DNA from: Escherichia coli
Lineage (GTDB): Bacteria > Pseudomonadota > Gammaproteobacteria > Enterobacterales > Enterobacteriaceae
Direction: 5' to 3' (one strand)
DNA length: 8,688 nucleotides
Assembly: GCF_003334335.1 (NCBI RefSeq)
Contig: NZ_QOWQ01000068.1
Part shown: positions 1 through 8,688 of the stretch, one piece after another
How the letters are laid out: each line of letters starts with the position of its first letter
Position numbering within the stretch: position 1 is the stretch's first letter
The notes under the pieces: generated by a model
What the model was told of the DNA's origin: nothing
The model's input: only the letters and a program-made list of their open reading frames with translations
The model's database searches: none
Position numbers and translations under genes: made by a program

Positions 1-320
1 GCAAATCCGAAGGCCAGACGGGCACACTGAATCATGGCTTTATGCCGTAACATCCGTTTGGGATGCGACTGCCACGGCCCCGTAATTTCTCTGCCTTCGC
101 GGGTTTTGAATGGTTCGCGGCGGCATTCATCCATCCACTCGGTAACGCAGATCGGATGATTACCGGTTCGCTACCAGGGAAGAACGGGAAGGAAAGGTGA
201 GCACGAATCTGATTTTCAAGGAGTGTCGCCAGAGTGCCGCGATGAAGCGGGTGTTGGCATTTTATCGCGGCAATTTTCAATAGACTATGTACATAAAAAT
301 ATCATTTTTTTAATACATGT

Positions 321-512
321 CTAATTATTGGACGAAATTGGTTTTTGCTTTGGTTTAGTTAGCCTAGCAATCAAGCCAGAGGCAATAATGATGATCCAAG
401 CAATTTGATGCAATGCTACTCCAATATAAGAACCTTTATAGATAATAAAGGCATAGATCGCTAGAAACGAAATAAATATCCATAACGAAAGTTGATAAAT
501 TTTGGCGCGCAT
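321..512 (-). CDS. Small hydrophobic protein of ~63 aa with two predicted transmembrane helices and unknown function. The ORF track extends it to position 527 through a TTG; the internal ATG at 510-512 (reverse complement) is the more plausible start.
   Basis: It is the only long ORF in a strongly AT-rich region, where stop codons are frequent. The translation MRAKIYQLSLWIFISFLAIYAFIIYKGSYIGVALHQIAWIIIIASGLIARLTKPKQKPISSNN has two ~20-residue hydrophobic stretches and a basic C-terminus. I see only a weak GGA Shine-Dalgarno element. Confidence 0.45.
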   Translation of the reverse strand: MRAKIYQLSLWIFISFLAIYAFIIYKGSYIGVALHQIAWIIIIASGLIARLTKPKQKPISSNN

Positions 513-704
513 ATTTAATCCAATCAATCAGAAAGACGAGTAATCATAGAGGTACTATCACCCGGGTAACTATTGCTATTATGAACGGATAGGATAGAGG
601 CTTCAATAACATATGCATCAAGTATGATGGAATATGTAGGTGAAAATGACTTGTGTCAAATTTGTGGAAATGAGTACCATGTTTCTCTGAAATTGATGTC
701 GTTA

Positions 705-745
705 ATGGCTAGTGATAGTGAACTTTTTTACTTTATAATTCCTTT
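705..745 (+). promoter_or_regulatory. Candidate sigma70 promoter for the lipoprotein operon. It has a perfect TATAAT -10 hexamer at 734-739 and a poor -35 element.
   Basis: TATAAT lies ~30 nt upstream of the ATG at 769. It is preceded by a T-run and followed by an AAGG Shine-Dalgarno element at ~756-759. I cannot find a good -35 hexamer, so an activator or extended-element dependence is possible. Confidence 0.3.
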
Positions 746-768
746 GGTTATAACAATAAGGTAAATTT

Positions 769-1329
769 ATGAAGAAGATAATATTATTAGCCATGATTAT
801 TGGTTCTTTAACAGGTTGCGCTAGTGTGCCACCATTGAATTTTTCAACACCTAACGTGGGAGTTAGCCAGAAAAAAATAGATGCTGAAATTAAGTCATTA
901 ACGGTATCACTTGCTCGTCCAGATGAGCAGAAAGGGGATATCACTGCTGGTATGGAGGCTATAACTCCAATTTGGCGTGAATCTTTGCAGGAAGCACTCG
1001 ACCGAATGACTATTTTTCGTGATAGTTCACCAAATACGGTTAGCTTAAATGTTAAAGTGTTGGCTCTTGACGTTCCTGCTTTTGGTGTTTCAATGACAAC
1101 TAAAGCAATTGCAAGGTATGAAATAATCAACCGTGCGAATGGTGATATTATATATACGCAGGATATTGAGTCTACCGGTACTGTTCCAGCCAGTTACGCA
1201 TTCTACGGTATTGTTCGAGCACGCGAATCTGTTAATCGCGCGGTGCAAAACAACATAACGCAGTTCTTGCAAGCATTAGAAAGTGTTGATCTTTCTCGTC
1301 CAATGTTTCCTGTTAGGGTAGCTAAATGA
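769..1329 (+). CDS. Predicted lipoprotein (186 aa) of unknown function. It is the first gene of a two-gene lipoprotein operon.
   Basis: The N-terminus MKKIILLAMIIGSLTGCAS is a type II signal peptide with an LTGC lipobox. An AAGG Shine-Dalgarno element sits 8 nt upstream. The stop codon overlaps the downstream start as ATGA at 1326-1329. I do not recognise the family. Confidence 0.8.
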   Translation: MKKIILLAMIIGSLTGCASVPPLNFSTPNVGVSQKKIDAEIKSLTVSLARPDEQKGDITAGMEAITPIWRESLQEALDRMTIFRDSSPNTVSLNVKVLALDVPAFGVSMTTKAIARYEIINRANGDIIYTQDIESTGTVPASYAFYGIVRARESVNRAVQNNITQFLQALESVDLSRPMFPVRVAK

Positions 1330-1778
1330 AGCGATTATTCGTAATTGCTCCACTCTTAGTGTTGGTTGGATGCGCACAAAATATATCGCCAAATAGTTAT
1401 TCTGTTGGCTCTGTGGGCATGGTTAATCGAACTATCGCTGGTACAGTTATTAGTGCTAGGGGGGTTGATATCAGTGGGACTTCCGCGTTAGGCGGGACTG
1501 CTGGGGCTGCCGTGGGGGCAACCGCTGGTTCTGCGCTTGGTGGGGGAGTTCGTTCTAATATCGTTGGTGCCGTTGGTGGTGCAGTCATTGGTGGTATTGC
1601 CGGGGCAGCAATCGAATCTTCAGCAACAAAACAAACAGGCATGGAATATGTTGTCGAAACTGAGAATGGGAATTTAATGACCATTGTTCAAGGCAAAGAT
1701 CCGTTATTTACTCAAGGAAGTAAGGTCCTTGTTTTATACGGAAACCCTTCTCGCATAATAACAGACCCGCGTCACTAA
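1326..1778 (+). CDS. Outer-membrane lipoprotein of the SlyB/Pcp family (glycine-zipper 2TM / 17 kDa surface antigen-like), 150 aa.
   Basis: The signal peptide carries an LVGC lipobox (MKRLFVIAPLLVLVGCAQN). The central region is Gly/Ala-rich with a glycine-zipper pattern (NIVGAVGGAVIGGIAGAAI). The C-terminal part, QTGMEYVVETENGNLMTIVQGKDPLFTQGSKVLVLYGNPSRI, aligns by eye with the E. coli SlyB C-terminus QGVELEIRKDDGNTIMVVQKQGNTRFSPGQRVVLASNGSQV. Confidence 0.85.
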   Translation: MKRLFVIAPLLVLVGCAQNISPNSYSVGSVGMVNRTIAGTVISARGVDISGTSALGGTAGAAVGATAGSALGGGVRSNIVGAVGGAVIGGIAGAAIESSATKQTGMEYVVETENGNLMTIVQGKDPLFTQGSKVLVLYGNPSRIITDPRH

Positions 1779-1818
1779 CATACCTTTTGATTTTGTAAAA
1801 TCAATTCGTAATAATAAA

Positions 1819-1853
1819 GTCATCGGAGCTTGAACAACTCCGGTGACTTCTGC
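1819..1853 (+). terminator. Possible weak terminator hairpin after the lipoprotein operon.
   Basis: GTCATCGGAG-(9 nt loop)-CTCCGGTGAC forms a ~10 bp stem with one G-U wobble. It is followed by TTCTGCG, a poor U-tract. It lies at the right edge of the AT-rich island. Confidence 0.3.
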
Positions 1854-1968
1854 GCTAAACGGGGACGTTTATGCGCACATACAATCCAAACTCTCTTCTC
1901 CCTTCACAGATGCAGAAATGCACCTGCGATTTTTTGCATCCAGCGTCTGACCTCTGCGGAGGTGAAGC

Positions 1969-2424
1969 GTGAACCTACCACAAGATGGCATCAAACTGCA
2001 TCGCGGTAACTTCACCGCTATCGGCCAGCAGATCCAGCCTTATCTGGAGGACGGAAAATGCTTTCGCATGGTGCTTAAACCGTGGCGTGAGAAACGCAGT
2101 CTTTCCCAGAATGCACTCAGCCACATGTGGTACAGCGAAATCAGTGAATACCTCATCAGCAGGGGGAAATCGTTCGCTACCGCAGCATGGGTAAAAGATG
2201 CTCTCAAACACACATACCTCGGTTATGAAACCAAGGACCTGGTTGATGTCGTAACCGGCGAAATCACTACTATCCAGTCGTTACGCCATACCTCCGATCT
2301 TGATACCGGAGAGATGTATATCTTCCTGTGTAAGGTTGAAGCCTGGGCGGTGAATATTGGCTGCCACCTGACTATTCCGCAGAGCTGCGAGTTCCAGCAG
2401 CTCCGCGACAAACAGGAGGCGTAA
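1969..2424 (+). CDS. ybcN: NinB-like recombination / DNA base-flipping protein YbcN (151 aa), with a GTG start.
   Basis: The translation [21 protein letters not shown]... matches my recollection of DLP12 YbcN, including its 151 aa length. A GGAGG Shine-Dalgarno element lies at 1958-1962. The stop overlaps the ninE start as TAATG. Confidence 0.9.
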
Positions 2425-2594
2425 TGGCTACACCGCTTATTCGTGTCATGAACGGACACATCTACAGAGTACCAAATCGTCGTAAGCGTAAACCGGAGCT
2501 GAAGCCTTCCGAAATACCAACACTGCTCGGATATACCGCCAGCCTGGTTGATAAAAAATGGTTGCGACTGGCAGCAAGGAGGAGTCATGGCTGA
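2424..2594 (+). CDS. ninE: NinE family protein (56 aa). It is not in the ORF track because it is shorter than 60 aa.
   Basis: I translated the frame by hand: [56 protein letters not shown], with a TGA stop at 2592-2594. It has the conserved position between the ninB-like gene and ybcO, and its ATG overlaps the ybcN stop. Confidence 0.8.
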   Translation: MATPLIRVMNGHIYRVPNRRKRKPELKPSEIPTLLGYTASLVDKKWLRLAARRSHG

Positions 2595-2877
2595 TTTGAG
2601 AAAAGCAGCGCGTGGTCGGGAATGCCAGGTAAGAATCCCTGGCGTATGTAATGGCAACCCTGAAACGTCTGTACTGGCACATATCCGGCTGACTGGATTG
2701 TGCGGCACCGGTACGAAACCGCCAGACCTGATTGCCACCATTGCATGTTCTGCCTGCCACGACGAAATCGACCGCCGCACACATTTTGTCGATGCTGCAT
2801 ATGCAAAAGAATGCGCGCTGGAAGGTATGGCGAGAACACAGGTTATCTGGCTGAAAGAGGGGGTTATTAAGGCGTGA
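2587..2877 (+). CDS. ybcO: YbcO, a putative zinc-binding nuclease of the DUF1364 family (96 aa).
   Basis: The ATG at 2587 follows a strong AGGAGG Shine-Dalgarno element at 2577-2582. The protein [42 protein letters not shown]...CSACHDEID is Cys/His-rich and matches DLP12 YbcO. The ORF-track start at 2548 adds 13 residues with no Shine-Dalgarno element and is rejected. The stop overlaps the rusA GTG as GTGA. Confidence 0.85.
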
Positions 2878-3236
2878 ATACCTACAGCATCACATTACCC
2901 TGGCCTCCGAGCAATAATCGCTATTACCGCCATAATCGCGGGCGCACACACATCAGCGCAGAAGGGCAGGCATACCGCGATAACGTCACCCGAATCATTA
3001 AAAACGCAATGCTGGATATCGGCCTGGCTATGCCAGTGAAAATCCGTATTGAGTGCCACATGCCGGATCGCCGTCGCCGTGACCTGGATAATCTGCAAAA
3101 AGCCGCTTTTGACGCACTCACCAAAGCAGGTTTCTGGCTGGATGATGCTCAGGTCGTTGATTACCGCGTTGTGAAGATGCCTGTTACCAAAGGTGGGAGG
3201 CTGGAACTGACCATCACCGAAATGGGGAATGAATGA
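2874..3236 (+). CDS. rusA: Holliday junction resolvase RusA (120 aa), with a GTG start.
   Basis: The translation [26 protein letters not shown]...[31 protein letters not shown] is near-identical to my memory of E. coli RusA, including the catalytic Asp-rich region ([13 protein letters not shown]). Confidence 0.95.
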
Positions 3237-3373
3237 TGTTTGAGTTTAATATGGCAGAACTTCTTCGCCACCGCTGGATGCGCCTGCGCTTATATCGTTT
3301 CCCCAGTTCTGTTTTGACCGATTACCGAATACTGAGGAATTACGCCAAAACCCTGACAGGAGCAGGAGTATGA
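3233..3373 (+). CDS. ylcG: Small protein YlcG (46 aa). It is not in the ORF track.
   Basis: I translated the frame by hand: [46 protein letters not shown], with a TGA stop at 3371-3373. It matches the DLP12 ylcG small protein. Its ATG overlaps the rusA stop as ATGA. Confidence 0.7.
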
Positions 3374-3455
3374 AGTCAGAGATAACAATCAACTAATACT
3401 GTTTTATTGATTTTTGCTTGTAATTGGCGTTCTGGTCTGATTTTAGTGGAGTAAG

Positions 3456-3842
3456 TTGATGCGTGATATTCAGATGGTTCTTGAGCGTTGGGGAGCGTGG
3501 GCGGCTAATAATCATGAAGATGTGACCTGGTCGTCCATTGCCGCCGGTTTTAAGGGATTAATTACTTCAAAAGTAAAATCTCGCCCGCAATGTTGTGACG
3601 ATGACGCGATGATCATTTGCGGGTGCATGGCCCGTCTGAAAAAGAACAACAGCGATTTGCACGATTTATTAGTAGATTATTATGTAGTCGGTATGACATT
3701 CATGTCACTGGCAGGTAAGCATTGCTGCTCTGATGGTTATATCGGGAAAAGGTTACAGAAGGCTGAGGGTATAATTGAAGGGATGTTAATGGCATTAGAT
3801 ATCCGGTTAGAGATGGATATCGTTGTTAATAACTCTAATTAA
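3456..3842 (+). CDS. quuD: Q-like late-gene antiterminator (127-128 aa). There are tandem ATG codons at 3456 and 3459.
   Basis: The translation [25 protein letters not shown]... contains the Cys cluster [12 protein letters not shown], which suggests a zinc-binding site. It sits in the canonical position between the nin region and the late/lysis genes, and it matches DLP12 QuuD. A GGAG Shine-Dalgarno element lies ~9 nt upstream. Confidence 0.85.
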
Positions 3843-3865
3843 TATGCCAATTGTTTACTAAAAAT

Positions 3866-3893
3866 TATTAAAAATGGGGCGTTGAGACGCCCC
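3866..3893 (-). terminator. Rho-independent terminator active on the minus strand. It is the probable 3' end of the nmpC and IpeX transcripts.
   Basis: A perfect 6 bp GC stem (GGGGCG/CGCCCC) with a 6 nt loop is followed, on the minus strand, by a TTTTT run. On the plus strand it is followed by CAAAAAT, which is not a U-tract. Confidence 0.6.
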
Positions 3894-3982
3894 CAAAAAT
3901 AAAGGGTAATATATAACAGAAGGTTTATATAGTTAGAAGCAAGGTTGTGCTCCTAAAGGAAGTGGCTTGAGGGAGCCACTTA

Positions 3983-4022
3983 TATGTTGGGGAGGCAAAG
4001 CCTCCCGCAACATATCTTTTAG
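3983..4022 (+). terminator. Long hairpin followed by CTTTT on the plus strand. It is a candidate tR'-like terminator for the short transcript from the Q-dependent late promoter. It also lies immediately 3' of the nmpC stop on the other strand.
   Basis: ATATGTTGGGGAGGC-AAA-GCCTCCCGCAACATAT forms a ~15 bp stem with one bulged C and a 3 nt loop, then CTTTTAG. A second 8-9 bp hairpin lies at 3960-3981 (AGTGGCT-TGAGGG-AGCCACT). Confidence 0.4.
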
Positions 4023-4030
4023 TAATCAAA

Positions 4031-5113
4031 TTAGAACTGGTAAACCATACCTACAGCAACGATATCATCGGTAGCAACGCCAGATGCTTTCGTGAAATCG
4101 CTCTTATCAATCAGGTTGATTTTGTAATCAACAAAAGTGGACATATTTTTGTTGAAGTAATAGGTTGCACCTACATCAATATATTCAACCAGGTCCTGAT
4201 CACCCCACGCACCCAAGTCTTTTCCTTTAGATTGCAGGTAAGCAACGGACGGACGCAGACCGAAGTCGAACTGATATTGTGCAACTACTTCGAAGTTTTG
4301 TGCTTTGTTGGCAATATGGTTATTACCAAAAACAGTCATGTTCTGGGTTTCAGAATAGGTGGTAGCCAGATAGATGTTGTTCGCATCATATTTCAGACCA
4401 GCTGCCCATACTTCAGCATTTTGACCAGATGCATTCAGGCTGTTGTTACCGTAGATAACCTGATTATTAGTGCGGTCAGATTTAGCATAGGTTGCACCTA
4501 CACCGAATCCTTCATACTCATAAGTAGTGGAGAAACCGAAACCATCACCATTAGCTTCAGTTACGTCAGTGCGGTCATTTTTACCCTGATACTGAGCAGC
4601 AAAGTTCAGACCATCAACCAGACCAAAGAAGTCATTGTTACGATAAGTTGCAACACCTGTGGTGCGACCAGTCATGAATACATCTGTTTGGGTCCAGGTA
4701 TCGCCACCGAATTCTGGCAGAACGTCGGTCCATGCACCAATATCGTATGCTACACCGTAGTTACGGCCATAATCGATGGAGCCGTAGTCACCGAATTTCA
4801 GGCCAGCGAAGGCAAGACGGGTTTTATCTTTGGAGGAACCTTGAGATTCAGCGCGGTTGCCTTTGAATTCATATTCCCACTGACCGAAACCAGTCAGTTG
4901 ATCGTTGATTTGGGTTTCACCTTTGAAGCCAAGACGGGCATAAGTAGTATCACCATCATCTGCATCATTAGAGGAGAAGTAGTGCTTAGCATTAACTTTC
5001 CCGTACAGATCCAGCTTGTTACTGTCTTTATTATAAATTTCAGCTGCCTGAGCAGACATCGCCATCAGTACTGATGCAGCTACAGCAGAAATTGCCACTG
5101 TTAATTTTTTCAT
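4031..5113 (-). CDS. nmpC: Outer membrane porin of the NmpC / Lc / OmpD type, from the OmpC family (361 aa precursor). It is intact here.
   Basis: The signal peptide is [23 protein letters not shown] followed by [16 protein letters not shown].... The protein ends in the aromatic C-terminal residue of a beta-barrel (...VGMVYQF). It aligns with my memory of DLP12 NmpC. The ORF-track start at 5173 adds 20 non-signal residues and is rejected; the ATG at 5111-5113 (reverse complement) follows an AAAGGG Shine-Dalgarno element. Confidence 0.95.
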
Positions 5114-5539
5114 CGTGAGCCCTTTTTTTGAACTATTATTAAAAAATGATGTCACTGCGCGATAAATATTCATCTAATCAATGTGATTATTTCAAGATGT
5201 AAGTTTTGGTTTCTCATTTGATTTGTGAAGTAGATCTCTATTTTTATCTGAACTTTTTCTATCGAATCCTATTCATGGCTCTTGGCTGAATAAAAATAAA
5301 TCTATTAGCCAATTTATATTAATGGCTGTTATTTATAAGTGCTCTATAATTTGAAGATTCAATTTAAACCAGCTAAAAATAACGCTGGAAATTATTTGTT
5401 GGTTATTTGTTGAGATTTGCTTATGTATTTGTAGTGGTGTTTTCAATACTCGGTAGCATTCTCGCAAATATCATTTAGTGGTTTACGTACGTAAAAAATT
5501 GGTTATGCTGTTAAGAGTGGTTACTTCGTCACACAGCTT

Positions 5540-5570
5540 AAACCCGCCGTCGAGCGGGTTTTTCCATTTT
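5540..5570 (+). terminator. Rho-independent terminator on the plus strand, ~130 bp upstream of the holin gene. It is a candidate ancestral phage tR', or the terminator of an unannotated rightward transcript.
   Basis: AAACCCGC-CGTCGA-GCGGGTTT is a perfect 8 bp stem with a 6 nt loop, followed by TTCCATTTTTT. On the minus strand the hairpin is followed by AAGCTG, so it works only in the plus direction. Confidence 0.6.
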
Positions 5571-5700
5571 TTGAGTCTCGATATTAGCTGATAACCCAAT
5601 ACCTGAGTTATTCACTGACTCCGAGTCTGTTACGTTTCTGCTTTTTTGCGATACGTTGTATTCCCTCAATTTACACCCGCTTTGTCTGCGAGGTGGGGTT

Positions 5701-5916
5701 ATGAAATCCATGGATAAGTTAACAACGGGTGTCGCCTATGGCACCTCAGCAGGTAGTGCCGGTTACTGGTTTTTACAGCTGCTCGATAAAGTCACGCCCT
5801 CACAGTGGGCAGCAATAGGTGTGCTGGGTAGCCTGGTATTTGGCCTGCTGACGTACCTGACAAACCTTTATTTCAAGATTAAAGAAGATAAGCGCAAGGC
5901 TGCGAGAGGTGAATAA
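5701..5916 (+). CDS. essD: Class II pinholin/antiholin of the phage 21 S21 type (71 aa). It has the dual-start motif MKSM.
   Basis: The translation [71 protein letters not shown] is near-identical to my memory of S21 (two TMDs and a basic C-terminus). A GAGGTGGGG Shine-Dalgarno element precedes the ATG at 5701. Met1 and Met4 are separated by K-S, as in holin/antiholin dual starts. The ORF-track start at 5656 is rejected. Confidence 0.9.
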
Positions 5917-6413
5917 TGCCTCCATCATTACGAAAAGCCGTTGCTGCTGCTATTGGTGGCGGAGCAATTGCTATAGCATCAGTGTTAATTACTGGCCCAA
6001 GTGGTAACGATGGTCTGGAAGGTGTCAGCTACGTACCATACAAAGATATCGTTGGCGTATGGACTGTATGTCACGGACACACCGGAAAAGACATCATGCT
6101 CGGTAAAACGTATACCAAAGCAGAATGCAAAGCACTCTTGAATAAAGACCTTGCCACTGTCGCCAGACAAATTAACCCGTACATCAAAGTCGATATACCG
6201 GAAACAACGCGCGGCGCTCTTTACTCATTCGTTTACAACGTGGGTGCTGGCAATTTCAGAACATCGACGCTTCTTCGCAAAATAAACCAGGGCGATATCA
6301 AAGGCGCATGTGATCAGCTACGTCGCTGGACATATGCTGGCGGTAAGCAATGGAAAGGTCTCATGACTCGTCGTGAGATTGAGCGTGAAATCTGTTTGTG
6401 GGGTCAGCAATGA
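5916..6413 (+). CDS. rrrD: SAR (signal-anchor-release) endolysin of the phage 21 R21 type, from the T4-lysozyme family (165 aa).
   Basis: The N-terminal Gly/Ala-rich SAR domain is [22 protein letters not shown]. The lysozyme catalytic region is [25 protein letters not shown]. The sequence matches R21/RrrD. The start overlaps the essD stop as TAATG. Confidence 0.95.
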
Positions 6414-6871
6414 ACAGAGTAACCGCGATTATCTCCGCTCTGGTTATCTGCATCATCGTCTACCTGTCATGGGCTGTTAATCATTACCGTGATAACGCCA
6501 TTACCTACAAAGCCCAGCGCGACAAAAATGCCAGAGAACTGAAGCTGGCGAACGCGGCAATTACTGACATGCAGATGCGTCAGCGTGATGTTGCTGCGCT
6601 CGATGCAAAATACACGAAGGAGTTAGCTGATGCGAAAGCTGAAAATGATGCTCTGCGTGATGATGTTGCCGCTGGTCGTCGTCGGTTGCACATCAAAGCA
6701 GTCTGTCAGTCAGTGCGTGAAGCCACCACCGCCTCCGGCGTGGATAATGCAGCCTCCCCCCGACTGGCAGACACCGCTGAACGGGATTATTTCACCCTCA
6801 GAGAGAGGCTGATCACTATGCAAAAACAACTGGAAGGAACCCAGAAGTATATTAATGAGCAGTGCAGATAG
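6410..6871 (+). CDS. rzpD: Inner-membrane spanin (i-spanin), Rz-like (153 aa).
   Basis: The ATG at 6410 overlaps the rrrD TGA as ATGA. There is an N-terminal TMD ([20 protein letters not shown]), then a coiled-coil periplasmic domain rich in A, D, R and K. It matches DLP12 RzpD. The ORF-track start at 6398 is rejected. Confidence 0.9.
6630..6812 (+). CDS. rzoD: Outer-membrane spanin lipoprotein (o-spanin), Rz1-like (60 aa). It is fully embedded in the +1 frame of rzpD.
   Basis: The translation [24 protein letters not shown]... has a VVGC lipobox and a Pro-rich periplasmic segment ([16 protein letters not shown]). This embedded architecture is diagnostic of lambda-type Rz/Rz1. Confidence 0.85.
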
Positions 6872-6895
6872 AGTTGCCCATATCGATGGGCAACT
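6872..6895. terminator. Perfect 10 bp palindrome with a 4 nt loop between the convergent genes rzpD and borD. It is a likely bidirectional terminator or RNA-processing hairpin.
   Basis: AGTTGCCCAT-ATCG-ATGGGCAACT. It starts 1 nt after the rzpD TAG and ends 7 nt before the borD stop. Neither side has a clean U-tract. Confidence 0.45.
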
Positions 6896-6902
6896 CATGC
6901 AA

Positions 6903-7196
6903 TTATTGTGAGCAATACACACGCGCTTCCAGCGGAGTATAAATGCCTAAAGTAATAAAACCGAGCAATCCATTTACGAATGTTTGCTGGGTTTCTGTTT
7001 TAACAACATTTTCTGCGCCGCCACAAATTTTGGCTGCATCGACAGTTTTCTTCTGCCCAATTCCAGAAACGAAGAAATGATGGGTGATGGTTTCCTTTGG
7101 TGCTACTGCTGCCGGTTTGTTTTGAACAGTAAACGTCTGTTGAGCACATCCTGTAATAAGCAGGGCCAGCGCAGTAGCGAGTAGCATTTTTTTCAT
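6903..7196 (-). CDS. borD: Bor-family outer membrane lipoprotein (97 aa). It is homologous to lambda Bor and the Iss serum-resistance protein.
   Basis: The translation MKKMLLATALALLITGCAQQTF... has an ITGC lipobox. It is near-identical to my memory of lambda Bor/BorD. It sits in the canonical position downstream of the lysis genes, on the opposite strand. Confidence 0.95.
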   Translation of the reverse strand: MKKMLLATALALLITGCAQQTFTVQNKPAAVAPKETITHHFFVSGIGQKKTVDAAKICGGAENVVKTETQQTFVNGLLGFITLGIYTPLEARVYCSQ

Positions 7197-7486
7197 GGTG
7201 TTATTCCCGATGCTTTTTGAAGTTCGCAGAATCGTATGTGTAGAAAATTAAACAAACCCTAAACAATGAGTTGAAATTTCATATTGTTAATATTTATTAA
7301 TGTATGTCAGGTGCGATGAATCGTCATTGTATTCCCGGATTAACTATGTCCACAGCCCTGACGGGGAACTTCTCTGCGGGAGTGTCCGGGAATAATTAAA
7401 AACGATGCACACAGGGTTTAGCGCGTACACGTATTGCATTATGCCAACGCCCCGGTGCTGACACGGAAGAAACCGGACGTTATGAT

Positions 7487-7897
7487 TTAGCGTGGAAAGA
7501 TTTGTGTAGTGTTCTGAATGCTCTCAGTAAATAGTAATGAATTATCAAAGGTATAGTAATATCTTTTATGTTCATGGATATTTGTAACCCATCGGAAAAC
7601 TCCTGCTTTAGCAAGATTTTCCCTGTATTGCTGAAATGTGATTTCTCTTGATTTCAACCTATCATAGGACGTTTCTATAAGATGCGTGTTTCTTGAGAAT
7701 TTAACATTTACAACCTTTTTAAGTCCTTTTATTAACACGGTGTTATCGTTTTCTAACACGATGTGAATATTATCTGTGGCTAGATAGTAAATATAATGTG
7801 AGACGTTGTGACGTTTTAGTTCAGAATAAAACAATTCACAGTTTAAATCTTTTCGCACTTGATCGAATATTTCTTTAAAAATGGCAACCTGAGCCAT
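7487..7897 (-). CDS. ybcV: DUF1398-family protein YbcV (136 aa from the Met preceded by a GGAAGG Shine-Dalgarno element). The ORF track extends it to 177 aa through a GTG start with no Shine-Dalgarno element.
   Basis: The translation [51 protein letters not shown]... matches DLP12 YbcV. The ATG at 7895-7897 (reverse complement) has a GGAAGG element 8 nt upstream. The alternative Met at 7937-7939 (150 aa) lacks a Shine-Dalgarno element. Confidence 0.8.
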
Positions 7898-8108
7898 TGG
7901 TAAAACCTTCCATGTGATACGAGGGCGCGTAGTTTGCATTATCGTTTTTATCGTTTCAATCTGGTCTGACCTCTTTGTGTTTTGTTGATGATTTATGTCA
8001 AATATTAGGAATGTTTTCACTTAATAGTATTGGTTGCGTAACAAAGTGCGGTCCTGCTGGCATTCTGGAGGGAAATACAACCGACAGATGTATGTAAGGC
8101 CAACGTGC

Positions 8109-8134
8109 TCAAATCTTCATACAGAAAGATTTGA
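8109..8134. promoter_or_regulatory. Perfect 9 bp inverted repeat with an 8 bp spacer, ~50 bp upstream of ybcW. It is a candidate operator for a dimeric DNA-binding protein.
   Basis: TCAAATCTT-catacaga-AAGATTTGA. It lies in the ybcV/ybcW divergent intergenic region. Confidence 0.3.
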
Positions 8135-8182
8135 AGTAATATTTTAACCGCTAGATGAAGAGCAAGCGCATGGAGCGACAAA

Positions 8183-8389
8183 ATGAATAAAGAACAATCT
8201 GCTGATGATCCCTCCGTGGATCTGATTCGTGTAAAAAATATGCTTAATAGCACCATTTCTATGAGTTACCCTGATGTTGTAATTGCATGTATAGAACATA
8301 AGGTGTCTCTGGAAGCATTCAGAGCAATTGAGGCAGCGTTGGTGAAGCACGATAATAATATGAAGGATTATTCCCTGGTGGTTGACTGA
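8183..8389 (+). CDS. ybcW: Small prophage protein YbcW (68 aa), function unknown.
   Basis: The translation [68 protein letters not shown] matches DLP12 YbcW. A GGAG Shine-Dalgarno element lies 8 nt upstream. Confidence 0.8.
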
Positions 8390-8553
8390 TCACCATAACT
8401 GCTAATCATTCAAACTATTTAGCCTGTGACAGAGCCAACACGCAGTCTGTCACTGTCAGGAAAGTGGTAAAACTGCAACTCAATTACTGCAATGCCCTCG
8501 TAATTAAGTGAATTTACAATATCGTCCTGTTCGGAGGGAAGAACGCGGGATGT

Positions 8554-8688
8554 TCATTCTTCATCACTTTTAATTGATGTATATGCTCTCTTTTCTGACG
8601 TTAGTCTCCGACGGCAGGCTTCAATGACCCAGGCTGAGAAATTCCCGGACCCTTTTTGCTCAAGAGCGATGTTAATTTGTTCAATCAT
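8554..8688 (-). CDS. ylcI: Small ORF starting at the window edge, YlcI/YnfO-like, possibly a ribbon-helix-helix DNA-binding protein. The start shown is the ATG at 8686-8688 (reverse complement). The true start may lie beyond the window.
   Basis: Hand translation of the minus strand from the last three bases gives MIEQINIALEQKGSGNFSAWVIEACRRRLTSEKRAYTSIKSDEE, with a stop at 8554-8556 (reverse complement). The pattern of a short beta-strand (INIAL) followed by a helix resembles RHH/CopG-like proteins. It matches the position of ylcI in DLP12. The ORF track omits it because it is shorter than 60 aa. Confidence 0.45.
   Translation of the reverse strand: MIEQINIALEQKGSGNFSAWVIEACRRRLTSEKRAYTSIKSDEE

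Follow-up and report, generated by a model that had tools for sequence, protein, structure and literature searches.

The 8,688-nt stretch of Escherichia coli DNA analyzed here (the window) carries a moron-type accessory cassette with three genes, an ordinary insertion in a known swap site of lambdoid genomes. Two of the genes, here called A and B, encode lipoproteins and form an autonomous two-gene module that travels horizontally, and the third, gene C, encodes a small membrane protein. The best explanation for the cassette, to which we attach moderate confidence, is that it serves lysogenic conversion and that its products would remodel or stabilize the outer membrane of the host.

The cassette and its prophage backbone

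The variable cassette spans positions 259–1781, about 1.5 kb, with both edges set by alignment. On the left, the alignment with the 3′ ends of ren in K-12 and PhiR5_1 diverges past position ~258, within the last ren codons, and the last ~8 codons (about 259–283) are cassette-specific. On the right, homology with K-12 DLP12, phage 82, Lambda_4C10, PhiR5_1 and HK639 restarts at ~1782, four bases past the stop codon of gene B (1776–1778). The GC content was 55.4% in positions 1–258, 39.7% in the cassette and 50.6% in positions 1782–3300, so that the cassette differed from its backbone in composition as a moron does. Within the cassette the GC content was uneven, with 33% in gene C and the intergenic region, 40.5% in gene A and 47% in gene B, where the stretch of glycine codons at 1400–1700 reached 50–56%. 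The original prediction had placed an AT-rich island at 285–1860; the drop in GC was borne out and the left boundary was close to the true one at ~258, but the right boundary overshot by ~80 nt.

The left backbone begins with a recT 3′ fragment on the minus strand (1–161, from the RefSeq annotation), which ends at a deletion scar. An identical stretch is found in NZ_CP104384, where the gene annotated as 'recombinase RecT, incomplete' ends at locus position 9161, corresponding to position 161 of the window. A ren 3′ fragment follows on the plus strand (161–283), annotated as 'protein ren, incomplete', with its stop codon at 281–283. To the right, a conserved backbone element on the plus strand (1782–1860) lies outside the cassette and consists of a palindrome (1785–1804), a promoter-like site (TTGATT-17-AATAAT, 1787–1815) and a hairpin (1818–1848). 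This element is kept behind different cassettes in all five genomes that define the right edge, and in the phage 82 record (X92588) it is annotated with putative −35 and −10 sequences and a 'possible regulator-binding site'. The first backbone gene on the right, based on annotation and open reading frames, is ylcH (orf33; 1871–1972, plus strand), which overlaps the start of ybcN/ninB at 1969. The insertion had been assigned to a ybcM/ybcN junction with ybcN directly downstream. Instead, the real junction is ren|ylcH, the next gene is ylcH, and ybcM itself belongs to the alternative cargo of K-12.

DLP12 integrates at argU. In the genomes that match positions 1–2500 of the window exactly, the integrase of the prophage adjoins ybhC, in the lambda attachment region, and the recT fragment is fused to the ren fragment. 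The location at ybhC and the fusion show that this is a defective lambda-like prophage and not DLP12 itself, which in K-12 carries emrE-ybcM as the cargo at this slot. The nin-Q-lysis backbone of the prophage is DLP12-like, and a porin gene and bor are carried by the same prophage.

The slot between ren and ylcH-ninB held at least five different cargo sets among lambdoid genomes. This variable filling, characteristic of morons, agreed with the proposed moron-type insertion at a variable lambdoid junction. K-12 DLP12 fills the same slot with emrE-ylcJ-ybcK-ybcL-ybcM and lacks the cassette, as had been foreseen for canonical DLP12. The cassette was found in 280 of 5426 complete E. coli genomes, in copies at least 99% identical, compared to 3827 genomes that matched some part of positions 1–2500 (backbone plus cassette), and it is therefore not core. 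Together with the GC discontinuity, these counts contradict the alternative that the three genes are core genes of uniform composition. An intact phage, PhiR30_1, also carries the cassette.

As predicted, there was no mobility gene among the open reading frames of the cassette. A repeat search revealed no target-site duplication, no terminal inverted repeats and no flanking repeats, and acquisition by transposition was therefore rejected. Different strains had different left flanks of the cassette and different modules after Q. The absence of a mobility gene and of flanking repeats, combined with several left flanks, fits recombination through flanking homology, in line with the earlier suggestion of an exchange between prophages. 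An Rfam scan of positions 1–2100 gave no match at E ≤ 1.

Promoter-like sites and the hairpin

The divergent intergenic region (528–768, 33% GC) contains promoter-like sites on both strands. On the plus strand, the site at 712–739 (GTGATA-16-TATAAT) has 10 of 12 matches, and on the minus strand one site is found at 659–631 (TTGACA-17-CATATT) and another at 606–578. The region held six promoter-like sites compared to 5.3 ± 2.5 in shuffled sequences and was thus not enriched. The TATAAT at 734–739, previously proposed to be the island's own promoter, is present as a motif, but in view of these counts it could not be upheld as a promoter. No alignment and no conserved regulatory motif were found when the DNA upstream of gene A was compared with that of Klebsiella, Serratia and Edaphovirga. 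A PhoP-box-like half site noticed by eye (TGTTTC, 680–685) was discarded because it is too distant from the −10 hexamer. H-NS frequently silences foreign DNA of high AT content in E. coli, and this, like the chance-level number of promoter-like sites, weighs against the function proposed below.

The hairpin at 1818–1848 has an 11-bp stem, and the surrounding 95-nt stretch folds with a z-score of −3.2. A terminal hairpin had been predicted at 1819–1853 and does exist at nearly these positions. However, it is part of the conserved backbone, accompanies each of the alternative cassettes and is without a U-tract, and thus it is not the island's own terminator. No terminator was found within the cassette.

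The proteins encoded by the cassette

The predicted gene content, a minus-strand open reading frame for a 63-residue protein with two transmembrane segments and a two-gene lipoprotein operon, was confirmed. Gene B (1326–1778, plus strand) encodes a 150-residue glycine-zipper lipoprotein of the SlyB family with the lipobox LVGC and the lipidation site at Cys16. In a phmmer comparison with the SlyB structures in the PDB (7OJF and 7OJG), B gave E = 1.3e-14, with residues 2–149 aligned to residues 3–155 of 7OJF. An AlphaFold2 model of B, of moderate confidence with a pLDDT of 65, showed a strand, a helical hairpin and then further strands. When this model was used in a Foldseek search, the best match was again 7OJF (E = 9.3e-9, probability 1.00, 28% identity), followed by a weak match to TraT. 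All 20 relatives had kept Cys16 of the lipobox, and none had Asp at +2. Glycines recur every four residues, with G56, G60, G64, G68, G72, G81, G85 and G93 invariant and G89 nearly so. B matched phrog_13877 in PHROGs, and its matches to the Pfam families PF05433 (21.1 bits, cut-off 24.2) and PF13488 were both below threshold. The lipobox, the full-length homology and the fold establish that B is a full-length SlyB homologue.

Gene A (769–1329, plus strand) encodes a 186-residue lipoprotein with the lipobox LTGC, Cys17 and no Asp at +2. The lipobox was kept in 24 of 24 family members, and Asp was never found at +2. A has a lipid-anchored alpha/beta fold of the LptE/PqiC/PelC type, with two helices on an antiparallel sheet, and its fold matches include LptE and TraT. 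It belongs to an uncurated family for which there is no Pfam family; none of the 24 members matched DUF330, LptE or another relevant Pfam entry, and a sequence search of the PDB with the A profile returned nothing. A search of viral folds in BFVD gave weak, low-TM matches to CsgG-like and Erf/Rad52-like folds, which we judged uninformative. When plasmids were searched with tblastn, only remote partial matches to A were found (26–28% identity), and no glycine-zipper partner was annotated in the context of the match on a Vibrio plasmid.

Two names given to A in databases were misleading. In RefSeq it is called a 'YajG family lipoprotein', and an hhalign comparison with YajG did give 77% probability, but only for an N-terminal part of ~55 residues that includes the signal peptide. 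The name is not established, as A scored 11.4 bits against the NCBIfam YajG model PRK11627 (NF008637), which has a cut-off of 242, and did not align past residue 55. An older name, UDP-N-acetylglucosamine acyltransferase, is a propagated annotation error, as A is an exported alpha/beta lipoprotein and has no hexapeptide or LpxA match.

Gene C (321–512, minus strand) encodes a protein of 63 residues, in which two hydrophobic helices are followed by a basic tail at the C terminus. Hydropathy peaks at residues 10–24 and 30–51 suggest that C is probably an inner-membrane hairpin. An exhaustive HMMER search revealed three C-related clusters of the same size with 33–48% identity, and an alignment of four sequences contained 11 invariant columns. 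No family match for C was found in Pfam, NCBIfam, PADLOC or PHROGs. In E. coli, C always accompanies A and B, and it is missing from the A-B loci of other genera.

A and B form a mobile two-gene module

The TGA stop codon of gene A overlaps the ATG start codon of gene B as ATGA (1326–1329), an arrangement that indicates translational coupling. A and B were adjacent in ~50 of 55 species loci across the Proteobacteria, and no third conserved neighbour was found in these 55 loci. The distance matrices of the two proteins were correlated (r = 0.88, Mantel p = 0.001), and dN values of 0.11–0.29 with saturated dS revealed strong purifying selection across genera. A and B thus constitute an autonomous module. 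Across the Proteobacteria it is overwhelmingly chromosomal and outside phages, and only 1 of 50,697 phage records carried it, which argues that the module is not a typical phage function. A was found without B in a few species, e.g. Photorhabdus and Massilia horti, suggesting that A may act without B. Scans of A, B, C and YlcH with PADLOC, Pfam and NCBIfam assigned no family apart from the sub-threshold glycine-zipper matches of B, and in PADLOC-DB v2 the four proteins had zero matches at E ≤ 1. A literature search on the RefSeq protein accessions, on PhiR30 and on prophage SlyB-like proteins found no published study of the A-B module.

Proposed function and alternative explanations

We propose that the cassette was acquired by recombination through flanking backbone homology into a defective lambda-like prophage. 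A and B would be translated from one coupled message, and the predicted destination of both lipoproteins is the outer membrane. SlyB assembles its glycine-zipper helical hairpins into outer-membrane rings with lipid and outer-membrane proteins inside, and by analogy B may do the same; the ring and nanodomain mechanism of SlyB and its relative YfgH have been described (bioRxiv 10.64898/2025.12.22.696046). In known lipoproteins, the fold of A gives rise to rings or plugs on the inner side of the outer membrane, and A and B could accordingly assemble into a putative outer-membrane complex. Such a complex might alter the envelope of the lysogen in the way known for chromosomal SlyB, through stabilization or shielding of domains in the outer membrane during stress. 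C would be a small inner-membrane protein that stands apart from this complex and is confined to the cassette of E. coli. The host could gain in fitness, alongside the porin gene and bor that this prophage also carries. In this proposal we infer that A and B reside in the outer membrane and form a complex, that they are expressed in the lysogen and that they have the physiological effect described. That SlyB acts alone was counted against a required partnership of A and B.

The main rival, to which we give a minor chance, is receptor masking in the form of superinfection or surface exclusion. The A-B pair would then occlude an outer-membrane receptor for a phage, a colicin or conjugation, and the lysogen would be protected and progeny phage not wasted, as with Cor and Llp on FhuA and with TraT in conjugation. 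Exclusion by way of prophage lipoproteins is a classic strategy (Cor in PHROGs, Llp in bioRxiv 10.64898/2026.03.26.714494), SlyB rings encapsulate outer-membrane proteins, as in the SlyB13-BamA complex of 7OJF, and TraT forms a decamer in which an LptE-like core is joined to two outer-membrane helices (PMC12658005); A matched LptE and TraT, and B matched SlyB and then, weakly, TraT. However, A and B are unrelated in sequence to Cor, Llp and TraT, there was no PADLOC match, and the module is overwhelmingly chromosomal with only one sequenced phage. An unlikely elaboration would be a hitherto unrecognized two-component ring in the outer membrane, in which a helical-hairpin ring of B is capped or lined by A and cages a specific receptor as a split counterpart of TraT. 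Mobile elements as well as chromosomal islands throughout the Proteobacteria would use it, and in a prophage it would be a new type of surface or superinfection exclusion. TraT identity was rejected, as the single-chain architecture and sequence homology to TraT were both missing. A could also, like PqiC or LptE, dock a trans-envelope transporter or an outer-membrane barrel, with B as a scaffold, and the pair would then be an accessory to lipid transport or envelope biogenesis. We consider this quite improbable, because a gene for MCE/PqiAB, LptD or an ABC transporter was never a conserved neighbour in the 55 loci, the sequence identity to these proteins is 7–11%, and Pfam DUF330 and LptE were not matched.

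It is very improbable that the cassette is inert, a silent hitch-hiking remnant that persists only through retention of the cryptic prophage. The AT-rich composition, the defective prophage and the putative state of the promoter would agree with such a remnant, the identity of at least 99% among copies in E. coli leaves no signal of selection within the species, and one genome has an IS3 inserted within the cassette. Against this stand the strong purifying selection across genera, the conserved lipoboxes and glycine zipper, and the intact open reading frames of 280 genomes and an inducible phage. The least probable reading is an intracellular anti-phage defence island, acting for example by abortive infection or as a toxin-antitoxin system; a defence island had been among the suggestions of the original prediction. 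Prophage cargo slots often hold defence genes, and C, as a small membrane protein, could in principle be a toxic effector. But the PADLOC search of the island proteins matched no model, A and B are exported lipoproteins without an enzymatic or nucleic-acid-binding domain, and C is unlinked to A-B outside E. coli. We also discarded a part in lysis or as a spanin, given the distance between the cassette and the lysis genes and the mostly non-phage occurrence of the module.

It is only a recent insight that SlyB, YfgH and other glycine-zipper lipoproteins build protective nanodomains in the outer membrane. The A-B module adds a relative of SlyB that is strongly conserved and nearly always paired with a dedicated partner of LptE fold, and the module moves horizontally, in this case by way of a lambda-like phage. 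Should A and B work together, this would show that SlyB-type rings can have accessory subunits and that phages can hand their hosts a ready-made device for hardening the envelope or shielding receptors. The analysis also corrects the acyltransferase name and the unsupported YajG name of A.

Comparison with known systems

The cassette resembles the lambdoid morons and lysogenic-conversion genes, such as bor, lom and the emrE-ybcM cargo of DLP12, which are likewise inserted between conserved backbone genes, deviate in composition, occur in a minority of related prophages and encode envelope proteins. It departs from them in that no terminator of its own was found, its promoter is only putative, and its cargo is a module that elsewhere is mostly non-phage. 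A and YajG of E. coli are both lipoproteins of ~190 residues. In comparison with LptE, PqiC (DUF330, 2IQI), PelC and CsgG-type proteins, A has 7–15% sequence identity and falls outside their Pfam and NCBIfam families, and none of their partner genes is near A.

The core gene slyB is a single gene under PhoP control. SlyB (7OJF, 7OJG) and B share the lipobox, a short beta segment, a GxxxG glycine-zipper helical hairpin and a C-terminal beta domain. In contrast to SlyB, B forms a distinct and more tightly conserved subfamily, with 65–77% identity to the B of the window across classes, and unlike slyB its gene is nearly always found directly behind that of the partner lipoprotein A. Compared to core slyB, B is accessory and horizontally spread. 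In TraT of F-like plasmids, the LptE-like core and the two outer-membrane helices are found in one ring-forming protein (PMC12658005), whereas in the module these parts are split between A and B on two chains. Like the A-B module, TraT is carried on a mobile element and is also found on chromosomes (PMC11733297).

A cargo cassette in a defective lambda-like prophage

The first 2500 bases of the window were 100% identical to a lambda-like prophage segment of E. coli. In the annotation of an identical copy (NZ_CP104384), ybhC, integrase, excisionase, a recT fragment fused to a ren fragment and two lipoprotein genes were followed by ylcH, ybcN (ninB), ninE, ybcO, rusA, ylcG, quuD, a porin gene, essD, rrrD, rzpD, bor and ybcV, and this gene order makes the nin-Q-lysis backbone DLP12-like. 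Genomes that were identical to the window up to base 2500 had the prophage beside ybhC, the lambda attachment region, and not at argU, the DLP12 site. The minus-strand recT fragment and the plus-strand ren fragment (window 1-283) met at 161 in a recT'-ren' deletion scar, and the whole immunity and replication region was deleted. The element is a defective prophage.

The original prediction had placed an AT-rich island at 285-1860. The GC profile showed a real discontinuity, with 39.7% at 259-1781 compared to 55.4% at 1-258 and 50.6% at 1782-3300, but one edge had to be corrected. On the left, the alignment with other ren genes ended at ~258; the final few ren codons were cassette-specific, with the stop codon at 281-283. 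On the right, homology with K-12 DLP12, phage 82, Lambda_4C10, PhiR5_1 and HK639 restarted at ~1782, directly 3′ of the stop codon of gene B (1776-1778). The island therefore spans ~259-1781. The interval 285-1860 was matched in 2483 E. coli genomes, all except 280 of them only over the last ~76 bases. Inside the island, GC content was 33% in gene C and the intergenic region, 40.5% in gene A and 47% in gene B, whose glycine-codon stretch reached 50-56%. A 12-nt inverted repeat, TGCCGCGATGAA / TTTATCGCGGCA (92% complementary, 235-272), spanned the end of ren homology at ~258 and may be a chance occurrence.

When the locus was compared across elements, the cargo between ren and ylcH-ninB differed, so this slot is variable. 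K-12 DLP12 and phage PhiR34_1 carried emrE-ylcJ-ybcK-ybcL-ybcM; Lambda_4C10 carried emrE, a ybcK-like gene and an alpha/beta hydrolase; HK639 carried eae-like genes and a theta-subunit homologue; and PhiR5_1 carried Rha and several small genes. The present cassette was shared, 100% identical, by the intact phage PhiR30_1. At an identity of at least 99% it was found in 280 of 5426 complete E. coli genomes, compared to 3827 that matched some part of window 1-2500. Its left flanks varied (intact O/P/ren with different immunity regions, exo-ren or recT-ren), as did the modules after Q. A search for flanking repeats found none at the cassette, and its ORFs included no mobility gene, as had been predicted. 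Exchange by recombination through flanking homology would be the simplest route. As a genome feature the island is ordinary: a cassette of the moron type in a genuine swap-site.

In some E. coli prophages with the same cassette (L071 and L076, loci from other genomes, 1-521), a lipocalin (PF08212) replaced the porin after Q, which therefore makes a second swap-site downstream of Q. In the window, the nmpC/ompD-like porin ORF (4031-5173, minus strand) was uninterrupted, with a 27-28% GC stretch upstream (5100-5500); in strain JNQH498 the annotation gives it as a pseudogene that contains an internal stop, and in K-12 an IS5 transposase gene lies beside it. The ybcV-like ORF (7487-8020, minus strand) encoded 177 aa from a GTG start, the form annotated in PhiR30_1, compared to 136 aa (411 nt) in RefSeq for the identical region.

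Promoter-like sites and the element before ylcH

The hexamer proposed as the island's own promoter, TATAAT at 734-739, is present as part of GTGATA-16-TATAAT, but promoter-like sites were no more frequent in the AT-rich stretch than in shuffled sequence (6 compared to 5.3 ± 2.5), and the upstream region could not be aligned with that of other genera. Two minus-strand sites, 659-631 (TTGACA-17-CATATT) and 606-578, could serve as promoters of gene C.

The hairpin previously taken as the island's terminator (11-bp stem, 1818-1848, within a 95-nt stretch that folds with z = -3.2) has no U-tract and belongs to a backbone element (1782-1860) that precedes ylcH/ninB and is conserved behind every cargo type. 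This element consists of a palindrome, TTGATTTT..AAAATCAA, a promoter-like TTGATT-17-AATAAT and then the hairpin; the phage 82 record X92588 annotates it as a putative -35/-10 and a 'possible regulator-binding site'. Most phage-to-phage differences in the left arm were C-to-T or T-to-C changes that keep G.U pairs in the plus-strand RNA, a hint of structure at the RNA level; one pair-breaking T-to-C change, at the second stem position, was present in PhiR5_1.

The cassette proteins

Gene A (769-1329) encodes a 186-aa lipoprotein with the lipobox LTGC, and gene B (1326-1778) a 150-aa lipoprotein with the lipobox LVGC; the B start and A stop overlap as ATGA. The lipobox was present in every member of both families, and the +2 residue was never Asp. 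Since the Lol sorting rule predicts lipoprotein destination from the +2 residue, A and B are both predicted to be targeted to the outer membrane. B aligned end to end with SlyB (7OJF/7OJG; E = 1.3e-14), which was also its top fold match (E = 9e-9), and had invariant glycines every four residues in two helices. An antisense shadow ORF of 93-95 aa (1397-1684, minus strand) arises from the glycine-rich part of B. It was found at the equivalent position in many loci, for example at 6657-6938 in locus L007 of another genome, and, as in Luteimonas abyssi, gene callers sometimes choose it over B, so that the A-B pair can go unnoticed.

The AF2 model of A had a pLDDT of 82, and A and 23 relatives matched no relevant model in Pfam or NCBIfam. 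The label 'UDP-N-acetylglucosamine acyltransferase', a propagated misannotation that is widespread in NCBI and UniRef and also stands in the PhiR30_1 record, is an error, as A is an exported lipoprotein. The newer RefSeq label 'YajG family' also lacked support: with the YajG model A scored 11.4 bits (cut-off, 242), and the hhalign alignment was limited to the first 55 residues.

Gene C (321-512, minus strand) encodes a 63-aa protein in which a basic tail accompanies two hydrophobic helices. Among 1.8 billion representatives searched exhaustively with HMMER, just three clusters proved related to it, each equal to it in size and 33-48% identical, and the four-sequence alignment had 11 invariant columns, including Y20, Y29, G31, V32, L34, H35 and W39. 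C is thus a genuine, though rare, small membrane protein; it always accompanied A-B in E. coli but was never present at the A-B loci of other genera.

The A-B module across Proteobacteria

Homologues with 55-85% identity were found in Klebsiella oxytoca, Serratia, Edaphovirga, Stenotrophomonas, Xanthomonas, Luteimonas, Bordetella, Comamonas, Massilia and some Alphaproteobacteria. B lay directly 3′ of A in ~50 of 55 species loci, among which no third conserved neighbour was found; A occurred without B in Photorhabdus and Massilia horti. The surroundings were ordinary variable chromosomal regions with toxin-antitoxin genes, transposases, umuDC and T6SS effectors. The distance matrix of A was correlated with that of B (r = 0.88, Mantel p = 0.001). 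The pair is an autonomous module. Its GC content was well below that of the flanks in many hosts (for example 0.47 compared to 0.68), and enterobacterial copies were not consistently nearer to the E. coli copy than betaproteobacterial ones, which together indicate horizontal spread. Among 50,697 phage records, just one contained the module, and a plasmid search with A found none. The cargo is a strongly conserved, uncharacterised pairing of a SlyB relative and an LptE-fold lipoprotein; no study of it was found in the searchable literature, and it merits modest experimental follow-up.

Possible functions

The possibility that the cassette is inert DNA is unlikely because A-B is under purifying selection (dN 0.11-0.29, dS saturated). 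An intracellular defence system, in line with the earlier suggestion of a defence island, is also unlikely because the cassette proteins gave no PADLOC matches and are exported. For a transport role like that of PqiC or LptE, the partner genes are absent.

In the favoured reading, a complex of A and B in the outer membrane would harden or reorganise the envelope of the lysogen, so that the cassette would be a lysogenic-conversion unit beside the prophage's porin gene and bor. In the outer membrane, SlyB assembles glycine-zipper hairpins into rings, which under stress surround outer-membrane proteins and patches of lipid; a related stabiliser is YfgH (bioRxiv 10.64898/2025.12.22.696046). Rings or plugs at the outer membrane are typical of lipoproteins that share the fold of A (PelC, PqiC, CsgG, LptE and TraT). 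The main rival to such an envelope complex is receptor masking by A-B. TraT unites an LptE-like core and two outer-membrane helices, and its ring is decameric (PMC12658005); A and B carry these two elements on two chains, which is an analogy and not evidence.

Follow-up and report, generated by a model that had tools for sequence, protein, structure and literature searches.

A translationally coupled pair of predicted outer-membrane lipoprotein genes, one encoding a SlyB homologue, carried as prophage cargo in Escherichia coli and found in many proteobacteria

The window analyzed here, an 8,688-nucleotide stretch of Escherichia coli DNA (assembly GCF_003334335.1, contig NZ_QOWQ01000068.1), carries two adjacent genes, hereafter A and B, which on comparative grounds constitute a self-contained unit that is inherited as one and encodes two lipoproteins of the outer membrane. 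We propose that their products combine into a SlyB-type assembly in the outer membrane, by which the envelope is strengthened or shielded; we assign this reading a probability of roughly 45%, and in it we infer the complex, the rings and the phenotype alike.

Gene A (769..1329, plus strand) encodes a 186-residue lipoprotein with the lipobox LTGC, and gene B (1326..1778, plus strand) a 150-residue lipoprotein with the lipobox LVGC. They overlap at 1326..1329 (plus strand; AAATGAAG) through an ATGA, in which the ATG of B begins at 1326 and the TGA stop of A occupies 1327-1329. Coordinates, overlap and both lipoboxes thus agree with the original prediction of two ATGA-overlapping lipoprotein genes, and we read the junction from its sequence as one of translational coupling. 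The N-terminus of A is MKKIILLAMIIGSLTG/C (the slash preceding the lipidated residue), with a predicted signal peptide spanning residues 1-16 and a predicted lipid-modified Cys17, and that of B is MKRLFVIAPLLVLVG/C (...LVLVG/CAQ), with Cys16 as the predicted lipidated residue. The residue at +2, which decides the outer-membrane sorting of lipoproteins under the E. coli Lol rule, is Ala in both proteins, and both should therefore reach the outer membrane. Relatives in a large protein database number 512 for A and 581 for B, and the pN values of 0.10-0.24 versus pS values of 0.72-0.86 obtained for A and B against enterobacterial orthologues point to purifying selection on A as well as B, which we take to be real genes rather than chance ORFs.

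The linkage of the two genes recurs in gamma-, beta- and alpha-proteobacteria, where 85 of the 94 loci have B directly 3' of A (51/56 genome and reference loci and 34/38 viral loci); among the 67 unique pairs, the junction is a 4-nt overlap in 55, a 1-nt overlap in 6, and a gap of at most 3 nt in the others. Each protein is 60-70% identical across the three classes, and the A and B distance matrices are correlated (r=0.875), a correlation that co-inheritance alone would also yield. No third conserved gene was found around the pair across these loci, and no natural A-B fusions were seen among the longer family members. The neighbors of the copies outside E. coli comprise 113 Pfam families in 150 ORFs, with none present in more than two ORFs; these pairs mostly lie among unrelated, often housekeeping genes, and most have no adjoining phage genes. 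Both genes are under purifying selection. The GC content of the cassette follows that of each host genome, hence the cassette is old and functional in each of its hosts. No match was recovered in the PLSDB plasmid database, and no description of the A/B pair turned up in the searchable literature, in keeping with the prior statement that no system of this composition had been described.

B is, on sequence evidence, a full-length SlyB homologue of the SlyB/Pcp glycine-zipper type of outer-membrane lipoproteins. The paralogy to SlyB claimed at the outset was borne out by alignment, with significant similarity along the whole protein in a phmmer comparison with the SlyB sequence from the PDB (E 1.3e-14; B residues 2-149 aligned to SlyB 3-155), 33% identity to K-12 SlyB by BLASTP (E 7e-13), and a top Foldseek match to chain A of the SlyB13-BamA structure (7ojf_A; E 3.8e-8, probability 1.0, TM 0.56-0.59). 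Its score against the Pfam glycine zipper 2TM model PF05433 (21.1 bits, E 3e-4) falls below the gathering score of 24.2; against the same 43-residue model, K-12 SlyB reaches only 31.1 bits. The AF2 model of B, of moderate confidence (pLDDT 66), has a strand, two helices and four strands in order, and predicts an architecture of N- and C-terminal β-strands around a glycine-zipper helical hairpin (approximately residues 55-101). B belongs to a separate, tight subfamily within the SlyB type, its listed relatives being 62-100% identical to it as against 33% for SlyB. In the searchable studies, SlyB-type proteins are treated as acting alone.

A was left unrecognized in the original prediction, and with good reason: it has no sequence match in Pfam (E≤1), NCBIfam or the PDB, and its PHROG family is labeled 'unknown function'. 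Its AF2 model (pLDDT 80, pTM 0.75) displays the topology β-α-β-β-β-α, which places it, at the level of the predicted structure, among the α/β folds with an LptE/PqiC/PelC/TraT-like core; the model shows the DUF330/PqiC fold and is far nearer to it than to TraT. A search of viral folds in BFVD returned only low-TM matches (CsgG and ERF/Rad52). Three sets of conserved residues stand out in the family. First, a tether motif, C-x3-PPLNFSxPNVG, follows the lipid-modified Cys. Second, invariant Arg, Glu and Gln residues map to strand 3 and helix 2 (in the motifs ARYE, R(A)RES.NR and QNNI). Third, the C-terminal tail bears a [KR]PMFP motif, and a C-terminus of the form ...FLQALETVD..[KR]P[MLI]F[PS] occurs in every A with B downstream and is absent from all eight intact A genes that lack B (approximately five independent lineages). 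Synonymous variation is seen in the codons of this tail motif; therefore, the constraint acts at the level of the protein. The existence of A-only relatives indicates that A can function without B. With respect to named families, neither PF03886 (DUF330/PqiC) nor PF03923 (YajG family) matches A at E≤1, and PF03923 also fails to match ten distant A relatives, under a control in which K-12 YajG scores 177 bits; a profile comparison by hhalign gives a weak match between A and YajG (probability 77%, pairwise E 2e-5, 120 columns including the signal peptide). PqiC was rejected as a sequence homologue of A since hhalign aligns the signal peptide only.

The prophage that houses the pair in the window has a DLP12-like backbone (ybcN-ninE-ybcO-rusA-quuD-porin-lysis-bor) and is a defective lambda-like element whose immunity and replication region is gone. 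As had been noted, it also encodes a porin (nmpC; 4031-5113, minus strand), approximately 2.3 kb from the pair, and the outer-membrane lipoprotein Bor (6903-7196, minus strand). The pair is flanked by ren and ybcN, and among 5426 complete E. coli genomes it is found in 280 (~5%) at ≥99% identity, always in the ren/ninB cargo slot of DLP12-like prophages. The same slot in the DLP12 prophage of K-12 is filled by emrE-ylcJ-ybcK-ybcL-ybcM, with the nmpC/bor backbone present and the pair absent. The pair also occurs, at 100% identity, in the intact phage PhiR30_1, and in other phages it is found between the tape-measure gene and that of a minor tail protein, or next to a CI-like repressor; temperate phages, among which it fills at least three different slots, have captured the cassette several times. 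The description of the pair as prophage-borne therefore holds for E. coli, where it is prophage cargo, and does not extend to the majority of the other copies, with their unrelated neighbors: the pair is an older stand-alone cassette of many proteobacteria, for which that label is too narrow.

Within the E. coli backbone, the pair looks like a phage moron, being an insertion into the backbone and an alternative cargo of its slot, with deviant GC (32-45% in the insert versus ~51% in the flanks), a predicted promoter-like site and a predicted hairpin. Given that the prophage in the window lacks a pR region, the pair would need a local promoter if it is expressed, and a sigma-70-like candidate lies at 712..739 (plus strand; GTGATA-16 nt-TATAAT, a consensus match only, at 10/12 positions), approximately 30 nt 5' of the A start codon within an AT-rich stretch (32-34% GC). 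Approximately 40 nt past the B stop codon, an 11-bp stem-loop with a weak U tract (1818..1848, plus strand) may terminate transcription or mark where the cassette mRNA ends: the RNA fold of 1779-1870 reaches -25.3 kcal/mol (z -3.3) and none of 200 shuffles was as stable, although a terminator scan did not call this stem-loop. The slyB gene of E. coli and Salmonella is PhoP-regulated; a search for a PhoP box 5' of A (528-768, ≤3 mismatches) found none, in the same window where a perfect box precedes bor (7249-7265). PhoP-box control of the pair was accordingly rejected, and a SlyB-style stress regulation is not evident for it. The AT-rich insert further contains a small ORF of 68 residues (321..527, minus strand), which resembles a small membrane protein, as judged from two hydrophobic stretches visible on inspection, carries a hypothetical-protein annotation in PhiR30_1 and has no PHROG match; since other genera lack it beside the pair, it is only doubtfully part of the cassette. 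Neither Rfam families nor repeats were detected in the surroundings of the cassette.

In the mechanism that we propose, A and B would be made in roughly equal amounts by virtue of their translational coupling, B would oligomerize in the manner of SlyB, and A would bind B via the conserved tether close to its lipid anchor and via its [KR]PMFP tail. Known members of the LptE/PqiC/PelC/TraT-core fold either attach to a barrel or assemble into rings beneath the outer membrane, with anionic glycolipids as ligands of several. The outcome would be a hetero-oligomer in the outer membrane that stabilizes or shields the envelope of the carrier cell. As for the precedent, the rings of E. coli SlyB in the outer membrane enclose β-barrel proteins and lipid under envelope stress (Janssens 2024, as cited in PMC13082787 and bioRxiv 10.64898/2025.12.22.696046), and highly expressed SlyB copies are carried by other mobile elements, namely megaplasmids (bioRxiv 10.1101/2025.09.30.679422). 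In E. coli, the cassette would behave as a moron with its own promoter-like site and trailing hairpin in the ren/ninB slot, and would act as a lysogenic-conversion trait of the same broad category as Bor. Its repeated capture by phages and its retention in ~5% of the genomes, even in decayed prophages, suggest a selectable envelope phenotype, for which stress, serum or phage resistance are the candidates. A more elaborate possibility, which we consider speculative and unlikely, is a hetero-oligomeric TraT-like ring, with the B hairpins as the ring in the membrane and the LptE-like domains of A as a periplasmic tier docked via the tether and the KPMFP tail, that would serve as a portable shield conferring either serum resistance or a broad exclusion of bacteriocins, phages or conjugation.

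The alternative that survives best, though we hold it to be somewhat improbable, is surface or superinfection exclusion, wherein the A-B complex would act at the outer membrane against bacteriocins, conjugation, or the adsorption or DNA entry of incoming phages, in the manner of TraT, Cor and Llp, to the direct benefit of the mobile element. The repeated capture of the pair by different temperate phage lineages is consistent with this, and in one lineage the pair adjoins the CI-like repressor, as sie-type genes often do; likewise, the B relative YfgH of K-12 matches the Pfam TraT family near the threshold, and the pair is oriented as part of the early-right operon, such that intact phages would express it early in lytic growth too. 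Set against these are the 60-70% identity across three classes, which speaks more for a conserved envelope target than for the masking of lineage-specific receptors, the mostly ordinary chromosomal surroundings of the copies outside E. coli, and the greater closeness of the A fold to DUF330/PqiC than to TraT. Moreover, similarity to the Cor PHROG is limited to residues 1-22, i.e., the signal peptide (E 0.11-0.25), and PADLOC assigns no family to either protein. Few defense genes occur among the neighbors, with no enrichment, and a defense-island context for the pair is not supported.

Less probable again is a role in lipid or LPS handling, in which A would bind LPS or phospholipid like the LptE/PqiC-type lipoproteins and act with B in outer-membrane lipid homeostasis or transport rather than as a passive shield. 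The invariant Arg, Glu and Gln residues of A noted above would suit such a role, as would the co-purification of SlyB and of YajG with LptDE (PMC12065857). Yet MCE, Pqi and Lpt genes are not conserved beside the pair, the sequence similarity of A to PqiC is confined to the signal peptide, and A, being without any Pfam match at E≤1, matches neither PF03886 nor PF03923; further, even TraT, with its identical core fold, does not retain the residues by which LptE binds LPS (PMC12658005).

We consider it very improbable that A and B are merely independent neighbors, i.e., unrelated lipoprotein genes that share an operon without their products interacting: the A-only members of the family agree with this view, and against it stand the near-universal adjacency and 4-nt overlap across classes, the strict tracking of B by the C-terminal tail of A, and the likeness of the A and B subfamilies in size and degree of conservation. 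Finally, the notion from the original prediction that the pair encapsulates or assists the phage-encoded porin NmpC, which draws on their proximity in one prophage and the enclosure of β-barrels by SlyB, is largely refuted by distribution, for the pair has a porin homologue in its vicinity on the E. coli DLP12-like (lambdoid) backbone alone (0/54 other genome loci and 0/17 divergent viral loci), the DLP12 of K-12 keeps nmpC without the pair, strain JNQH498 has an intact pair despite a porin gene annotated as a pseudogene, and a search for a conserved outer-membrane-protein or porin neighbor across the loci found none.

Returning to the proposed SlyB-type assembly of A and B, its interest lies in that the recognition of SlyB-type glycine-zipper lipoproteins as organizers of protective outer-membrane nanodomains is itself recent, and here a widespread SlyB subfamily is nearly always co-encoded and coupled with a partner lipoprotein. 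If the A-B complex exists, it would offer a compact two-gene model for the building, targeting and specialization of such assemblies, and the candidate resistance phenotypes would bear on lysogenic conversion. Should the ring version hold, it would be a previously unrecognized class of two-protein α-helical outer-membrane assembly and the first instance in which a SlyB-type protein has a partner protein of its own, and a portable shield would explain why several lineages of temperate phages keep acquiring it. The A family itself is unnamed, with at least 915 clusters (50% identity, E≤1e-3) and no Pfam model. At the level of annotation, the finding exposes the propagated mis-annotation 'UDP-N-acetylglucosamine acyltransferase' and the doubtful PGAP name 'YajG family'.

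Among known systems, SlyB (PDB 7OJF/7OJG) is closest to B, sharing its length, lipobox, N-terminal strands, glycine-zipper hairpin and C-terminal strands; however, slyB stands alone next to slyA, whereas B is nearly always coupled to an upstream A, is part of mobile cargo, and has no PhoP box 5' of its cassette. YfgH, a SlyB-like envelope-stabilizing lipoprotein (bioRxiv 10.64898/2025.12.22.696046), is matched by the B profile with a probability of 96%, and the YfgH-YfgI locus is reminiscent of the pair in that a glycine-zipper lipoprotein gene adjoins a second small envelope gene; the order is nevertheless reversed, with the zipper gene first, and YfgI (DUF5384) is unrelated to A, for which reason it was rejected as an A analogue. 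TraT, the IncF surface-exclusion and serum-resistance lipoprotein (PDB 9E2V, 9FS5), comprises in a single polypeptide the parts that the cassette distributes over two; the likeness is one of architecture only, as Pfam TraT (PF05818) matches neither A nor B. The DUF330/PqiC and LptE lipoproteins have no detectable sequence similarity to A, and neither MCE/Pqi nor LptD genes accompany the cassette. YajG (PF03923) is a lipoprotein of similar size whose name PGAP gives to A in some records, but yajG has no SlyB-like partner and PF03923 recognizes YajG and not A. Bor, Cor and Llp are, like the pair, outer-membrane lipoproteins encoded by prophages as cargo; they are non-homologous to it and are single, small, phage-restricted proteins, in contrast to a two-gene unit that is widespread beyond phages.

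The pair is a conserved, translationally coupled two-lipoprotein cassette, in which a SlyB-subfamily protein (B) is accompanied by a partner (A) that has an LptE/PqiC-like fold but falls in no Pfam family. The two same-strand ORFs lie exactly where the original prediction placed them, with A (769..1329, +) encoding 186 aa and B (1326..1778, +) 150 aa, and with the TGA of A overlapped by the ATG of B within AAATGAAG. Both proteins begin with a lipoprotein signal peptide and lipobox (A, ...SLTG/C; B, ...VLVG/C) and have Ala at residue +2; since the Lol sorting rule of E. coli sends lipoproteins with Ala at +2 to the outer membrane, delivery there is predicted for both. They are real genes, with 512 (A) and 581 (B) relatives in a large protein database and a pN of 0.10-0.24 against a pS of 0.72-0.86 for both when compared with three enterobacterial orthologues.

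The proposed SlyB-like nature of the second protein is borne out by a phmmer search of all PDB sequences, which aligns B end to end with SlyB (7OJF/7OJG; E 1.3e-14), by BLASTP against K-12 SlyB (33% identity, E 7e-13), and by its AlphaFold model (pLDDT 66; in order, a single strand, two helices forming a hairpin, and four further strands), whose sole significant PDB match is SlyB13-BamA (E 3.8e-8, TM 0.56-0.59). In the suggested alignment to the glycine-zipper family, B scores 21.1 bits on the Pfam glycine-zipper-2TM model, slightly short of the cut-off of 24.2; on this 43-residue model SlyB itself reaches only 31.1 bits. By these sequence and model matches B is a SlyB-family lipoprotein of a distinct and tightly conserved subfamily, the relatives listed being 62-100% identical to B versus 33% for SlyB.

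The upstream lipoprotein, unrecognized from the start, has no match past its signal peptide in Pfam, NCBIfam, or PDB sequences, and the PHROG families of both proteins (A, phrog_12521; B, phrog_13877) are labelled 'unknown function'. A carries conflicting database names, viz., 'UDP-N-acetylglucosamine acyltransferase', 'YajG family lipoprotein' (PGAP, some records), and 'hypothetical'. The first, found on many A-family protein records (e.g., P0001, P0003, P0021, and XSB42265.1 of phage PhiR30_1), is unsupported by any profile or structure search and thus looks like a propagated mis-annotation. Pfam does not support the second, as PF03923 gives YajG 177 bits and nothing for A and ten distant A relatives; hhalign yields a weak match between A and YajG (probability 77%, signal peptide included). 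The structural search advocated for A recovers an LptE/PqiC-like fold, with XCC0632 (DUF330) as the top match (fold-comparison score 13.6), followed by PelC (10.4), HpaA (10.3), a flagellar LPHT-ring protein (10.0), LptE (10.0), PqiC (9.5), CsgG (9.3), and TraT (7.2). Searched by profile, 1.84 billion cluster representatives yielded 915 clusters at E<=1e-3 and 96 at E<=1e-30, so A represents a large family outside Pfam coverage.

We compared 54 genome loci from gamma-, beta-, and alpha-proteobacteria, two reference loci, and 38 IMG/VR viral contigs. A B homologue lies directly downstream of A in 51 of the 56 genome and reference loci and in 34 of the 38 viral ones; the genes overlap by 4 nt in 55 of 67 non-identical pairs and by 1 nt in six, the remainder being at most 3 nt apart. 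Across these loci no third conserved gene was found beside the pair. The 150 nearest neighbor ORFs, drawn from 45 of 60 distinct non-E. coli loci, match 113 Pfam families, each seen in two ORFs at most, and include housekeeping genes (SecA, Hsp70, LytB). Few neighbors match defense models. In examples with called genes the settings differ: the pair lies in a variable part of the Klebsiella oxytoca chromosome, at the margin of an island of phage, toxin-antitoxin, and IS genes in Bordetella, next to an integrase-bearing element in Edaphovirga, and next to pgaABCD in Xanthomonas. As its GC content tracks that of each host (0.44 to 0.63), the cassette is old in each lineage and not recently moved between classes.

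All versions of A with B downstream end in ...FLQALETVD-x2-3-[KR]P[MLI]F[PS]. This tail is missing from 8/8 intact A genes without B (loci L046, L051, L055, L056, and L102-L105; ~5 independent lineages), including the A-only variants at 8001-8543 of L102 and 7971-8552 of L103-L105, which have no downstream SlyB-like gene; in a further locus without B (L050) A is disrupted, and many distant A relatives among the profile-search matches listed end their alignment before the tail. On the lambdoid contig L102, where a Q-like gene is also present, the product encoded after A is a 95-aa protein with a signal-peptide-like N-terminus. Directly after the lipidated Cys of A, a tether motif, PPxNFSxP, is invariant. 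Synonymous sites vary freely in both tail and tether codons, so the constraint acts on the protein rather than on the ribosome-binding site of B. The A monomer model has low confidence in both segments, as expected of peptides that would fold on a partner. Taken together, these observations give indirect evidence of a physical A-B complex.

In E. coli DLP12-like prophages carry the pair as cargo, and independent captures have brought it into other phages; the prophage-borne framing stands for this species and is too narrow for the non-E. coli copies, most of which lie among varied chromosomal genes. It occurs in 280 of 5426 complete E. coli genomes, always chromosomal, with none found on plasmids, and always >=99% identical. 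All 23 E. coli-type loci examined show the order ren, pair, ybcN(ninB)-ninE-ybcO-rusA, whereas K-12 DLP12, with the same backbone (nmpC, lysis genes, and bor included), holds emrE-ylcJ-ybcK-ybcL-ybcM at that position. The AT-richness of the insert (32-45% GC vs ~51% in the flanks), a predicted promoter-like site upstream of A (712-739), and a predicted stable hairpin after the pair (1818-1848) are features of a moron. The insert also holds a 68-aa ORF (321-527, -) with two hydrophobic stretches, 'hypothetical' in PhiR30_1, for which neither a PHROG match nor a copy beside the pair in other genera was found. In the intact phage PhiR30_1 (L002), a pair 100% identical to this one lies between ren and ninB. 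In the window, a bet/recT fragment (1 to ~160; PhiR30_1 4009-4169) is joined to the ren 3' end (PhiR30_1 10532), the two parts lying at 1-~167 and from 150 onwards; cI-cro-cII-O-P are therefore lost, and this prophage is defective and cannot be induced. In other temperate phages the pair lies between the tape-measure gene and one for a gpM-like minor tail protein (L089-L091) or beside a CI-like repressor (L092, L098, L100), so there have been at least three captures. In an E. coli-type viral contig (L085, ~8903-10709), ~1.8 kb is inserted directly after the pair, with sequence of window 1811-1939 on both sides. A Serratia marcescens locus (L052, 7992-9314) has an N-terminally truncated A (142 aa) and an intact B, followed by a fragment resembling the tape-measure protein flanking the pair in L089-L091; apparently this was once a tail-module cassette and has since decayed.

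The suggested link to the prophage porin is not supported: the E. coli DLP12-like backbone is the only setting in which a porin homologue accompanies the pair, that backbone exists with nmpC and without the pair in K-12, and the pair is retained even where the porin gene carries a pseudogene annotation. The nmpC-type ORF in the window (4031-5173, -) is open, giving 361 aa when read from the ATG at 5113; its counterpart at a 99.94%-identical locus in strain JNQH498 has an internal stop and is listed as a pseudogene, and IS5 interrupts the K-12 copy. The direct repeat TGTTTAGGGTTTGTTTA (7249-7265, -), a perfect PhoP-box-like sequence and the sole zero-mismatch PhoP-box match in the window, lies ~55-70 nt upstream of the start codon of bor (6903-7196, -), which fits the PhoP activation of borD in K-12; none was found upstream of the pair.

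We propose, at somewhat less than even odds (roughly 0.45), that A and B assemble as a hetero-oligomer in the outer membrane that would stabilize or shield the envelope. Envelope-stress modulation is the most economical reading in view of the known roles of SlyB and YfgH (PMC13082787; bioRxiv 10.64898/2025.12.22.696046); it is, however, tempered by the PhoP box standing before bor and not before the pair. Repeated capture by phages and an architectural likeness to TraT would suit receptor masking or superinfection exclusion; against it, PADLOC matches neither protein, similarity to Cor is confined to the signal peptide, the neighbor ORFs lack a defense-island context, and 60-70% identity across classes suits a conserved target more than receptors that differ between lineages. 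An exclusion function is one of two main rivals, less probable than the proposed assembly; the other, a lipid-handling function, is less probable again. So far there is no sign of an unexpected mechanism. The searchable literature contains no description of a SlyB-type protein that has a dedicated partner, and the pair offers a compact, widespread, and easily tested system.

The near-threshold match of YfgH (K-12 yfgH; L107, 4793-5311) to Pfam TraT (28.1 bits vs cut-off 31, residues 62-158) hints that the two membrane helices of TraT and the SlyB/YfgH glycine-zipper hairpin might be homologous. TraT, which forms a decameric ring, is built from a core resembling LptE, a pair of transmembrane helices, and a beta hairpin (PMC12658005); between them, A and B provide a core and a hairpin of similar kind. 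Among the fold matches of A, the PelC dodecamer, the TraT decamer, and the LPHT ring are ring assemblies by their PDB titles, whereas LptE docks in a barrel.

What the first reader, a model, noticed from the sequence alone, without database searches (positions are those of the whole stretch)
3843..4030. Dense hairpin cluster between Q and the porin gene: opposing terminators, a probable IpeX sRNA and the expected Q-dependent late promoter
In under 190 bp there are three strong hairpins. The first (3876-3893) terminates only minus-strand transcription. The last (3983-4015 plus CTTTT) sits where a lambdoid tR' would be, ~175 bp after the Q stop. Lambdoid phages place PR', the Q-utilisation site and a short 6S-type transcript here. 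Independently, published work on DLP12 describes IpeX, a ~167 nt RNA from the nmpC 3' end and the nmpC-Q intergenic region that represses OmpC and OmpF. The distance from the nmpC stop to the minus-strand U-tract matches that length. So both strands may make small RNAs here: a Q-modified leader on the plus strand and a porin-regulating sRNA on the minus strand. I could not assign a convincing -35/-10 pair for PR' by eye (3843-3875 is AT-rich), so the promoter call is left open.
Basis: partly seen in the sequence, partly recalled or inferred. Interest (0 to 1): 0.5.

Follow-up and report, generated by a model that had tools for sequence, protein, structure and literature searches.

The report
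Phage porin mRNA tail (IpeX)
The hairpin cluster is the known IpeX RNA, the untranslated tail of a prophage porin gene, not the phage late promoter (which lies 1.6 kb further on); unexpectedly, the tail carries a stretch complementary to the ribosome-binding regions of the host porin genes ompC and ompF, although reviews say no such pairing exists.

Summary
The hairpins are real. Three strong ones sit at the stated coordinates, with two weaker ones between them. The 188-bp spacer is 98-99% identical to the quuD-nmpC spacer of K-12 prophage DLP12, so the IpeX call holds. It occurs in 2510 of 5426 complete E. coli genomes.

The RNA reads as the 3' UTR of the porin mRNA, ending at a minus-strand-only terminator (3876-3893). 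No promoter-like site lies upstream of it inside the porin gene.

The late-promoter idea is wrong for this spacer. QuuD is 78% identical to Q of phage 933W. The homologue of the 933W/Sp5 PR' (start mapped by dRNA-seq in Sp5) lies at 5482-5509, followed by a terminator-like hairpin at 5540-5561, just upstream of essD. The porin cassette (about 3819-5480) separates Q from its promoter.

New observation: IpeX nt 101-134 (window 3930-3897) is antisense to the ompC leader from -29 to -2, forming 26 bp at -25.3 kcal/mol. It pairs more weakly with the ompF ribosome-binding site. It does not pair with ompA, phoE or the phage porin's own ribosome-binding site. Two reviews state that no base pairing exists. 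The pairing is predicted, not shown.

The parts
3459..3842 (+). quuD, the Q-type late antiterminator (context). Its last ~7 codons belong to the porin cassette; the junction is near 3819.
   Evidence: Pfam PF06530, E 3.5e-53. 78% identical to Q of 933W over 125 aa, diverging after residue ~120. Distant match to the Q21 structure 6p18. RefSeq calls it quuD. Phages carrying other cargo match only up to window 3818.
3864..4030 (-). IpeX, the 167-nt 3' untranslated tail of the porin mRNA. IpeX nucleotide n corresponds to window position 4031-n.
   Evidence: 98-99% identical to the K-12 DLP12 quuD-nmpC spacer. Same sequence downstream of lc in PA-2 and in 434. Fold z -9.4. Length and origin as given in the review PMC12197685. 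No Rfam family matches.
3864..3893 (-). Intrinsic terminator of the porin cassette: stem 3893-3887/3882-3876, loop CUCA, then AUUUUUAAUAAU.
   Evidence: Called on the minus strand only. -13.9 kcal/mol. Natural variation falls in the loop (CTCA/TGCA/TTCA/TTCC/TTCT), and the stem is kept in 18 of 18 variants.
3897..3930 (-). Predicted anti-porin seed (IpeX nt 101-134), largely single-stranded and just 5' of the terminator. It is antisense to the ompC leader -29..-2 and to the ompF SD-AUG region.
   Evidence: Unpaired probability >0.85 for nt 122-137. Duplex energies: ompC -25.3, ompF -18.8, ompA -7.4, phoE -6.2, own porin RBS -8.6 kcal/mol. Shuffles reaching the observed value: 3/5000 (ompC) and 41/5000 (ompF). 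Full-length cofold ddG -17.2 / -13.8 versus -6 to -8.7 for controls. Plus strand 3897-3929 aligns to ompC -31..-3 at 26/29 identities. Varies less than other unpaired columns, 3/20 versus 27/56.
3982..4015 (-). Hairpin A: 15 bp with one bulged C/U, directly after the porin stop. On the plus strand it is followed by CUUUU, so it is a possible weak terminator for read-through from Q.
   Evidence: -22.6 kcal/mol (minus strand) and -22.3 (plus strand). One compensatory change at the closing pair (C-G to U-A) in E. albertii; the bulged base varies. The scan does not call it a terminator.
3960..3981 (-). Hairpin B: 8 bp with a 6-nt loop.
   Evidence: -10.9 kcal/mol, z -5.4. The inner two pairs are lost in some variants; the outer six are kept.
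3933..3956 (-). Hairpin C: 9 bp with a 6-nt loop.
   Evidence: -9.7 kcal/mol. Three pairs vary on one side only (G-U/A-U, U-A/U-G). The loop varies freely.
4031..5113 (-). Intact phage porin gene (nmpC/lc type; RefSeq labels it 'ompC'). An upstream in-frame ATG exists at 5173.
   Evidence: Pfam Porin_1, E 3.7e-153. RefSeq CDS of 360 aa. C-terminus is ...YQF-stop at 4031-4033. Its RBS, AAAGGGCUCACGAUG, is not complementary to the seed.
5482..5574 (+). The actual late promoter region: -35 TTTACG (5482-5487), 16-bp spacer, -10 TATGCT (5504-5509), predicted start about 5516, terminator-like hairpin 5540-5561 followed by TTTTTCCATTTTTT.
   Evidence: 77-79% identical to the 933W/Sp5 region annotated as pR' and tR' at the end of Q. 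The Sp5 PR' start mapped by dRNA-seq fits TTTACG-16-TATCAT. It is the only plus-strand terminator call before essD. -12.0 kcal/mol. Present at the same place in K-12, 434, PA-2 and CFT073.
5701..5916 (+). essD holin, the first late gene (context).
   Evidence: RefSeq annotation of a 99.9% identical locus.

Best explanation
The spacer is the 3' end of a porin cassette (a 'moron': promoter, gene, terminator) inserted between the Q gene and its late promoter in a DLP12/PA-2-type lambdoid prophage.

Transcription from the porin promoter runs leftward through the porin gene. It continues through three stable hairpins and a mostly unstructured AU-rich stretch, then stops at the GC hairpin with its U-run at 3893-3864. 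That 167-nt tail is IpeX, the published RNA that lowers the host porins OmpC and OmpF. The terminator keeps porin transcription out of Q. The phage late promoter, its Q-loading region and its first terminator are not here; they lie at 5482-5574, in front of essD.

Inferred mechanism: the accessible stretch just upstream of the terminator (IpeX nt 101-134) base-pairs with the Shine-Dalgarno region of ompC mRNA (-29 to -2; 8 + 15 + 3 bp). It pairs more weakly with the SD-to-AUG region of ompF mRNA. This would block ribosome binding, as MicC and MicF do. The phage porin's own ribosome-binding site does not match the seed. The same transcript would therefore supply a replacement porin and silence the resident ones. 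The long ompC duplex would not need Hfq; the short ompF duplex would.

Shown here: homology, anatomy, location of PR', and the complementarity with its statistics. Inferred: that the pairing occurs in cells and causes the repression.
For: Identity:
- 98-99% identical to the K-12 DLP12 spacer.
- Identical or near-identical downstream of lc in PA-2 and in 36 phage records.
- Present in 2510 of 5426 complete E. coli genomes.

3' UTR status:
- Minus-strand terminator.
- No promoter-like site on the minus strand 4260->3990, even at a loose threshold.
- A review describes it as part of the porin transcript and processed.

Location of PR':
- QuuD is 78% identical to Q933W.
- Window 5481-5563 is homologous to the 933W/Sp5 PR' region.
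- The Sp5 transcription start was mapped experimentally and fits the conserved promoter.

Structure:
- z -9.4.
- 98.9% of cells paired across 18 variants.
- Substitutions are enriched in unpaired columns (30/76 versus 14/92, p 4e-4).

Pairing:
- Duplex energies: ompC -25.3, ompF -18.8, against -6 to -9 for ompA, phoE and the phage porin's own RBS. This is comparable to MicF-ompF at -27.4 by the same method.
- 3/5000 (ompC) and 41/5000 (ompF) dinucleotide shuffles reach the observed value.
- Of 133,711 background windows from other enterobacterial DNA, 8 reach -25.3. Six of these are IpeX's own antisense, one is an ompC-type leader and one is unrelated. OmpC-type porin leaders dominate the top of that list.
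- Leader classes separate cleanly: OmpC-type -19.5 to -22.9, OmpF-type -17.7 to -19.8, OmpD/NmpC-type and PhoE-type about -4 to -10.
- Full-length cofolding keeps hairpins A-C and the terminator, and forms the intermolecular helix: ddG -17.2 (ompC) and -13.8 (ompF) against -6.0 to -8.7 for controls.
- The seed is accessible and less variable than other unpaired columns.
- The ompC leader is at least 99% identical in 5359 of 5371 E. coli genomes.
- The order OmpC > OmpF, with OmpA unaffected, matches the published phenotype as I recall the 2006 abstract. PMC8313858 calls IpeX Hfq-independent.
Against: - Two reviews state that IpeX does not base-pair with ompC or ompF (PMC3617542) or that no complementary sequences exist (PMC10690425).
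- I could not read the original paper. Its deletion or fusion data might place the active part of IpeX elsewhere, or exclude the ompC leader site.
- The sequences are AU-rich and short. Single-test significance is about 1e-3 to 1e-4, not overwhelming.
- No interaction data were found: K-12 has an IS5 insertion in nmpC, and the CLASH supplements do not contain ipeX or nmpC.
- Covariation cannot test the structure because the family is 90-100% identical.
- The start site at 5516 and terminator function of 5540-5561 are inferred by homology. In Sp5 the homologous hairpin is apparently read through to a terminator at +258.
Confidence: 0.75

Rival explanations
1. One reading: both strands make small RNAs here. 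The plus strand carries PR', the Q-utilisation site and a short leader ending at hairpin A (as tR'). The minus strand makes IpeX.
For: Hairpin A is strong on the plus strand (-22.3 kcal/mol) and is followed by CUUUU (CUUUUU in K-12). Many lambdoid phages do place PR' directly after Q, as 933W does.
Against: There is no credible promoter in 3843-4030. The spacer has no similarity to any PR' region; its only phage matches are porin-carrying phages. The homologue of the PR' used by the closest characterised Q (78% identity) lies at 5482-5563. A promoter at this position would drive 1.1 kb of antisense porin RNA before reaching essD.
Confidence: 0.04
2. IpeX acts indirectly, as the literature holds. 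The structured tail (hairpins A-C) titrates or recruits a protein factor or RNase, and the complementarity to ompC/ompF is a coincidence of AU-rich sequence or an inert relic of a porin leader captured in inverted orientation.
For: Reviews state that there is no base pairing. The three 5' hairpins are well conserved and have no role in the pairing model. Single-test p values are only about 1e-3 to 1e-4.
Against: The complementarity hits exactly the two published targets, at their ribosome-binding sites, and spares OmpA, PhoE and the phage porin itself. The seed is accessible and sits next to a terminator, the usual layout of base-pairing sRNAs. It varies less than other unpaired positions. The two sequences share no exact 11-mer (longest runs are 10 and 9 nt), so a word-11 BLAST comparison would have missed the match. 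That could explain the earlier negative report; this is my inference.
Confidence: 0.3
3. The hairpins are mainly transcription and stability insulators between two convergent units. Hairpin A stops read-through from Q on the plus strand. The GC hairpin stops the porin transcript on the minus strand. Hairpins A-C protect the porin mRNA 3' end from exonucleases. There is no dedicated trans-acting function in this prophage.
For: Q and the porin gene are convergent. The terminator is minus-strand only. Hairpin A followed by a U4-5 run would pass the T-run criterion if the bulged stem were accepted. Morons typically carry their own terminator (general knowledge of lambdoid phage genomes).
Against: This model does not explain the published trans effect of the cloned region on OmpC/OmpF or the seed complementarity. 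It is compatible with the best explanation rather than exclusive of it.
Confidence: 0.3
4. IpeX is an independent primary transcript with its own promoter inside the 3' end of the porin gene.
For: Some databases list ipeX as a separate 167-nt gene (from memory).
Against: No -35/-10 pair on the minus strand 4260->3990, even at 8 of 12 matches. A review describes synthesis from the porin promoter followed by processing. In K-12 the gene upstream is broken by IS5.
Confidence: 0.08

Closest known systems
IpeX of E. coli K-12 cryptic prophage DLP12 and phage PA-2 (Castillo-Keller, Vuong and Misra 2006, J Bacteriol 188:576)
   Same: Same locus, same strand and same length, with 98-99% sequence identity. 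It lies directly after the nmpC/lc stop and ends at the same terminator.
   Different: Here the porin gene is intact (K-12 has IS5 after codon 346), so the RNA can be made from the porin promoter. There are four to five substitutions, none in the seed. The base-pairing mechanism proposed here contradicts what reviews report for IpeX.
MicF and MicC, chromosomal antisense sRNAs that block the ompF and ompC ribosome-binding sites
   Same: The predicted mode of action is the same: an accessible seed pairs across the SD region of a major porin mRNA, with a Rho-independent terminator at the 3' end. The duplex energy is similar to MicF-ompF by the same method (-25.3 versus -27.4).
   Different: No sequence homology beyond the shared anti-SD core AUUACC. 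IpeX is embedded in the 3' UTR of an mRNA rather than being a separate gene. It is phage-borne. One seed covers both ompC and ompF. The pairing is not experimentally shown.
3'UTR-derived regulatory RNAs (for example CpxQ, DapZ, SroC)
   Same: The regulatory RNA shares its terminator with the upstream coding gene and is probably released by processing.
   Different: The parent gene is itself a porin that replaces the repressed targets. Processing sites were not mapped here.
Lambdoid PR'-qut-tR' leader (lambda 6S RNA; StxS of Stx phages, PMC7547250)
   Same: The window does contain such a unit: a promoter and early hairpin 77-79% identical to 933W/Sp5.
   Different: It lies at 5482-5574, not in the flagged spacer. 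In Sp5 the transcript is reported to run 258 nt to a second terminator. Here only the first hairpin lies before essD.

Membership tests
IpeX (DLP12/PA-2 porin 3'UTR RNA) | Sequence identity to the K-12 DLP12 nmpC-quuD spacer | tested here: met
   Pairwise alignment with NC_000913.3 574278-574600: the 188-nt spacer differs at 4-5 positions. Same sequence class as PA-2 and 434.
IpeX (DLP12/PA-2 porin 3'UTR RNA) | Lies directly after the stop codon of a phage nmpC/lc-type porin gene, on the same strand, and ends at a Rho-independent terminator about 167 nt downstream | tested here: met
   Porin stop at 4031-4033. Terminator 3893-3876 plus U-run on the minus strand. 4030-3864 = 167 nt.
IpeX (DLP12/PA-2 porin 3'UTR RNA) | Lowers OmpC and OmpF but not OmpA when expressed | not testable with these tools
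Lambdoid late promoter unit (PR', Q-loading site, tR') within 3843-4030 | Sigma-70 promoter on the Q strand directly downstream of Q | tested here: not met
   No call in 3843-4030 at the standard threshold. At a loose threshold there are only poor candidates with 15-19-bp spacers.
Lambdoid late promoter unit (PR', Q-loading site, tR') within 3843-4030 | Homology to the PR' region used by the closest characterised Q protein | tested here: not met
   QuuD is 78% identical to Q933W. The 933W/Sp5 PR' homologue maps to 5481-5563. The spacer matches only porin-carrying phages.
Lambdoid late promoter unit (PR', Q-loading site, tR') within 3843-4030 | Intrinsic terminator on the plus strand downstream of the promoter | tested here: inconclusive
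   Hairpin A (-22.3 kcal/mol) followed by CUUUUAGU. The scan does not call it. Without a promoter upstream it cannot be tR'.
Base-pairing porin-repressing sRNA (MicF/MicC type) | Accessible seed complementary to the translation initiation region of the target mRNA, beyond chance | tested here: met
   ompC: 26 bp, -25.3 kcal/mol, 3/5000 shuffles, roughly 1e-4 per background window. ompF: -18.8, 41/5000. Seed unpaired probability >0.85 for nt 122-137. This is computational only.
Base-pairing porin-repressing sRNA (MicF/MicC type) | Regulation lost on seed mutation and restored by a compensatory target mutation | not testable with these tools
   Needs experiment. Reviews report no base pairing. 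The original paper is not held in the library.
Rfam-curated RNA family | Match to a covariance model at the gathering score | tested here: not met
   No match in the window at gathering scores. Nothing in 3700-5750 at E<=5 except a chance Trp_leader hit at 5445-5567.

The most novel reading that the evidence does not exclude
IpeX is not the pairing-independent oddity the literature describes. It would be a MicC/MicF-like antisense RNA built into the 3' UTR of a phage porin mRNA. One accessible 34-nt seed is an inverted near-copy of the ompC leader (-31..-3) and also covers the ompF SD-AUG region. A single phage transcript would then install the phage porin and shut off both resident porins by occluding their ribosome-binding sites. 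The phage porin's own ribosome-binding site has a different sequence and would escape. The long ompC duplex and the short ompF duplex would also explain why, as I recall the 2006 abstract, only the ompF effect needs Hfq.
Probability: 0.55. Interest if true: 0.6.

Novelty: already known. Interest (0 to 1): 0.45.

Why it matters
The flagged feature is a textbook-adjacent element: IpeX, described in 2006, inside a porin moron carried by nearly half of sequenced E. coli. That part of the finding is ordinary, and the late-promoter reading is a misplacement. Annotators should note that PR' of DLP12/PA-2-type prophages lies after the porin cassette, 1.6 kb from Q.

What could matter is the mechanism. 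IpeX has been cited for twenty years as a porin regulator that works without base pairing. The complementarity found here gives a specific prediction that is cheap to test, with coordinates for compensatory mutations. If correct, it would turn IpeX into a clear example of a phage mRNA that both encodes a surface-protein replacement and silences the host versions. That bears on phage receptor masking, superinfection exclusion and antibiotic permeability in the many clinical strains that carry an intact copy.

Tried and rejected
- Rfam at gathering and at permissive thresholds: no family for this RNA.
- The original IpeX paper and the two DLP12 Q/lysis-promoter papers are not in the library. Statements about their content are from memory or from reviews.
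- Covariation test on 18 distinct natural variants: one compensatory pair only, because the family is too uniform to prove structure. I used the distribution of variable columns instead.
- Search for more divergent homologues. The 80 best viral contigs carry near-identical copies. Among 80 porin loci from other species, only E. coli and E. albertii have an IpeX-like tail. The chromosomal ompD-like porins of Salmonella, Citrobacter and Enterobacter do not.
- Unrestricted RNAduplex of full-length RNAs gave meaningless end-to-end duplexes. I replaced it with windowed duplexes, opening energies, shuffles, a genomic background and full-length cofolding.
- Interaction data: the RIL-seq paper has no held supplements. 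The Hfq-CLASH supplements contain no ipeX or nmpC entries. No paper links nmpC with the 3' UTR, sRNA and ompC terms I searched.
- An independent IpeX promoter inside the porin 3' end: none found.
- Hit H221 (only the terminator part retained) turned out to be an IS5-family deletion, not an informative recombinant.
- Phage Lambda_ev087 (a Q relative with different cargo after Q): its PR' homologue was not within the 2.5 kb fetched, so I could not show that cargo between Q and PR' is general.

Full report
**Setting**

The window is the late-regulatory part of a DLP12/PA-2-type lambdoid prophage of E. coli. Its genes run: nin genes, rusA, ylcG, quuD (Q; 3459-3842, plus strand), a porin gene on the minus strand (4031-5113), then essD, rrrD, rzpD and bor. 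The stretch 3400-5300 is 99.9% identical to many E. coli chromosomes. At lower identity it is found in 4606 of 5426 complete genomes.

**Checking the observation**

On the minus-strand RNA the energies are:
- Hairpin A (3982-4015): -22.6 kcal/mol.
- Hairpin B (3960-3981): -10.9.
- Terminator (3876-3893): -13.9.
- Two further hairpins: C (3933-3956), -9.7, and a weak AU hairpin D (3910-3931), -2.1.

The spacer folds much better than shuffled sequence on both strands: z -9.4 and z -6.3, with 0 of 200 shuffles as good.

The terminator scan calls 3893->3876 followed by ATTTTTAATA on the minus strand only. On the plus strand the same stem is followed by CAAAAATAAAG.

**The IpeX assignment**

The spacer aligns to the K-12 DLP12 quuD-nmpC spacer with 4-5 differences. 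The same sequence follows lc in phage PA-2 and the porin gene in phage 434 and 34 other phage records.

From the first base after the porin stop (4030) to 3864 is 167 nt. That is the length a review quotes for IpeX. The same review describes IpeX as synthesised from the porin promoter, as part of the porin transcript, and then processed.

I find no promoter-like site on the minus strand between 4260 and 3990, even at a loose threshold.

The element occurs in 2510 of 5426 complete E. coli genomes at 90-100% identity. No feature is annotated under any of the 60 listed hits. The K-12 RefSeq record lists micF but not ipeX. Rfam has no matching family.

So the minus-strand reading is right. One correction applies: the RNA is a 3' UTR, so the absence of a primary 5' end would not refute the assignment.

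**The plus-strand reading fails**

Neither scan finds a credible promoter in 3843-4030.

QuuD belongs to Pfam Phage_antitermQ. It matches the Q21 structures only distantly but is 78% identical to Q of phage 933W.

Searching the essD-upstream region against phages showed that window 5481-5563 is 77-79% identical to the stretch that overlaps the end of Q in 933W-type Stx phages. In record Y10775.2 that stretch is annotated as putative pR' and tR'.

In the Sakai Sp5 prophage the same promoter (TTTACG, 16 bp, TATCAT) is the only plus-strand promoter call. It fits the PR' start mapped by dRNA-seq. The published spacings agree with the sequence once the 142-bp coordinate offset I inferred between the paper's coordinates and the current record is applied: a 258-nt transcript, and RNase E cleavage at GU/AUU at +173.

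The window's counterpart is TTTACG (5482-5487), a 16-bp spacer and TATGCT (5504-5509). The predicted start is near 5516. A hairpin follows at 5540-5561, then TTTTTCCATTTTTT. This is the only plus-strand terminator call before essD. The same unit sits at the same place in K-12 DLP12, 434, PA-2 and CFT073.

Q homology to 933W and to other Q relatives stops near window 3818-3819, inside the last codons of Q. Homology to the 933W PR' resumes at about 5480. So a 1.66-kb cassette lies between Q and its promoter. It holds the terminator, IpeX, the porin gene and the porin control region.

Hairpin A therefore cannot be tR'. With its CUUUU tail it could still weakly stop read-through from Q. I could not test that.

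**Structure conservation**

I collected 25 distinct natural variants from phage contigs, E. coli genomes and E. albertii. Eighteen clean ones were aligned.
- 98.9% of cells pair.
- There is one compensatory change: the closing pair of hairpin A, C-G to U-A, in E. albertii.
- There are a few one-sided changes.

The family is too uniform for a covariation test. Variable columns are, however, enriched among unpaired positions (30/76 against 14/92, p 4e-4).

Among 80 porin loci from other species, only E. coli and E. albertii carry an IpeX-like tail. It is therefore a feature of the Escherichia phage porin, not of ompD-type porins generally.

**An unexpected result**

The stretch between hairpin C and the terminator is almost invariant. 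Its 3' half is predicted to be unpaired (P >0.85 for nt 122-137).

Its complement on the plus strand, AAATAAAGGGTAATATATAACAGAAGGTTTATA (3897-3929), aligns with the E. coli ompC leader AAATAAAGG----CATATAACAGAGGGTTAATA (-31 to -3). That is 26 of 29 identities with one 4-nt gap.

As RNA, IpeX nt 101-134 forms 8 + 15 + 3 base pairs with ompC -29..-2, covering the Shine-Dalgarno sequence. The duplex energy is -25.3 kcal/mol, or -15.2 after opening costs.

With ompF the core UAUUACCCU/AGGGUAAUA, plus flanking pairs, covers -23..+10 at -18.8 kcal/mol (-10.3 net).

The controls give:
- ompA: -7.4.
- phoE: -6.2.
- The phage porin's own ribosome-binding site, AAAGGGCUCACGAUG: -8.6, about zero net.

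By the same method MicF-ompF scores -27.4.

**Significance of the complementarity**

- Dinucleotide shuffles of the seed reach the observed value in 3/5000 trials (ompC) and 41/5000 (ompF).
- Shuffles of the DNA reach the alignment score in 2/2000 trials.
- Among 133,711 background windows from 480 kb of other enterobacterial DNA (both strands), eight reach -25.3. Six are the E. albertii IpeX's own antisense, one is an ompC-type leader and one is unrelated. OmpC-type porin leaders dominate the top 40.
- Across the porin leaders in those loci the classes separate: OmpC-type -19.5 to -22.9, OmpF-type -17.7 to -19.8, OmpD/NmpC-type and PhoE-type about -4 to -10.
- Cofolding full-length IpeX with each 5' region keeps hairpins A-C and the terminator. 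The intermolecular helix forms with ddG -17.2 (ompC) and -13.8 (ompF), against -8.7, -6.0 and -7.6 for ompA, phoE and the phage porin.
- The ompC leader is at least 99% identical in 5359 of 5371 E. coli genomes.

**Relation to the literature**

[quoted passage not shown] Another says that 'no complementary sequences exist' (PMC10690425). IpeX is also called Hfq-independent.

I could not read the original paper. From memory, its abstract reports the following:
- No complementarity to the ompC untranslated region.
- Repression of OmpC and OmpF, but not OmpA.
- Hfq dependence only for ompF.

The longest exact runs shared with the ompC leader are 10 and 9 nt. A BLAST-type comparison with word size 11 would therefore return nothing. 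That may explain the negative report; this is my inference.

The predicted pattern matches those phenotypes: a strong, long duplex with ompC, a short one with ompF, and none with ompA. It remains a prediction. The original deletion data could contradict it.

**Verdict**

The late-promoter half is not supported, and the promoter is relocated to 5482-5574.

The most likely function of the spacer is as the regulatory and terminating tail of the phage porin mRNA. I put about even-to-better odds on it acting by direct antisense pairing at the ompC and ompF ribosome-binding sites.

Noticed in passing
window 5482-5574 (+): This is the real late promoter unit: TTTACG-16-TATGCT followed by a hairpin at about +25..+46 with a T-run. 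It is 77-79% identical to the 933W/Sp5 PR' region whose transcript is the Hfq-binding sRNA StxS. In Sp5 the homologous early hairpin is reported to be read through to a terminator at +258. Here no second terminator lies before essD, so the DLP12-type leader RNA would be only about 50-58 nt.
   Followed up: partly
window about 3819 and about 5480: These are the junctions of the porin cassette. The left junction falls inside Q near codon 120, so the cassette supplies Q's last residues (IVVNNSN). These replace the 24-residue tail of Q933W, which overlaps PR' in 933W.
   Followed up: partly
L168 2501-3771 and L169 2501-3765 (E. coli DLL7555, 2015C-4136CT1): These are degenerate DLP12 remnants. The porin gene and its IpeX tail (about 90% identical) survive between ybcM and yedK, while Q, PR' and the lysis genes are gone. 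This suggests the porin-plus-tail unit is retained on its own.
   Followed up: no
L001 4530-6826 (K-12), L003 2133-4429 (phage 434B), L170 2516-3841: IS5-family elements repeatedly hit this cassette. K-12 and 434B share an IS5 after porin codon 346. Strain JB2 has an ISKpn26-type element that has removed the porin gene and all of IpeX except the terminator.
   Followed up: partly
window 5113 versus 5173 (-): The porin ORF has two in-frame ATG starts. RefSeq uses 5113 (360 aa). The ORF list extends to 5173 (380 aa). The SD-like AAAGGG lies upstream of 5113.
   Followed up: no
L027, L040, L056, L065, L068, L081 (IMG/VR contigs), IpeX hairpins A and B: Several viral contigs show clustered G/C miscalls confined to the two GC-rich hairpins. 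These look like sequencing or assembly errors at strong secondary structure. I left them out of the structure counts.
   Followed up: no
window 5445-5567 (+): Weak Rfam hit to Trp_leader (20.8 bits against a gathering score of 41, E 0.39). It is almost certainly chance, driven by the terminator-like hairpin.
   Followed up: no
L005 3094-3618 (phage Lambda_ev087): A phage whose Q gene region is 88% identical at the DNA level (up to window 3818) carries a different minus-strand cargo gene (lipocalin Blc) directly after Q, again ending at a terminator-like hairpin. The position just after Q may be a general cargo slot in this Q family.
   Followed up: no

Follow-up and report, generated by a model that had tools for sequence, protein, structure and literature searches.

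Gene order and composition of the locus

The window, by which we mean the whole 8,688-nucleotide stretch of Escherichia coli DNA analyzed here (assembly GCF_003334335.1, contig NZ_QOWQ01000068.1), carries the late-control and lysis region of a lambdoid prophage of the DLP12/PA-2 kind. The antiterminator gene Q is followed by a leftward porin gene, by the spacer that separates the ATG of the porin gene (5113, minus strand) from that of the holin gene (5701), and by the holin, endolysin and spanin genes. A bor-like gene is also found in the window, on the minus strand. The features on which the following sections draw are listed in order of position, with the basis of each call in brackets.

3459-3842, plus strand: gene Q, late antiterminator of 127 aa (Pfam PF06530 Phage_antitermQ, E 3.5e-53)
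3876-3893, minus strand: terminator-like hairpin GGGGCGTCTCAACGCCCC followed by ATTTTTAATA, 3' of the porin gene, left part of the moron (scan)
4031-5113, minus strand: intact porin gene nmpC/lc, the cargo of the moron (open reading frame; named lc or nmpC in PA-2, 434B and K-12)
5114-5480, unstranded: AT-rich control region of the porin gene, part of the moron (29% GC; homology between loci with different cargo begins only at about 5481)
5482-5487, plus strand: -35 element TTTACG of the putative late promoter pR' (alignment to the SC370 pR')
5482-5495, unstranded: perfect 14-bp palindrome TTTACGTACGTAAA, candidate Q-binding element (-34 to -21, centred at -28/-27)
5504-5509, plus strand: -10 hexamer TATGCT of the putative pR', 16-nt spacer from TTTACG (aligns with the annotated SC370 pR')
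5512-5532, plus strand: invariant block TAAGAGTGGTTACTTCGTCAC (-5 to +17), presumed determinant of pausing and Q loading (conservation)
5516, plus strand: predicted transcription start, A5516, +1 (homology to the PR' start mapped by dRNA-seq in the Sakai Stx phages)
5540-5572, plus strand: putative terminator tR', hairpin 5540-5561 (+25 to +46) with a T tract to 5572 (+57) (scan, fold, positional conservation, covariation)
5573-5700, plus strand: leader of the lysis cassette, including a hairpin at 5676-5697 that covers the holin Shine-Dalgarno sequence (SfII leader 74% identical)
5701-5916, plus strand: class II holin/antiholin, S21-like, with two start codons, at 5701 and 5710 (homologues in K-12, 434B and phage 21 bear the names essD or antiholin/holin)
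5916-6413, plus strand: SAR endolysin (open reading frame; annotation of homologues)
6398-6871, plus strand: spanin genes Rz/Rz1 (open reading frame; annotation of homologues)

An earlier, sequence-only reading of this DNA had described the region between the porin and holin genes as a divergent, AT-rich spacer of about 540 bp. The divergent arrangement stands, but the spacer (5114-5700) is 587 bp long, the holin ATG being at 5701 and not at 5702, and the AT-richness is a property of the porin-proximal part only: the GC content is 29.2% in 5114-5480 (367 bp) and 43.2% in 5481-5700, against 43.5% in the whole window. Scans of the whole window for Rfam families (E up to 1) and for tRNA and tmRNA genes returned nothing. 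The hairpin at 5676-5697, over the holin Shine-Dalgarno sequence, is weak when taken singly (z-score of -0.36). In SfII the similar leader stands ahead of a holin gene of another kind.

The locus is widespread. A 588-bp query (5114-5701, the spacer plus one base) is present in 2,662 of 5,426 complete E. coli genomes, and in plaque-forming phages such as ev243, mEp332, the PhiR series, PA-2 and 434B at 93-99% identity. It is the same locus as lc of PA-2 (GenBank J02580) and nmpC-essD of DLP12 (K-12 b0553-b0554; also in 434B), with 96-100% identity. The records for K-12, PA-2 and 434B mark no late promoter or terminator at this locus. In the PA-2 record, the invariant block (+1 to +21) carries the label of a putative CRP site; the 434B paper goes no further than to place the late promoter somewhere within the replaced segment; and a published reporter study uses a numbering in which +1 corresponds to about 5162.

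A candidate late promoter and its leader

A sensitive search of phage genomes with the last 232 bp of the spacer yielded two kinds of match, porin-carrying phages and about 290 Shiga-toxin phages of the 933W type. In the latter, a segment of about 83 nt that lies at or just past the end of Q is 77-78% identical to 5481-5563 of the window. The annotation of SC370, a 933W-like phage, marks a "pR'; putative late promoter" at 494-522 and a "possible rho-independent terminator" at 555-577, which aligns onto the hairpin at 5540-5561, as well as a second terminator at 758-786. The Q protein of the window is 78% identical to that of Sakai Sp5/933W, 42% to that of SfII and 29% to Q21.

An experimental anchor for this homology is available. 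For both Stx phages of strain Sakai, dRNA-seq has mapped the PR' start, and Term-seq has located the 3' end at which the leader terminates 258 nt downstream of that start (Sy et al., PNAS 2020; PMC7547250). In the current Sakai sequence, the A of gataagAgtgg lies 7 nt past the -10 hexamer TATCAT, and from this A to the last T in the T tract of the second terminator the distance is exactly 258 nt. Placing the reported positions on that sequence needs a coordinate offset of 142, a value which we take to agree with the stx2A coordinates in an earlier version of the Sakai sequence. The counterpart of this A in the window is A5516, 7 nt past the -10 hexamer and only 24 bases 5' of the hairpin. By homology, then, the segment 5482-5516 is very probably the late promoter pR' of the prophage, with transcription predicted to start at A5516. 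The promoter agrees with the sigma-70 consensus at 8 of 12 positions and was not listed by our promoter scan, the cut-off of which was 9 of 12. The sequence-only reading had noticed a 28-codon frame here and had dismissed it; rightly so, since its ATG, at 5505, falls inside the -10 hexamer and upstream of the predicted start.

The 21-nt leader motif at 5512-5532 is present in a single copy in the window, and none of 200 shuffled sequences contained a match. No second copy was found in the window when up to three mismatches were allowed, and nothing similar adjoins Q. Exact matches are found in more than 120 IMG/VR viral contigs and in 28 species-representative genomes across the Enterobacterales, in the genera Escherichia, Shigella, Citrobacter, Enterobacter, Kosakonia, Trabulsiella, Atlantibacter, Phytobacter, Yersinia, Serratia, Ewingella, Tatumella and Rosenbergiella. 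In nearly all of 93 variants, a hexamer of the form TAnnnT (A at position 2, T at position 6) stands two bases ahead of the motif. Moreover, the block TAAGAGTGGTTAC..T.G.CAC and the two halves of the hairpin stem are invariant in the window, 933W, SfII, PA-2 and DLP12. The leader has no convincing -10-like pause element: the sequence at +7 to +12 reads TACTTC in the window, where the final T is missing, and TACATT in 933W, the last position being variable.

The likeness to the 933W/Sp5 cassette thus extends over the -35 element and palindrome, the -10 hexamer, the invariant leader and the first hairpin, and it is in those phages that the start has been mapped experimentally. Two differences stand out. 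The 933W cassette overlaps the 3' end of Q, whereas that of the window lies 1.67 kb downstream, past the leftward porin moron. In addition, the leader of the Stx phages contains about 210 extra nucleotides and the second terminator, at +258, and its last 74 nt form the small RNA StxS; nothing in the window corresponds to this part. What the window shares with the StxS precursor is confined to +1 to +47, and a blastn-short comparison of the 74-nt StxS segment with the window gave only matches of 8-11 nt, at the level of chance. A gene for StxS, which we considered for this region, was rejected, as its 74-nt product has no homologue here and the Rfam scan was empty. The kind of element described here is a textbook one, and its closest homologue, in 933W, is already annotated and mapped; at the present locus it is unannotated in the records for K-12, PA-2 and 434B.

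The hairpin upstream of the holin gene

The hairpin lies between pR' and the late genes, and it has the sequence features of an intrinsic terminator. Its stem is formed by AAACCCGC (5540-5547) and GCGGGTTT (5554-5561) around a loop of 6 nt, and its tail, TTCCATTTTTT, ends at 5572, 129 nt 5' of the holin ATG. The scan bears out the earlier observation of a plus-strand hairpin with a T tract some 130 bp before the holin gene. The stem has the eight pairs then ascribed to it, but it is not all GC, since five pairs are G-C and three are A-U. Folding and terminator prediction, both of which had been proposed as checks, recover the hairpin with an energy of -12 kcal/mol; taken singly, however, it does not exceed chance, as its fold z-score is only -2.0 and the scan (over 2.8 kb) found 3 terminator-like sites against 1.9 expected.

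It is the comparative evidence, and not the fold alone, that leads us to take the hairpin as real. A hairpin with a T tract, the stem of which ends at +42 to +61, is found in 77 of 91 distinct leaders, as 29 different hairpin sequences; the variant stems include CCCGCC/GGCGGG, CCTCGC/GCGGGG, CCTCG/CGAGG and GCCTCA/TGAGGT. The strict search missed 14 leaders, most of which have the same hairpin with one mismatch, and in one further leader the stem ends at +88. When 30 diverse leaders were folded jointly with RNAalifold the hairpin was recovered, with compensatory double changes in five of its six pairs. A hairpin and T tract that keep a fixed distance while their sequence changes are what is expected of an intrinsic terminator. 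A common allele, found in PA-2 and in at least 15 loci, has a G to T change in the stem that halves its stability; PA-2, which carries this allele, was still isolated as a phage.

No other plus-strand terminator-like site was detected by the scan between pR' and the holin gene, 5573-5700 included, which leaves the hairpin as the sole candidate for tR' in the window. We consider it highly likely that 5540-5572 is the tR' of the Q-controlled late promoter of the prophage. With similar confidence, the right-hand 220 bp of the spacer may be regarded as the Q-dependent late control cassette of the prophage.

The following sequence of events seems plausible. pR' would act as a constitutive sigma-70 promoter, from which transcription starts at about A5516. 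An early pause of the polymerase is probable, and the place where it pauses and where Q loads is likely to be the invariant stretch from +1 to +17; the sequence TACnTn, at +7 to +12, would be the only -10-like candidate for a pause element, and a weak one. In the absence of Q, transcription would end at +48 to +57, giving a leader of about 50-57 nt and leaving the holin, endolysin and spanin genes silent. When Q is present, it would bind at the palindrome and load onto the paused complex, producing a polymerase resistant to termination, which would pass the hairpin and enter the holin, endolysin and spanin genes and the late genes downstream. The hairpin may also stop other rightward transcription that leaves the AT-rich control region of the porin gene.

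An arrangement of this type is familiar from lambda, in which pR', the 6S RNA and tR' make up a constitutive late promoter with a short leader that is terminated without Q and read through by the Q-modified polymerase. In lambda, however, Q belongs to an unrelated protein family, the leader is 194 nt long and the cassette directly follows Q. Phage 21, the cassette of which has been dissected experimentally, is closer in several respects: its Q is also of family PF06530, the parts come in the same order, the promoter spacer holding the binding element and the terminator lying at +2 to +50, and the holin, endolysin and spanin genes downstream are nearly identical. It differs in that its promoter and terminator DNA show no similarity to the window, its Q is only distantly related, tRNA genes take the place of the porin gene, and the cassette abuts Q. 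Alignment with phage 21 had been suggested by the sequence-only reading as a check on the identity of the hairpin. Neither the pR'-tR' interval nor the tRNA-S21 interval of phage 21 is similar to the window ahead of the holin ribosome-binding site; because the two Q proteins are only 29% identical, this mismatch does not refute the assignment of the hairpin as tR'.

Alternatively, pR' may lie where we place it and the hairpin may be mainly a structural part of the leader, an aid to pausing or loading, and a poor terminator, with the lysis genes being kept silent by low promoter strength, by Rho, by H-NS or by translational control at the holin start. We regard this as unlikely, but it has several observations in its favour. 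The Stx phages have the homologous hairpin at +26 to +48, yet the reported 3' end of their leader, as determined by Term-seq, is at +258; hence, in those phages, the first hairpin is read through at least partly. The T tract in the window is interrupted (TTTTTCCATTTTTT), and the PA-2 allele weakens the stem. Furthermore, the DLP12 copy (5772xx) has no entry in the K-12 Term-seq table (Adams et al.), in which very short or rare RNAs are easily missed, or in the K-12 Cappable-seq and SMRT-Cappable-seq supplements, the libraries for which lose short RNAs; the versions of these tables that were consulted may not be complete. Nevertheless, the preservation of a hairpin and T tract with differing sequences in distant genera is the signature of an intrinsic terminator, a terminator is found at an equal distance in phage 21, and the window has no other terminator ahead of the holin gene. 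A constitutive promoter ahead of a holin gene, with no terminator between the two, would also be hazardous. We therefore favour the view that the hairpin is tR'.

Very much less probable is a scenario in which the hairpin is unrelated to Q and serves chiefly as an insulator, or as the end of an independent small RNA, stopping rightward transcripts from the porin control region. Transcription from that region is suggested by the published reporter, which is numbered -121 to +650 and has its forward primer at 5041, so that its +1 falls at about 5162, past the sequence GAACTA-N16-TCACT, implying a promoter of the sigma-E type; in K-12, moreover, the equivalent of the AT-rich region is listed as a 'promoter island' (PMC3661553, table in the section on H-NS complex formation). 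The hairpin, however, goes together with the pR' motif also where a phage lacks a porin region altogether (933W, SfII and those of species of other genera), and no Rfam family is found here. Insulation would in any case follow from the role of the hairpin as tR', with which it is compatible rather than in competition. The second of two possibilities offered by the sequence-only reading, a small rightward transcript with its start in 5380-5540 and its end at the hairpin, holds in its essentials: a short transcript of this kind is expected, but as the pR' leader and not as the product of an independent small RNA gene.

Q, the palindrome and the cargo between Q and pR'

The late promoter of the window does not adjoin Q. 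It begins 1,639 nt past the Q stop codon (from 3842 to 5482), beyond the leftward porin gene, although Q (PF06530) lies upstream on the same strand and the lysis genes (holin at 5701, endolysin and spanins) follow directly downstream. The intervening moron spans approximately 3819-5480: homology of the Q gene to a porin-less related phage stops at about 3818, and cassettes that follow different cargo are homologous to one another only from about 5481 onward. It consists of the porin gene, the AT-rich region upstream of it and a minus-strand terminator, and related phages carry different cargo, or none, between Q and the cassette.

This layout is common among loci that have the leader motif. 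A Q gene of the same family was found upstream and on the same strand in 126 of 156 such loci; in the other 30, the sequence available upstream was mostly shorter than 1.7 kb. The distance from the Q stop codon to the motif is 6-41 nt in 32 of the 126 loci, as in 933W, and 315-2919 nt in the remaining 94. In 85 of these 94 (39 of 43 distinct gene arrangements), all open reading frames of at least 100 aa in the gap are on the opposite strand. The products encoded there include porins of 360-380 aa, a KAP-family NTPase, an NA37-like protein and an AAA_15/AAA_21 ATPase, along with several proteins that have no match in Pfam. The cassette, in other words, moves with the late genes, and varied leftward morons sit between Q and the cassette.

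Given the position of the pR' homologue (5482-5516) and the single copy of the motif, we place the insertion of the porin moron in the interval from Q to pR' rather than in that from pR' to tR'. The first possibility raised by the sequence-only reading is thus upheld in so far as the hairpin is identified with tR', but its placement of the moron, between a PR' next to Q and tR', is not. It is most improbable that pR' adjoins Q, that the hairpin is an ancestral tR' and that the Q-modified polymerase runs antisense through the porin gene for 1.6 kb, coupling porin expression inversely to induction: although textbook cassettes do have pR' directly after Q (Yin et al., preprint), as do the 32 loci just mentioned, and a Q-modified polymerase could in principle traverse 1.6-2.9 kb, the segment homologous to the mapped 933W promoter (-10 hexamer, palindrome and invariant leader included) sits at 5482-5532, no second motif copy was found even at three mismatches, the cassette accompanies the late genes rather than Q in 94 loci, and the scan called no plus-strand promoter in 3843-4030, the last being a weak point, as the same scan also missed pR'. 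Because pR' lies downstream of nmpC and fires away from it, late transcription makes no antisense traverse of the porin gene, and the transcriptional interference proposed earlier is unsupported. The appealing notion that the porin gene is shut off on lytic induction by antisense late transcription is thus to be given up as wrong. Early rightward transcription that continues beyond Q could still enter nmpC in the antisense direction, as no plus-strand terminator was found 3' of Q, but this would be a separate matter.

The candidate element through which Q would act on pR' is the palindrome TTTACGTACGTAAA, the first six bases of which are the -35 hexamer. DLP12 Q reportedly controls, and binds to, the essD promoter region. 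The great majority of the 126 Q-bearing loci have a palindrome in this position, and its sequence varies with the Q clade: among its forms, besides that in the window, are TTTACGATCGTAAA, in 933W, and GCGTACGC, GCGGTCCGC, TGTTATAACA, ATTCGTTACGAAT, TGGAATTCCA and TGTAATTACA, in other loci. The 76 distinct Q proteins fall into 13 clusters at a distance of 30%, with one palindrome class per cluster; ACGTACGT and ACGATCGT fall in one Q cluster. Palindrome class and Q clade match at a distance from Q of 6 nt as well as at one of 2.9 kb. The correlation is inflated by the physical linkage, and hence co-inheritance, of Q and its site; even so, not one mismatched pair was seen, in surroundings that are highly mosaic. 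We regard the palindrome as the likely element for Q binding. Q21, for its part, binds a direct repeat, with two 8-bp subsites between the -35 and -10 elements (Yin et al., preprint); a perfect palindrome would imply a geometry unlike that of Q21.

A broader proposition, to which we give about an even chance, is that PF06530 Q proteins of the 933W/DLP12 branch recognize a palindromic binding element in the pR' spacer through inverted protomers, with at least seven co-evolving specificity classes, and that leftward cargo has come to settle preferentially in the gap between Q and pR', given that the cassette is compact and Q acts on it in trans. If so, that cargo, which includes porins and defence-like ATPases, would never be crossed by late transcription. 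The co-variation of palindrome and Q, and the gap as a site for cargo, are the parts that might repay further work. Opposite-strand cargo parts Q from the cassette in three quarters of the sampled loci, which is relevant to the question of how room is found for morons and defence genes while late regulation stays intact.

For the E. coli genomes themselves, the assignments made here place a probable late promoter and terminator in a prophage region found in about half of the complete genomes, DLP12 of K-12 among them. Reporters of the DLP12 lysis genes span the whole spacer, and their interpretation should consider a putative constitutive promoter and terminator 130-185 nt before essD. The order Q, porin gene, cassette and holin gene is also present in plaque-forming phages, an indirect sign that the cassette works. 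In 434B, which is viable, Q, the late promoter and the lysis genes come from DLP12, and an nmpC gene disrupted by IS5 lies between Q and the cassette.

Late promoter palindrome, Q clade and cargo

The late promoter pR' contains a perfect palindrome, with counterparts at the equivalent position in the large majority of the Q-bearing loci of the set L010-L157, which was collected through the leader motif, the invariant block near the inferred +1:

5482-5495, perfect palindrome, with its centre at positions -28/-27 of pR'

The palindrome falls into the sequence classes ACGTACGT, ACGATCGT, GCGTACGC, GCGGNCCGC, TGTTATAACA, TTCGTTACGAA, GGAATTCC and GTAATTAC, and it is usually followed by an A tract. 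The clade of the Q protein corresponds to the class of the palindrome with zero exceptions among the 126 loci that have Q upstream. In 94 of the same 126 loci, 0.3-2.9 kb of cargo separates the leader motif from the Q stop, and in 85 of the 94 this cargo lies wholly on the opposite strand. Among its products are porins, a KAP NTPase, an NA37-like protein, an AAA_15/AAA_21 ATPase and unknown proteins. The gap resembles a hotspot for morons or defence genes. The leader motif also occurs in metagenome-assembled genomes labelled Chitinophagaceae, Bacillota, Actinobacteria and Erysipelotrichaceae (L130, L143, L150, L152); the match in L150, inside coding sequence, looks like chance, and the other three look like mis-binned enterobacterial prophage contigs.

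The leader of the late transcript

The GenBank record of PA-2 (J02580.1) labels positions 1730-1750 as a CRP-binding site. These positions correspond to 5516-5536 in the window, that is, exactly to the invariant +1 to +21 block. Because the block is also conserved in phages that lack a porin, sequence comparison argues that it is part of the late leader rather than a CRP site. Within it, RNAalifold predicts a small 5' hairpin, GUGGU...G(C/U)CAC (5517-5532; +2 to +17), in which one pair alternates between G-C and G-U; most positions are fixed by the search pattern, which precludes a judgement of covariation. Further downstream, the terminator stem has a common allele in which GCTGG replaces GCGGG in its 3' arm (G at 5556 in the window). 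The GCTGG allele is present in PA-2 and in at least 15 IMG/VR loci, and lowers the predicted stability of the stem from -12 to about -6 kcal/mol.

The 130-nt leader that follows the terminator hairpin (5573-5695) is 74% identical to positions 2590-2714 of SfII, although the SfII holin differs from that of the window and is larger. A leader segment of about 16-19 nt, tgcttttttgcgatacgtt, is present in the window and absent from K-12 DLP12 and 434B:

about 5639-5657, leader segment; K-12 counterpart at about 4853-4856

Beyond the conserved first hairpin, Stx phages have about 210 nt of AT-rich sequence and a second terminator (Sakai Sp5, 746-1003). This extra segment, the source of the StxS sRNA, appears to have been added to a shorter ancestral leader.

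A hairpin precedes the holin start:

5676-5697, 9-bp hairpin spanning the holin Shine-Dalgarno GAGGTGGGG (fold z -0.36, not significant alone)

Two in-frame holin starts, Met1 and Met4 (5701/5710), come right after this hairpin, an arrangement that resembles that of S21, for which dual-start antiholin/holin control is annotated.

Possible transcription into and out of the porin moron

The interval from the Q stop to the porin stop contains three hairpins:

3876-3893, hairpin with a minus-strand T tract
3961-3982, hairpin
3983-4016, hairpin

The latter two lack a T tract, and no plus-strand terminator is apparent among the three; therefore, early rightward transcription running past Q could enter nmpC antisense. 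Rightward transcription may also arise within the AT-rich porin control region:

5130-5162, rightward, sigma-E-like promoter (GAACTA 5130-5135, N16, TCACT 5152-5156)

A published DLP12 reporter is numbered -121 to +650, with its forward primer at 5041, which places +1 at about 5162. Transcripts from this promoter would reach the hairpin 380 nt downstream. The K-12 nmpC/essD spacer is one of the entries tabulated as a 'promoter island' in PMC3661553, in its section on H-NS complex formation; the island (576,129 + 354 in older coordinates) corresponds to about 5196-5550 in the window, and its listing in that table would be consistent with the AT-rich porin control region being silenced.
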